Source: a virus (lineage: Duplodnaviria; Caudoviricetes). From it: DNA of 52,392 nt. Shown in pieces: positions 1-52,392 of the stretch. A model generated the notes under the pieces. It was given only the letters and a program-made list of their open reading frames with translations, did no database searches and had not been told where the DNA came from. Within the stretch, counting starts at the first letter, position 1. Each line of letters opens with the position of its first letter. The stretch covers positions 1-52,392 of IMG/VR virus record IMGVR_UViG_3300025131_005133; one strand, 5' to 3'. A program made the translations under genes and the position numbers.

Positions 1-126
1 GTTGGATTCTGTGTATGGTGTTTATCAAGTGTAACTGATATGGTGATACAATTGAATGGATTTAATGATATAGAAACATTAAAAGAGAGAATAGTTGAAT
101 TAGAAGAGGATTCAATGAATGAATAA
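1..126 (+). CDS. 3' end of hypothetical protein (partial)
   Basis: Frame 1 is open from base 1: VGFCVWCLSSVTDMVIQLNGFNDIETLKERIVELEEDSMNE*, overlapping the next start. Confidence 0.6.
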   Translation, partial: VGFCVWCLSSVTDMVIQLNGFNDIETLKERIVELEEDSMNE

Positions 127-913
127 TCTTACTATAAAAGAGATAGGTAAAGAATTAGCTATAGATTTGATACAAAGTACACACTACTCAAAAGTTATGC
201 CAAGGTTAACAAAACATTATCTTGGGTGTTTTTTAGAAAATAAATTAGTGGGTGTTGTCACATTAGGTTGGGGTACTCAACCTAAAGGTACTATAAATAA
301 GATGTTTCCTGGATTAGAGACTAAAGATTATTATGAAATTGGTAAAATGTGTATGTTAGATGAAATGCCTAAAAATTCAGAATCTCAAATGTTATCTAAG
401 GTTGTAAAATGGATGAAGATAAATACATCAGATAGATTATTTCTTTACACTTGGGCTGATGGTATAGTTGGTAAAGCTGGATATGTGTATCAATCATTTA
501 ATTTTTTGTATGGTGGTTTTATTTGGACAGATATATATGTTAGTGATAAGGGTGAAAAAATTCATCCTCGTTCAGCTAGAACCTTATGTGAGGAAAATGC
601 CAAAATGGTAGGCAAAGATAAGATTTTTTGGCTTACATATGATTTTATGAAAAAGAAAGGAATAAAGAGAATAAAGGGTAAACAATTTAGATATATTTTA
701 CCTTTAAGTAGAAAAGCTAAAAAAATGTTAAACGATTCAAATATGGAGTGGAGTATAAAATACCCTAAAGATATAGATTTAGAATGGAAAGAATTAGTTG
801 GTAAAGGAAAATATGAGATAATGAAAGAAGAACCAAAATTTAATTTAGATGTAGTAGAATATAATATAAAAAATGTAAACCCAAATAGAACAATTAAACA
901 TGATTTTTTTTAA
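119..913 (+). CDS. Mom-like (GNAT-fold) adenine modification enzyme
   Basis: Motifs HYS, LVGVVTLG, EIGKM..PKNSES, WADG...GYVYQSFNFLY resemble the phage Mu Mom family. Confidence 0.7.
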   Translation: MNNLTIKEIGKELAIDLIQSTHYSKVMPRLTKHYLGCFLENKLVGVVTLGWGTQPKGTINKMFPGLETKDYYEIGKMCMLDEMPKNSESQMLSKVVKWMKINTSDRLFLYTWADGIVGKAGYVYQSFNFLYGGFIWTDIYVSDKGEKIHPRSARTLCEENAKMVGKDKIFWLTYDFMKKKGIKRIKGKQFRYILPLSRKAKKMLNDSNMEWSIKYPKDIDLEWKELVGKGKYEIMKEEPKFNLDVVEYNIKNVNPNRTIKHDFF

Positions 914-940
914 TAGATGTAATAATTTGACAAAAGAATG

Positions 941-948
941 ATATTTAT
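941..948 (+). promoter_or_regulatory. ATATTTAT element (putative second promoter class)
   Basis: Intergenic, upstream of the RNR RBS; similar ATA(T/C)TTAT at 12852, 33271 and 47747. Confidence 0.3.
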
Positions 949-1004
949 AAATGTTATTAGATAAAAAATTGATACAAATCACAAAAGAATTATAGGAGTT
1001 ATAT

Positions 1005-3023
1005 ATGACAGAATTTAAAAAATTCAGCCTGTCAGACAATTTCATAGACGGATATAAAAGAAAAAGAGCACCATTCGGTTTTAACGGATTGGGTGAACTT
1101 GTCTATATGAGAACATATTCTCGTCTAAAAGATGATGGAAAAAACGAAATGTGGTGGGAAACTGTTAAGCGTGTTGTAGAGGGAACTTACAACATGCAAA
1201 AGAAACATATTGAGAGATATGATTTAGGGTGGAACGCGTGGCAAGCACAAAGGTCAGCACAGGAGATGTATGACCGAATTTTCAATATGAAATTCTTACC
1301 ACCCGGCCGAGGACTTTGGGCTATGGGAACATCAATAACCGAAGAACGAGGTTTGTACGCCGCCCTCAACAATTGTGCATTCGTATCAACACAAAATCTG
1401 AAAGATGATTTATCTAAACCATTTACATTCTTAATGGATGCAAGTATGGTTGGTGTTGGTGTTGGTTTTGATACAAAGGGTGCAGAATCGTTTGTTATAA
1501 GAGGACCCAAAACTGATAGAGGTATAGAAACATATGTAGTACCAGATACTCGTGAAGGATGGGTTGAATCAGTACGAAGATTATTAGATTCATATTTTCT
1601 TGGTATAACTCCAGTTGAGTTTGATTACACACAGATTAGAGAAAAGGGAGCACCAATCAAAGGATTCGGTGGTGTGTCAAGTGGTTACGAACCATTAGAA
1701 GAAGTCCATAATACCGTTAGAGAAACATTAGATAAGAATGTAGGTGAACCAATTTCAATAACTACAATCGTTGACATTATGAATCTAATCGGTAAGTGTG
1801 TTGTAGCTGGTAATGTAAGACGAACTGCTGAAATAGTATTTGGTGATTCAACATCAGAAGAATACATCAATTTAAAGAATTATAAAAAGAACCCACATAG
1901 AGAAACATATGGTTGGACATCAAACAATTCTATATTTGCTGAGTTGGGTATGGATTATACAGAAACGGCTGAACGAATAAATGATAATGGTGAACCTGGT
2001 TTCGCGTGGTTAGATAATATGAGAGAATATTCTCGTATGAAAAATGGTGGGGATAATAAAGATCACAGAGTTGCTGGTGGTAATCCCTGTCTTGAACAAT
2101 CACTTGAATCTTATGAGTTGTGTTGCTTGGTAGAAACATTTCCAAACAATCACGAGAGTTTAGAAGATTATATCAAGACATTGAAATACGCATATCTATA
2201 TGCTAAAACAGTAACACTTGGAAAAACACATTGGTCTGAAACAAATAGAGTGATGTTACGAAATAGAAGAATTGGAACATCAGTAAGTGGTGTGGCTCAA
2301 TTCATTACAGACAAAGGATTACATCAATTAAGAGAATGGTTAGAAAGTGGATATGATGCAATTCAAGATTATGATAAAATGTATTCAGATTGGTTAGCAG
2401 TTCCTCGTTCAATCAAAACTACATCAGTTAAACCAAGTGGAACTGTATCTCTATTAGCAGGAGCAACACCAGGATTACACTATCCTGAATCACGTTTCTA
2501 TATCAGACGAATAAGATTATCAATTAATTCACCATTAATCAAACCATTACAAAAAGCAGGTTACAACATAGAACCAGCTTTCGGTAGTGAAGATTCAACA
2601 GTAGTCGTAGATGTACCGGTTGATGTGGGTGAAGGTGTAAGAACAATTAACGATGTATCAATGTGGGAACAAATGAGTTTAGCAGCATTCATGCAAAAGT
2701 ATTGGGCAGATAACCAAGTAAGTTGTACTGTAACATTTGACCCTGATACAGAAGGACATCAGATAGCATCAGCACTTAACTATTTCCAATATCAGATGAA
2801 AGGTATATCATTCTTACCTAAAATGGAATTGGGTGCATACAAACAAATGCCATACGAAGAAATCACAAATAAAAAATATGATAAGATGGTAAAAGAATTA
2901 AGTTTCTTATCATTCAGACAAGTCAAAGGGAACGAAGCAGAAGTTGAAAAGTTCTGTAACAATGACCATTGTGAAATTGATTTTGGTGAATTGGTAGAGG
3001 AAACACAGGAAGCGGGGGTTTAA
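1005..3023 (+). CDS. nrdJ: Class II (adenosylcobalamin-dependent) ribonucleotide reductase, monomeric RTPR type
   Basis: RTYSR, PPGRGLW, ALNNCAF, GNVRRTAE, NPCLEQ (thiyl Cys), TTSVKPSGTVS, C-terminal CxxxxC; AGGAG RBS. Confidence 0.93.
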   Translation: MTEFKKFSLSDNFIDGYKRKRAPFGFNGLGELVYMRTYSRLKDDGKNEMWWETVKRVVEGTYNMQKKHIERYDLGWNAWQAQRSAQEMYDRIFNMKFLPPGRGLWAMGTSITEERGLYAALNNCAFVSTQNLKDDLSKPFTFLMDASMVGVGVGFDTKGAESFVIRGPKTDRGIETYVVPDTREGWVESVRRLLDSYFLGITPVEFDYTQIREKGAPIKGFGGVSSGYEPLEEVHNTVRETLDKNVGEPISITTIVDIMNLIGKCVVAGNVRRTAEIVFGDSTSEEYINLKNYKKNPHRETYGWTSNNSIFAELGMDYTETAERINDNGEPGFAWLDNMREYSRMKNGGDNKDHRVAGGNPCLEQSLESYELCCLVETFPNNHESLEDYIKTLKYAYLYAKTVTLGKTHWSETNRVMLRNRRIGTSVSGVAQFITDKGLHQLREWLESGYDAIQDYDKMYSDWLAVPRSIKTTSVKPSGTVSLLAGATPGLHYPESRFYIRRIRLSINSPLIKPLQKAGYNIEPAFGSEDSTVVVDVPVDVGEGVRTINDVSMWEQMSLAAFMQKYWADNQVSCTVTFDPDTEGHQIASALNYFQYQMKGISFLPKMELGAYKQMPYEEITNKKYDKMVKELSFLSFRQVKGNEAEVEKFCNNDHCEIDFGELVEETQEAGV

Positions 3024-3532
3024 TGAAAAATACAACTTGGAATAAAGATTGGAGAAAATCTGTTATCATATTAAGTGGTGGATTTGATCCAGTTCATAAA
3101 GGACATTTAAGAATGTTCAGAGAAGCATCTTGGCTAGGACATCAAGTAGTAGTAGGATTAAATTCAGATGAATGGTTAACACGAAAAAAAGGTAAACCAT
3201 TTATGGAGTTTAAAGAGAGAAAAGAAATACTTGAAGGGTTTAAATATATAAATCAAGTACTAGCTTTTGATGATTCAGATGATACTGCTTGTGGTTTACT
3301 TAAACAAGTTAGAACTATTTATAGTGGTGATGGATTTAACTATGATTATTTAGATACAAATCCTACTGGTGAGAATGAATATAAATTATACTTTGCTAAT
3401 GGTGGCGATAGAACAAAAGAAAATATTCCAGAAATTCCTGTATGTAAAGAACTTGGTGTTGAAATGTTATGGGGAATCGGTGGTGGTAAAATTCAATCAT
3501 CATCCTGGCTAACAAATGGAGAAGAAAAATAA
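3023..3532 (+). CDS. Cytidylyltransferase-like (HxGH) nucleotidyltransferase
   Basis: SGGFDPVHKGH, VGLNSDEWL.RKKG, FANGGDR, GGGKIQSSS. Confidence 0.88.
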   Translation: MKNTTWNKDWRKSVIILSGGFDPVHKGHLRMFREASWLGHQVVVGLNSDEWLTRKKGKPFMEFKERKEILEGFKYINQVLAFDDSDDTACGLLKQVRTIYSGDGFNYDYLDTNPTGENEYKLYFANGGDRTKENIPEIPVCKELGVEMLWGIGGGKIQSSSWLTNGEEK

Positions 3533-4665
3533 TTAGATTATTATTTATATTATTATTTTTATTTTCTTGTACGGATAATACAAATCCAGTAAGTACAGAA
3601 AATAATTTAACAACAATATCATCAGAAGCACTAACAATAAATCCTGGTGATTTACCAGAACCATTTATAGTTGGTGGTGAAGAAGTAGACCCAGCATGTC
3701 CAAATTGTAAATATGAATTTATGGTTTCACTTCGATATAGTGGTGGTCATTGGTGTGGTGGTTCACTTGTTAGAGAAGATTGGGTAATCACAGCCGCTCA
3801 TTGTGTAGAAGGAGTTTCAGAAAATAATCTTCAAGTTAAGATTGGATTACATAATGTTAATTCAACAACAGGAGCTATAACAAGAAATGTAGATGACATT
3901 ATAGTTCATCCACAATATAGTGGTTGGTCATTAGATAATGATTATGCTATACTACACTTATCATCACCTGTTACAAACTTTGAACCAATACAATTAGTTA
4001 CAGATGATTCACACGATGAAGAACCTGTAATGTCAACAACAATGGGTTGGGGTGCGACATCATCTGGTGGTGGTAGTTCTAATGTATTACTTGAAGTAGA
4101 TGTTCCAATTGACGATGGTTGTGGTAACTATTCTAATTCAGATATAACAAACAATATGGTTTGCGCAGGTGATGGTAACGGTGGTGAAGATTCTTGTCAA
4201 GGAGATAGTGGTGGTCCATTGATTATGACAAATGGTGATGGGGAGTATGAACTTATTGGTATAGTTAGCTGGGGATATGGTTGAGCTGAAGCTCAGTACC
4301 CGGGCGTGTACTCTCGAATATATCCAAGATTATCTTGGTTCTTTGATTATATAGGTGAACCTGAAACAGAATTTATTCCAGATTTATATGGTGATTCTAA
4401 CTTTGATGGTGTGATAAATGTTCTTGATATTGTTGTCATTGTAGGTTTTATATTGGGTAATGAAGAACCAACTGAAGAACAATCAATAACATCAGATATG
4501 AATCAAGATGGTGTTATAAATATTTTAGATGTGATATTGGTAGTAAATGAAGTTCTTGGAACATCATTTACACAATCAGTTCAATGGTTGGAAAAAACCT
4601 TTCCAGAATTAAAGACAAAGGAAAGATTAAGCAAATTAAATAAATTACAATATTTTGCTAAATAG
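3529..4665 (+). CDS. Lipoprotein trypsin-family (S1) serine protease with C-terminal dockerin-like domain; in-frame TGA at 4282-4284, probably selenocysteine
   Basis: One frame: signal/lipobox (IRLLFILLFLFSC), IVGG at 3667, TAAHC, DNDYAIL, DSCQGDSGGP, GIVSWGYG*AEAQYPGVY, then two DxNxDGVINxLD repeats. Joins track ORFs 3721-4284 and 4306-4665; start codon uncertain (ATA at 3529). Confidence 0.85.
4281..4317 (+). promoter_or_regulatory. Putative bacterial-type SECIS hairpin
   Basis: AGTAC (4295-99) pairs with GTACT (4308-12) around CCGGGCGT, 10 nt after the TGA; TTGAG/CTCGA can form a lower stem; local codons are unusually GC-rich. Confidence 0.65.
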
Positions 4666-4673
4666 GAGATAAG

Positions 4674-5114
4674 ATGGGATATAAACGAATAGTAGGTTTC
4701 ACTTGTGGAGCATTTGATTTGGTTCATCCAGGACATATGGTTATGTTTGAAGATGCTAAACATCAATGTGGTTATCTCATAGTAGGATTACAATCGGATC
4801 CAACAATAGACAGACCAGATGTAAAACATCACCCAGTTCAATCAGTTCGTGAACGATTGGAAATGTTAAAGGCGATACGATATATAGATGAGGTGATTGT
4901 ATATGATACAGAAGATGATTTGTATGAATTACTTAAAGAAATTAAACCAAATATACGAATCATCGGAAGTGATTGGAAACAAAGTAATAGTGGTTTCACA
5001 GGAGATGACTTACCAATCACGATATACTGGCACCACAGAAGCCACGATTGGTCATCATCAGATTTAAGAGAACGAGTATTTGAATCAGAAAAATGGAGAT
5101 GTAAAGCAAGATAA
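4674..5114 (+). CDS. Glycerol-3-phosphate cytidylyltransferase-like (TagD family)
   Basis: GAFDLVHPGH, IVGLQSDP, YIDEV, GSDW, SSSDLR; AGGAG RBS. Confidence 0.85.
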   Translation: MGYKRIVGFTCGAFDLVHPGHMVMFEDAKHQCGYLIVGLQSDPTIDRPDVKHHPVQSVRERLEMLKAIRYIDEVIVYDTEDDLYELLKEIKPNIRIIGSDWKQSNSGFTGDDLPITIYWHHRSHDWSSSDLRERVFESEKWRCKAR

Positions 5115-5117
5115 TAC

Positions 5118-5147
5118 TTGTTTCATAACACAAAAAGGTTGTATATT
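5118..5147 (+). promoter_or_regulatory. Putative promoter TTGTTT-N18-TATATT
   Basis: Same spacing as five TTGACT-N18-TATATT copies later in the window. Confidence 0.6.
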
Positions 5148-5152
5148 ATCAT

Positions 5153-5410
5153 ATGAATAAAAAATATTGTAACACATGTAGTTGGGAGTTAAGTAAACAC
5201 GAAGTAAGATATCCATCTCTGCATAAAAAAAATAAAATAGACAGAGAACGCGCTAAAAAATATTGTGAAGATCACGAAAGAGTTTATGGAAGTTTATGCA
5301 CTCCAATTTGGTGTGAGGAATGTGGTCATCTCAAAATATACAAAATAATGATTACAGAAAAGTCAAGAAAGATGACTCCAAAGTTTGATAAACGGAAAAA
5401 CCGAAAATAA
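5153..5410 (+). CDS. Hypothetical Zn-binding protein
   Basis: CNTC and CEEC pairs; abuts the polymerase start. Confidence 0.6.
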   Translation: MNKKYCNTCSWELSKHEVRYPSLHKKNKIDRERAKKYCEDHERVYGSLCTPIWCEECGHLKIYKIMITEKSRKMTPKFDKRKNRK

Positions 5411-7921
5411 ATGTACCAAAACATATATGTAAAAAGAACAAAGACAAATAGTGAAGTACATCTTTGGGATGACAAAACAGGTTATTCAAAATTTCAATAT
5501 AAACCATATGCATATTTAAAATCTCAAACTGGTCAACATCGTTCATTATATGGTGATAAGTTAAAAAAGGTAAACTTTTGGACAGGTGATGATATACAGA
5601 ATGGTAAAGTGTTTGAAAGTGATGTTCCAATTGAAACTCGTGTATTAGTAGATATGTATGGTGATTCTGATGAAATGTCAGAAAGTCATCGTGAAGTTTA
5701 TTTTGATATTGAAGTTGAGGTCACAAAAGGATTTCCAGACCCAAAAGAAGCTCGTAATAAGATAACTGCTATAGCATTATATGATAAGACAATAGATAAA
5801 TATCATTGTTTTGTTTTGGGTGATGTAAAGAATACAGATGTGATAGAATCATTTCGGTCAGAAGAAGAATTACTACAGAGATTTTATCAGAAATATCTTG
5901 AAATCAATCCTACAATATTGAGTGGTTGGAATATAGATGGATTTGATATTCCTTATTTATATAACAGAACTCGTAGAGTAATGGGTGAGAGTTTTGCTAA
6001 CGCACTTTCACCAATTGGAGAGGTGTTCTATTCAGAACATAAGAATAGATATAAGATAGCGGGTGTATCTTGTTTAGATTATTTAGCATTATATAAGAAG
6101 TTCACATACACACAACAATCATCATATAGGTTAGATTTCATAGGACAATTTGAGGTTGGACTTAGTAAGATTGAATATGAAGGAACACTTAATGATTTGT
6201 ATGAAACTGACATCAACAAGTTCATTGAATATAATTTGAATGATGTTAAGATAGTAAAAGCACTTGATGACAAGTTCGGTCTTATTAATTTAGCTATAGG
6301 CATCTCACATGTTGGACATACACCATACGAAGATGTATATTTCAGCAGTCGTTATCTTGAAGGAGCTCTATTAACTTATCTGAAAAAGATAAATGTAGTA
6401 GCACCTAATAAGAATTTAAGAGCTAAAGAACTGATGGATGGTGAGGAAAAGTTTACTGGTGCTTATGTAATGGAACCTGTTCCTGGTAGACACGCTTGGG
6501 TGTATGATTTAGATTTAACATCAATGTATCCGTCAATTATTATGACTTTGAACATATCACCTGAAATGAAAATAGGTAAATTGTTAGGATGGGATGTAAA
6601 AGAGTTTTTAAAGAGAACAAACAAAACATATTCGTTAGAAGTAGAAGGTAAGATAAAAGGTACTTTTAACGAGGCTGAGTTAGGCAGTATGTTAGCTTCA
6701 AACAAAGTTACACTCTCTACTAACGGAATCCTTTACAAAAATGATAGACCTGGATTGATACCATCTATCCTAGAAAAATGGTTTGATGAAAGAGTTGAGT
6801 TCAAAAAGTTAGCAAAAAAATATGCTGAAGATGGTGATAAACAGAAACATACATTTTTTGATAAACGACAGCATGTTCAAAAGATTATGTTGAATAGTTT
6901 GTACGGAGCATTAGGTCTTCCAGTATTCAGATTCTTTGATTTAGACAACGCCGCGGCAGTGACAACTTGTGGTCAAGAATTGATTAAATATACACAACAA
7001 ATGGCTAACTATTATTATAACAAAGAACTTAGTGATAAAGAAAAATATGTAATTTATACAGATACAGATAGTATATTCGTAAGTGCAGTTCCACTTGTAA
7101 AACATAGAAACCCCAACGCTGACACAGAAGATAATGAATATATGACGAAAGAGATATTATCAATAGCATCAGAGGTTCAAGAGTTTTTAAATGAAAGTTA
7201 TGATGTATTTGCAAAACGATTTCTAAATTGTGATGAACACAGATTTGATATTAAACAGGAAGTGATTTCAAAGTCAGCTTTTTGGGTGACAAAGAAAAGA
7301 TATGGTCAATGGATTATAAACGATGGTGGTGTTAAATGTGATAAGTTAGATGTCAAGGGATTAGATATTGTTAGGAGTAACTTTCCAGTAGCGTTTAAGA
7401 GTTTGATGACAGAGGTATTACAAGATATTCTTTCTGATGTAGATAAAGGTGAAATTGACACAAAGATATTAAATCTCAAATCATCAATGAAGGACATGAA
7501 ATTAACTGAAATTGCATTACCAACTGGTGTAAAGGGTATTCAAAAGTTTACTGATAAAAGTCGTAACAAATTTAATAGTATAGGTATGTTCACAAATATA
7601 AAAAAAGGTGCACCGGTTCATGTTAAGTCAGTAATAATCTACAACGATTTATTAAAACATTTTAGTTTAGATAAAGTAGAACCGATTAGAAATTCAGATA
7701 AAATCAAATGGGTGTATCTTAAATCAAATCCGTATGGTATAAAATCTATAGCGTTTAAGGATTATGAAGACCCAAAAGAGATAATGGATTTTATAGAACA
7801 ATATGTTGATTATGATAAACTGTTTGAACGAGCATTAAACAAGAAAATGAAAACTTGGTATGAAGCATTATCTTGGGAAGAACCAGTAGATAAACAATAT
7901 ACATTAGAGAGATTTTTTTAA
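5411..7921 (+). CDS. Family B DNA polymerase (gp43-like)
   Basis: Exonuclease motifs FDIE, WNIDGFDIPY, YNLND; polymerase motifs DLTSMYPSII, KIMLNSLYG, YTDTDS, KKRY; C-terminal LERFF resembles a clamp-binding tail. Confidence 0.96.
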   Translation: MYQNIYVKRTKTNSEVHLWDDKTGYSKFQYKPYAYLKSQTGQHRSLYGDKLKKVNFWTGDDIQNGKVFESDVPIETRVLVDMYGDSDEMSESHREVYFDIEVEVTKGFPDPKEARNKITAIALYDKTIDKYHCFVLGDVKNTDVIESFRSEEELLQRFYQKYLEINPTILSGWNIDGFDIPYLYNRTRRVMGESFANALSPIGEVFYSEHKNRYKIAGVSCLDYLALYKKFTYTQQSSYRLDFIGQFEVGLSKIEYEGTLNDLYETDINKFIEYNLNDVKIVKALDDKFGLINLAIGISHVGHTPYEDVYFSSRYLEGALLTYLKKINVVAPNKNLRAKELMDGEEKFTGAYVMEPVPGRHAWVYDLDLTSMYPSIIMTLNISPEMKIGKLLGWDVKEFLKRTNKTYSLEVEGKIKGTFNEAELGSMLASNKVTLSTNGILYKNDRPGLIPSILEKWFDERVEFKKLAKKYAEDGDKQKHTFFDKRQHVQKIMLNSLYGALGLPVFRFFDLDNAAAVTTCGQELIKYTQQMANYYYNKELSDKEKYVIYTDTDSIFVSAVPLVKHRNPNADTEDNEYMTKEILSIASEVQEFLNESYDVFAKRFLNCDEHRFDIKQEVISKSAFWVTKKRYGQWIINDGGVKCDKLDVKGLDIVRSNFPVAFKSLMTEVLQDILSDVDKGEIDTKILNLKSSMKDMKLTEIALPTGVKGIQKFTDKSRNKFNSIGMFTNIKKGAPVHVKSVIIYNDLLKHFSLDKVEPIRNSDKIKWVYLKSNPYGIKSIAFKDYEDPKEIMDFIEQYVDYDKLFERALNKKMKTWYEALSWEEPVDKQYTLERFF

Positions 7922-7928
7922 AAAAAGG

Positions 7929-7958
7929 TTGTTTTGTATTACAATTTAGTAGTATATT
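7929..7958 (+). promoter_or_regulatory. Putative promoter TTGTTT-N18-TATATT
   Basis: Intergenic, matches the repeated promoter architecture; RBS follows. Confidence 0.6.
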
Positions 7959-7988
7959 ATAACAATATTAAATACAGGAGAAGTAGGA

Positions 7989-8714
7989 ATGCAAAAAAGT
8001 AAGTTAGACAAGTTCATCCAAAAATACAACTTGGGTGGTAATGTAAATAGTGTTAAGTGGAAATCAGATGGAGATTCACTTTCAACATCATTTGTGACAC
8101 CAGACAAATCATTATTGGGTGAAGTAAGAGTAGATAAGTTCACATTTGAAGATGCTGAACTTGGTGTATATCAAACAGACCAACTAAAGAGTTTGATTGG
8201 TGTATTGGGTGATGATGTATCATTGACTTTATCAAGGTTCGGTGATAAAGCTGTATCATTAAAAGTAAAGAATGGTTCAGTATCAATTGATTATGTGTTA
8301 AGTGATTTATCAGTTATCGCAGACCCACCAGCACTTAAAAGATTACCTAATTTTGGAACACAGATTAAACTTGATACTAAGTTTATTGACACTTTCATCA
8401 AAGGTAAAGGTGCGTTAAGTGAAGTTGATACATTCACAGTTCTCAACAATGACAGAACAGGTAGAGTTGAGGTAATAATTGGTTATTCATCAATCAATAC
8501 AAATAGGGTAAACATTCCAGTAGAAACTACGACAAATGATTTGACAGACCCAGTTTCATTCAACGCCAATCTATTTAAAGAAGTGTTAGTTGCAAACAGA
8601 GAATGTACATCAGCAGTTCTTGAAGTTTCAAACGAAGGTTTAGCTCGTGTGAATTTCAAAGTTGATGATTATGATTCAACTTATTATGTAGTAGCAGTAC
8701 AGGATGTAGATTAA
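7989..8714 (+). CDS. DNA sliding clamp (gp45/PCNA-like)
   Basis: 241 aa beta-rich protein between polymerase and clamp loader; C-terminal SNEGLARVNF...YYVVA pattern. Confidence 0.75.
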   Translation: MQKSKLDKFIQKYNLGGNVNSVKWKSDGDSLSTSFVTPDKSLLGEVRVDKFTFEDAELGVYQTDQLKSLIGVLGDDVSLTLSRFGDKAVSLKVKNGSVSIDYVLSDLSVIADPPALKRLPNFGTQIKLDTKFIDTFIKGKGALSEVDTFTVLNNDRTGRVEVIIGYSSINTNRVNIPVETTTNDLTDPVSFNANLFKEVLVANRECTSAVLEVSNEGLARVNFKVDDYDSTYYVVAVQDVD

Positions 8715-8715
8715 T

Positions 8716-8865
8716 ATGAAAAAAGAGAAACGAGAATGGAAATATACATTGATGTTATCTGATGGTAATGGAGTATATTTTGCTAATTCATTGTGGGGAC
8801 TATTTACTGAAATATTATTACATAGATTATTTCATTTCAAGAGAGGTGATGGATGGCGGAATTAA
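8716..8865 (+). CDS. Small hypothetical protein (49 aa)
   Basis: MKKEKREWKYTLMLSDGNGVYFANSLWGLFTEILLHRLFHFKRGDGWRN*; fills the gap exactly, below track cutoff. Confidence 0.6.
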   Translation: MKKEKREWKYTLMLSDGNGVYFANSLWGLFTEILLHRLFHFKRGDGWRN

Positions 8866-9767
8866 GTCATTCTCTTTGGGTAGAGAAATACAGACCATCA
8901 GACTTAAATACATACATAGGTAACGAACATCTAAAAAGTAAGGTAAGTATTTATCTTGAATCAGAAGATGTTCCCCACTTATTGTTGTATGGAGTTGCTG
9001 GAACTGGTAAAACAACATTAGCTAAAATTATTACAAGTAATATTGATTGTGATTATCTTTACATCAACGCGTCAGATGAGAACAATGTAGATAATGTCAG
9101 AACAAAGATAAAGAACTTTGCTTCTACAATAGGATTTAGAGAATTAAAAATAGTCATACTTGATGAAGCTGATTTCCTTACACCGAACGCACAAGCAGCA
9201 CTTCGTAACTTGATGGAAACATTCTCAAAACATTGTCGGTTCATATTGACTTGTAATTATGTGGAGAGAATCATAGACCCAATTCAATCAAGATGTCAAC
9301 CATATAAGATTGTTCCACCTTCAAGAAAAGAAGTGGCTATTCAATTAAAGAGTATTTTTGAAGCTGAAAATGTTACATTCAAGCTTGATGATTTAGCTTT
9401 AATCGTAAACGCCGGTTATCCAGATATTCGTAGGGTAATCAATTCGGCACAACGACAAGTTGTAGATGGTGAGTTAAAGATTGATGTTAGTTCAGTAATT
9501 CAAAATAATTACAAAGTTCAATTATTAGAAATGTTGAGTGATGGTTCAAAGTTTAACGACTTACGAAAGCTGATAGCAGATAATTCAGTTAGTGATTATG
9601 CCGAACTATATCGTTTATTATATGATGAGGTAGATACCTATTCAAATGGTAAAGTGGCTGAATGTATATTAGCAATCGCTGAAGGTGAATTTAACGATGT
9701 AAATGTTGTGGATAAGGAAATATGTTTTATGTCCACATTAATTAAAATAATGAGGATAATTAAATGA
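8853..9767 (+). CDS. Clamp loader AAA+ subunit (gp44/RFC small-like)
   Basis: WVEKYRP, GVAGTGKTT, INASDE, ILDEAD, QAALRNLME, QSRC. Confidence 0.95.
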   Translation: MAELSHSLWVEKYRPSDLNTYIGNEHLKSKVSIYLESEDVPHLLLYGVAGTGKTTLAKIITSNIDCDYLYINASDENNVDNVRTKIKNFASTIGFRELKIVILDEADFLTPNAQAALRNLMETFSKHCRFILTCNYVERIIDPIQSRCQPYKIVPPSRKEVAIQLKSIFEAENVTFKLDDLALIVNAGYPDIRRVINSAQRQVVDGELKIDVSSVIQNNYKVQLLEMLSDGSKFNDLRKLIADNSVSDYAELYRLLYDEVDTYSNGKVAECILAIAEGEFNDVNVVDKEICFMSTLIKIMRIIK

Positions 9768-9931
9768 AGAAATTTTTAGTAGAACATAGAGATTTAAGTA
9801 TTCCACCAATTAGAGTATTATTATATAATCCACCATATGAGGATGAAAATATTTTACACAAAACTGGTTGGAAAAGTAAAGATGTAACAATAACAGATAT
9901 AACAATGGAGATAGAAGATGACAACAATTAA
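9764..9931 (+). CDS. Small hypothetical protein (55 aa)
   Basis: MKKFLVEHRDLSIPPIRVLLYNPP...EDDNN*; ATGA-coupled to the clamp loader gene. Confidence 0.6.
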   Translation: MKKFLVEHRDLSIPPIRVLLYNPPYEDENILHKTGWKSKDVTITDITMEIEDDNN

Positions 9932-10166
9932 AGGTAATTTTGGTGGACCACAAGAACCACAACAGGAAATAGATTTTTCAAAAACAAGTGAAATAAAATG
10001 TGAAGTGTGTCTAAATGATACATTTGAACAAACTTTATTATTAAGAAAACTATCAGCATTAGTTTCACCTACAAATCAAGAAACTATTGTTCCAATGGCA
10101 GTGTTCGCTTGTCAAAAATGTGGTCATGTTAATAGTGAATTTAGACAGAGTGAATTAGATATATAA
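9918..10166 (+). CDS. Zn-ribbon protein
   Basis: CEVC...CQKCGHVN; GGAG RBS. Confidence 0.75.
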   Translation: MTTIKGNFGGPQEPQQEIDFSKTSEIKCEVCLNDTFEQTLLLRKLSALVSPTNQETIVPMAVFACQKCGHVNSEFRQSELDI

Positions 10167-10373
10167 ATGCCGTTCTACACTTTCAGATGTCTATCTTGTA
10201 ATCAAGAACAAGAAGTATTACAGAAAATAGATGAACCAGAACCAGTATGTGAAAGATGTGTTAATGCTAGTTGTGGTGTCCATATAGTAGAAATGGAAAG
10301 AGTGTTTAAAGTTAACGCTAAACCACATTCAAAAGATGGTTCGTGGGATTTTAAAAAGGATAAACCAAAATGA
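10167..10373 (+). CDS. FmdB-family Zn-ribbon protein
   Basis: MPFYTFRCLSC...CERC...MERV pattern. Confidence 0.75.
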   Translation: MPFYTFRCLSCNQEQEVLQKIDEPEPVCERCVNASCGVHIVEMERVFKVNAKPHSKDGSWDFKKDKPK

Positions 10374-10789
10374 CAATTATAGATTGGATGAACCAGTTGT
10401 TGGTTCACAAGAAATCGTGGGAAGAACATTCAGAAACAGACAGAAAGAAGTTCAGTCCATTTATACTAAACAGATGGTTGTCAATGGATATAGATTTCAT
10501 AGAGATAGTGAACTACTTTCAGAAATATTCTATTGGCCAATTAAAACCAAAAGAAGTATATAAGTGGTATTGTGATGTTTTACCAAAAGGTAAACGATAT
10601 AACAAATACATCAAAGGTAAGAAATCAAAAAAATATGACGAATGGTTAACAAAACTCTTGTGTAATCATTTTGAATGTAGTAAGTTACAAGTAATAGAAT
10701 ATCTTGAACTAATAAATAAACAAGAATTAAAAGACATCTTGGAGATGTATGGGATAGATAAAAAACAAATGAAGAAGGTATGCAAATGA
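10370..10789 (+). CDS. Clamp loader small subunit (gp62-like)
   Basis: FSPFILNRWLSM, LPKGKRYNKYIK; size and context. Confidence 0.75.
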   Translation: MTIIDWMNQLLVHKKSWEEHSETDRKKFSPFILNRWLSMDIDFIEIVNYFQKYSIGQLKPKEVYKWYCDVLPKGKRYNKYIKGKKSKKYDEWLTKLLCNHFECSKLQVIEYLELINKQELKDILEMYGIDKKQMKKVCK

Positions 10790-11220
10790 GTAAAACAATA
10801 AAAGATTCACCAGATTATAAAGAGTATAATAAAATATTCAATGATGAAAAGACAGAACTAAATTCATTTCTGACCAATGATGATGGAGATGCAATTACAT
10901 ATATAGAAACTACATATCCAGAAACAGCCAAAGAGTTCCAACGATTACAGTTTGAACAATGGGCTTTGTTTTGTAAGAAGCAAATGGATTATGGACCAAG
11001 TAATATAGCTATGGGAACTGAATTAAAAACAGATGAAGAAAAACGATTGAGTAAGATAGGTCTTATAGTTAGGATTAACGATAAGGTACAGAGATTAATC
11101 AATCTTGTGGTGAAGAATAATAGAGAAGCACAGAACGAACCGACAATGGACGCATTCAAAGACTTATCAGTATATGGTATAATTGCACAGATAGTTGAAG
11201 CTGGTAAGTGGGGTAAATAA
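10786..11220 (+). CDS. DUF1599 / nucleotide-modification-associated domain protein
   Basis: KKQMDYGPSNI...RINDKVQRL...DAFKDLSVYGII. Confidence 0.75.
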   Translation: MSKTIKDSPDYKEYNKIFNDEKTELNSFLTNDDGDAITYIETTYPETAKEFQRLQFEQWALFCKKQMDYGPSNIAMGTELKTDEEKRLSKIGLIVRINDKVQRLINLVVKNNREAQNEPTMDAFKDLSVYGIIAQIVEAGKWGK

Positions 11221-12081
11221 TTGGGTAGAATTTCATATTCACAACTTTCAATGTTTTCAGAGTGTCCAAAACGATGGAAACTGAATTACATAGACGATAA
11301 AAGAATATCAGAACCGAGTATTTATTTGTTGTTCGGAACAGCAATGCACGAGGTGATACAAAAGTATCTCAATGTTATGTATGAGTTTACAGTTAAACGA
11401 GCAAATCAACTCAATTTAGAACGAATACTACAAGAGAAGATGGTTGAGGTATTTAATAGAGATAAAGAAGCATATGGAAAAGACCCTTGTACAAAAGAAC
11501 AATTAAAAGAGTTCTTTCAAGATGGTTGTAACATATTAGATTTCTTCAAAAAAAATAGAGGTGAGTATTTCAGTAAAAAGGGATATGAACTAATTGGTTG
11601 TGAAGTTCCAGTAGAGATGGACTTACAGAAAAATTTAACTTGGGTTGGTTATCTTGATATTGTGATGAAAGACACAATTGGAAATGTAATCAAAATATAC
11701 GACATTAAAACATCTACAAAGGGTTGGAACAAGTGGATGAAAGCTGATGAGAATAAAACACAACAATTATTATTATACAAACAATTCTATTCAAAACAAT
11801 ACAATCACCCAATAGAGAAGATTGAAGTTGAATACTTCATAGTAAAGAGAAAATTATATGAGAATGTAGATTGGCCACAAAGACGAGTTCAAAAGTTTTC
11901 ACCAGCAAGTGGAACTGTATCAATGAACAAGGTAGCAAAGAAACTTTCAAAGTTCATCAACGAAGGTTTCAATGAAGATGGTAGTCATACAGATGTAGAT
12001 TTACAAGCAACACCAAGTAAAAAGTCTTGTAGATGGTGTGAGTTTAACGGAAGTGAATATTGTAATGAAGGAGTTAGATGA
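11221..12081 (+). CDS. RecB-family PD-(D/E)XK exonuclease
   Basis: ISYSQ...CPKRW, FGTAMHE, GYLD, YDIKTS, QLLLY, CRWCEF...C; TTG start. Confidence 0.88.
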   Translation: MGRISYSQLSMFSECPKRWKLNYIDDKRISEPSIYLLFGTAMHEVIQKYLNVMYEFTVKRANQLNLERILQEKMVEVFNRDKEAYGKDPCTKEQLKEFFQDGCNILDFFKKNRGEYFSKKGYELIGCEVPVEMDLQKNLTWVGYLDIVMKDTIGNVIKIYDIKTSTKGWNKWMKADENKTQQLLLYKQFYSKQYNHPIEKIEVEYFIVKRKLYENVDWPQRRVQKFSPASGTVSMNKVAKKLSKFINEGFNEDGSHTDVDLQATPSKKSCRWCEFNGSEYCNEGVR

Positions 12082-12437
12082 AAATGAAATATTTCTCGTT
12101 AAGAATGAAATTGGATACAATAATAATAAATGAAGGTTTTGAAAAAAAAGTCTTGGAAAATATAAGATATTGTCGTAAATTAGTGGGTAAGCAATTTAGA
12201 GTAATATTCTGGAACGAAAGCTTAACAGATAAGCAATGTGAAGAGTTTGTTAAAAGAAATGAACATCTATTATTTGAAGTACATACAAAGATTACCAAAA
12301 GGAATGATATAGTATGGTATCTCATACAAAGTGATGGTGAAAAAAGTAGATGGAGATACAAATCAGAAGGTGATATTTTAGATGGGATAGCATCTTATAT
12401 CAAATTGGTAAAACATATGAATAAAGGATCAAAGTGA
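12078..12437 (+). CDS. Hypothetical protein
   Basis: ORF coupled to both neighbours by start/stop overlaps. Confidence 0.65.
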   Translation: MKMKYFSLRMKLDTIIINEGFEKKVLENIRYCRKLVGKQFRVIFWNESLTDKQCEEFVKRNEHLLFEVHTKITKRNDIVWYLIQSDGEKSRWRYKSEGDILDGIASYIKLVKHMNKGSK

Positions 12438-12835
12438 GAATAGGATTAGTGGGAAGTCGATTATACGAGAACAAGAAAAAGATAAAAGACTTCATATTCA
12501 AACTCAAACAAGAACACGGAACAGATACAATTATCGTAAGTGGTGGCTGTAAAGATGGAGCTGATAAATATGCTAAGAAATATGCTCTTGAACTTGGATT
12601 ACAATATGAGGAGTATCCACCATTTCACGAAGTTCATAATTTGTATTGTAAATTACCAGAAAGTTGTTACGGAAAGAATTATCATGTTAAAAATTACTTT
12701 GCAAGAAACAAGTTAATAGCAAAACATAGTGATTATGTAGTAGCGTTTATTCCAGATGGTCACACATCAAGGGGAACATTATCCACAATAAAATATGCAG
12801 AAGATTTTGGTAAAAAAACAATAATAATTGATTGA
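12434..12835 (+). CDS. SLOG-superfamily protein (YspA/DUF2493-like)
   Basis: IGLVGSR, IVSGGCKDGAD, ARNKLI, SRGTLSTI. Confidence 0.85.
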   Translation: MRIGLVGSRLYENKKKIKDFIFKLKQEHGTDTIIVSGGCKDGADKYAKKYALELGLQYEEYPPFHEVHNLYCKLPESCYGKNYHVKNYFARNKLIAKHSDYVVAFIPDGHTSRGTLSTIKYAEDFGKKTIIID

Positions 12836-12889
12836 TTTCTTCACTTTGTATATACTTATTATATGTATATATGAATTAGGAGATATATT

Positions 12890-13357
12890 ATGAATATGAA
12901 TTATAAAGATGTAAAAGTATATGTGTATGGATTACTTGATGACGATGGAGAAACTGTAACATATATAGGTAAATCTACAAGTCCTAAACAAAGATTATCT
13001 GCACATTGTATAGATGGTCATTGTTCATCAAGAAAGATGATAATCATTGATATATTTTATGATACTGAATATAGGTGGATACATAAATATTTAAAAGATG
13101 GTCACCCATTGAAGAATAATGAGGTAACACCTCAGTCAGAAGATTGGAAGATTGGTGAAATTGTTGAACATAAACAATTGCGTGTGGTAAAATTTAAAGA
13201 TTTGAGAAATAACATTGTTTATAATAGTATAAAAGACGCAGCAGCTGCGACAGGTATGAGCAGATATATTGTTAGTCAATTATTATATAATAAAAATTAT
13301 AGAAAAATTCATAGTGATGAATATGAGTTTGAAATTTTAAGCACAACACGAGATTGA
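12890..13357 (+). CDS. GIY-YIG endonuclease with C-terminal NUMOD1-like HTH (free-standing homing endonuclease-like)
   Basis: VYVYGL..YIGKS..RL..H, E.RWI, LKN; YNSIKDAAAATGMS. Confidence 0.7.
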   Translation: MNMNYKDVKVYVYGLLDDDGETVTYIGKSTSPKQRLSAHCIDGHCSSRKMIIIDIFYDTEYRWIHKYLKDGHPLKNNEVTPQSEDWKIGEIVEHKQLRVVKFKDLRNNIVYNSIKDAAAATGMSRYIVSQLLYNKNYRKIHSDEYEFEILSTTRD

Positions 13358-13371
13358 TAGGAGAAATAGTT

Positions 13372-13566
13372 ATGAAAGACACCAAACTTACTTCGGTTAA
13401 GATTTTAGAAGGGTTGTATAATAGATTTAAATTAGCAACCGTAAACACCAAAATGACATTACAAAAACTGACAAATAGGTCAATGGATATGTATCTTAAC
13501 GATGAAGATTTTAGAGAACAGATAGAAACAAATCAACACTTGATTGAGAGTGGAAGCAACTTTTAG
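13372..13566 (+). CDS. Small protein, possible ribbon-helix-helix DNA binder
   Basis: AGGAG RBS before ATG 13372; LTSVKI beta strand followed by two helices. Confidence 0.6.
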   Translation: MKDTKLTSVKILEGLYNRFKLATVNTKMTLQKLTNRSMDMYLNDEDFREQIETNQHLIESGSNF

Positions 13567-13584
13567 AATAAGGAAAACGGTTAT

Positions 13585-15003
13585 ATGAGTGAAATAAAAC
13601 TCCCGAAGTTACGAAAGATTGACCCAAACAAACCCAAAAATAAAAAGATATTACTATTATCAGATGATTTAAGAATGCATTCTGGTATAGCAACTCAATC
13701 TAAAGAGTTTGTTTTGGGAACGATTCATAAGTACGATTGGGTTCAAATTGGTGGAGCAGTAAATCATCCAGAAAATGGTAAGATTGTAGATATGTCAGAA
13801 TCCTTGAGGACTGAACTTGGAATAGAAAATGGATATCTCAAACTATACCCAATATCTGGTTATGGAAATCCAGATTTACTAAGACAGATTATAGAATTAG
13901 AAAAACCAGATGCCATTATACATTTCACAGACCCACGATTTTGGATTTGGTTATATCAAATGGAACACGAAATTAGACAAAATATTCCAATTCTATATTA
14001 TAACATTTGGGATGATTTACCAGACCCATTGTATAATACAAATTTCTATCGTAGTTCAGATACATTGTTATCAATATCAAAACAAACATATGGTATAAAC
14101 AAACGAATACTATCAAAGTTTGGATATGAAGATTGGCAAACTGTATATGCACCTCACGGTATCACAGACAAACGAATATTTAAAGTTGATAAGGATGATT
14201 ATAATTTAAAACAATTTCAACAAAAATATGGTCTTGATAAATATAAATATAGGATTCTATACTTGAATAGAAATATCAGACGAAAGAATCCAGGTGATGT
14301 AGCTATGGCATACAAACACTTTATGGATGGACTTACAGAAGAACAAAGAAAAGAATGTGTATTTGTTTGGCACTCATCACCTTCTGATGAAAATGGAACT
14401 GACATGAGAGCAGTTTGTCAAACACTTTTACCAGATTATCCTGTTATATTTACTTACGATAATGGTGGTACTATGAATGATGAACAGATGAATTTCCTTT
14501 ATAATTCAGTTGATGTCTATATCAATCTAGCGTCAAACGAAGGATTTGGTTTGGGTTCACTTGAAGCTCTCACAGCAGGAACACCAATCATAGTAAATGT
14601 AACTGGTGGAATGCAAGACCAATGTGGATTTAAAAAAGATGGTAAGTATCTAACAGCAGATGACTATGTTGAGTTAGGTTCTAATCACAGAGGAACTCAT
14701 AAAGAACATGGTGAGTGGGTTAAACCAGTATTTCCGTCTAACATATCATTGTGTGGTTCACCACTCACACCATATATCTTTGATGACAGATGTCAATACG
14801 AAGATGCAGGAGAAGCTTTGAAATACTGGTATGACAAGGGACCTGAAGAAAGAGAACGATGTGGTGAAACAGGCCGTCAATGGGTGTTAGGTGATACAGC
14901 TCGTATGACCGGAAAACATCTATCAGAAACATTCATTGATACAATAGAAACTACATTTGAAAAGTGGAAACCAAAAGAACGATACACATTGGAGACTGTT
15001 TAG
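13585..15003 (+). CDS. GT-B glycosyltransferase (GT4-like)
   Basis: SDDLRMHSGIA, NRNIRRK, SNEGFGLGSLEA. Confidence 0.88.
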   Translation: MSEIKLPKLRKIDPNKPKNKKILLLSDDLRMHSGIATQSKEFVLGTIHKYDWVQIGGAVNHPENGKIVDMSESLRTELGIENGYLKLYPISGYGNPDLLRQIIELEKPDAIIHFTDPRFWIWLYQMEHEIRQNIPILYYNIWDDLPDPLYNTNFYRSSDTLLSISKQTYGINKRILSKFGYEDWQTVYAPHGITDKRIFKVDKDDYNLKQFQQKYGLDKYKYRILYLNRNIRRKNPGDVAMAYKHFMDGLTEEQRKECVFVWHSSPSDENGTDMRAVCQTLLPDYPVIFTYDNGGTMNDEQMNFLYNSVDVYINLASNEGFGLGSLEALTAGTPIIVNVTGGMQDQCGFKKDGKYLTADDYVELGSNHRGTHKEHGEWVKPVFPSNISLCGSPLTPYIFDDRCQYEDAGEALKYWYDKGPEERERCGETGRQWVLGDTARMTGKHLSETFIDTIETTFEKWKPKERYTLETV

Positions 15004-15004
15004 T

Positions 15005-16378
15005 ATGAAAAAATTAATGTTGATATGTGCACCAGTAACATCAAGAAGTGGTTATGGAGCTCACGCGAGAGATTTAGTATGGTCATTTTTACAACACGAT
15101 AAGTATGATGTGAAAATATTTGATGTTCGTTGGGGTGATTGTCCAAGAAACGCTTTAAACAAAGATAATACAAATGACAAACAAATTTTAGATTGTATTT
15201 TACCACAACCACAATTAGACAGACAACCCGACATTTATGTAGATATTCGTATTCCAAATGAATTTGAAACACATGGTAAATTTAATATCGGTATAACAGC
15301 TGGTGTAGAAACAAATGCTGTGTCTGGAAAGTGGATTGAATGTTGTAACAAAATGGATTTAGTCATAGTTCCATCAGAACACTCAAAGGTAGGATTCGTC
15401 AATTCAGTATATGATGCCGTTCAACAAGCTCCAGATGGTTCACAACAGAAAGTCGGTGAGTTAAGACTTGAAAAACCAATGGAAGTTTTGTTTGAAGGAG
15501 CAGATGAAGAAATATATAAATCATTGGAGAAGGATGAATTAGACATAGACATATATGACTTGATAGAAAATATAGTACCTGAAAAGTTTGCATTTTTATT
15601 TGTTGGACAATGGACTAAGGGTAGTTATGGTGAAGATAGAAAAGATATAGCAAAGTTGATAAAAGTATTTTATGAAGCATTTGCTAACCAAAAGAAACAA
15701 CCGGCGCTCATATTAAAAACACACGGTGCTACATTTAGTATTTTAGACAAAGAGGATACACTACAAAAGATAAATTCAGTAAAACAGATGTTCCCTAAAG
15801 ATGTAAAATTACCAAATGTATATTTACTACATGGTGATTTTACAGACGAAGAAATGAACTCACTCTATAATCACCCAAAAATTAAATCAATGGTTTCATT
15901 AACTCATGGTGAAGGATTTGGAAGACCATTATTAGAAGCAACAATGACAGGACTTCCAGTTATGACAACTGCTTGGAGTGGTCAACTTGATTTTCTCAAT
16001 CAAGATAAGTCAATGTTGATTGGTGGTGAATTACAACAAGTTCCCAGTTCAATGGTATGGGAAAATATAATTATACCAGAAAGTAAATGGTTTGTTGTAG
16101 ATGAAAATTCAGCAAGAGGAGCATTAAAATACATCATTGACAACCGATATGAAGTTAAAAATAGAGCTAAAAGTTTGATGTACGAAAACAGAGAGAAGTT
16201 TACATTAAACAAGATGGTTGAAAAACTTGATGAGATAACGAAAAAATATACAGGTAACATGCCATCACAAGTCCAATTGAAACTTCCAAAGTTAAAGAAA
16301 GCCGGAAGTTCAGAACTACCAAAAATAAAATTACCAAAATTAAAAAAAGTAACGGAGACAACTCATGCAGATGGTTAG
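15005..16378 (+). CDS. GT-B glycosyltransferase (GT4-like)
   Basis: SRSGYG, VIVPSEHSK, HGEGFGRPLLEA; ATG 15005 preferred over track start 14957. Confidence 0.88.
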   Translation: MKKLMLICAPVTSRSGYGAHARDLVWSFLQHDKYDVKIFDVRWGDCPRNALNKDNTNDKQILDCILPQPQLDRQPDIYVDIRIPNEFETHGKFNIGITAGVETNAVSGKWIECCNKMDLVIVPSEHSKVGFVNSVYDAVQQAPDGSQQKVGELRLEKPMEVLFEGADEEIYKSLEKDELDIDIYDLIENIVPEKFAFLFVGQWTKGSYGEDRKDIAKLIKVFYEAFANQKKQPALILKTHGATFSILDKEDTLQKINSVKQMFPKDVKLPNVYLLHGDFTDEEMNSLYNHPKIKSMVSLTHGEGFGRPLLEATMTGLPVMTTAWSGQLDFLNQDKSMLIGGELQQVPSSMVWENIIIPESKWFVVDENSARGALKYIIDNRYEVKNRAKSLMYENREKFTLNKMVEKLDEITKKYTGNMPSQVQLKLPKLKKAGSSELPKIKLPKLKKVTETTHADG

Positions 16379-16841
16379 TAATTGTCCATTGTGTGAAGAA
16401 CATTCACTTCATATTTTAGGACAAGAAGAATCACAGATGATGCAATGTTTAAATTGTGGTTACACAAGTACATCTAAATTTATTGGTGATAAAAAAACAA
16501 ATGAAGAATATCAAAAACTTACAGAAGACATGCAAAACTGGTCAACGGAATTTAATGGTAGAATTTGGATTCCAACAATGATGACATTACCAATTGGTAT
16601 GTTATATCCAACTAATATAGAAGAAGTTGTTGGTGATGGTACAAGAACTGTTATGAAATGGTCGTTTGCTGAAATGGTTGATATTCCAGAAGAAGAAAGA
16701 ACGAATTATCCTGTTCCTGGTGATACAGAACAATACTATGAACGAATGTATGACATTGATAACGCTAATATTTATGATGAGTTCTTTGAAGGTATGGTAG
16801 AATTAAATAACAGAATGAAAGAAGAATCTGATAATGCCTAA
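16365..16841 (+). CDS. Hypothetical protein with N-terminal Zn ribbon
   Basis: CPLC...CLNCGY; GGAG RBS. Confidence 0.7.
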   Translation: MQMVSNCPLCEEHSLHILGQEESQMMQCLNCGYTSTSKFIGDKKTNEEYQKLTEDMQNWSTEFNGRIWIPTMMTLPIGMLYPTNIEEVVGDGTRTVMKWSFAEMVDIPEEERTNYPVPGDTEQYYERMYDIDNANIYDEFFEGMVELNNRMKEESDNA

Positions 16842-17298
16842 GTTAGGTAAAGTAGCACATTACTCAAAACGACTTCTAATTCAAAAAGTACCAGAAGCTA
16901 AAATCTTACCTGGTATGTTATTAACTTTTGAATATAGTGAATCTAACATTTATGACAGACGGCCATTGATATTAGTGTTGGGAGTAATAGGTGACAGACT
17001 TGAAGGTGTTAATTTCAATTATCTAAAAGAGAGTGAAATAACTCGTTTCTTTAAAGAATGTGAAAAATTTGGAGTTGAACCATTATATGAAAATTATTTA
17101 AAATTACCTGATGATTACATTAGAGTTCCATTGAATACTAAATTTAGTCCAAGTAGATGGGATGGTAAAACAGTTTACACAAGAATATTTAAAAGATATA
17201 AGAGATACAGAGAAGCGTACAGAAGCTACAAATTGAAAAGTGTAACAGCAGCAAAAGTTGTTAATTATAAAATAAAAGGGTTAGAACAAGGTGAATGA
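16834..17298 (+). CDS. DNA end protector (T4 gp2)-like protein
   Basis: F.Y...YDRRPLILVL...GVNFNYL...YRSY resembles the gp2 core. Confidence 0.55.
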   Translation: MPKLGKVAHYSKRLLIQKVPEAKILPGMLLTFEYSESNIYDRRPLILVLGVIGDRLEGVNFNYLKESEITRFFKECEKFGVEPLYENYLKLPDDYIRVPLNTKFSPSRWDGKTVYTRIFKRYKRYREAYRSYKLKSVTAAKVVNYKIKGLEQGE

Positions 17299-17920
17299 CA
17301 TATCCATCTCATATGCAATCCTGACACACAACGAGGATAAATCATTACAAAAACTACTTGACTTTCTTGTTGAACATAAAGATGAGAATGATGAAATAGT
17401 CATACTTGACGATTTTTCAGATAATCCAAAGACAATAGAGATACTTGATTTCTATGTATCAGCTCACGACATTGTATATGAACAAAGAGAACTACTAAAA
17501 GATTTCGCAAATCAAAAAAACTACTTGAATCGTATGTGTTCAGGTGATTACATTTTTAACATAGATGCAGATGAGATGTTAACAAAGTTCTTCATGGAAA
17601 ATGTCAAGAGTGTGTTAGAAGCAAACCCAACAATTGATTTGTTTTGGTTACCGAGAGTTAATACAGTTAAAGGATTAACACAAGAACATATCAACAAGTG
17701 GAGTTGGAATGTGAACGAAAAAGGTTGGGTAAATTGGCCGGATATACAAGGTAGACTTTATAAGAAACGACCAAACATCTTATGGGAAAAACCAGTTCAC
17801 GAAAGAATTATAGGTTACAGAGAACATACATTTTTTCCACAAGAAAAGAATTGGGCTATTATTCATAAGAAAGAGATAGACAAGCAAGAAAAACAAAATG
17901 AGTTTTATAGTACAATATGA
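17291..17920 (+). CDS. GT2-family glycosyltransferase
   Basis: ISYAILTHNE, ILDDFS, IDADE, WPD.Q.R, VHERI. Confidence 0.88.
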   Translation: MNDISISYAILTHNEDKSLQKLLDFLVEHKDENDEIVILDDFSDNPKTIEILDFYVSAHDIVYEQRELLKDFANQKNYLNRMCSGDYIFNIDADEMLTKFFMENVKSVLEANPTIDLFWLPRVNTVKGLTQEHINKWSWNVNEKGWVNWPDIQGRLYKKRPNILWEKPVHERIIGYREHTFFPQEKNWAIIHKKEIDKQEKQNEFYSTI

Positions 17921-19587
17921 TAAAAATAAGATTATTAGAACCAGACAAACATCGTAATGAATGTGTTTTTAGACCATACCTTTGGGCTCAAAATAGTTTA
18001 AGAGAAATAGGTATAGAGTTTACGACAGGTGATTCATATGATTACACTTGGGTAGGTCAAGCAAGTGTTATTGACAAAAAGGTTTCGTTACAAGAATCTG
18101 TTGACAAGGGATTAGAATTTCTATCTAACATAGATGGTGAATACATGATATTAGATGGACAAGATTCAACTTCATTGATTGGAACATACGAGGTTTTCAA
18201 ACAATCTAACGCGTTACTCCTATTGAAGAACAGTATGCTCAAAGACAGAAGTTTGTACAAAAAAGGTTGGGTATTAGGGAGATATTATTGGGGAGTTGGT
18301 GATTACAAACTTGATGATTTTGATGAATATTCAGATAGAATTGTATTGAGTGGAACTAATTGGTTAAGTACACATTTTACTGGTGTTAATATTCAATGGT
18401 ATGATTATAAGACTCCTAAAACATATGATATATCAGCTATGTTTCAGTATCCTCAAGGAACAGAAGTTTTTGAACACGAACAATTACAAAGTTATCATTA
18501 TGATAAACACAGAACACCTATGATGAATGTGTTAGACAAATTAAGTTATAACATTGCTAAATTAGAAAATGGAGTAAGAGTTCCAATAGAAGAGTATTAT
18601 CAAAAAATATCAGACGCTAAAATATTGTTAGCACCTTTTGGTTATGGTGAAATGGCACCAAGAGATTTAGACACAGCTCAATTTGGAGCAGTATTGATAA
18701 AACCAGATATGAGTTACATTGATACCAAACCTAATTTGTTTGAAGACAATAAAACATATATCGCATGTAAACATGATTATTCAGATTTAGAAGAAAAAAT
18801 TGATTTTGTAATGTCAAATTATGATGAGGTACAAGAAAAGATTGTCTTGAATATGAGAGACAAAATTAAAAATGAGATACATCCCAATAACATAGCATTA
18901 CATATATATGATATTTTTAGAAAAATGCCATCTATATCTACCGAAACTAATATACAAAATATGAGTGACTTGTCAATTGACGAAATACATAAAATTCAAT
19001 CAGTTGTTAATGTGTGTAATGGTATGAGTTTTGATCAATATAAATCTATTTATAATTGTATCAAATTAAAAAAAGATTCTAATGTTTTAGTTTTTGGTGT
19101 TGGTAGTGATTCTAATTTGTGGTATGAAACAAATAAGAATGGTAAAACTGTTTTTTTAGAAGATAACGAGGAGTGGTTTAACCAAGTTAAAATTCAATCA
19201 CCTCATTTAGAAATATGTAAAATAAAATATACAGATACAGGATATGAAGCCGATAGTTTAATTGAAGAATATAAATCTGGAAATGAAAATTGTCTTTCTT
19301 TAGATTTACCTGATTATATCAGAAATACAGATTGGGATGTAATTGTAGTAGACGCCCCAGCTGGTTGGGGTGATAAATATCCATGTAGAATGAAAAGTAT
19401 TTATGAAACTTATAATTTAACCAAAAATTTAATTGAGGTTGATATATTTGTACATGACAGTCAAAGAGAAATAGAAACTAAATATTGTAATTATTTTTTA
19501 AAACCAAATTATAAATTGATAGATGAAGTTTTAGATCCTGAAGGTACAGAATTTGCAGGTCGTAAACTTTCTCATTTTAAGAGATGA
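17917..19587 (+). CDS. Fusion: GT-B-like glycosyltransferase plus DUF579-like polysaccharide O-methyltransferase
   Basis: N-part APFGYGEMAPRD..GAVLIKP; C-part NVLVFGVG.DS.LW, TVFLED.EW, WDVIVVDAP.G, RMKSIY, DIFVHD. Confidence 0.75.
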   Translation: MIKIRLLEPDKHRNECVFRPYLWAQNSLREIGIEFTTGDSYDYTWVGQASVIDKKVSLQESVDKGLEFLSNIDGEYMILDGQDSTSLIGTYEVFKQSNALLLLKNSMLKDRSLYKKGWVLGRYYWGVGDYKLDDFDEYSDRIVLSGTNWLSTHFTGVNIQWYDYKTPKTYDISAMFQYPQGTEVFEHEQLQSYHYDKHRTPMMNVLDKLSYNIAKLENGVRVPIEEYYQKISDAKILLAPFGYGEMAPRDLDTAQFGAVLIKPDMSYIDTKPNLFEDNKTYIACKHDYSDLEEKIDFVMSNYDEVQEKIVLNMRDKIKNEIHPNNIALHIYDIFRKMPSISTETNIQNMSDLSIDEIHKIQSVVNVCNGMSFDQYKSIYNCIKLKKDSNVLVFGVGSDSNLWYETNKNGKTVFLEDNEEWFNQVKIQSPHLEICKIKYTDTGYEADSLIEEYKSGNENCLSLDLPDYIRNTDWDVIVVDAPAGWGDKYPCRMKSIYETYNLTKNLIEVDIFVHDSQREIETKYCNYFLKPNYKLIDEVLDPEGTEFAGRKLSHFKR

Positions 19588-20591
19588 ATTTTGCTTTAAT
19601 AGTAGATGCACTTGATCCGGTCAGTTCATATTATGTTGACAATAATACTGTATATGATTTTAAAAATAATAAAGAATATTTTATTCCAACTATTGGTATA
19701 AATAAAGATTGTTTTCTTACTATATACAATTATCCTTTGTTATTTGAGAATGGTTACTTATTCAATTGGCATGAATTTGAATATGATTTACCAGATTTGG
19801 ATTTAGATTTGATTTTTTTAGTAGTAGAGAGGACATTGGGTAGAGAAGAATTTACACCTTGGGTTGACATTCAAAATTTGAGAAAAAAATATCCAAATAC
19901 AAGAATAGTTGGTTATATAAAAGAGCCAGAAGCTGTAATTAATAGTTATAATGATCATAACCAATACTCACTCAAAGTTAATTTTTTGAATAAGTGTGAT
20001 GCTGTCGTAGTTAACAGACCAGAACTCAAGGAATTTCAAAAATTGGCTGACGGTGTTGACAAACCATTTAATTTTGTAGCTCTACCTCATAATGTGAATT
20101 ATTATTATGATAATTTTTTTAAAGATAAAGATCTAGCTATATGGGCTTATACACCACATAGTGGAAACCGTAGATATTCTACACTTGATTTTTCTAAATA
20201 CATAAGTGACAAGTATGATATACCGTTGAGACATAAACAATTAAATTTAATGAGAAATTTTCATATACCAATTGAAGAATTTATAGATAAGTGGTCGTCA
20301 TGTCTTTTTCATTTTAATTTAGATCCTATACCTTACTTTCCTGGAAACCAAGCAGTGCAGGTAGCTAGTACAGGTACAATTAATGTTGGTGGGGTCAATG
20401 ATTATCATCATATCTTATATCCAGAAATTGCTACATGTGATTTAAAAAAATTAGAAGAAAAGTTTGTTCAGTTATTGGAAGATGAAAATAAAAGAAATGA
20501 GGTTGTTGAACGAGCCTGGAATAAATTGAATGAGATATTTAGTTTCAAAGCAGTTCGTAAACAAATAGAAAATATAAGGTATATTAGTTAG
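19584..20591 (+). CDS. Putative glycosyltransferase
   Basis: Island context; C-terminal PGNQAVQVASTGT resembles a GT-B donor motif; related to 37470-38402. Confidence 0.5.
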   Translation: MNFALIVDALDPVSSYYVDNNTVYDFKNNKEYFIPTIGINKDCFLTIYNYPLLFENGYLFNWHEFEYDLPDLDLDLIFLVVERTLGREEFTPWVDIQNLRKKYPNTRIVGYIKEPEAVINSYNDHNQYSLKVNFLNKCDAVVVNRPELKEFQKLADGVDKPFNFVALPHNVNYYYDNFFKDKDLAIWAYTPHSGNRRYSTLDFSKYISDKYDIPLRHKQLNLMRNFHIPIEEFIDKWSSCLFHFNLDPIPYFPGNQAVQVASTGTINVGGVNDYHHILYPEIATCDLKKLEEKFVQLLEDENKRNEVVERAWNKLNEIFSFKAVRKQIENIRYIS

Positions 20592-21494
20592 ATGACAAAA
20601 ATATTGGTTACTGGTGGAAGTGGTTTAGTTGGTAAACACTTACAAGATATTTTACCTGATGCTATTTACATATCATCAAAAGATTATGATTTAACAGATT
20701 TACAACAAGTTAGAGATATGATGAATGAGTATAAACCAAATAATGTTATACATTTAGCAGCTAGGGTTGGTGGTATTGTAGATAACATAAACTATCCTGT
20801 AGATTATCTTGAAGAAAATGTTTTGATGAATACAAATGTACTAAAGGCTTGTCATGAATTTGATGTTAAAAGAGTTATAGCTATCCTAAGTACTTGTGTT
20901 TATCCTGATGTAGTAGAAACATATCCGATGAAAGAAGAAGACTTATTTAATGGTCCTCCAACTCCTACTAATTTCTCATATGGATTTGCTAAACGATGTA
21001 TGGCAGCTCATATTGATTCTTATAGAAAACAATACGATAAGAAATGGTCTTATCTAATTCCTTGTAATTTATATGGTGAGTATGATAAGTATGAAGAACA
21101 TCATAGTCATTTTGTATCAGCTCTCATCAGAAAGATATATGAAGCTGAAGATTCTATAGAACTATGGGGAACAGGAAAACCATTAAGACAATTTATGTAT
21201 GGTGGTGATTTAGCTAGAGTGATTAAACATATGATTGACAATACTATTGTTGGTAGTTTTAATGTAGCACCGGAATGGGTACATTCAATAAATGATTTAG
21301 CGGAAATTGGAAAAAAGGCTTGTTTAAAAGATGAAATAGTTGTAAATTATGATAACGATAAACCAGATGGTCAATATAGAAAAGATGTAGATTCATCTAA
21401 ATTATTGTCTGTATTAAAAGATTTTGAATTTACAACTTTAGAAGAAGGAATAAAAAAGGTTTATGATAACTTTAGTAAAAGATACGATAGATAA
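20592..21494 (+). CDS. fcl: GDP-fucose synthase / ColC-like epimerase-reductase
   Basis: TGGSGLVG, HLAARVGGI, STCVYP, YGFAKR, PCNLYG, WGTGKPLRQF. Confidence 0.88.
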   Translation: MTKILVTGGSGLVGKHLQDILPDAIYISSKDYDLTDLQQVRDMMNEYKPNNVIHLAARVGGIVDNINYPVDYLEENVLMNTNVLKACHEFDVKRVIAILSTCVYPDVVETYPMKEEDLFNGPPTPTNFSYGFAKRCMAAHIDSYRKQYDKKWSYLIPCNLYGEYDKYEEHHSHFVSALIRKIYEAEDSIELWGTGKPLRQFMYGGDLARVIKHMIDNTIVGSFNVAPEWVHSINDLAEIGKKACLKDEIVVNYDNDKPDGQYRKDVDSSKLLSVLKDFEFTTLEEGIKKVYDNFSKRYDR

Positions 21495-22617
21495 TAAAGA
21501 CATTGACCAGTTAATTGATTGGTTGAAAACATATCCAAGATTGACAAAAGGTCCATTAACTTTAGAATTAGAAGAGAAGTGGTCTAAATGGTTGGGTGTT
21601 AAATATTCTGTTTTTTGTAATTCAGGTTCATCTGCTAATTTGTTGATGTTATCAGCATTAAATGAAAGTGGTTATATGGATAACAACAAAGTTGTAGTTC
21701 CATCAGTTGCATGGTCTACAGATTTAGCTCCTGTGATACAATTAGGTTTTGAACCAATATTATGTGATTCTAATATGGAAGACTTGTCAGTAGATTTAGA
21801 ACACTTAGAAAAAATATTTAAAGAAGAAAGACCGTCAGCACTTATATTCGTATCTGTTTTGGGATTAGTTCCTGATATGGATAAATTATTTGATTTATGC
21901 ATGAGATATGAGGTATCTCTTTTAGAAGATACTTGTGAATCAATGGGTTGTGAATATAAAGGAAAAAAACTTGGAACATTTGGACAGATGTCAAGTTTCT
22001 CTACATTTTTCGGTCATCACATATCAACGATTGAAGGTGGTTTTGTTTCAACAGATAATTTTGAATTATATGAATTATTGGTATCTTTACGAAGCCATGG
22101 TTGGGATAGAGATTTAAGCAAGGAAACACAAAAAGAGTTACAAGAAGAATGGAATGTATCAGAGTTTGCTGCTATGTACACTTTTTATTATCCAGGTTTT
22201 AATCTGAGGTCTACAGATTTACAAGCATTTATAGGATTGGGTCAGATTGATAAATTAAATGGTTGGGGAAAACAAAGAGTAAGGAATTTTAATCTGTATC
22301 AAAAATTAATCAAGAATGATTATTGGAAACCAAAACCACAATCTGATTCGTTTATATCCAATTTTGCTTATCCTGTAATTCATCCTAATAGAGATGAAAT
22401 AATTACAGAATTACAAAATAATGATGTTGAAGTTAGACCAATGATTTGTGGTTCGATGGGAACACAACCATTTTATGTTAAGGAGTATGGTATGTTAGAA
22501 CTGCCTAATGTATCTGTAGTAGATAAGTATGGATTTTATGTTCCAAATCATCCTAAACTAACATCTGATGAAATTTTATTTATATCAGAAATAATTAATA
22601 TGGAGATATCTAAATGA
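21463..22617 (+). CDS. ColD-like GDP-4-keto-6-deoxymannose 3-dehydratase (DegT family)
   Basis: NSGSSANL, EDTCESMG, STFFGHHISTIEGG (His at the PLP-Lys site), RSHGWDR. Confidence 0.8.
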   Translation: MITLVKDTIDNKDIDQLIDWLKTYPRLTKGPLTLELEEKWSKWLGVKYSVFCNSGSSANLLMLSALNESGYMDNNKVVVPSVAWSTDLAPVIQLGFEPILCDSNMEDLSVDLEHLEKIFKEERPSALIFVSVLGLVPDMDKLFDLCMRYEVSLLEDTCESMGCEYKGKKLGTFGQMSSFSTFFGHHISTIEGGFVSTDNFELYELLVSLRSHGWDRDLSKETQKELQEEWNVSEFAAMYTFYYPGFNLRSTDLQAFIGLGQIDKLNGWGKQRVRNFNLYQKLIKNDYWKPKPQSDSFISNFAYPVIHPNRDEIITELQNNDVEVRPMICGSMGTQPFYVKEYGMLELPNVSVVDKYGFYVPNHPKLTSDEILFISEIINMEISK

Positions 22618-23588
22618 AAAAGGCTTTAATTACAGGTATTAATGGACAAGATGGTTCTTATTTAGCTGAACTATTATTAGAAAAAGGTTATGAAGTTCAT
22701 GGAATCCTAAAACGAAATTCAGTTACTGAAAATCAGACTGCTAGATTAGTTAATATATTTTCACAATTAAATCTTGAATATGCTGATATGACAGACATGG
22801 CTTCTTTAATTAAAGTGTTACAAGATGTCCAACCTGATGAAATATACAATTTAGCCGCTCAATCACATGTAAGAATATCATTTGACCAGCCAATTTATAC
22901 TGCTCAAACAGTTGCTATTGGAGTTATGAATTTATTAGAATCTATACGATTGATTTGTCCCAAAGCTAAGATGTACCAAGCATCATCATCAGAAATGTTT
23001 GGTAATAGTATAGATGAAGATGGTTATCAGAGAGAAACAACACCAATGAATCCTGTTTCACCTTATGGTTGTTCTAAAGTATTTGCGTACAATTTAGTAA
23101 GAAACTATAGAAATTCATATGGATTATTTTTAAGTAATGGTATTCTATTTAATCACGAATCACCAAGAAGAGGAATAAACTTTGTAACTAACAAAGTTGT
23201 AAAAGAAGCTTGTAAGATTAGAGTTGGTATGTCAAATCAATTTAAGTTGGGTAATTTAGAAGCATCTAGAGATTGGGGTCACGCTAAAGATTATGTTAAG
23301 GCTATGTGGTTAATATTACAACATGACACTCCAGATGATTTTGTATGTTCTACTGGAATATCTCATACGGTTAGAGATTTAGTAGATTATGTTTTTAAAA
23401 AAATAGAATTACCAAATTGGGAAACATTTGTTGGTCAAGATGAGAAGTATTTAAGACCAGAGGAATTAAATGTGTTGAAGGGTGATTGTTCAAAAGCTAA
23501 AAGAGTGTTAGGATGGAAACATGAGTATACATTTGAAACCATGCTAGATGAAATGATTGAACATTGGTTTAAAATTTTTAAGGAATGA
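22614..23588 (+). CDS. gmd: GDP-mannose 4,6-dehydratase
   Basis: ITGINGQDGSYLAE, NLAAQSHV, QASSSEMFG, NHESPRRG, RDWGHAKDY. Confidence 0.96.
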   Translation: MKKALITGINGQDGSYLAELLLEKGYEVHGILKRNSVTENQTARLVNIFSQLNLEYADMTDMASLIKVLQDVQPDEIYNLAAQSHVRISFDQPIYTAQTVAIGVMNLLESIRLICPKAKMYQASSSEMFGNSIDEDGYQRETTPMNPVSPYGCSKVFAYNLVRNYRNSYGLFLSNGILFNHESPRRGINFVTNKVVKEACKIRVGMSNQFKLGNLEASRDWGHAKDYVKAMWLILQHDTPDDFVCSTGISHTVRDLVDYVFKKIELPNWETFVGQDEKYLRPEELNVLKGDCSKAKRVLGWKHEYTFETMLDEMIEHWFKIFKE

Positions 23589-23594
23589 TGAGAA

Positions 23595-24326
23595 ATGTTT
23601 AGTTATAATGAATATAGAAATTTGATTAAAATTATATCAGGAAACTTACCAATACTTGATTTTAAAGAAGTAAAAAAAGATACAGAAAAATTTTGTGTGT
23701 TGAGACATGATATTGAGTTTTCAATTGATAGAGCACATAAGATAGCCAAAATTGAAAATCAATTGGGAGTGTCGTCTACTTATACTGTTCAAGTTAGAAA
23801 TAATACATATAATGCACTTTCTGAAAAAAATATAGAATTGATTCATAAGATAAAAGAATTAGGACATTATATAGGTTTGCATCAAAATCCACCGATAATG
23901 CCATTACCAGAATTAAATAATTATATATTAAGAGATATTAAAACACTTGAAGATTCTTATGGTTTTCCAATTGATAGATTTGCATTTCATAGACCTAAAT
24001 CTGAATATTTAAGTAAGTATATAGAATTAAAAGGTAAAATAAATTGTTATGGTACTAAGTTTTTTAATTATTTTGAAAATGAACCAGGTAAGTTAGATGT
24101 ATTATACTTAGCTGATTCTAATCATAAGTGGAAGTATGGTTATCCACTAGATTTTGATTTTTCTAAGATTAATAAATTACAATTATTAACACACCCATTT
24201 TCTTGGTCGGAAAATGGTGGAGACAATTATGGTAATTTTGTAAGTTTAATCAGAGAAAGAAATGATGAATTAGTAAATTCAATGAATACAGAAACTACTA
24301 CTTTTCCACAGGAACTTTTATCTTGA
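23595..24326 (+). CDS. Polysaccharide deacetylase-like protein
   Basis: LRHDIE, GHYIGLH, FHRP, YLADS, QLLTHP. Confidence 0.65.
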   Translation: MFSYNEYRNLIKIISGNLPILDFKEVKKDTEKFCVLRHDIEFSIDRAHKIAKIENQLGVSSTYTVQVRNNTYNALSEKNIELIHKIKELGHYIGLHQNPPIMPLPELNNYILRDIKTLEDSYGFPIDRFAFHRPKSEYLSKYIELKGKINCYGTKFFNYFENEPGKLDVLYLADSNHKWKYGYPLDFDFSKINKLQLLTHPFSWSENGGDNYGNFVSLIRERNDELVNSMNTETTTFPQELLS

Positions 24327-25231
24327 AATATAAAATAGTATTTTTTGGAACAAAACAATCAACTATCTCCTTGTTAAAAAGATTTAAAGATGGTGTTGAC
24401 TTGGTGGTTACCGTAAGTGATGAAGTCAAGAATAATAACCACATTTCGGCCACAGGTGATGTTTTTGGTTATGCATCTAAAAATAATATAAAATGTTATT
24501 CTACTGATGATTATACATTAAAATCTTGTAGAGATTTTTTTGAAAGTAATGAATTTGATATAGGAATTTGTTATGGTTGGCAGAGATTGATACCAAAATA
24601 TATTTTAGAGAGATTCAAGTACGGAGTTTTTGGAACACACGCAAGTCCATTGGGATTACCATATGGTAAGGGAAGATCTCCACTTAACTGGTCTATTATC
24701 AGAGGTTTTGATCAGGTGTATTTTAATTTATTTAAGTATGAAACCACAGCTGATAGTGGAATGATATATTCAACAATCAAGTTTGAAATAAATAAATGGG
24801 ATACCATAGATTCTATTAAGATGAAAGATTTAATTGTCACAAGAAATCAGGTTTCTAATTTACTTGAGGATTATGAGAATAACAATATAAATTTATATAA
24901 TCAACGAGATGATATCGAGGAAACATTTTTTCTTAAAAGATCACCTAAAGATGGAAAAATAGATTTGAACCATAGTAGTAGAGAAATATATAATTTAATT
25001 AGAGGTGTTACCAATCCATTTCCTGGAGCTTTTTTAATGTATGGAGATTCTAAACTTATAATATGGGATGCTGTACCATTTGACGGTCAGTTAGATTTTA
25101 GTGATTATGTGTTGGGTGAAATAATAGAATTTATTGACAGTAAATTTATATTGAAATTGGTGGATGGAACACTTTTAGTTAAAAATTTTGAATGTGATAG
25201 AAAACTTAAACATGGAATTATTTTAAAATGA
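24323..25231 (+). CDS. Sugar N-formyltransferase (Fmt/ArnA-like)
   Basis: GWQRLIP, HAS..LPYGKGRSPLNW, DSG, IRGVTNPFPGAF. Confidence 0.88.
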   Translation: MKYKIVFFGTKQSTISLLKRFKDGVDLVVTVSDEVKNNNHISATGDVFGYASKNNIKCYSTDDYTLKSCRDFFESNEFDIGICYGWQRLIPKYILERFKYGVFGTHASPLGLPYGKGRSPLNWSIIRGFDQVYFNLFKYETTADSGMIYSTIKFEINKWDTIDSIKMKDLIVTRNQVSNLLEDYENNNINLYNQRDDIEETFFLKRSPKDGKIDLNHSSREIYNLIRGVTNPFPGAFLMYGDSKLIIWDAVPFDGQLDFSDYVLGEIIEFIDSKFILKLVDGTLLVKNFECDRKLKHGIILK

Positions 25232-26586
25232 AAAAAAATGTAATTTGGTGGCCTGCTGTAAAAAGTGAAATACACAGCGAAAAATATGGAAATTTTGATT
25301 ATTTTGAATATTCACGAAAAACTTGGGAATATTGGTGTAAGAAAAATGATGTCTTATTTGTACCATTTGAAGAATCAGTAGAAAAAGATCTATCTGAATA
25401 TAGGATAAACTGGCAGAAAGCTATTTTTGTTTTTGATGAATTAGAACGGAGAGATATAGAATATGATCAGATAGCCTTGGTTGATAGTACTGTGATGGTT
25501 AAGTGGGACTGCCCTAATTTTTTTGAACTAACTGATAGAAAATTTACAGTTACGAGAGAAATGGATAATCTCAGGTGGGTATATGAAAGTGTACAGGGAT
25601 ATGAAGATTTTTTTAAAGGATTTGAATTAGATTTATCTAAATATTTTAGGTCTGGTTTTATGATATTTAATGAAATACACAGAGATTTTTTTAAAAGTTT
25701 TAAAAATATGTATCTAGAGAATAAAAAAAGTCTTATTGAATTACAAGACAAAATAGTTCGTAAAGGTAATGACCAAACTCCAATTAATTATTGGATACAA
25801 AAGAACAACATAGAACTAAATATGTTACCACATGCTCTTTGGATGTGTTCACACCTACATAGAAAAGAAATGTTAGGACACAACTGGCAGTTAGATGAGG
25901 ACAAAATTCCTTTTTTTATAAAATATGCTAACAACTGGATGTTTAATGGTATACCAAAAGACAAAAGAACAGAATTTATGAAACAGACATGGGAAATTGT
26001 CAAGCATCATTATACTTTTGATGAAGATGAAATATTATTAAATTCTGTTAGACATAAAGATACTTTTAAAAATGCAACTTCAAGAAAATTTAAAGAAGAT
26101 TTGATAGAATTTTTTGGTGATGGTAAATATAAAGATATGTCGGTAGTTGAGTTGGGAGCCTGTCAAGGTGATACAACTAAAATATTCAGTAAATTATTTA
26201 AAAATGTGTATGCAGTTGACCGAGCAGAAGATAATATTAAAGTAATTGCAGAAAAATGTAAAGGTATTGATAATGTTACCTACGAGGTAATGGATGTTAC
26301 TGATGACGAGTGGAAATTTCCAAAAGCAGATGTAGTTTTTGTAGACGCTAGCCATGATTATCCACAAGTTGCATATGATATAGAAAAAGCTATAAATTAC
26401 TTTAAAAATCCAATTATCATATTAGATGATTATGGTAATCCCAATAATACAAATATTAGAAGATCTATAGATGATAAAATAAGAGAAGGAAAAGTAAAAA
26501 TACATAAAAAAATTGGAGAATATCCTGGATTTAAGACCAAATCCGGATGGGAAATGAATGATAGAGAGGGGGTAATTTTAGTTTGA
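25228..26586 (+). CDS. Fusion: GT-A glycosyltransferase plus class I SAM methyltransferase
   Basis: N-part WQKA..LVDS..SGF..DQTPINY; C-part VVELGACQG, VFVDASHDY, ILDDYG. Confidence 0.75.
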   Translation: MKKNVIWWPAVKSEIHSEKYGNFDYFEYSRKTWEYWCKKNDVLFVPFEESVEKDLSEYRINWQKAIFVFDELERRDIEYDQIALVDSTVMVKWDCPNFFELTDRKFTVTREMDNLRWVYESVQGYEDFFKGFELDLSKYFRSGFMIFNEIHRDFFKSFKNMYLENKKSLIELQDKIVRKGNDQTPINYWIQKNNIELNMLPHALWMCSHLHRKEMLGHNWQLDEDKIPFFIKYANNWMFNGIPKDKRTEFMKQTWEIVKHHYTFDEDEILLNSVRHKDTFKNATSRKFKEDLIEFFGDGKYKDMSVVELGACQGDTTKIFSKLFKNVYAVDRAEDNIKVIAEKCKGIDNVTYEVMDVTDDEWKFPKADVVFVDASHDYPQVAYDIEKAINYFKNPIIILDDYGNPNNTNIRRSIDDKIREGKVKIHKKIGEYPGFKTKSGWEMNDREGVILV

Positions 26587-27311
26587 AAGCTATTTTCATA
26601 ACAGTTAGAACTGGTTCTACAAGATTACCTAATAAATCTATACTGAAAATTAAAGATAAATTTACGATTGAATATGTGATAGATAATGTTAAGAAATCAA
26701 AATATGCTGACATGGTTGTATTATGTACAACAGAGTTAAAAGAGGATAAAATTTTATGTAGTATAGCAGAGAAAAATGGTATAAATTTTTATTGTGGAAG
26801 TGAATTAAATAAGTTTGAGAGGTGGCAGGAAGCATGTGAGAGATTTGATATAGACTTTTTTGTCACAGCTGACGGTGATGATTTGTTTTATGATGCTGGA
26901 TTGGCAGACCTTTGTTTTGAACAAATTAAAGATAATGATTTTATAGATGGACAGGGTTTATATAATGATGTTTACGGTATGAAATCTTCCATATTAAAGA
27001 CTATTTTAGATATACCAACCGAGACAAATGTAGAACCTCATGAAATAGTAGAGTTTTTAAAAAATACAAAGTTAAGGGTAAAAAAGTTAATCGATGTTCC
27101 TGATATATATAAAAAGAAAAATATTAGAATGACATTAGATTATGAAGATGATTTTAAGTTTTTTTCTACAGTTATTGAAAATTTAAAGCTTGACTTTAGT
27201 ATAAAAAATGTCTTAAATTATATAGATGATAATCCACACATAAGGGATATCAATTATGGAAGAGAAATAGATTGGAAAAATAATCAACTTGGAGGGGATA
27301 AACATGAATGA
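26583..27311 (+). CDS. SpsF-like acylneuraminate-type cytidylyltransferase
   Basis: VRTGSTRLPNK, GSE, RMTLDYEDD. Confidence 0.85.
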   Translation: MKAIFITVRTGSTRLPNKSILKIKDKFTIEYVIDNVKKSKYADMVVLCTTELKEDKILCSIAEKNGINFYCGSELNKFERWQEACERFDIDFFVTADGDDLFYDAGLADLCFEQIKDNDFIDGQGLYNDVYGMKSSILKTILDIPTETNVEPHEIVEFLKNTKLRVKKLIDVPDIYKKKNIRMTLDYEDDFKFFSTVIENLKLDFSIKNVLNYIDDNPHIRDINYGREIDWKNNQLGGDKHE

Positions 27312-28482
27312 TCATTTTAAAATAGATGAAATAAAGGAAAATCTTAAAGGCAAATATATTGGTAATGAGATAGAATATATTTTAGAAGTTTTAGATTCTG
27401 AAAGTGTAGAAAGAAAGAAGAATCCATTTGTAAATAGATTAGAAAAAAAATATTCAGAAGTCTTTCAAAGTAAATATGCTATAGCACACAATTCTTGTAC
27501 ATCAGCGTTACACACCTGTTTGTTAGCAGCTGGAGTTAAAAGTGGTGATGAAGTTATATCTCCAGGTCATACTGTCATTATGAACTCATTTGTTACTTTA
27601 TATATGAAAGCAATTCCTGTTTATGTTGATATAAATCCAGATACATTCAATATGGACCCGGAAGATTTGGAAAGAAAAATTACTGACCAAACAAAAGCCA
27701 TTCAAGTTGTACATATGCATGGTAATCCAGCAGATATGATTCCAATAATGAAAATAGCCAAAAAATATAATATACCAGTAATTGAAGATTGTGCACAATG
27801 TGTGTTGGGATATGTTGATGGTAAATTAATAGGAACATTTGGTGATATGGCTTGTTGGAGTTTCGAAACAAAGAAACATTTATCAACAGGTGAAGGTGGG
27901 ATGGTGACCACTAACAATGAGGAGTACGGAACTATAATCAGAAAGACTGGTGGTTTAGGTTATAAGACTCTTGAAGCTGGACAAAGTTTGAGACAATTAT
28001 TACCATCTGATTTTCAAAATCCTCATTATAAAAGACACGATACATTGGGTTGGAATTACAGAATGAATGAGTTATCAGCCGCAGTTGGTTTAGCACAATT
28101 AGAAAGAGTAGAAGAATTAGTAAACAGAAGACAGAAAATTGCAAAAATGTATGATGAAGTTTTTGAACAATATGATTTCACAACACCACAAAAAGTTTTG
28201 GATGGACATATAAATACTTATTGGACTTATACAATCAAGTATGAAAAAGATTGGTTTGAACTTTATAATAAAGTGAAGAATGCTGGTGGTGATGGTTTTT
28301 ATGGGGGATTATCAGTTCCTTATCAGGAACCTGTTATGTCTTCATATACATATATAGGTGGTTGTCCAATAGCAGAAAAAACTCAACCAAAGATGATACA
28401 ATTCAAAACTAATTATAGAAGTATCGAGGATGCAAAAATAAATATAAAAATTTTAAATAACACACTTAGGAGAATTAAATGA
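27304..28482 (+). CDS. DegT/DnrJ sugar aminotransferase
   Basis: NSCTSALH, IEDCAQ, SFETKKHLSTGEGG, GWNYRM; GGAGG RBS before ATG 27304. Confidence 0.9.
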   Translation: MNDHFKIDEIKENLKGKYIGNEIEYILEVLDSESVERKKNPFVNRLEKKYSEVFQSKYAIAHNSCTSALHTCLLAAGVKSGDEVISPGHTVIMNSFVTLYMKAIPVYVDINPDTFNMDPEDLERKITDQTKAIQVVHMHGNPADMIPIMKIAKKYNIPVIEDCAQCVLGYVDGKLIGTFGDMACWSFETKKHLSTGEGGMVTTNNEEYGTIIRKTGGLGYKTLEAGQSLRQLLPSDFQNPHYKRHDTLGWNYRMNELSAAVGLAQLERVEELVNRRQKIAKMYDEVFEQYDFTTPQKVLDGHINTYWTYTIKYEKDWFELYNKVKNAGGDGFYGGLSVPYQEPVMSSYTYIGGCPIAEKTQPKMIQFKTNYRSIEDAKINIKILNNTLRRIK

Positions 28483-29303
28483 CATATATAATAGCAGAAA
28501 TAGGAATAAATCACAATGGTGATATTGATTTGGCGAAACAACTGATAGATAAGGCACAGAATGCTGGTTGTGATGCAGTAAAATTTCAAAAAAGAACTGT
28601 CGATGTTGTTTATCCAAAAGATGAATTAGACACACCAAGAAAATCACCTTTTGGAACAACAACCCGAGAACAAAAATACGGTATTGAATTAGAACTTGAT
28701 GAATATAAAGAGCTTGAATCTTATAGTAGAAATAAAGGTTTAGATTTTATTGTATCCTGTTGGGATTTAGATAGTCTTGCTGATATAGAAGAAACTTGTG
28801 ATGTTAAGTATCACAAAGTAGCTTCAGCTATGTTAACGGATAAACAGTTTTTAGAAAGACTTAATGATACAGGTAAACCTATTATAGTTTCAGTTGGCAT
28901 GGCTACTGAAGAAGAGATAGGTAAAGCTTTAAATATTCTTAACAATGTTGAATATGTTTTAGCTTGTACAAGTACATATCCAACCAAAGCAGAAGAAGTA
29001 AATTTAAAATATATAAGCACACTAAAAGATAATTATCCAAACTTAAAAGTAGGATTTTCTAATCACTATAATGGTTTAGATGCTTGTGTTGGTGCATCTA
29101 CATTAGGTGCTGAGTGTATAGAGTTTCACATAACAATCGATAGAGTTATGTATGGTTCAGACCAACCAGCCTCGATTGAGAATGTAGATGATTTAGTAAA
29201 AGCTATTCGTCAAATGGAGTTAATGGTAGGTGATGGTGTTAAAAAAGTTTACGAAAGTGAAAAACCAATAGTAGCTAAATTAAGAAAAGTAAATGACATT
29301 TAG
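28479..29303 (+). CDS. N-acetylneuraminate synthase family (NeuB/SpsE), without C-terminal SAF domain
   Basis: IAEIGINHNGD, AVKFQKR, KVAS, CTSTYP, GFSNH, EFHIT...GSDQ. Confidence 0.92.
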   Translation: MTYIIAEIGINHNGDIDLAKQLIDKAQNAGCDAVKFQKRTVDVVYPKDELDTPRKSPFGTTTREQKYGIELELDEYKELESYSRNKGLDFIVSCWDLDSLADIEETCDVKYHKVASAMLTDKQFLERLNDTGKPIIVSVGMATEEEIGKALNILNNVEYVLACTSTYPTKAEEVNLKYISTLKDNYPNLKVGFSNHYNGLDACVGASTLGAECIEFHITIDRVMYGSDQPASIENVDDLVKAIRQMELMVGDGVKKVYESEKPIVAKLRKVNDI

Positions 29304-30021
29304 TTTAAAAGATAAAATAGTTGTTATTACGGGTGGTGCTGGTTTATTAGGTAAAATGCACGCAGAAGCCGTACAGGAAGCTGGAGGTACAGCCATATTA
29401 ACGGATGTTGTTGATGATTCTAATTGTCAATATATGGACATAACTAATAAAAAAAGTATTGAGGATTTTGTTGATAGTTTGGATAAGATAGATGTATTAA
29501 TTAATAATGCAGCTCTGAATCCTAAAATGTCAACAAAAGATGAAACCAACAGATTTGAAGATTTTAGTTTAGATAAATGGAATAAAAGTTTACAAGTCAA
29601 TTTAACAGGTGCATTTTTATGTAGTCAAGTTTTTATAAATAAAATGATAAAAGATAAAACAAAAGGTGTAGTAATTAATGTAGCTTCAGATTTAGGTGTC
29701 ATAGCACCAAATCAAACAATATATGAAGATGATGTTAAACCTGTAGATTATTCTGTTACTAAGCATGGTATTATAGGTTTGACAAAATATTTATCTACTT
29801 ATTTTGCTGACAAAGGTATACGAGCTAATAGCATCAGTCCGGGAGGAGTTTACACAAATCAATCAAAAGACTTTGTAGAAAGACTTTCGGAACTGATACC
29901 AATGGGTCGTATGGCTAATAAGGATGAATATAAAGGAGCAATAGTATTTATGTGTTCGGATGCTAGTTCTTATATGACTGGTCATAATTTAGTTATAGAT
30001 GGAGGTAGAACTATATGGTAA
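29293..30021 (+). CDS. SDR oxidoreductase (PtmA-like)
   Basis: TGGAGLLG, INNAA, YSVTK, ISPGG, SYMTGHNLVIDGG. Confidence 0.88.
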   Translation: MTFSLKDKIVVITGGAGLLGKMHAEAVQEAGGTAILTDVVDDSNCQYMDITNKKSIEDFVDSLDKIDVLINNAALNPKMSTKDETNRFEDFSLDKWNKSLQVNLTGAFLCSQVFINKMIKDKTKGVVINVASDLGVIAPNQTIYEDDVKPVDYSVTKHGIIGLTKYLSTYFADKGIRANSISPGGVYTNQSKDFVERLSELIPMGRMANKDEYKGAIVFMCSDASSYMTGHNLVIDGGRTIW

Positions 30022-30953
30022 ATGTTTGTCTGATAGGATGTGGTAGTGTCGGTAGGAGACATCTAGAAGCCATATCAAAAGTAAAACATGATATAAATGT
30101 TGAAGTTGTTGAACTCAATATTGAAAGTATCGAATCTACAAAAGAATTACTACCAGATTTTAATAACTATTTTAATAAAATAGATGATGTTTCTGATAAT
30201 ATTGATATCTGTCTAATAGCTACAACAGCTAATGTTAGAAAAAAAGTTATATTAGAACTTGTGAGTAAGAAAACTGTTAAATTTATGATACTTGAAAAAG
30301 TAGTATTTCAGAATGAAGATGATTTTGATGAAATAATAAAGTTATTTAAAGAAAAAAATATCAAGAGTTGGGTAAATTGTCATCTTAGAACTCAACCAAT
30401 TTATAAAGAAGTTAAAAGATGTTCTATTGTATCCGAAGATACTTTTTTTAAGTATGAATATTCTGATGATTTTACCTTGTCAACCAGTGCTATTCACATA
30501 TTAGATCTATTTTCTTATTTATGTGATGATTATGATTTAGAGATAAAAAGTATCAGTACAGACACAGAGTTAAAGAAAAGTAGACATGGTGGATGTGTAG
30601 ACTTTAATGGTGAGATGGTTGTCAAAAGTACCAGTGGTCATAAATTAGTTGTTAAAAAGAGAGATGCGGTTTTCGGAGAACACTTAACAATAAGTCGTGT
30701 AGATTTGGTAATCAGGTCAAGTGAGGGTGATGATCCTGATAACAGGATTGGGTATGTTCAAGGTAAAGCCATACCATACATTTGGCAGAGTTCATTAACT
30801 AATTCTTACATTGATGATATTATTGAAAAATATGATTGTGATTTATCTACATTAGAAAATTCAGCTAAGTTACATAAAATGATGTTAAAAAGTTTTAGAA
30901 ATTTATTAAAAGAAAATTATAATCGTGAGGTAGTTGATTGTCCGATAACTTAA
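30015..30953 (+). CDS. Gfo/Idh/MocA-family oxidoreductase
   Basis: IGCGSVGRRH, IATTANVR, LEKV. Confidence 0.8.
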   Translation: MVNVCLIGCGSVGRRHLEAISKVKHDINVEVVELNIESIESTKELLPDFNNYFNKIDDVSDNIDICLIATTANVRKKVILELVSKKTVKFMILEKVVFQNEDDFDEIIKLFKEKNIKSWVNCHLRTQPIYKEVKRCSIVSEDTFFKYEYSDDFTLSTSAIHILDLFSYLCDDYDLEIKSISTDTELKKSRHGGCVDFNGEMVVKSTSGHKLVVKKRDAVFGEHLTISRVDLVIRSSEGDDPDNRIGYVQGKAIPYIWQSSLTNSYIDDIIEKYDCDLSTLENSAKLHKMMLKSFRNLLKENYNREVVDCPIT

Positions 30954-31903
30954 AAGATAAAGTCTTATTGATAGGACCCGGTAATATAGGATATGATTAC
31001 ATTAAAGTTTTAAATAGTTTTGATGTAGATATTGATATTGTTGGTAGGTCGAGTAAATCAAGTGAAGAATTTAGTAGAAAAACTCAATGGTCTGTTCACA
31101 GTGGTGGTGTAGATTCTTATATAAATAAAAATTCTAAATTACCAAAATATGCTATAGTTGCGGTAAATGAAAATCAATTAAGTAGTGTGACATTATCTTT
31201 GATAGAATATGGTGTGAAAAATATTTTGTTAGAAAAACCAGGTGGATTAAGTTTTTCAGAATTAACCGAAATTAGAAATAAAAGTATTTTGAATTATTCT
31301 AACATTTACATTGGGTACAATAGAAGATTTTATCAATCGGTTCAAAAATGTAAAGAATTATTGGCAGATAATGATGACCCATTAAGTGTAAATTTTGAAT
31401 TTACTGAATGGACACATAAAATTGACTATAATCATTATACTAAATTTGAATTAGAAAGATTTTTTATATGTAATTCTTCTCATGTATCTGATTTAGTATT
31501 TCATTTATTTGGTAAACCTAAATTATTACACTCACACACCAGTGGAAATTTAAGATGGCACCCATCGGCTTCTATCTTTGTGGGAAGTGGGAAAACAATT
31601 GATGATGTTTTATTTTCTTATAATTCTAATTGGTCGTCATCTGGTAGATGGGGAGTAGAGATAAATTTAAGTGATTATAAATTAATATTGAAACCGTTGG
31701 AAAAGTTATTTATACAAAAAAGAGGTTCACTGGATGTAGAAGAAGTTGAGATTGATAGTAATTTAGATAAGTTATATAAACCAGGATTATATAATGAAGT
31801 AAAATGTTTTTTGGAAGGTGGTGGTGGATTTTTATGTACATTGGAAGAACAGATAAATAATTTTGAATGGTATTATAAGATAGCTAATTATAAGGATAAT
31901 TGA
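30938..31903 (+). CDS. Gfo/Idh/MocA-family oxidoreductase
   Basis: IGPGNIG, LLEKPGG, GYNRRFY. Confidence 0.82.
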   Translation: MSDNLKDKVLLIGPGNIGYDYIKVLNSFDVDIDIVGRSSKSSEEFSRKTQWSVHSGGVDSYINKNSKLPKYAIVAVNENQLSSVTLSLIEYGVKNILLEKPGGLSFSELTEIRNKSILNYSNIYIGYNRRFYQSVQKCKELLADNDDPLSVNFEFTEWTHKIDYNHYTKFELERFFICNSSHVSDLVFHLFGKPKLLHSHTSGNLRWHPSASIFVGSGKTIDDVLFSYNSNWSSSGRWGVEINLSDYKLILKPLEKLFIQKRGSLDVEEVEIDSNLDKLYKPGLYNEVKCFLEGGGGFLCTLEEQINNFEWYYKIANYKDN

Positions 31904-32280
31904 TGGGACACAAAATAAAACCAGAAGTATGTGAAGGATGTAAAGTTCCAAAAGGATGGGGTGAAGAACTCATCATAGAAAATAATGAAATGTATTGTGG
32001 TAAACTTTTAATCTTTAAAGAAGGTTGTAAGTTTTCAATGCATTACCATTTAATTAAAGATGAAACTTGGTATGTAAACAAAGGTGAATTTATTTATAGA
32101 TGGATAGATACAGAATCAGCTGAAACTATCGAACAGAAATTAAAAGTAGGTGATGTAGTTAGACAACGAGTTGGACAACCACACCAACTGATAGCATTAA
32201 CTGCTGGAGAAGTATTTGAAGTATCAACACAACATTTTGATGAAGATAGTTACAGAGTTCGGAGGGGTGATAGCCAATGA
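31900..32280 (+). CDS. Cupin (sugar isomerase-like)
   Basis: PKGWGEE, FSMHYH..KDETWYV, HQL, EVST...DSYRV. Confidence 0.85.
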   Translation: MMGHKIKPEVCEGCKVPKGWGEELIIENNEMYCGKLLIFKEGCKFSMHYHLIKDETWYVNKGEFIYRWIDTESAETIEQKLKVGDVVRQRVGQPHQLIALTAGEVFEVSTQHFDEDSYRVRRGDSQ

Positions 32281-32588
32281 TAGTATATGTAGATATAGAT
32301 GAAACAATTTGCACATTGGGTGATCATTCTGAAACAAAAGATACAAGAGATTATAATTATGCTGAACCAAGACCAGAACAAATAGCTAAGATAAATAAAC
32401 TATATGATGAAGGTAATGAAATAGTTTACTGGACAGCTCGTGGTGGAACTACTGGTGTTGATTGGACTGAATTAACCAAATCACAACTTAAAAAGTGGGG
32501 TTGTAGATATACAAGAATAGAAACACAAAAGAAACCACATTATAATTTATTTATATGTGATAAATCAAAAAGAATAGAGGAATTATAA
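32277..32588 (+). CDS. HAD-family phosphatase (capsule biosynthesis type)
   Basis: VDIDETIC, WTARG, KP...ICDK. Confidence 0.85.
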   Translation: MIVYVDIDETICTLGDHSETKDTRDYNYAEPRPEQIAKINKLYDEGNEIVYWTARGGTTGVDWTELTKSQLKKWGCRYTRIETQKKPHYNLFICDKSKRIEEL

Positions 32589-32590
32589 TT

Positions 32591-33259
32591 ATGAAAAATA
32601 TTAATTTGTTATGCAAAGGTCCTAGTTTAAAATATTTTAACGAACTCACGGACTCGGAATTTGTTATCTTGGCTAATGATTTTGACGGAGAAATATCTCA
32701 AATAAAAGAATTTTCTGATTATTTAGAAAAACAAACTATACACCTTGTTTTTAATATGGTTTTAGGTGGAGCCAATGCATATCATTCTATAGATTTTTTT
32801 AATAGATTTAATGTTGTTAAGTTAATTAGGCCATATCTAGAAGGAATTAGAGAACCAGGAAGTTCTGGTCAGAACATTCCATTAGAAGAGAATTTTTTAG
32901 GTAAACATCATATGGATTTTATGCATAAAAAGGATGACCGTGGGAAATATCCTTATGATTATGCTGGAACTGGGATAGCTGCTTTTGCGTATACTATGTT
33001 AGATTGTTCGGCTGATATAGTTAATGTCATTGGTTTAGATTTTTATGATAACTTAAACTATGGAGTACCAAATTATCTGGTACCAGATAAAGAAGGAAGA
33101 GATAATGTAAGAGATTTTTGGACACCTGAAGAAATGCAAGAACATTTTTGTAAATTAGTTAGAGGAAACCCTGAAATACAAGTTAACTTAACTACAATTT
33201 GTAAAAATTTTATAGATGGTATGGAAGATATAGAAAATTTAAATATAAATAAGGTTTGA
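32591..33259 (+). CDS. Hypothetical protein, possible sialyltransferase/Maf-like
   Basis: CKGPSL...N, GTG..A, IGLDFY pattern; follows the nonulosonate genes. Confidence 0.45.
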   Translation: MKNINLLCKGPSLKYFNELTDSEFVILANDFDGEISQIKEFSDYLEKQTIHLVFNMVLGGANAYHSIDFFNRFNVVKLIRPYLEGIREPGSSGQNIPLEENFLGKHHMDFMHKKDDRGKYPYDYAGTGIAAFAYTMLDCSADIVNVIGLDFYDNLNYGVPNYLVPDKEGRDNVRDFWTPEEMQEHFCKLVRGNPEIQVNLTTICKNFIDGMEDIENLNINKV

Positions 33260-33307
33260 AAATTTTATATATATTTATATATAAATAATTAATTAATGAG
33301 GTTACAT

Positions 33308-34180
33308 ATGCACAAGACGAAAAAATTAGCAATAGTATTGGGTGGTTGGCATTATCCATATGCCTATTATAATCAAATAAAAAAACAAAAAGTTCCAGAT
33401 AATTGGGATATAGATTATTTTGTGGTATCCCACCGTGATCCAGAATTACCAATCGTATTTGAAGAAAAACAACCTTTATTGAAAAACATGGGAGATGGCT
33501 TATTACAGTCATTTGATAAAGAACTTTATGGAAGAATAATTACGAAAAAAGAATTATCAGATATGGGATTTACCTATAATGTAGAAGAAAGTTCTATTGG
33601 TGATTTATATCAATTGAATCAATGGACTAAACGACATTATAATGGACAATATGACAAAGTTTTATTTACTCACGATGATAATTACCTGTTAAGTGATAGC
33701 CTGTTTGTAGATATATTAGAACATAAAACAGAGTTATTTTTCAATACTGAGAAAAACAAAGTAAGTCAGGCCCCACTAGATTTTGATTGGAGACATTTAT
33801 CATCGGGTGTTTTAGAAAATACAATAACTCCCAGGACATCATTTACTTTTCTTGACAAGGAATTGTTAGATAAACTGGTGTTAGATTTAGAAGAAATTAC
33901 AACCAAAGGAGTTGACTTGGATAGAACTGGAGAAAATAGTTCACTTTATTATTTAGAAGATAAACAGGTTAGTCGAGTACCTTTAAGTTCATGGAATTGT
34001 CCATCGCGTAATTTTGTTAATTGGATGATACAAAATGATTATGCTAGTAAATCTGTTAGATTATCTCCTGTGTACAGAGCGAATAGATACATCATTGAAG
34101 GTGAACGAGGATTCATCTGGACTCAAATGGATGAACATCGAATTTTAAATAATTTATCTCAATATTATGATATCAGTTAA
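33308..34180 (+). CDS. Putative GT-A glycosyltransferase
   Basis: LFTHDDNY motif; island context; GAGG RBS. Confidence 0.55.
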   Translation: MHKTKKLAIVLGGWHYPYAYYNQIKKQKVPDNWDIDYFVVSHRDPELPIVFEEKQPLLKNMGDGLLQSFDKELYGRIITKKELSDMGFTYNVEESSIGDLYQLNQWTKRHYNGQYDKVLFTHDDNYLLSDSLFVDILEHKTELFFNTEKNKVSQAPLDFDWRHLSSGVLENTITPRTSFTFLDKELLDKLVLDLEEITTKGVDLDRTGENSSLYYLEDKQVSRVPLSSWNCPSRNFVNWMIQNDYASKSVRLSPVYRANRYIIEGERGFIWTQMDEHRILNNLSQYYDIS

Positions 34181-34952
34181 GAAAAATATTGTCTTCATGA
34201 TGGATGTTGACATTAAAGGTGATGGTAGATATTCGTCTAATCGTAGATTATCATATAAATATTCCATAGATAGTTGGAAAAAGTGGTGTAAGAAAAATGA
34301 TTGTGAATTATTTGTATTAAATGATTTGATATTAGAAAATGATAGAATGGGAATATGTTGGCAGAGATATTATCTGTTTGACATATTGGATTCCAATAAT
34401 ATTAAATATGACCAAATAGCGATGGTAGATGCCGATACTATTATTCATCCAGATACACCTAACTTTTTTGAAATGACTGATAGAAAATTATGTGGTGCTC
34501 AATTTGATGGAAGTTGGGATTGGGTATTGAGAAGTCTTGAAAATTATTCTAAATATATATTTGATGGTTACATGATGTCTTGGTGGAATTACTTTGATTG
34601 TGGATTTATAATTGTAAACAAAACTCATAAACAATTTTTTCAAGATATTATAAGTTTTTATTTTACAAACCAAGATAATTTAATTAGAGTACAGGAAACC
34701 TTTTATGGAGGAACAGATCAAACTCCTGTCAATATGTTGGTTCATAAGCGAGAAATAGATTTAAAGTTATTACCATATGAATTTAACATGAATGATATGG
34801 CTCGTAAAGAAATATTGAGTGAAGATTTATTATTCACGAAAGTTGGTTGGATATATCAATATAATGCTATACCAAATAATAAAGACAATCAACTTACAAA
34901 TTATTTTATGGAGAAGACTTATAAATATTTTTATGGAGAATTGAATGAATAG
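34167..34952 (+). CDS. GT-A glycosyltransferase (paralog of the 25228 N-domain)
   Basis: WQRY, MVDADT, FFEMTDRK, DQTPVN. Confidence 0.75.
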   Translation: MISVKKNIVFMMDVDIKGDGRYSSNRRLSYKYSIDSWKKWCKKNDCELFVLNDLILENDRMGICWQRYYLFDILDSNNIKYDQIAMVDADTIIHPDTPNFFEMTDRKLCGAQFDGSWDWVLRSLENYSKYIFDGYMMSWWNYFDCGFIIVNKTHKQFFQDIISFYFTNQDNLIRVQETFYGGTDQTPVNMLVHKREIDLKLLPYEFNMNDMARKEILSEDLLFTKVGWIYQYNAIPNNKDNQLTNYFMEKTYKYFYGELNE

Positions 34953-35913
34953 ATTAAAAAATACTTTTGCAATAGGATGTTTGGTTCAATGGTACGAAAT
35001 TGAATTAGTAGATGAATATGTAGAAAGTCTAAGAGAATCTATTAATCAGTTTGATAATAAGGATAATATATTTGTTGATTTTACTTTAACTACCAATCAA
35101 GATTTAGAAAAAATTGATAGTAATATCACAATGACAGAAATCAAAGACAGATTTTCTAATATGATGAAAGATTTAACTATAAATTATAGAGTAACAGATG
35201 AATTAGTTACTATAGCTGACTATCGTAGAAAATTTAATGATGACTATTGTGAAATGGTAGATGTTTTAATGTGGGGTGAAACAGATTCTTTAATACCCAC
35301 ACAAACATTTCAAATTTTAGATGGTTTACATGAACAAGTAAAAGAAAATACCCCAAAGTATATTTCTTTTTTCGCCACTTGTAAGATGTGGGATGATAGC
35401 TGGAAACCATTAGAGCATCCTGATTTTACAGATAAACCATTTGTAGATGGAGATACTGATAATTGGTGGAGTTTGAGATATAATATGACTCTAGATGAAA
35501 TGAATAAAATAAATAATAAAGTTGAGGAGTTAGATATAAGAGTTACAGATTCTTATAAATTTAATGGGTGTGGTTTAGTTATATCTTCTGATTTAATAAA
35601 AAGTGGAATTAATATACCTCGCTCAGTATTTTTTATTCATGAAGATACTGCTTTTTTAAATAGTATGACTAAAATGTTTGGTAATTCTATACCACAATAT
35701 ATAATAAAAAATATATTACTTGTGCATAATAGAAAACACCCACAAAAGAGAAATTACATTGAGGGTGAGGGTGGTATAGAAGGTAGAGATGTTGGTGCCA
35801 AAAGATTAACTCATGATTGGTACATGAAGGCTAACAAGATGTGTGAGCATAATGCTTATAATATGTTTAATCAATCTAAAACTTACACTTGGAAGGATGT
35901 GTTTGATGTATGA
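34945..35913 (+). CDS. Putative glycosyltransferase
   Basis: WGETDSL and HEDTAF resemble GT-A DxD and ED motifs. Confidence 0.5.
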   Translation: MNRLKNTFAIGCLVQWYEIELVDEYVESLRESINQFDNKDNIFVDFTLTTNQDLEKIDSNITMTEIKDRFSNMMKDLTINYRVTDELVTIADYRRKFNDDYCEMVDVLMWGETDSLIPTQTFQILDGLHEQVKENTPKYISFFATCKMWDDSWKPLEHPDFTDKPFVDGDTDNWWSLRYNMTLDEMNKINNKVEELDIRVTDSYKFNGCGLVISSDLIKSGINIPRSVFFIHEDTAFLNSMTKMFGNSIPQYIIKNILLVHNRKHPQKRNYIEGEGGIEGRDVGAKRLTHDWYMKANKMCEHNAYNMFNQSKTYTWKDVFDV

Positions 35914-36784
35914 GATAGGTAAAAATAGTAAAATAATTGCAAACAACATAGATATTCATGAATCTGTAGAGATTGGTGACGATGTTCAAATTCACTGTGA
36001 TACAATAAAGATAGGTGAGTTTTCAAAGATAGGTGATGGTGTCAAAATCACTTGTAAAAGTTTTGAAGCTGGTAGTTGGTTATTTATGTGGGATAGAGTT
36101 GAAGTTGGAAGAGGCGGTTGCACGGGTCCAAATTCAACCGTGAGGATTGGAAATCATGTGGGTATATTTGAAAATACAATAATAAATCCATCTGAATCTG
36201 TTGAAATTGGTGATGATGTTGGTATTGGTGGTGAAGTTATGATTTGGACACACGGAGCTTGGTTAGATATAACACAAGGATTCCCATCAGATTTTGGTCC
36301 TGTCAAGATAGGTAACAATGTATGGTTACCGGCAAGATGTATAGTTTTACCTAATGTCACGATAGGAGATGATTCAGTTATAGGTATTGGTTCTATTATC
36401 AATAGAGATTTACCGAGTGGTTGTTTAGCTGCCGGATCTCCATGTAAGGTCATAAGAGAGAATTTTTATCCAAGAGAATTAAATGATGAAGAAATACAAA
36501 AAAAATGCTTAGAAATCTTAAATAATTGGTGTAAATTACATAAGGATAAAAATATAACCGATGTGTCTGTTGATTGTGATATCAATGGTATCATTACTTT
36601 AAAGCAATTGGGTCAGGATGGTATAACAATAAAAGAATTTACACATTACGATGTTAATAAAAAAGAAATGATTGGTTGTAGTGATGAGGTGTCAGAAGAT
36701 TTACGAGATTATTTAAGAAGAGAAGGTATAAAAATTTATACAGATAAACCATTTAAGTCAATAAGATCGGATTGGATTCAATGA
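35906..36784 (+). CDS. Hexapeptide-repeat (left-handed beta-helix) acyltransferase
   Basis: Repeated xIGxxV units, IWTHG, GPVKIGNNVW, AAGSPCKVI; ATG 35906. Confidence 0.88.
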   Translation: MYEIGKNSKIIANNIDIHESVEIGDDVQIHCDTIKIGEFSKIGDGVKITCKSFEAGSWLFMWDRVEVGRGGCTGPNSTVRIGNHVGIFENTIINPSESVEIGDDVGIGGEVMIWTHGAWLDITQGFPSDFGPVKIGNNVWLPARCIVLPNVTIGDDSVIGIGSIINRDLPSGCLAAGSPCKVIRENFYPRELNDEEIQKKCLEILNNWCKLHKDKNITDVSVDCDINGIITLKQLGQDGITIKEFTHYDVNKKEMIGCSDEVSEDLRDYLRREGIKIYTDKPFKSIRSDWIQ

Positions 36785-37470
36785 AGTTTTTAAATTATGA
36801 CAGAGTGTTATGTTTGTCACCACATCCAGATGATGTCGAATATGGAATGTTGGGAACTATCATGAAATGTAAAGACACTAAATTTGATGTTGTTGTCTTG
36901 TCATACGGAGGAGATTTTGATAAGTCAACAAGTATAAAAAGACAACTTGAGTGTGAAAAAGTTTGGGAACACATTGACAATATCAGTGGATGTTTTATTG
37001 AGGACAGTAAATTTATAAAAGACAAAGATGAAGATGAGTGGGTGAATCTACTTGAGAACCAATTTAATATTTCTGATTATGATTGTGTGTTATCACCTTC
37101 TATTAATGATTCACATTTTGAACATAAGATTGTAGGTAACTTACCAGATGCTCTGGTCAGAAGAAGTAGATGTGGTATCACACATTACAGATCACCCAGT
37201 ACTTTGGACAGTTGGACACCTAATTTTTTTGTTAATCTGAATTATTTAGTAGATAGAAAAGTGGAAGATGGTCACAGTAGAGAAACCCAAAAATTGTTTT
37301 CAGCTGTGGTGTGGTATCTAAAATTAAATAAATTAAAGTTATTTAAGTCACAACAAGATAAATCATATTTTAAAGATGAATCTATTAAAAGTTTTCACAG
37401 CGAATATCATTGTACTTCAAGGGGTTTGAATAATGTCGAATCATTTAAAATAATTAGAGGTTACAATTAA
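36781..37470 (+). CDS. PIG-L/LmbE-family deacetylase
   Basis: SPHPDDVE, DSHFEH, FKSQ, ESF. Confidence 0.82.
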   Translation: MKFLNYDRVLCLSPHPDDVEYGMLGTIMKCKDTKFDVVVLSYGGDFDKSTSIKRQLECEKVWEHIDNISGCFIEDSKFIKDKDEDEWVNLLENQFNISDYDCVLSPSINDSHFEHKIVGNLPDALVRRSRCGITHYRSPSTLDSWTPNFFVNLNYLVDRKVEDGHSRETQKLFSAVVWYLKLNKLKLFKSQQDKSYFKDESIKSFHSEYHCTSRGLNNVESFKIIRGYN

Positions 37471-38402
37471 TGAAAATTGGTGCGTTTACTGAGGGTGGAT
37501 ATACTGGTAAGATATCAGCAAATCATCCAAATATGAGAACAGATATAGCATGGTGGCATGCTTTGGATGCAACACACCATCCAATACATACCTTACATGA
37601 ATTACCAGATAATTTATATGATTTTGGTATTTTAATAATACCAAAAAAGAGACATCATCTCTTGGAGTATCCACTCGTAAATCAGCTGAGAAGAGTTTGT
37701 AAAAAAATAGCTACAATGCAAGAAAGTACATTTTGGTATTGGCAAGATGATCCAATTCATGAACAGATATGGTATTATAATGTCCTCATGGAAATGGATA
37801 TTATATTATGTCATAACGATGATGATTTAAAATATTATAGGGGTATAACAGGTAAAAGATGTGAATTGATGCCTACCTTGATGATAGAAGACAATATAAA
37901 AATTTCAAATACTAAAACGGAAAGTGTGATGATCGGAGGAAATTTTGTCAGTGCTTATGGTGGATTTGATTCTTATCTGGTAGCCAAGGAAATATCAGAA
38001 GACATATGGGCACCGACTACTGGTAGGATGAAGGAGGAAGAACGACAGATGGATATCAATCATTTACCATGGGTACTTTGGAGTGAATGGATTTACGAAT
38101 TATCTAAACATAAGTATGGAGTACAACTCGGTTCGGCAGCTGCCGGAACATTTAATTTAAATTGTGCATATTTGGGTATACCGTGTATAGGTTATAGAAA
38201 TGTAAATACACAAAAAAAATGTCATCCAAAGTTGAGTGTAGATATTGGTGATATTGAAACTGCTAAACAATTAGCAAACAAACTAAAATTTGATAAAGAT
38301 TTTTATCAAAAATGTTCTGACGAAGCTCAAAAAAAATACAAAGATTGTTTCAGTAAAAATATATATATTTATGATATGAAAAGGGTTATGACATATGATT
38401 AA
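37470..38402 (+). CDS. Putative glycosyltransferase
   Basis: AAGTFNLNCAYLGIPCIG GT-B-like C-terminus; island context. Confidence 0.5.
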   Translation: MKIGAFTEGGYTGKISANHPNMRTDIAWWHALDATHHPIHTLHELPDNLYDFGILIIPKKRHHLLEYPLVNQLRRVCKKIATMQESTFWYWQDDPIHEQIWYYNVLMEMDIILCHNDDDLKYYRGITGKRCELMPTLMIEDNIKISNTKTESVMIGGNFVSAYGGFDSYLVAKEISEDIWAPTTGRMKEEERQMDINHLPWVLWSEWIYELSKHKYGVQLGSAAAGTFNLNCAYLGIPCIGYRNVNTQKKCHPKLSVDIGDIETAKQLANKLKFDKDFYQKCSDEAQKKYKDCFSKNIYIYDMKRVMTYD

Positions 38403-39342
38403 AGACAAAAAAATACTTATAATTGGTGGAACTGGTGCTTTGGGTAAAACACTGGTCAAAAGATATCATAAACATAATGAAATAATTGTGTTGTCGAGAG
38501 ATGAACATAAACATTATTTTTTAAAAAAAGATTATCCAGATATACATTCTATAATTGGTGATGTCAAAGATAAAGATTCTATAAAAAATTCACTATTAAG
38601 ATTCAAACCTCATATTGTCATCAACGCTGCAGCGTTAAAGCATGTACCAATCTGTGAAGATGACCCATTTGAAAGTGTAAAAACTAACATAATCGGACAT
38701 CAGAATATAATAGAGTCCGTAAATGAAGTTGGTGATGTTGAAACATTGATATTTGTGTCCACTGACAAGGCATGTAACCCTATAAATGTTTATGGTATGT
38801 GTAAGTCTATCTCTGAAAGATTATATGTTGAATATGCTAAACAACGAGATACACCTAAAGTTGTACTAGTTAGGTATGGGAATGTTCTTGAATCTACCGG
38901 TTCTGTAATTCCATTCTTTAAGAGTTTGTTAAAAAATGATTGTAATCATTTACCTATAACTCACTTTGGTATGACTAGATTTTTGTTAACTTTAGAACAA
39001 GCAACAGAATTAATTGATTGGGCTTATAAGTTTGAGGGTTCACATGGTAAAATTGCAGTACCAAAAGTAAAGTCATTAAAGGTAACTGATGTCGCAAATG
39101 TGTTAAAAGAATTTTATGGCAAAGTGAAAGATGTTGATTTAAAAGAAATTGGTATAAGACCTGGTGAAAAACTACACGAAGAGATGATTTCAAAGGAAGA
39201 ATGGATGAGAACCGAAGAACACGAGAATTTTTTAATTGGTACTGAACATTTACGAGATGAACAGAAGTCTTATAATTCATTTGACTCACTAATGAGTAGT
39301 TCAGAAGCTTATAAATTTTTAGAAAAATCAGGAGTTGTATGA
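38395..39342 (+). CDS. UDP-GlcNAc 4,6-dehydratase (PseB/FnlA-like)
   Basis: GGTGALG, SRDE.K, AAALKHVP, STDKA, YGMCK, RYGNV, RPGEKLHE. Confidence 0.88.
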   Translation: MIKDKKILIIGGTGALGKTLVKRYHKHNEIIVLSRDEHKHYFLKKDYPDIHSIIGDVKDKDSIKNSLLRFKPHIVINAAALKHVPICEDDPFESVKTNIIGHQNIIESVNEVGDVETLIFVSTDKACNPINVYGMCKSISERLYVEYAKQRDTPKVVLVRYGNVLESTGSVIPFFKSLLKNDCNHLPITHFGMTRFLLTLEQATELIDWAYKFEGSHGKIAVPKVKSLKVTDVANVLKEFYGKVKDVDLKEIGIRPGEKLHEEMISKEEWMRTEEHENFLIGTEHLRDEQKSYNSFDSLMSSSEAYKFLEKSGVV

Positions 39343-40583
39343 TGTTTGATTACCGAAAGAGATATGAATGTGCTGTATGTAATCACACTATTTTACATGA
39401 AGTACTTGATTTGGATGAAGTTCCATTGGCAGGTTATTTTCCTACAGTAAATCAACTAAACGATGAAAGTGCATATCCACTAAAGTTGTTATTTTGTGAT
39501 GATTGTAAATTGGTTCAGACAGATTCTGTCATAGACCCAGACATCCTATTTAAAGATTACAGATATCTATCATCCGTGGGATTGGCAAATCATTTTAATG
39601 AACTTGCTCAAATTTTAGATGACAAATTTCAAATAAAAGACAAAAAAATATTAGAGATAGGCTGTAATGATGGTGTTCTTTTAGAACCATTGACTAAACT
39701 TGATGCTGATGTGATTGGTGTTGACCCCGCATCAAATATTGTTAAGTTGGCTCGTGACAGAGGGTTAAATGTTATTGAAGATTATTTCAATTATGAGAAT
39801 TTTAAAGGTGATGAGCATAAAAATAGATATGATTTGGTGTTGGCTAATAATTCATTTGCTCACATAACTGATATCAAAAGTGTTGTAAAGGGTGTCAATC
39901 ATATTCTAAAACCCAATGGCCATTTTGTGTTTGAAGTACATTATTTAAATAGTTTAGTAAGTGAGAATCAATGGGACAATATATATCACGAACACATTTA
40001 TTATTATTCAATATCAGCATTGAATAACTTTTTTACAAGATATGGAATGACTATAGTTGATTTTGAAGAGATACCAATTCATGCCGGCTCTATAAGGGTT
40101 ACCGTATTGAACGACAACATTAGTACTCCACAAAAAATTATAGATAGGTTAATTGGTGAATCTGATACCATAGGTGATTCTAATTATATGTCAGGCTTTA
40201 CAGAGAAAGTCAAAAATCACATCAACGATTTTAACAAGGAAATCAAAAAATTAAGTAAGGATTATAAGATTGCTGGTTATGGTGCATCTGGTAGAGCAAA
40301 TATGTTTTGTAACCTCACCGGTTTAGATGAGAATGTAGTTCAATTTATAGTTGATGAATCTCCTGAAAGATGTGGTAGATACATTGCTAACACCAAAATA
40401 CCAATTGTAGATGTAGATACATTGAAGAATAGTGATGTTGATTTGTTGATAATATTTGCTTGGAATTATTCAAAGATGATAATTGAAAAAACTCAATTTA
40501 AAAAATATTCTTATTTAGTTGCATTTCCTGAGGTCCAATTAGTTGATTCATATGATGATTTAGAAGGTTTTGAGTCAATATGA
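39339..40583 (+). CDS. NDP-hexose C-methyltransferase
   Basis: CAVC/CDDC Zn site, EIGCNDG, IYHEHIYY, HAGSIR, GYGASGR, FAWNY. Confidence 0.88.
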   Translation: MMFDYRKRYECAVCNHTILHEVLDLDEVPLAGYFPTVNQLNDESAYPLKLLFCDDCKLVQTDSVIDPDILFKDYRYLSSVGLANHFNELAQILDDKFQIKDKKILEIGCNDGVLLEPLTKLDADVIGVDPASNIVKLARDRGLNVIEDYFNYENFKGDEHKNRYDLVLANNSFAHITDIKSVVKGVNHILKPNGHFVFEVHYLNSLVSENQWDNIYHEHIYYYSISALNNFFTRYGMTIVDFEEIPIHAGSIRVTVLNDNISTPQKIIDRLIGESDTIGDSNYMSGFTEKVKNHINDFNKEIKKLSKDYKIAGYGASGRANMFCNLTGLDENVVQFIVDESPERCGRYIANTKIPIVDVDTLKNSDVDLLIIFAWNYSKMIIEKTQFKKYSYLVAFPEVQLVDSYDDLEGFESI

Positions 40584-41425
40584 TAATAAAAGGTGAAAAA
40601 TATTTGGTAACTGGTGGAACTGGTGTTGTAGGTTATGAGTTATGTAATAGAATACTTAAAATGGACGGTGAAGTATTAGTCTTATCTCGTACTGAAGAAA
40701 AGTTAAAAAAGTTACAAGAAAAATATAAAGAAATAGAAATATTAGTTGGTGACATACTTGATAAAGAATGTGTCAAAAAAGCTATGAAAGATGTCAGAGG
40801 AGTATTCCATCTCGCCGCATTCACACAAGGCATGCAATCAGGTAAACCAACTGAATCTATCAATACAAACATTCTTGGTTCTATGAATGTTCTAGATAAG
40901 TCCTCAGGAAAAGATTTTGTGTTGGGAGTTAGTTCTGATAAAGTAGTACAAGTTTCAGGTAATTATGGAGCTACAAAATTTTTGATGGAGAGATTATTTA
41001 CTGAGTTTGAAGAAATTAATTCAGACACAAAATATAGAGTTGTTAGATTAGGAAATGTAATTTATTCTGTAGATTCTGTTTTAGAAAAATGGAAAAGTAG
41101 AATCGAGAATGATGAAGAGATTATTATCACAGACCCTAAAGCTACAAGATTTTTTATGACAAAAGAACAATCTGTTGATATGATTTTTAATTGTTTAGAA
41201 AATTCAACTGATTCAACACCATATTTTGAAAATATAAAATCAACATCTATGAGAAGTTTATTGGAAGCTATGTCTAATAAGTATTTACCAGTGGGCAGTG
41301 AACTGTCGGTAAAAGAAATAGGATTACAGCCAAATGAGAATTTACACGAAAGGATTGTCGAAGATGGTCCGTACACAAATGAAATAGAACAATATACTGT
41401 TGAGGAATTAGAGGAGATGATATGA
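40580..41425 (+). CDS. Second PseB/CapD-like NDP-sugar dehydratase/epimerase
   Basis: TGGTGVVG, HLAA, SSDK, YGATK, RLGNV, TRFF, ENLHE. Confidence 0.82.
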   Translation: MIIKGEKYLVTGGTGVVGYELCNRILKMDGEVLVLSRTEEKLKKLQEKYKEIEILVGDILDKECVKKAMKDVRGVFHLAAFTQGMQSGKPTESINTNILGSMNVLDKSSGKDFVLGVSSDKVVQVSGNYGATKFLMERLFTEFEEINSDTKYRVVRLGNVIYSVDSVLEKWKSRIENDEEIIITDPKATRFFMTKEQSVDMIFNCLENSTDSTPYFENIKSTSMRSLLEAMSNKYLPVGSELSVKEIGLQPNENLHERIVEDGPYTNEIEQYTVEELEEMI

Positions 41426-42402
41426 TTGTAGATTGTAATCCTGAATTTGGTATAGAACTGGCTCTCGCTGTACCATATGCTTACTGGCTCTATGAAAATG
41501 GAATGTTAGAAAAGGTGATGACAAGTAAAGGTATGAAACCTTTTTATTACTTTTGTGATGATGTAGAAGAAAAATATGATTATAGAACAATTGACAATGA
41601 AGCAGCTGGATTAAATTCTTTACCAAATAGTTGGATTTATGGTATGAAGGAAAATGCAGAATTATATAAAGATGAATGGGAACACTGGAAATCATTCAGA
41701 GATGTCGATAGGGGGTGTGGAATATTAGATTATAGAGAATGGAAAATGCCAAACTATAGAAAACATTTTAAAAACGATAAATTTATTTTCGAAAAACCAT
41801 TTGTTGTTATTGCTAACAGATATAATTGGGAACATGGTGGACCCCCTGTTGGTCATTTCAACATTAAATGTTTATATGAAATGTTTAATTATTTAACAGA
41901 AAGTGGTTATACTGTCATTTATAAAAGACCTAAAAATACAGAATTTCCATTAGACCAAAACGAGATGAATACATTACAAAATCAAGAAAACATTACAGAT
42001 AGTGTTGAAGGTGTAGGTTTAATTTCAGATTATGATTTAACAAAATACTATGATGATGTCATACTATTTGATGATATTTTGTCAGATACAGATAGTTACA
42101 CTTACAATGAACTTCAGTTGAGTTTGTTTGCAAACTCACAAGGATTTATAGGGATAAGTGGTGGTTCAACATTGTTGTTAAATTTATTCCAATTACCAAC
42201 TGTAACATATCTTTACAATTCTTCAGATTTGAGAGATAAGTTTTGGGAGAATGAAGATAGAATTAAAAACATAAAAAATTATTATTATATGATGAATCCA
42301 AATACAATTCCATTTATAGATGAAGGTTGCAAAAAAATGAAAAATAACAATCACAAAGAATTTTTAAATAAAATCAAGGAGATTTTTAATGAAACCAATT
42401 AG
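41422..42402 (+). CDS. Hypothetical protein, possible GT-B glycosyltransferase
   Basis: EFGIEL..VPYAYW, FIGISGG; island context. Confidence 0.45.
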   Translation: MIVDCNPEFGIELALAVPYAYWLYENGMLEKVMTSKGMKPFYYFCDDVEEKYDYRTIDNEAAGLNSLPNSWIYGMKENAELYKDEWEHWKSFRDVDRGCGILDYREWKMPNYRKHFKNDKFIFEKPFVVIANRYNWEHGGPPVGHFNIKCLYEMFNYLTESGYTVIYKRPKNTEFPLDQNEMNTLQNQENITDSVEGVGLISDYDLTKYYDDVILFDDILSDTDSYTYNELQLSLFANSQGFIGISGGSTLLLNLFQLPTVTYLYNSSDLRDKFWENEDRIKNIKNYYYMMNPNTIPFIDEGCKKMKNNNHKEFLNKIKEIFNETN

Positions 42403-43588
42403 TTTTATACAACCAAGTAGAAACAATCTAAAATACCTACAATGGTCTTACAATTCTATCAGAAAGAATCTTGGATATTTTCACGAAATATGTATGGCTG
42501 ATGATTTCTCAAACGATGGAACTTGGGAGTGGTTACAAGAGATTAGTAAGACAGACCCAAATGTTAAGATACACAGAAACGAAGGTCCAACAAGATTAGG
42601 ACATACAATCCTATATGATACATTAATTAATGATTATGCTACCAATGATATTGTTATGATATATCACGCTGATATGTATGCACTACCAGGACTTGATACG
42701 GAAGTAGACAAATACATCAAACCAGGTGTAGTAGTTAGTGGCACAAGAATAGAACCACCACTACATCCAGATGGACCAGAAAAGATATTAGCTGACTATG
42801 GGATAGAACCTGAAGAATTTGATGAACGACAACTGTTGAGAGATTTAGATAAGTTTAGAGATTTCAATAAAACAACAGAAGGTATCTTTGCTCCTTGGGC
42901 TATATATAAATCAGACTTCCAAAAGATTGGTGGACACGACCCATTATACGCTCCACAATCAAAAGAAGATTCAGATATATTTAATAGGTTTGTATTAGCT
43001 GGATATAAGTTAGTTCAGACTTGGAGTGGTTTTGTATATCATATGACTTGTCGTGGTAGTAGATTCGCTGATGGTGCTAAACGGAATCCAACTGGTGAAG
43101 TATTTATGAAGAATAGAGAGACAGATGAGTGGTTAAAACAAAATGAAAGAAGTACTCGTAACTTTATTCGTAAGTGGAGACATTTTGTTAAACACGATAC
43201 TTTAATGAAACCAATTATACCACCAAAATATGATATAGGATTTGTTGTTAAGAACTGTTCATATGAAATGTTATATGAATTAGAACCTTGGTGTTCTACA
43301 ATCTATGTGAGTCCAGAACATATAGCTGGTTATATTGGTATGGAACAAGACAATACTTTATTCAACCTAAAGGATAGAGTGAAGTATAATAGCGACGAAG
43401 TAACCAATGATATAGTGGTTGAGTTTGATAATAGAGAGTTTACACCAGAACAATTTAATTATATCGCCCAACTATCAGAAATACTGAAAGATAGTGGTGT
43501 GGTGGGTGAGATGGAATTGGGAGTATTTAAAATAACAATAAATAGTTTAGAAACTTATGAAAAGGACTTGATTAGATGTACGCATTAG
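42389..43588 (+). CDS. GT2-family glycosyltransferase
   Basis: ISFIQPSRN, ADDFSNDGT, HADM, GGHD, KEDSD. Confidence 0.88.
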   Translation: MKPISFIQPSRNNLKYLQWSYNSIRKNLGYFHEICMADDFSNDGTWEWLQEISKTDPNVKIHRNEGPTRLGHTILYDTLINDYATNDIVMIYHADMYALPGLDTEVDKYIKPGVVVSGTRIEPPLHPDGPEKILADYGIEPEEFDERQLLRDLDKFRDFNKTTEGIFAPWAIYKSDFQKIGGHDPLYAPQSKEDSDIFNRFVLAGYKLVQTWSGFVYHMTCRGSRFADGAKRNPTGEVFMKNRETDEWLKQNERSTRNFIRKWRHFVKHDTLMKPIIPPKYDIGFVVKNCSYEMLYELEPWCSTIYVSPEHIAGYIGMEQDNTLFNLKDRVKYNSDEVTNDIVVEFDNREFTPEQFNYIAQLSEILKDSGVVGEMELGVFKITINSLETYEKDLIRCTH

Positions 43589-44499
43589 TAACTGGCGGAG
43601 CTGGATTTATAGGTAGTAATCTTATAGATAGATTAATTAAAGATGGTCACGATGTAGTTTCAATAGACGACTACAGTAGTGGTAAAAGAAGTAATGAGTT
43701 AGATGGGTGTTTATATATAAGTGCTGATATACAAGATATAGAATTTTGGGGAAGAAGATTAGAAAAAATGGATAAGATACCAGATGTGATATTTCACTTA
43801 GCAGCTAAAGCAAGGGTTCAACCATCAATAGAAAATCCGATTGAATTTCATAACACCAATGTGAATGGTACATTAAATCTATTAAATGCGTGTGTAAAAT
43901 ATGGAGTGAAACGATTTGTATTTAGTTCATCATCATCGGTTTATGGTAATGTAGAAACAACACCTACACCAGAAGAACATATACTAAATCCACTTAGTCC
44001 ATATGCATTGCAAAAATTAATTGGAGAACAATATTGTAAATTATATTCAGAACTATATGGTTTAGAAACTGTGTGTTTAAGATATTTTAATGTATATGGT
44101 AAAAGACAATTACTTGAAGGTGCTTATTGTTTGGTGATGGGTGTATTTGCACAACAATTATTGGAAGGTAAACCAATGACAATTAATGGTGATGGGGAAC
44201 AAAGAAGAGATTTTACCTATGTTGGTGATGTTGTTGATGCAAATATAAAAGCTGGATTCAATGTAAAAATACCAATTTTCAAGTGTAGTGGTGATATTTT
44301 TAATATTGGAAATGGTGACAATAGGTCAGTTAATCAGATAGCTGATTTGATGGGTGAAGATAGAGTTAATGTAAGTCCTGTTATAGAACCAAAAGAAACA
44401 TTAGCTGACAATGACAAAGCATATAGAGTGTTGGGTTGGAAACCGACAATGAAAATAGAAGATTGGATGACAAAATATAAAGAGGAACTTGGTTTATGA
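43576..44499 (+). CDS. NAD-dependent sugar epimerase (GalE/WbpP-like)
   Basis: TGGAGFIGS, HLAA, SSSSVYG, YALQK, LRYFNVYG, RDFTYV. Confidence 0.9.
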   Translation: MYALVTGGAGFIGSNLIDRLIKDGHDVVSIDDYSSGKRSNELDGCLYISADIQDIEFWGRRLEKMDKIPDVIFHLAAKARVQPSIENPIEFHNTNVNGTLNLLNACVKYGVKRFVFSSSSSVYGNVETTPTPEEHILNPLSPYALQKLIGEQYCKLYSELYGLETVCLRYFNVYGKRQLLEGAYCLVMGVFAQQLLEGKPMTINGDGEQRRDFTYVGDVVDANIKAGFNVKIPIFKCSGDIFNIGNGDNRSVNQIADLMGEDRVNVSPVIEPKETLADNDKAYRVLGWKPTMKIEDWMTKYKEELGL

Positions 44500-45347
44500 A
44501 AATAGGAATAGTAGGAAATGGATTTGTAGGTTCATCAGTAGCCTTTGGATTTTCACCACAAACTGGTTGTGATGCTACAGTAAAAATATATGATAAAGAT
44601 GAACTAAAATCTACACATTCATTATCAGATGTGTTAAATACAAGTGATTACATATTTGTATCAGTACCAACACCATCTAATCCAGATGGTTCAATAAGTT
44701 TAAATATTATATATGATATATTTGATGAGATTGATTTTTTAAATAATAGAACAGATAATGTTATATTATTAAGGTCTACTGTTGTTCCAGGAACGACACG
44801 AAAGTTAAAGACACGGTATCCAAAACTTAACATTGTATTTAATCCAGAGTTTTTAACTGAACGGTCTGCTAAGTTTGACTTCATAAATCAATCAAGATTT
44901 ATATTAGGAGGAAATAAACGAAATACTGATAAAGTAGCTCTTTTATTTAAAGAACGATTTGGAGAAAGTATTCCGGTAATTCAAACAAATTATGAAACGG
45001 CTGAAATGATAAAATATATGAATAATTGTTTCTTTGCGACAAAAGTATCATTTCTTAATGAAATGTACCAAATAGCAAATGAATGTGGAGTAGATTGGGA
45101 TACAGCAATCGAAGGTTTTGTTCGTGATGGTAGAGTGGGCCATACACATCTATCAGTACCTGGTCCAGACGGTAAGTTTGGTTTTGGGGGTAGTTGTTTT
45201 CCAAAGGATATGAGAGCTATGATTTCATTCGCTAAACAATTAGATGTTGAACCGGATGTATTAAATGGTGTGTGGGAAACTAACTTAAAGGTAAGACCAG
45301 AACAAGATTGGAAAGAGTTAATGGGTAGAGCAGTAACAGATGAATAA
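44496..45347 (+). CDS. UDP-glucose/GDP-mannose 6-dehydrogenase family (short form)
   Basis: GNGFVG, SVPTP, RSTVVPG, FNPEFL, K...N, GFGGSCFPKD. Confidence 0.9.
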   Translation: MKIGIVGNGFVGSSVAFGFSPQTGCDATVKIYDKDELKSTHSLSDVLNTSDYIFVSVPTPSNPDGSISLNIIYDIFDEIDFLNNRTDNVILLRSTVVPGTTRKLKTRYPKLNIVFNPEFLTERSAKFDFINQSRFILGGNKRNTDKVALLFKERFGESIPVIQTNYETAEMIKYMNNCFFATKVSFLNEMYQIANECGVDWDTAIEGFVRDGRVGHTHLSVPGPDGKFGFGGSCFPKDMRAMISFAKQLDVEPDVLNGVWETNLKVRPEQDWKELMGRAVTDE

Positions 45348-45355
45348 AAAAACAC

Positions 45356-45385
45356 TTGACTTATATAGTAAAATAGTTGTATATT
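45356..45385 (+). promoter_or_regulatory. Promoter TTGACT-N18-TATATT
   Basis: Repeated intergenic motif with A-tract upstream and RBS downstream. Confidence 0.8.
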
Positions 45386-45409
45386 ATAGTAATATGGAGA
45401 TAGTAAAAA

Positions 45410-45538
45410 ATGCCTAATATAAATCCTAACGATTGGGATAAATATGGTGAGCGTGACGACAAAAAGCGAGACAAACGACAAAAGAAACGTAAACGAAATA
45501 AAGAAAACAAGAAACGACAAAGGAAAGAAAAATGGTAA
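45410..45538 (+). CDS. Small highly basic protein (42 aa)
   Basis: MPNINPNDWDKYGERDDKKRDKRQKKRKRNKENKKRQRKEKW*; GGAG RBS; first ORF after the promoter. Confidence 0.7.
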   Translation: MPNINPNDWDKYGERDDKKRDKRQKKRKRNKENKKRQRKEKW

Positions 45539-45972
45539 GAAACATCATTTTATGTATATTTATATATATACTATGTGTTGGTTGTGAAACATCTAATACA
45601 ATGTTAATGTCATGTGAAGATTGTTATTTAGATATTTCAGCACCGAGTTTAGAACAAGATAACAATGGTTATTATCATATGGAGTGGTTAGATGGTTATG
45701 TTCAGACATTTTCAACATTGGACGCTGAAACAGGCCTTGACTATCAAAAGGTTTATTGGACAACCAACAGAGAGGTAAACATCCAACATTATGGTCAAGA
45801 CAATTGGATAGATTTAGTAAATTCAAGTAGTTACACAGATGATGAAGGTGTAGCACATACGGTACTTGCAGTTTGGGAAGAGTTTATAGGAGATACAATA
45901 AAAGTTTATAGTGGATACACAAACAATTGTGATATCTTATATGTAGATTCATTGGGGGTTATAATAGAATGA
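45532..45972 (+). CDS. Putative lipoprotein
   Basis: MVRNIILCIFIYILCVGC signal/lipobox; beta-rich acidic mature region. Confidence 0.7.
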   Translation: MVRNIILCIFIYILCVGCETSNTMLMSCEDCYLDISAPSLEQDNNGYYHMEWLDGYVQTFSTLDAETGLDYQKVYWTTNREVNIQHYGQDNWIDLVNSSSYTDDEGVAHTVLAVWEEFIGDTIKVYSGYTNNCDILYVDSLGVIIE

Positions 45973-46148
45973 AATATAGAAACAAAAATGGAATTGAATT
46001 GAATTACATAGGTGATGATGTTCAGACTAAATTGGTAAAAGAAGTTATATCAGAAGCTTTAACATTGTTAGATAACAGATTCTATCCTGATTGTAAAGAA
46101 TTTCTAAGAGAAAATTTTGATATAGGAGATGAATACAATGACAGATAA
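45969..46148 (+). CDS. Small hypothetical protein (59 aa)
   Basis: MKYRNKNGIELNYIGDD...EYNDR*; ATGA overlap with the upstream gene. Confidence 0.6.
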   Translation: MKYRNKNGIELNYIGDDVQTKLVKEVISEALTLLDNRFYPDCKEFLRENFDIGDEYNDR

Positions 46149-46338
46149 ATTGGGAACATATATAACTAGACTTATGACAACGATTCTTGATTTTAAAGAA
46201 GACGAGTTTGTTAGAGATTTGGCTATGAGTGAATTGAAAAGATTAAATGTTGATATTGAAGAATTTATAAGAAAACAATATCAAGAAGATGAAGAAGAAA
46301 CAAAAACAGAAAAAACCTTATTACAGGAGGACAAATAA
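46129..46338 (+). CDS. Hypothetical protein
   Basis: ORF with AGGAG RBS (start may be 46138). Confidence 0.65.
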   Translation: MNTMTDKLGTYITRLMTTILDFKEDEFVRDLAMSELKRLNVDIEEFIRKQYQEDEEETKTEKTLLQEDK

Positions 46339-46505
46339 TGTCACAAATAAGTAAAGAAGGTTATGAGCAAATACTCGTAATCAAAAACGCATTAGATTCA
46401 ATGTATGATAAGTTAGAAGCAAGTGGTGAATTTTCAAATGTTCAAGATGAATTTGAAGCAATCGCGGGTATTGTAGAACTCGCGGGAACTTGGGCGGAGG
46501 TGTAA
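46338..46505 (+). CDS. Small hypothetical protein (55 aa)
   Basis: AGGAGG RBS; MSQISKEGYEQ...GTWAEV*. Confidence 0.7.
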   Translation: MSQISKEGYEQILVIKNALDSMYDKLEASGEFSNVQDEFEAIAGIVELAGTWAEV

Positions 46506-46506
46506 G

Positions 46507-46737
46507 ATGCCTATAAATGACCAAGTAAATGATAGATATAATCCACCGGGAAATTTAAGTGATGATTTTGAAGAGTTTAAATTTTCAGAACTTGAAGTAG
46601 ATGAATTGTTTTGGCAATCAAATCAACCGGGTGATAACATACCTTGGCGTAAAATAAATCAGACACAAGCACTGAATATCAAAGCACAAACGACTCACAA
46701 TTTTAACATCCGTACTGTAGTTTGGCAAAAGACATAA
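46507..46737 (+). CDS. Hypothetical protein
   Basis: GGAGG RBS, 76 aa. Confidence 0.65.
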   Translation: MPINDQVNDRYNPPGNLSDDFEEFKFSELEVDELFWQSNQPGDNIPWRKINQTQALNIKAQTTHNFNIRTVVWQKT

Positions 46738-46740
46738 CTT

Positions 46741-47274
46741 GTGGAAGATGACAACAAACCATTAGAACGAGCTTCTGAAAAACCATTACATATTCCTGGA
46801 AGGAGAAAGGTACTTACCAAGAATATGATATTAGATGCACAGAAGAACACATTGTCAAATATGGAAGCGGCTCGTTGGTTAGAAGTCAATTATCAGACTT
46901 ACAAGAAATGGGCTAAACAATATGGTGTGTTTGAACAACACCTAAATCCAACAGGAGTGGGAATCAAGTCAAAAGGATGGGGTTCTTACAGAGTAAATGT
47001 TGAGGACATTGTGTTAGGAAAACGACAACCGCCAAAGAGATGGTCACATACAGTTGTAAAACAACAATTGGTTGAGAAAGGTTATTGGTTAGACGAATGT
47101 TCTGTGTGTGGATACAATGAGGTTAATATGAAAACAGATAAAGTTTGTCTTGGTATTGATTTCATTGATGACAATCATCAGAACTTTTTGTTAGAGAACA
47201 TACGATTGTTGTGTGCGAATTGTTATTTGTCATTTAATGGTATGTTTGAAAAGTCAAGAAGATTTTGTAAATAG
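46741..47274 (+). CDS. HTH plus degenerate HNH Zn-finger protein
   Basis: SNMEAARWLEVNYQTYKKWAK; CSVC...IDFIDDNHQN..LENIRLLCANCY. Confidence 0.7.
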   Translation: MEDDNKPLERASEKPLHIPGRRKVLTKNMILDAQKNTLSNMEAARWLEVNYQTYKKWAKQYGVFEQHLNPTGVGIKSKGWGSYRVNVEDIVLGKRQPPKRWSHTVVKQQLVEKGYWLDECSVCGYNEVNMKTDKVCLGIDFIDDNHQNFLLENIRLLCANCYLSFNGMFEKSRRFCK

Positions 47275-47284
47275 GAGAAGATAA

Positions 47285-47500
47285 ATGGCTACATTAGTAG
47301 ACTACAAACGAAGAAAACTAGAAGTAGGACAGAAGGTAAAAGTAGTAGAAAATATACCATCAGTTGATGGTATGTTATACGAAAATACCATTGTCAAGAT
47401 TAGTGAATACGATGAAACCAAAGAAACCATACGAGTTACAGATGGTCTTGGTAAGATATGGTGGATTAATCCATCAGCAGTAAGTGCGAGCTTCATATAA
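47285..47500 (+). CDS. Small SH3/KOW-like beta protein
   Basis: LEVGQKVKV...IRVTD..GKIWWI; AGGAG RBS. Confidence 0.6.
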   Translation: MATLVDYKRRKLEVGQKVKVVENIPSVDGMLYENTIVKISEYDETKETIRVTDGLGKIWWINPSAVSASFI

Positions 47501-47712
47501 TGAGTGAACTAACAAAAGAACAACAAGAATTACTAAAACGACTTACAGATGAAATGATGAACTTAGCTACATCAGTTATTGATGACTATGAAATGAATCC
47601 ATCAGAAATGAGTGGGTCAATTACACAAGTTCATATAAATAGTCCTGTGTTGAATGACGAAGAACCCACAGAAGACCAAGCAACAAAAGACAGAAAAAGA
47701 TGGGCTGGATAA
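47500..47712 (+). CDS. Hypothetical protein
   Basis: TAATG-coupled ORF. Confidence 0.6.
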   Translation: MSELTKEQQELLKRLTDEMMNLATSVIDDYEMNPSEMSGSITQVHINSPVLNDEEPTEDQATKDRKRWAG

Positions 47713-47721
47713 AGAAAATAC

Positions 47722-47751
47722 TTGACTTATATACCTAAAGTTTCGTATATT
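47722..47751 (+). promoter_or_regulatory. Promoter TTGACT-N18-TATATT
   Basis: Repeated motif; ATG 7 nt downstream with no RBS suggests a leaderless transcript. Confidence 0.78.
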
Positions 47752-47758
47752 TATATGT

Positions 47759-48169
47759 ATGTTAGTTAAAGAATTTATATCAGAAACCAATAAGAAGTTG
47801 ATGATTACCACTTTACTAAAACATTACAAAGTTGGTAGTGTTAAGGTAAAAGAGAAATCAATGAAAGACCACGCTCATTTCAATGTAGATACTGGTACAC
47901 TAGAGTTATCTACAAAATACAAGACAATCAAGCCAAGTCAGACTAAACAATTTCTCATAACGATAATCCACGAAATAAGACACGCGATGGATGCTAAAAA
48001 ACTAGGTTGGAAAAAGTTCAAGTTAGACTACGAGTGGGAAATGAATTATCAGGTTGGACAAGGTAAAGATAGATATGATGATAATAAGTATGAGATAGAA
48101 GCCGAAGAATTTGGAAGAAATAATTGGAAGAAGTGGCACACAAAATTCAAAAAAGAAGGGTTGATATAA
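47759..48169 (+). CDS. HExxH zincin-like metallopeptidase
   Basis: TIIHEIRHAMD...YEIEAE. Confidence 0.75.
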   Translation: MLVKEFISETNKKLMITTLLKHYKVGSVKVKEKSMKDHAHFNVDTGTLELSTKYKTIKPSQTKQFLITIIHEIRHAMDAKKLGWKKFKLDYEWEMNYQVGQGKDRYDDNKYEIEAEEFGRNNWKKWHTKFKKEGLI

Positions 48170-48212
48170 AGTATAACTTTAACTCTTGTTACAAACTGTT
48201 ACAATTAAAAAC

Positions 48213-48242
48213 TTGACTTATGTCAGGTTTTTGTCGTATATT
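48213..48242 (+). promoter_or_regulatory. Promoter TTGACT-N18-TATATT
   Basis: Repeated motif; TGTTACAA direct repeat immediately upstream. Confidence 0.8.
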
Positions 48243-48278
48243 ATAGAAGATGATGAGAGAGAGAAATAAAGGAATTAA

Positions 48279-48500
48279 ATGGCAATAGTAAGTAAAGATC
48301 CAAACAAAAAACAAGTAATAGATTTAACAGGTCCTCAAGGTAATGCATTTTATCTATTGGGTTTGGCTAGTAAGTTGAGTAAACAAGTAGGAATAGAACA
48401 CGAAGGGTTTATATTAGATGATATGAAATCAGGTGATTATGAACATTTAATTAAAACATTTGATCACTATTTTGGTGATGTAATAGATTTGGAGAGATAA
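48279..48500 (+). CDS. Conserved phage hypothetical protein
   Basis: IDLTGPQGNAF.L...M.SGDYEHL...F motif recognised from large phages. Confidence 0.7.
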   Translation: MAIVSKDPNKKQVIDLTGPQGNAFYLLGLASKLSKQVGIEHEGFILDDMKSGDYEHLIKTFDHYFGDVIDLER

Positions 48501-48502
48501 GA

Positions 48503-48889
48503 ATGATTAACGGAATAAAACCCATAGTATCAAACACAACACCAACTGAAAAGAAACCTACAACGAATGGTTTATCATTTGATGAAGCTATGGATAACTT
48601 ACTTGCTACAATACAAGTATCGTATAATAAATGGGGTAGTAGAACTGGTATAGATAAAGTATTAGATTTAAAACTACAACCTGGTAGAAAGTTTATTAAG
48701 GTTGTAGAAGGTAATAGAGTATGGGGATTCGTTGCTAAAGTAGATGGAACTCATAAAGGGTTGCCAATGGCTAAAGGTGATATTATGAAAGCCGCAGGTT
48801 GGGCAGCAGCTGCTAAACATAGTAGAGGTTCTATCTTCGATTCGGAGATGCATAAGAGTTTTAGTTGGACTGGTCCAAATTACTTATAA
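48503..48889 (+). CDS. Conserved phage hypothetical protein
   Basis: GRKFIKV...VWGFV...GDIMKAAGW.A.AKH.RG.I motif recognised from T4-like marine phages. Confidence 0.7.
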   Translation: MINGIKPIVSNTTPTEKKPTTNGLSFDEAMDNLLATIQVSYNKWGSRTGIDKVLDLKLQPGRKFIKVVEGNRVWGFVAKVDGTHKGLPMAKGDIMKAAGWAAAAKHSRGSIFDSEMHKSFSWTGPNYL

Positions 48890-48912
48890 AATAAAAAAAG
48901 GATAAAATAAGA

Positions 48913-49071
48913 ATGAATGAATTAGTATGTAGAGATTGTGGAACAATGACAAATTGTAGTGAAACAGCTGTGGCTGTTACTTGTTCCAGTTGTGTTAATA
49001 GTAGAATATCAGGTGTATTTACTACAACACCTGAGGAAATTACAGTAATTATGAGTGATTTATGTTATTAG
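48913..49071 (+). CDS. Small Zn-finger protein (52 aa)
   Basis: MNELVCRDC...VTCSSCV. Confidence 0.65.
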   Translation: MNELVCRDCGTMTNCSETAVAVTCSSCVNSRISGVFTTTPEEITVIMSDLCY

Positions 49072-49187
49072 ACGGATTTGTATTATTTATAGAAGCCACT
49101 ATAACAACGCTGTTAGTGTTGGCGTTACCAGTTGTAGTGTTGGGATTGTTTTACGATAAAATAAAGGAAATGTTAAATGACAATTAA
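49062..49187 (+). CDS. Small membrane protein (41 aa)
   Basis: MLLDGFVLFIEATITTLLVLALPVVVLGLFYDKIKEMLNDN*. Confidence 0.55.
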   Translation: MLLDGFVLFIEATITTLLVLALPVVVLGLFYDKIKEMLNDN

Positions 49188-49341
49188 AGAATTGTTGGAA
49201 AGATTAGAAACAATTAAAGATTCTCTATCGGATGTAGATAACCGATATGGAGTAGAAGGAACAATGGATGACCTAGCTATCTTGATAGATGATATAGATA
49301 GTTTTGGTGTAGAAGAAGATATGGAAAGTGAGGATTGGTAA
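49177..49341 (+). CDS. Small acidic protein (54 aa)
   Basis: MTIKELLERLETIKDSL...ESEDW*; AAGGA RBS. Confidence 0.65.
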   Translation: MTIKELLERLETIKDSLSDVDNRYGVEGTMDDLAILIDDIDSFGVEEDMESEDW

Positions 49342-49581
49342 ATGGTTGAAGGGATAAATAAATATTTAGCCGAAGAATTTGTGATGGTTCGGATTGGTTC
49401 AAATTGGTTCGTACTTGATTCAGTTGAACTTTTAGATGGTGAAATGCCAATTATGGTGTCAGATGATAAAGGTGAAGAATACGAATTTGATATGGCCGAT
49501 GTTGAAGAATTTGAATCAGAATCAGAGGGTGTTGAAGCTCTTGTAATGATGGGTAATTGTAATTTAGTAGGAATTACTTAA
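49342..49581 (+). CDS. Acidic hypothetical protein
   Basis: About 20 D/E versus 3 K/R in 79 aa; GAGG RBS. Confidence 0.65.
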   Translation: MVEGINKYLAEEFVMVRIGSNWFVLDSVELLDGEMPIMVSDDKGEEYEFDMADVEEFESESEGVEALVMMGNCNLVGIT

Positions 49582-49608
49582 AATAATTAAAAAAAAGACT
49601 TGACTTAT
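49578..49608 (+). repeat. 31-bp direct repeat, copy 1 (stop codon, A-tract, -35 box)
   Basis: 30/31 identical to 51722-51752. Confidence 0.8.
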
Positions 49609-49629
49609 GTTAGGTTTTATTCGTATATT
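49600..49629 (+). promoter_or_regulatory. Promoter TTGACT-N18-TATATT
   Basis: Repeated motif. Confidence 0.8.
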
Positions 49630-49655
49630 ATAGGGTAATGAGAAAGGGTAATTAA

Positions 49656-49955
49656 ATGAGTTTAGAAGTATTAGTATTAGATAGTGTTGGTTCTTGTATA
49701 GATACCGATGGTGTTGTTTATCCGTTGAATGTGGATGACACTCCAGATACATATAGTGGTGTTGATTGGTTAGATACATCTGATGAATGGAGTGAATCTT
49801 TATCAGAAGAAGATGCTGGATTATTAAATGATTGGTTGTTAGAGAATAATTATTCTGTTGATGTTGATTATTCAGATGAAGAACTTATGGAATTAGAATT
49901 TTTAAGTAGATATGAAAGTGGTGAAATTACGGATTTAGATGCCTCCCTTTTATAG
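49656..49955 (+). CDS. Extremely acidic protein
   Basis: About 28 D/E versus a single R in 99 aa. Confidence 0.7.
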   Translation: MSLEVLVLDSVGSCIDTDGVVYPLNVDDTPDTYSGVDWLDTSDEWSESLSEEDAGLLNDWLLENNYSVDVDYSDEELMELEFLSRYESGEITDLDASLL

Positions 49956-50415
49956 AAACCCAAAACCAGAAACTATAGAAAAGCGTAAATTAGAATATGC
50001 TGAAAAGTATGAAACTGAAATTAAGTGGTTATCTTCTAATGAGTTAGCACTCAAAGAGAGTTTCTTATCAGATATGTTACGAGTATTAAAAACAGGTAAC
50101 AGACTATTTTCGGAGAAGATGCACAATGCTGTATTGAAATCAATGAAGAATCCGAGATATGATATGGTAAAGATGATTGAACGAAAAGATAAGATGAAAC
50201 CCATCCTTGAAAAAATCAATCGTGTTTGGGAATTGGTTGCTGAAGTTGATGAAGGTAAGAATGATTGGTATTTAGCTAACTATTCAGCACTACCATTTGT
50301 GAACTCTCTCAAAGAACAATTTGAAAGAAATGCTATGTTATCAGAAAAACAGATGAGTGCGTTGAATAAAGTTTATAAGAAATATATGAAACGATGGGAA
50401 AATAAAGAGAAATGA
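49939..50415 (+). CDS. Hypothetical protein (paralog cluster member)
   Basis: Two F(L/V).....(F/L)SEK repeats; ends LNKVYKKY. Confidence 0.7.
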   Translation: MPPFYRNPKPETIEKRKLEYAEKYETEIKWLSSNELALKESFLSDMLRVLKTGNRLFSEKMHNAVLKSMKNPRYDMVKMIERKDKMKPILEKINRVWELVAEVDEGKNDWYLANYSALPFVNSLKEQFERNAMLSEKQMSALNKVYKKYMKRWENKEK

Positions 50416-50795
50416 ACCACGAGTTTATAAATCAAAAGTTTATAGATAAATTTACTAAACTTAGATTTAGGATTTCATTTAAAGCTAGAGAATCACATAG
50501 TCTTGGAGAACTCGAAGTAATCAATGATATGGACTGGGTTAAACGAAAGATTGAAGATTTGAGTGGTGGTATTGTTATAGATATAACTGAATTTGGTAAA
50601 GCTAATCAATTGTGGAAACAATATTCCGATACCGGAATAACAGAAGATTCTATGTGGGGTTATATTGATACTTGTTTAACAGCTAAAATGAAGATTGAAG
50701 CGATTAAGACATACAGAAAATTTACAGGTAGTGGTTTAAGAGAAGCTAAGAATGTAATTGATGCACGAGAAATGAAAAATAAAGGATTGATATAG
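50412..50795 (+). CDS. Paralog-cluster protein with C-terminal ribosomal L7/L12 CTD-like motif
   Basis: KIEAIKTYRKFTGSGLREAKNVID resembles the bL12 motif KI.VIK.VR..TGLGLKEAK.LVE. Confidence 0.72.
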   Translation: MNHEFINQKFIDKFTKLRFRISFKARESHSLGELEVINDMDWVKRKIEDLSGGIVIDITEFGKANQLWKQYSDTGITEDSMWGYIDTCLTAKMKIEAIKTYRKFTGSGLREAKNVIDAREMKNKGLI

Positions 50796-51017
50796 ATGAA
50801 AGATGAAGATTATATACACGATAGTAATCCTATTGTTGGTAAACTATTAAAGTTAAAGTATCGTATCAATGATGCTTATAGAGCTGGTCGCGTTACACCA
50901 AAATCAGATAAGGATTTCGTTATAGGATTGATTAACAATATCAGAAAAAGGGAACAAAACCCATCAAAGATTCAGTTAGAAGAATGTAACAAAATATGGA
51001 ATAAATATGCCAACTAA
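50796..51017 (+). CDS. Hypothetical protein (paralog cluster member)
   Basis: KLKYRI...DKDFV...CNKIWNKY. Confidence 0.65.
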   Translation: MKDEDYIHDSNPIVGKLLKLKYRINDAYRAGRVTPKSDKDFVIGLINNIRKREQNPSKIQLEECNKIWNKYAN

Positions 51018-51264
51018 AGGAAAACCTACAAGATTAAAAGATGTACTTGGTGTTGGTTACAATGAAAACGATTGGATTTACGATAAATTTATTGCATTAT
51101 TGAAAAGAATTGAAGGTGTCAATCCATCTATGGATAACCCTGAATTGAGATGGGTTGAGGATAGGATAGACGATTTGGAGAGAGGTATCTTTTTAAATAC
51201 AAACGACATTTTAAAAGCTAATGAATATTGGAAAAAATACAAACAACAGACAGGAGAAAAATGA
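51007..51264 (+). CDS. Hypothetical protein (paralog cluster member)
   Basis: DKF...RI...WVEDRIDDL..G...ANEYWKKY. Confidence 0.65.
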   Translation: MPTKGKPTRLKDVLGVGYNENDWIYDKFIALLKRIEGVNPSMDNPELRWVEDRIDDLERGIFLNTNDILKANEYWKKYKQQTGEK

Positions 51265-51509
51265 AAAGGATATTGATAATATCAACATTACTTATTTCAT
51301 CAATTTTATCAAACGATGTCTTGGACAAAGAAGAAATGAAATTGTGGGATGAACACAAAAAGTGGAATGAGAAGTGGAGTGTAGCTGTGATAGACAGAAA
51401 CAAAGAACTGACTAAAAAGTATGGTAAAAATTGGTATGAATACAAGATATGTGTTACCATACCAAAAGAAGAACTGATGACTAAAGAAATGAAAAAACTT
51501 ACAAAATAG
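51261..51509 (+). CDS. Small exported protein
   Basis: AGGAG RBS, ATG 51261; MKRILIISTLLISSILS signal-like N-terminus. Confidence 0.6.
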   Translation: MKRILIISTLLISSILSNDVLDKEEMKLWDEHKKWNEKWSVAVIDRNKELTKKYGKNWYEYKICVTIPKEELMTKEMKKLTK

Positions 51510-51521
51510 GATAAGGTAAAA

Positions 51522-51725
51522 ATGACAATACAACAGATGATAGAAGAGCTAGAAAACATCAACGAACAAGCAATAGAAGATGATGAAATAACAAAAGGTG
51601 CAGTAATAGAAGCACTAACAGATTTAATTAGAGATGCCAAAGGTAATGATTTTGATTTAATCTTTGATGACGCTGATGATTTCACTTCGTATGAAGAAAC
51701 AGATTTTACAGATTTAGATTATTAA
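51522..51725 (+). CDS. Small acidic protein
   Basis: MTIQQMIEELENI start resembles the 49177 ORF. Confidence 0.65.
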   Translation: MTIQQMIEELENINEQAIEDDEITKGAVIEALTDLIRDAKGNDFDLIFDDADDFTSYEETDFTDLDY

Positions 51726-51752
51726 AATAATTTAAAAAAAGACTTGACTTAT
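51722..51752 (+). repeat. 31-bp direct repeat, copy 2
   Basis: 30/31 identical to 49578-49608. Confidence 0.8.
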
Positions 51753-51773
51753 ATACTCAATCTTTCGTATATT
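51744..51773 (+). promoter_or_regulatory. Promoter TTGACT-N18-TATATT
   Basis: Repeated motif. Confidence 0.8.
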
Positions 51774-51809
51774 GTAATTATATGATAAACGATAAACTTT
51801 AAGGATATT

Positions 51810-52392
51810 ATGAACTATACAACAACAACAAACGGAGCAGTAACGAACACAACATCAGGAACAGAATGTCTTGATTTGTTCACTCGTATCGGTAATATGC
51901 GACATGCTGATAGGTTGTTTATCCTTGAGAATTTCGATAGAGCATATAAAGATGACCCTAAATTAGCAACACAAGTTTTATTTTGGGCGAGAGCAGCACG
52001 AATAGGTTCTGGTGAACGGAATACTTTCTATACAGTATTAGATGAAATAGCAAAGTGTTCACCTGATTTCATTGTTGATAATGCAAGAACCTTAGCTGAA
52101 TTAGGTTATTATAAAGACTTGGTTAGATACTTTCACATTCCAGGTGTAGTTTCAACTTTCGCCCAAGCAATTCGTGAAAAGGATAGGTTAGCCTGTAAAT
52201 GGGCTCCTCGTAAATGTTCTGATTTAAGAGATGAACTGGGTTTCACCAATCGAGAATATAGAAAATGGTTGAAGAGATATTCTGAAACTGTTGAACAAAA
52301 GATGTCTGATAAAGAGTGGTCTGAAATAGAATATTCTTCAGTTCCTGGCTCTGCTATGAGGAGATATGGCAAAGCATTTGATAAACAGGATA
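51810..52392 (+). CDS. DUF2828-family protein (partial, runs off the window)
   Basis: MNYTTTTNGA...SG..CLDLF...LFWARAARIGSGER..F...GYYKDL...CKWAPR...YRKWL...IEYSSVP..AM..Y; absent from the track because it has no stop. Confidence 0.8.
   Translation, partial: MNYTTTTNGAVTNTTSGTECLDLFTRIGNMRHADRLFILENFDRAYKDDPKLATQVLFWARAARIGSGERNTFYTVLDEIAKCSPDFIVDNARTLAELGYYKDLVRYFHIPGVVSTFAQAIREKDRLACKWAPRKCSDLRDELGFTNREYRKWLKRYSETVEQKMSDKEWSEIEYSSVPGSAMRRYGKAFDKQD

What the first reader, a model, noticed from the sequence alone, without database searches (positions are those of the whole stretch)
3529..4665. Candidate phage-encoded selenoprotein: trypsin protease with UGA at conserved Cys220
Seen: track ORFs 3721-4284 and 4306-4665 are in one frame and read GIVSWGYG-TGA-AEAQYPGVYSRI. 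The catalytic triad (TAAHC, DNDY, GDSGGP) and the S1 Asp (EDSC) are intact, and the frame continues 126 codons past the TGA. TGA is an ordinary stop elsewhere in the window and Trp is TGG, so this is not a genome-wide code change. Known: S1 proteases have GIVSWGYGCA...PGVY, where this Cys220 bonds to Cys191; a UGA aligned to a conserved Cys is the standard selenoprotein signature; stopping here would remove an essential part of the fold. Inference: Sec220 forms an Se-S bridge at the specificity pocket, using host Sel machinery (none is encoded in this window), and may make expression selenium-dependent. I recall Sec-containing trypsin-like sequences from marine metagenome surveys (unverified); the viral context would be the notable part.
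Basis: partly seen in the sequence, partly recalled or inferred. Interest (0 to 1): 0.92.

Follow-up and report, generated by a model that had tools for sequence, protein, structure and literature searches.

The report
Selenocysteine trypsin gene in marine phages
A family of large marine bacteriophages carries a secreted trypsin-like protease gene in which a conserved disulfide cysteine is often replaced by a UGA codon followed by a small conserved RNA hairpin, the signature of selenocysteine, which has not been described for a phage gene.

Summary
Window 3529-4665 (+) is one frame with a single TGA at 4282-4284. It encodes a lipoprotein-type signal, a complete S1 trypsin domain and a dockerin.

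The TGA is not an error or a private defect. Across 101 copies of the gene (this window, 20 viral contigs, 80 metagenome contigs) the codon is TGA in 57 and TGT/TGC in 44. All 87 motif matches in 80 cellular homologue loci have TGT/TGC.

- **Translation past the TGA:** dN/dS downstream of the TGA (0.25-0.29) equals that upstream (0.25).
- **Hairpin:** TGA copies carry a 5-6 bp hairpin starting 11 nt after the TGA, built from rare GC-rich codons, with compensatory changes in two pairs. Cys copies lack it.
- **Repeated switching:** the AU test rejects a single origin of the TGA forms (p 0.0008).
- **Code:** TGA is an ordinary stop elsewhere in the window.
- **tRNA-Sec:** a syntenic 113-kb relative, a myovirus, carries a tRNA-Sec gene.

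Selenocysteine is the best reading (about 0.8).

Caveats: the host and its Sel genes are unknown. The hairpin is small. This window's copy has ATA where relatives have ATG. There is no protein evidence.

A trypsin-like selenoprotein family was predicted from ocean reads in 2008. The phage origin and the phage tRNA-Sec appear to be new.

The parts
3518..3524 (+). Shine-Dalgarno-like GGAGAAG, 7 nt (3522-3528) between its GGAG core (3518-3521) and the ATA
   Evidence: Read. The same GGAGAAGAAAA precedes the ATG start of relatives.
3529..3531 (+). Probable non-canonical start codon ATA. Relatives have ATG here. The same G-to-A change turns the upstream gene's overlapping TGA stop into TAA.
   Evidence: WIN and L208, which starts at its contig's first base, are the only 2 of 58 listed distinct upstream regions with no ATG/GTG/TTG before the signal peptide. 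Reads gave no depth at 3529-3566, so the base is not independently confirmed.
3529..3570 (+). Lipoprotein-type signal peptide IIRLLFILLFLFS-C, with lipobox Cys at 3568-3570
   Evidence: Translation. The pattern is conserved in relatives. Judged by eye; no signal-peptide predictor was available.
3709..4338 (+). S1 trypsin-like peptidase domain (His57 3799-3801, Asp102 3940-3942, Asp189 4189-4191, Cys191 4195-4197, Ser195 4207-4209)
   Evidence: Pfam PF00089 E 4.7e-59, residues 61-270. PDB trypsins E 2.5e-45.
4282..4284 (+). In-frame TGA at the Cys220 position: proposed selenocysteine codon
4295..4312 (+). SECIS-like hairpin: stem AGUAC (4295-4299) with GUACU (4308-4312), 8-nt loop CCGGGCGU (4300-4307). 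The stem starts 11 nt after the TGA.
   Evidence: RNAalifold finds it on its own. Cys forms lack it. It is built from rare codons TAC CCG GGC GTG TAC.
4387..4557 (+). Dockerin type I domain (two Ca-binding repeats), downstream of the TGA
   Evidence: Pfam PF00404 E 7.4e-11. AlphaFold pLDDT is 82-93 over about residues 290-370.
4663..4665 (+). True stop codon TAG of the full-length gene

Best explanation
Window 3529-4665 is a phage gene for a secreted, lipid-anchored trypsin-like (Asp189) serine protease with a C-terminal dockerin. Its UGA at 4282-4284 is most likely decoded as selenocysteine.

Proposed mechanism:
- A short hairpin (4295-4312), starting 11 nt after the UGA and placing GG in an 8-nt apical loop, acts as a bacterial-type SECIS.
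- The hairpin recruits SelB carrying Sec-tRNA(Sec) in the infected bacterium.
- The host supplies SelA, SelB and SelD.
- The tRNA-Sec is the host's or, in at least one relative, the phage's own.
- In the mature enzyme, Sec220 would pair with Cys191 as a selenenylsulfide in place of the conserved Cys191-Cys220 disulfide beside the S1 pocket.

Shown here:
- The TGA/Cys alternation at this codon.
- Selection on the downstream reading frame.
- A hairpin that is specific to TGA forms and co-varies.
- Repeated Sec/Cys switching.
- A phage-borne tRNA-Sec in a syntenic relative.

Inferred:
- Actual Sec insertion.
- SelB binding to the hairpin.
- The Se-S bond.
- Any benefit, for example a bond that is harder to reduce or forms faster in a secreted enzyme.
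For: 1. **TGA/Cys alternation.** The codon is TGA in 57 and TGT/TGC in 44 of 101 gene copies. Among 76 distinct 93-nt segments it is TGA in 42 and TGT/TGC in 34. In the first viral set alone it is 9 TGA and 11 TGT of 20. Its disulfide partner Cys191 is invariant; the D-x-C-QGDSGGP motif is present in 50 of 50 Sec rows.

2. **Downstream reading frame.** The frame stays open and is selected. Median dN/dS in Sec forms is 0.25 upstream and 0.25-0.29 downstream; in Cys forms it is 0.24 and 0.32-0.35. 41 of 50 Sec rows keep at least 100 aa downstream, and 42 of 50 keep a dockerin motif.

3. **Hairpin in TGA forms.** In 40 distinct TGA forms, the five inner pairs form in 199 of 200 cells.
- Pair 24-39 is G-C 32, A-U 7, unpaired 1.
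- The closing pair is C-G 38, U-A 1, U-G 1.
- 0 of 500 shuffles reach the covariation score or the percentage paired.
- All slid registers score lower.
- RNAalifold predicts the same helix unprompted.

4. **No hairpin in Cys forms.** In 32 distinct Cys forms, pair 24-39 is unpaired in 22, the closing pair is never C-G, and covariation does not exceed shuffles (415 of 500 reach it).

5. **Rare codons.** The hairpin uses codons that are rare in this 31% GC genome: TAC 18% of Tyr, CCG 7% of Pro, GGC 2.7% of Gly, GTG 11% of Val.

6. **Genetic code.** TGA is a normal stop for 27 other frames, and Trp is TGG.

7. **Repeated switching.** The 88-row tree needs 13 Sec/Cys changes, and well-supported branches force at least 3. 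The AU test rejects one clade of Sec forms (p 0.00084).

8. **Phage tRNA-Sec.** G001 is a 113-kb myovirus record with a major head protein and a tail sheath. It is syntenic with the window over 41.3-80.5 kb. It carries a tRNA-Sec: Rfam RF01852 69.4 bits against a cut-off of 47, ARAGORN anticodon UCA, an 8/5 bacterial-type arm layout and G73-CCA read from the alignment. The gene sits between phage genes that are also neighbours in relatives.

9. **Sequence confirmed.** The TGA is confirmed in unitigs of two DNA runs.

10. **Prior report.** A trypsin-like Sec family with a predicted bacterial SECIS was reported from GOS reads (PMC2398784, passages read).
Against: - **The hairpin is small and weak.** The RNAalifold consensus is -3.2 kcal/mol. 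An 81-nt fold of the window has z = -0.58, and its minimum-energy structure does not use this helix.
- **Some pairing is free.** Three of the pairs follow from the Tyr-Pro-Gly-Val-Tyr codons, so Cys forms still pair in 72-76% of cells.
- **No Sel proteins found.** SelB and SelD were sought and not found in G000-G004, and SelA in G000-G005; G006-G010 were searched for tRNA-Sec only.
- **tRNA-Sec is rare.** It is present in only 1 of 11 records, and that phage has the Cys form of the protease. All 11 records are fragments (8-63% complete).
- **The host is unknown.** Host identification failed, so the host's Sec trait is not shown.
- **No canonical start in this copy.** ATA stands at 3529 where relatives have ATG, so this particular copy may be poorly expressed.
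- **No protein or selenium evidence.** The only RNA evidence is one metatranscriptome contig of a relative across the site, and such libraries can contain DNA.
- **No family match.** No Rfam family matches the hairpin.
Confidence: 0.8

Rival explanations
1. The UGA is read through by an ordinary near-cognate tRNA (Trp or Cys), or by a tRNA-Sec-like tRNA that carries cysteine. The hairpin only slows the ribosome or blocks release factor 2. A full-length protease is made, but without selenium.
For: The downstream frame is selected and a local hairpin is conserved; both would also fit stimulated read-through. No Sel protein genes were found in the 5-6 related viral records searched for each of them. 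UGA-to-Cys recoding by tRNA-Sec-like tRNAs has been reported in some bacteria (recalled, not looked up here).
Against: The alternative codon is always Cys (44 of 44 non-TGA copies). This Cys/UGA pairing is the usual Sec signature; a Trp would not fit a disulfide position. The phage tRNA(UCA) scores as a full tRNA-Sec and has G73, the Ser/Sec-type discriminator, rather than the U73 of tRNA-Cys (identity rules recalled). Plain read-through is usually a few percent and would give little enzyme.
Confidence: 0.1
2. The TGA is a genuine stop. TGA-form phages make a truncated, inactive protease fragment, so the gene is decaying or is switched off in part of the population. The downstream part is either not translated or is made separately.
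For: TGA is the commonest stop in this window (28 of 56 complete frames). This window's copy also lacks a canonical start codon.
Against: 42 distinct TGA alleles keep the downstream 126 codons open. Their dN/dS is 0.25-0.29, no worse than Cys forms. No second stop or frameshift was seen in the 10 Sec forms. Rare codons that build a hairpin, with compensatory changes, are specific to TGA forms, which a dead gene would not maintain. No Shine-Dalgarno sequence precedes the GTG at 4306 (read).
Confidence: 0.06
3. The TGA is a sequencing or assembly error for TGT.
For: None beyond the fact that TGA and TGT differ by one base.
Against: 57 of 101 independent contig copies have TGA. Unitigs of public DNA runs X1 (4200-4532) and X3 (4194-4364) match the window exactly across it, and run X2 covers the site. 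Linked synonymous differences separate TGA from Cys alleles.
Confidence: 0.01

Closest known systems
Trypsin-like serine protease selenoprotein family predicted from Global Ocean Sampling reads (Zhang & Gladyshev 2008, PLoS Genet, PMC2398784; passages read)
   Same: A marine, secreted trypsin-like domain (COG5640/PF00089). An in-frame UGA aligns with a conserved Cys, Cys homologues are many (9 Sec against 128 Cys in that paper), and a bacterial-type SECIS is predicted just downstream.
   Different: That family was known only as single unassigned reads; a 2022 review table lists it with no representative accession (PMC9312934). Here the genes are full-length and placed in T4-like myovirus contigs. 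New here are the lipoprotein signal, the dockerin, covariation support for the hairpin, repeated Sec/Cys switching and a phage tRNA-Sec.
Bacterial SECIS elements of the E. coli fdhF type
   Same: A stem-loop within the coding sequence right after the UGA, with guanosines in the apical loop. The spacing is about 11 nt from the UGA to the essential upper stem, which puts the loop G residues about 20 nt from the UGA (fdhF details recalled, not looked up).
   Different: This one is much shorter (5-6 bp, 8-nt loop) and has no obvious bulged U or lower stem. SelB binding is untested. No Rfam model matches it.
Poxvirus selenoproteins (glutathione peroxidases of molluscum contagiosum and fowlpox viruses; review PMC8310308, passages read)
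   Same: A virus-encoded gene with UGA decoded as Sec by the host machinery. In fowlpox the SECIS lies in the coding region.
   Different: Those are eukaryotic viruses, with a eukaryotic SECIS and SBP2 pathway, and captured redox enzymes with catalytic Sec. Here the virus is a bacteriophage, the hairpin is bacterial-type and local, and the Sec sits at a structural disulfide position of a hydrolase.
S1 trypsins with the Cys191-Cys220 disulfide (for example Fusarium trypsin 1fn8, salmon trypsin 1utj)
   Same: 36-45% identical core with the catalytic triad, Asp189, and the C191-QGDSGGP and SWGxGC motifs.
   Different: Cys220 is replaced by UGA in about half of the phage alleles. The phage protein adds a lipoprotein signal and a dockerin. 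It is phage-borne, and the closest cellular homologues are at most 48% identical.
Phage-encoded suppressor tRNAs in stop-codon-recoded phages (recalled from the literature on recoded crAss-like and Lak phages)
   Same: A phage carries a tRNA that reads a stop codon.
   Different: Those phages reassign a stop codon across many late genes. Here TGA stays the main stop codon. The tRNA is a canonical tRNA-Sec found in 1 of 11 related records, and only one gene shows an in-frame TGA.

Membership tests
Bacterial-type selenoprotein gene (UGA-Sec with local SECIS) | In-frame UGA aligned with Cys in homologues | tested here: met
   57 TGA against 44 TGT/TGC of 101 copies. All 87 motif matches in 80 cellular loci are TGT/TGC.
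Bacterial-type selenoprotein gene (UGA-Sec with local SECIS) | Coding sequence conserved and selected beyond the UGA | tested here: met
   dN/dS is 0.25-0.29 downstream against 0.25 upstream in Sec forms. The dockerin is retained.
Bacterial-type selenoprotein gene (UGA-Sec with local SECIS) | Stem-loop just 3' of the UGA with G in the apical loop, conserved as a structure | tested here: met
   The hairpin lies 11 nt after the UGA, with loop CCGGGCGU. 199 of 200 inner cells are paired, two pairs show compensatory changes, and 0 of 500 shuffles score as high. Cys forms lack it. It is small and weak in energy.
Bacterial-type selenoprotein gene (UGA-Sec with local SECIS) | SelA, SelB, SelD and tRNA-Sec available in the translating cell | tested here: inconclusive
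   The host was not identified. No Sel proteins are in the related viral records searched for them (SelB and SelD in G000-G004, SelA in G000-G005). tRNA-Sec is present in the related phage G001 only, 1 of 11 records.
Bacterial-type selenoprotein gene (UGA-Sec with local SECIS) | Selenium shown in the protein at that residue | not testable with these tools
   Needs 75Se labelling or mass spectrometry.
Peptidase S1 (trypsin/chymotrypsin), PF00089 | Domain match with His57, Asp102, Ser195 and the Cys191 partner | tested here: met
   PF00089 E 4.7e-59. PDB trypsins E 2.5e-45. TAAHC, NDY and DSCQGDSGGP motifs are present.
GOS trypsin-like selenoprotein family (Zhang & Gladyshev 2008) | Sec at the same conserved Cys of a COG5640 trypsin domain; sequence relatedness to the published reads | not tested
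   The paper's description fits. Its sequences (Figure 6B, Dataset S2) could not be seen, because supplements are closed.
Dockerin type I, PF00404 | Paired Ca-binding repeats matched by the profile | tested here: met
   E 7.4e-11, residues 287-343, profile 1-57 of 57.
Bacterial lipoprotein | Signal peptide ending in a lipobox with invariant Cys | tested here: inconclusive
   The LLFILLFLFS-C pattern is conserved in relatives. It was judged by eye only, with no predictor.
tRNA-Sec, RF01852 (gene in related phage G001, not in the window) | Score above Rfam's gathering cut-off, UCA anticodon, long variable arm, 8/5 acceptor/T arms | tested here: met
   69.4 bits against a cut-off of 47, full length 1-91. 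ARAGORN calls tRNA-SeC (tca).

The most novel reading that the evidence does not exclude
A lineage of large marine T4-like myoviruses makes a genuine selenoprotein, which would be the first in a bacteriophage. Sec replaces a structural disulfide cysteine of a secreted protease rather than a redox-catalytic residue.

The phages switch repeatedly between Sec and Cys alleles, gaining or losing a minimal SECIS each time. At least some carry their own tRNA-Sec to raise Sec-decoding capacity in the infected cell. The Sec/Cys polymorphism would then track selenium supply or the host's Sec competence.
Probability: 0.4. Interest if true: 0.9.

Novelty: new variant of a known kind. Interest (0 to 1): 0.8.

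Why it matters
In the review read here, virus-encoded selenoproteins are limited to two poxvirus peroxidases (PMC8310308). A 2021 survey found selenoprotein families to have few or no viral sequences in ocean data (PMC9402790). Four full-text searches found no paper on a phage selenoprotein or a phage tRNA-Sec.

If the reading is right:
- Phages take part in selenium use in the ocean.
- An orphan selenoprotein family known only from 2008 metagenome reads gets a genomic home.
- Standard gene callers split these genes and hide them.
- The many natural Sec/Cys allele pairs, each with or without a minimal SECIS, form a ready-made series. It can be used to study how a SECIS evolves inside a coding sequence and what Sec contributes at a non-catalytic disulfide.
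- The very short hairpin would be one of the smallest natural bacterial SECIS candidates.
- The Sec requirement narrows the possible hosts of this uncultured phage lineage to Sec-using bacteria.

Tried and rejected
**Genome-wide recoding of TGA (codes 4 or 25).** Rejected. TGA ends 27 other frames, which close soon after it, and Trp is TGG.

**Single-sequence folding.** It gave no signal (z -0.58). Minimum-energy folds of the individual sequences disagree with each other. Only the comparative analysis was informative.

**Rfam.** No family matches in the window. Around the site there is only a chance-level hit (E 9.5).

**GenBank phages.** tblastn with the protease found nothing. By PolB, the nearest isolate is Microcystis phage Mel-JY01 at 47%, and T4-like phages are at about 32%.

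**Second selenoprotein gene.** None of the other TGA-split frames, in the window or in G001, is a plausible gene. In the window only 34942 lies on the plus strand, with 41 codons upstream. In G001 two lie on the plus strand and the rest on the minus strand, in short frames opposite long genes. The screen needed at least 40 codons on each side, so a Sec near a protein end would be missed.

**tRNA-Sec in relatives.**
- Five relatives sharing the gene next to G001's tRNA-Sec have no tRNA-Sec, either in the fetched flanks or in their whole records.
- Exact-pattern scans found tRNA(UCA) genes in other viral contigs (L114, L115, L120). Their fetched flanks gave no tblastx match to G001 or the window at E 1e-8, and the tRNAs are 47-48% identical.
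- The T-arm pattern found only G001 and an unrelated contig.

**Host search.**
- 0 of 151 sampled genomes of the order of a Flavobacteriales MAG have tRNA-Sec.
- 102 of 151 sampled genomes of the phylum of the 'FCB group' MAG, which holds the closest cellular protease (48%), have one.
- The phage tRNA-Sec is at most 65% identical to the 30 compared.
- The phage tmRNA matches those genomes only over its last 29 nt.
- The host therefore remains unresolved.

**AlphaFold on the 21-row alignment.** The model is poor (mean pLDDT 52.4) and the protease core is unusable. Only the dockerin and C-terminal helices are confident. No fold search was run.

**RNA run X20.** One contig of a relative crosses the site with 16 differences. 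This does not show transcription.

**Reads at the start codon.** No depth at 3529-3566.

**Not available.**
- The genome search does not hold the metagenome records. The 64.9-kb contig behind L178, identical over residues 91-378 of the protein and about 62 kb long beyond the gene, could therefore not be searched for a tRNA-Sec.
- Supplements of PMC2398784, which hold the GOS Sec trypsin reads, are closed.
Full report
**What is there**

Window 3529-4665 on the plus strand is one reading frame of 378 codons. It has a single internal TGA at 4282-4284 and ends at TAG 4663-4665.

Pfam finds a complete trypsin domain, PF00089, at residues 61-270 (profile 11-219 of 220, E 4.7e-59). The match runs straight across the TGA. 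A type I dockerin follows at residues 287-343 (E 7.4e-11).

- The N-terminus reads IIRLLFILLFLFS-C, a lipoprotein-type signal with a lipobox cysteine. This was judged by eye.
- His57, Asp102, Ser195, Asp189 and Cys191 are all present.
- Alignment to solved trypsins (Fusarium 1fn8, E 2.5e-45; salmon 1utj) puts the TGA on the Cys of SWGxGC, the partner of Cys191. The numbering and the disulfide are textbook knowledge of family S1.

**The sequence is right and the code is standard**

Unitigs of public DNA runs X1 and X3 match the window exactly across the site. No variant at 4282-4284 is listed for X1-X3, although 19 rows of that table were not shown.

Of 57 plus-strand frames of at least 100 aa in the window, 28 end in TGA, 18 in TAA, 10 in TAG and one runs off the end. 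After the other 27 TGAs the frame closes within a few codons. Trp is TGG 273 times. This is a single-site event, not a recoded genome.

**Relatives**

A scan of viral contigs gave 24 loci. Twenty of them (65-78% identical) hold the whole protease; the other four match only the dockerin. At the site, 9 have TGA and 11 have TGT.

A metagenome scan added 80 loci. Over all 101 copies the codon is TGA 57, TGT 40, TGC 4. Among 76 distinct 93-nt segments it is TGA 42, TGT 32, TGC 2. The viral and metagenome sets overlap, so the distinct counts are the safer ones.

The best 80 of at least 591 cellular loci are at most 48% identical. All 87 motif matches there are TGT or TGC, and 2 loci gave no motif match.

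The word-index search found 1432 proteins at E 1e-40 or better among 8000 scored. The top 120 are 67-84% identical, come from JGI, ENA, Tara, NCBI, Logan, MGnify and metaclust collections (the search gives no habitats), and are named 'trypsin' where named at all. Being called proteins, these are expected to be Cys forms; this was not checked.

**The part after the TGA is translated**

In pairwise Nei-Gojobori estimates, Sec forms have median dN/dS of 0.25 upstream and 0.25-0.29 downstream. Cys forms have 0.24 and 0.32-0.35 (21 sequences, and pairs with dS of 0.05 or less were dropped).

None of the 10 Sec forms in that set has a second stop. In the larger set, 50 of 50 Sec rows keep D-x-C-QGDSGGP. 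41 of 50 keep at least 100 residues after the site, and the rest end with their contigs. The AlphaFold model is poor overall, but the dockerin and C-terminal helices are confident.

**A hairpin that goes with the TGA**

TGA alleles read UGA-N10-(A/G)GUAC-CCRGGYGU-GUA(C/U)U. RNAalifold predicts this helix on its own.

On 40 distinct TGA forms:
- The five inner pairs form in 199 of 200 cells.
- Pair 24-39 is G-C in 32, A-U in 7 and unpaired in 1. These are GGG or CAG with UAC, against GGA with UAU, so both changes fall on third codon positions.
- The closing pair is C-G in 38, U-A in 1 and U-G in 1.
- 0 of 500 shuffles reach the observed covariation or pairing.
- All six slid registers are lower.

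On 32 distinct Cys forms:
- Pair 24-39 is unpaired in 22.
- The closing pair is U-G, U-A or broken.
- Covariation is no better than shuffles.

The first Tyr codon is UAC in 38 of 40 distinct TGA forms and in 1 of 32 Cys forms (alignments). The hairpin is written in codons that are rare in this genome (TAC 18%, CCG 7%, GGC 2.7%, GTG 11%).

In the window the stem is 4295-4299 with 4308-4312 and the loop is 4300-4307. The stem starts 11 nt after the UGA and the loop carries GGG. This resembles the spacing of the E. coli fdhF element as I recall it.

Weak points: the helix is only 5-6 bp, its energy is small, and three of its pairs come free with the Tyr...Val-Tyr codons.

**Repeated switching**

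On a tree of 88 rows (50 Sec, 38 Cys; 13 of the 101 were dropped as identical or shorter than 250 aa), the label needs 13 changes. Well-supported branches force at least 3. The AU test rejects a single Sec clade (delta lnL 250, p 0.00084). Recombination could contribute.

The Cys allele of G001 still has CCG GGU GUG UAC. It differs from a Sec-type hairpin at two bases, which looks like a recent Sec-to-Cys change.

**The carrier is a phage, and one relative has tRNA-Sec**

The window is a 52-kb viral record fragment at 31% GC. It holds a Mom-like gene, a class II ribonucleotide reductase, two cytidylyltransferases, PolB and a clamp-loader ATPase.

It is syntenic with 41.3-80.5 kb of the 113-kb record G001. 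G001 has a T4-type major head protein (E 1e-70) and a tail sheath (E 3e-77).

G001 carries a tRNA-Sec at 103,633-103,723. It scores 69.4 bits against Rfam's cut-off of 47, matches the full model, and ARAGORN calls anticodon UCA. It lies between a HAD-like gene and a CobT-like gene that are also neighbours in relatives. G001 also carries tRNA-Arg and a tmRNA.

By synteny, that position lies about 23 kb beyond the end of the window, so its absence from the window says nothing.

Ten other related records (19-83 kb fragments) have no tRNA-Sec. SelB and SelD were sought in G000-G004 and SelA in G000-G005, and none was found. No second split gene was found in the window or in G001.

**Host**

The host is not resolved. 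The only leads are:
- The tmRNA is one-piece.
- The closest cellular protease is in an 'FCB group' MAG. In its phylum, 102 of 151 sampled genomes have tRNA-Sec.
- 0 of 151 sampled genomes of a Flavobacteriales order have tRNA-Sec.

RNA similarity did not help.

A preprint reports that 135 Pelagibacter genomes lack selC and that all Actinomarina genomes have the Sec genes (10.64898/2026.04.03.716425, passages read). This argues against SAR11 as host if Sec is required.

**A caveat for this copy**

Every other listed upstream region that reaches the start has an ATG start after GGAGAAGAAAA (L208 begins at its contig's first base). The window has ATA at 3529-3531. The same base change turns the upstream gene's overlapping TGA stop into TAA. 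Initiation would have to use ATA or the following ATT, so this copy may be weakly expressed. Reads gave no depth there.

**Literature**

- Zhang & Gladyshev 2008 predicted a trypsin-like Sec family from GOS reads: 9 Sec and 128 Cys sequences, with a predicted bacterial SECIS and no organism assigned (PMC2398784, passages).
- A 2022 review table lists the family without a representative accession (PMC9312934, passages).
- A 2021 review names only poxvirus peroxidases as viral selenoproteins (PMC8310308, passages).
- A 2021 GOS survey says selenoprotein families have few or no viral sequences (PMC9402790, passages).
- Four full-text searches found nothing on phage selenoproteins or phage tRNA-Sec. 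The library lacks most subscription journals.

**Verdict**

The finding is real, and the selenocysteine reading is the best explanation (about 0.8). The protein family is not new. New relative to what I could find are:
- its phage origin;
- the minimal co-varying SECIS candidate;
- the recurrent Sec/Cys switching;
- a phage-borne tRNA-Sec.

Noticed in passing
L025 1501-1595 (= G001:C1:103633-103727): A related 113-kb myovirus record carries a canonical bacterial-type tRNA-Sec (UCA, 69.4 bits, G73-CCA). It lies between a HAD-like gene and a CobT-like gene. A GC-rich stretch of about 150 nt, possibly structured, follows it before the next gene. A 10-N run lies about 200 nt upstream, inside the HAD-like ORF, whose frame continues across the run.
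   Followed up: yes
L112 11967-12387 (G001 about 91.97-92.39 kb): The same phage record carries tRNA-Arg(UCU) directly followed by a one-piece tmRNA with tag peptide GNEYQYMAVA. Only its last 29 nt matched genomes of the one phylum searched.
   Followed up: partly
window 3529-3531: ATA stands where every other listed upstream region that reaches the start has the ATG start of this gene. The same G-to-A change converts the upstream gene's overlapping TGA stop to TAA.
   Followed up: partly
window about 13585-45347: A run of about 30 tightly packed plus-strand genes looks like a very large nucleotide-sugar and glycosylation cluster for a phage. It includes glycosyltransferases, two DegT-type aminotransferases, sugar C-methyltransferases, an oxidoreductase and an IRX15/GXM-like domain. 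Two cytidylyltransferase genes flank the protease upstream of the run (3023-3532, 4674-5114). It is about twice as long as the matching part of G001, and only partly homologous to it.
   Followed up: partly
window 119-913: A Mom-family protein (PF25680, E 1.8e-52), suggesting DNA modification in this phage.
   Followed up: no
L114 2275-2371; L115 4551-4650; L120 2499-2573: Viral contigs with no detectable similarity to G001 or the window in their fetched flanks also carry tRNA genes with a UCA anticodon that ARAGORN calls tRNA-SeC. L114 is from a 65-kb contig, and its fetched stretch is 31% GC. They are 47-48% identical to the G001 tRNA-Sec. They were not scored against Rfam here.
   Followed up: partly
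alignment A1, columns about 30-55 (L001, L004, L010, L011, L016): Five Cys-form proteins have an extra PCCV(N/Y/T)PP insert, with two adjacent cysteines, in the linker between the lipobox and the protease domain. None of the 10 Sec forms in that alignment has it.
   Followed up: no
G011 and its phylum (loci L167, L256-L284); order of G012: tRNA-Sec is present in 102 of 151 sampled genomes of the phylum of an 'FCB group' MAG, and in 0 of 151 sampled genomes of a Flavobacteriales order. This is a sharp contrast in the Sec trait between two marine groups.
   Followed up: partly
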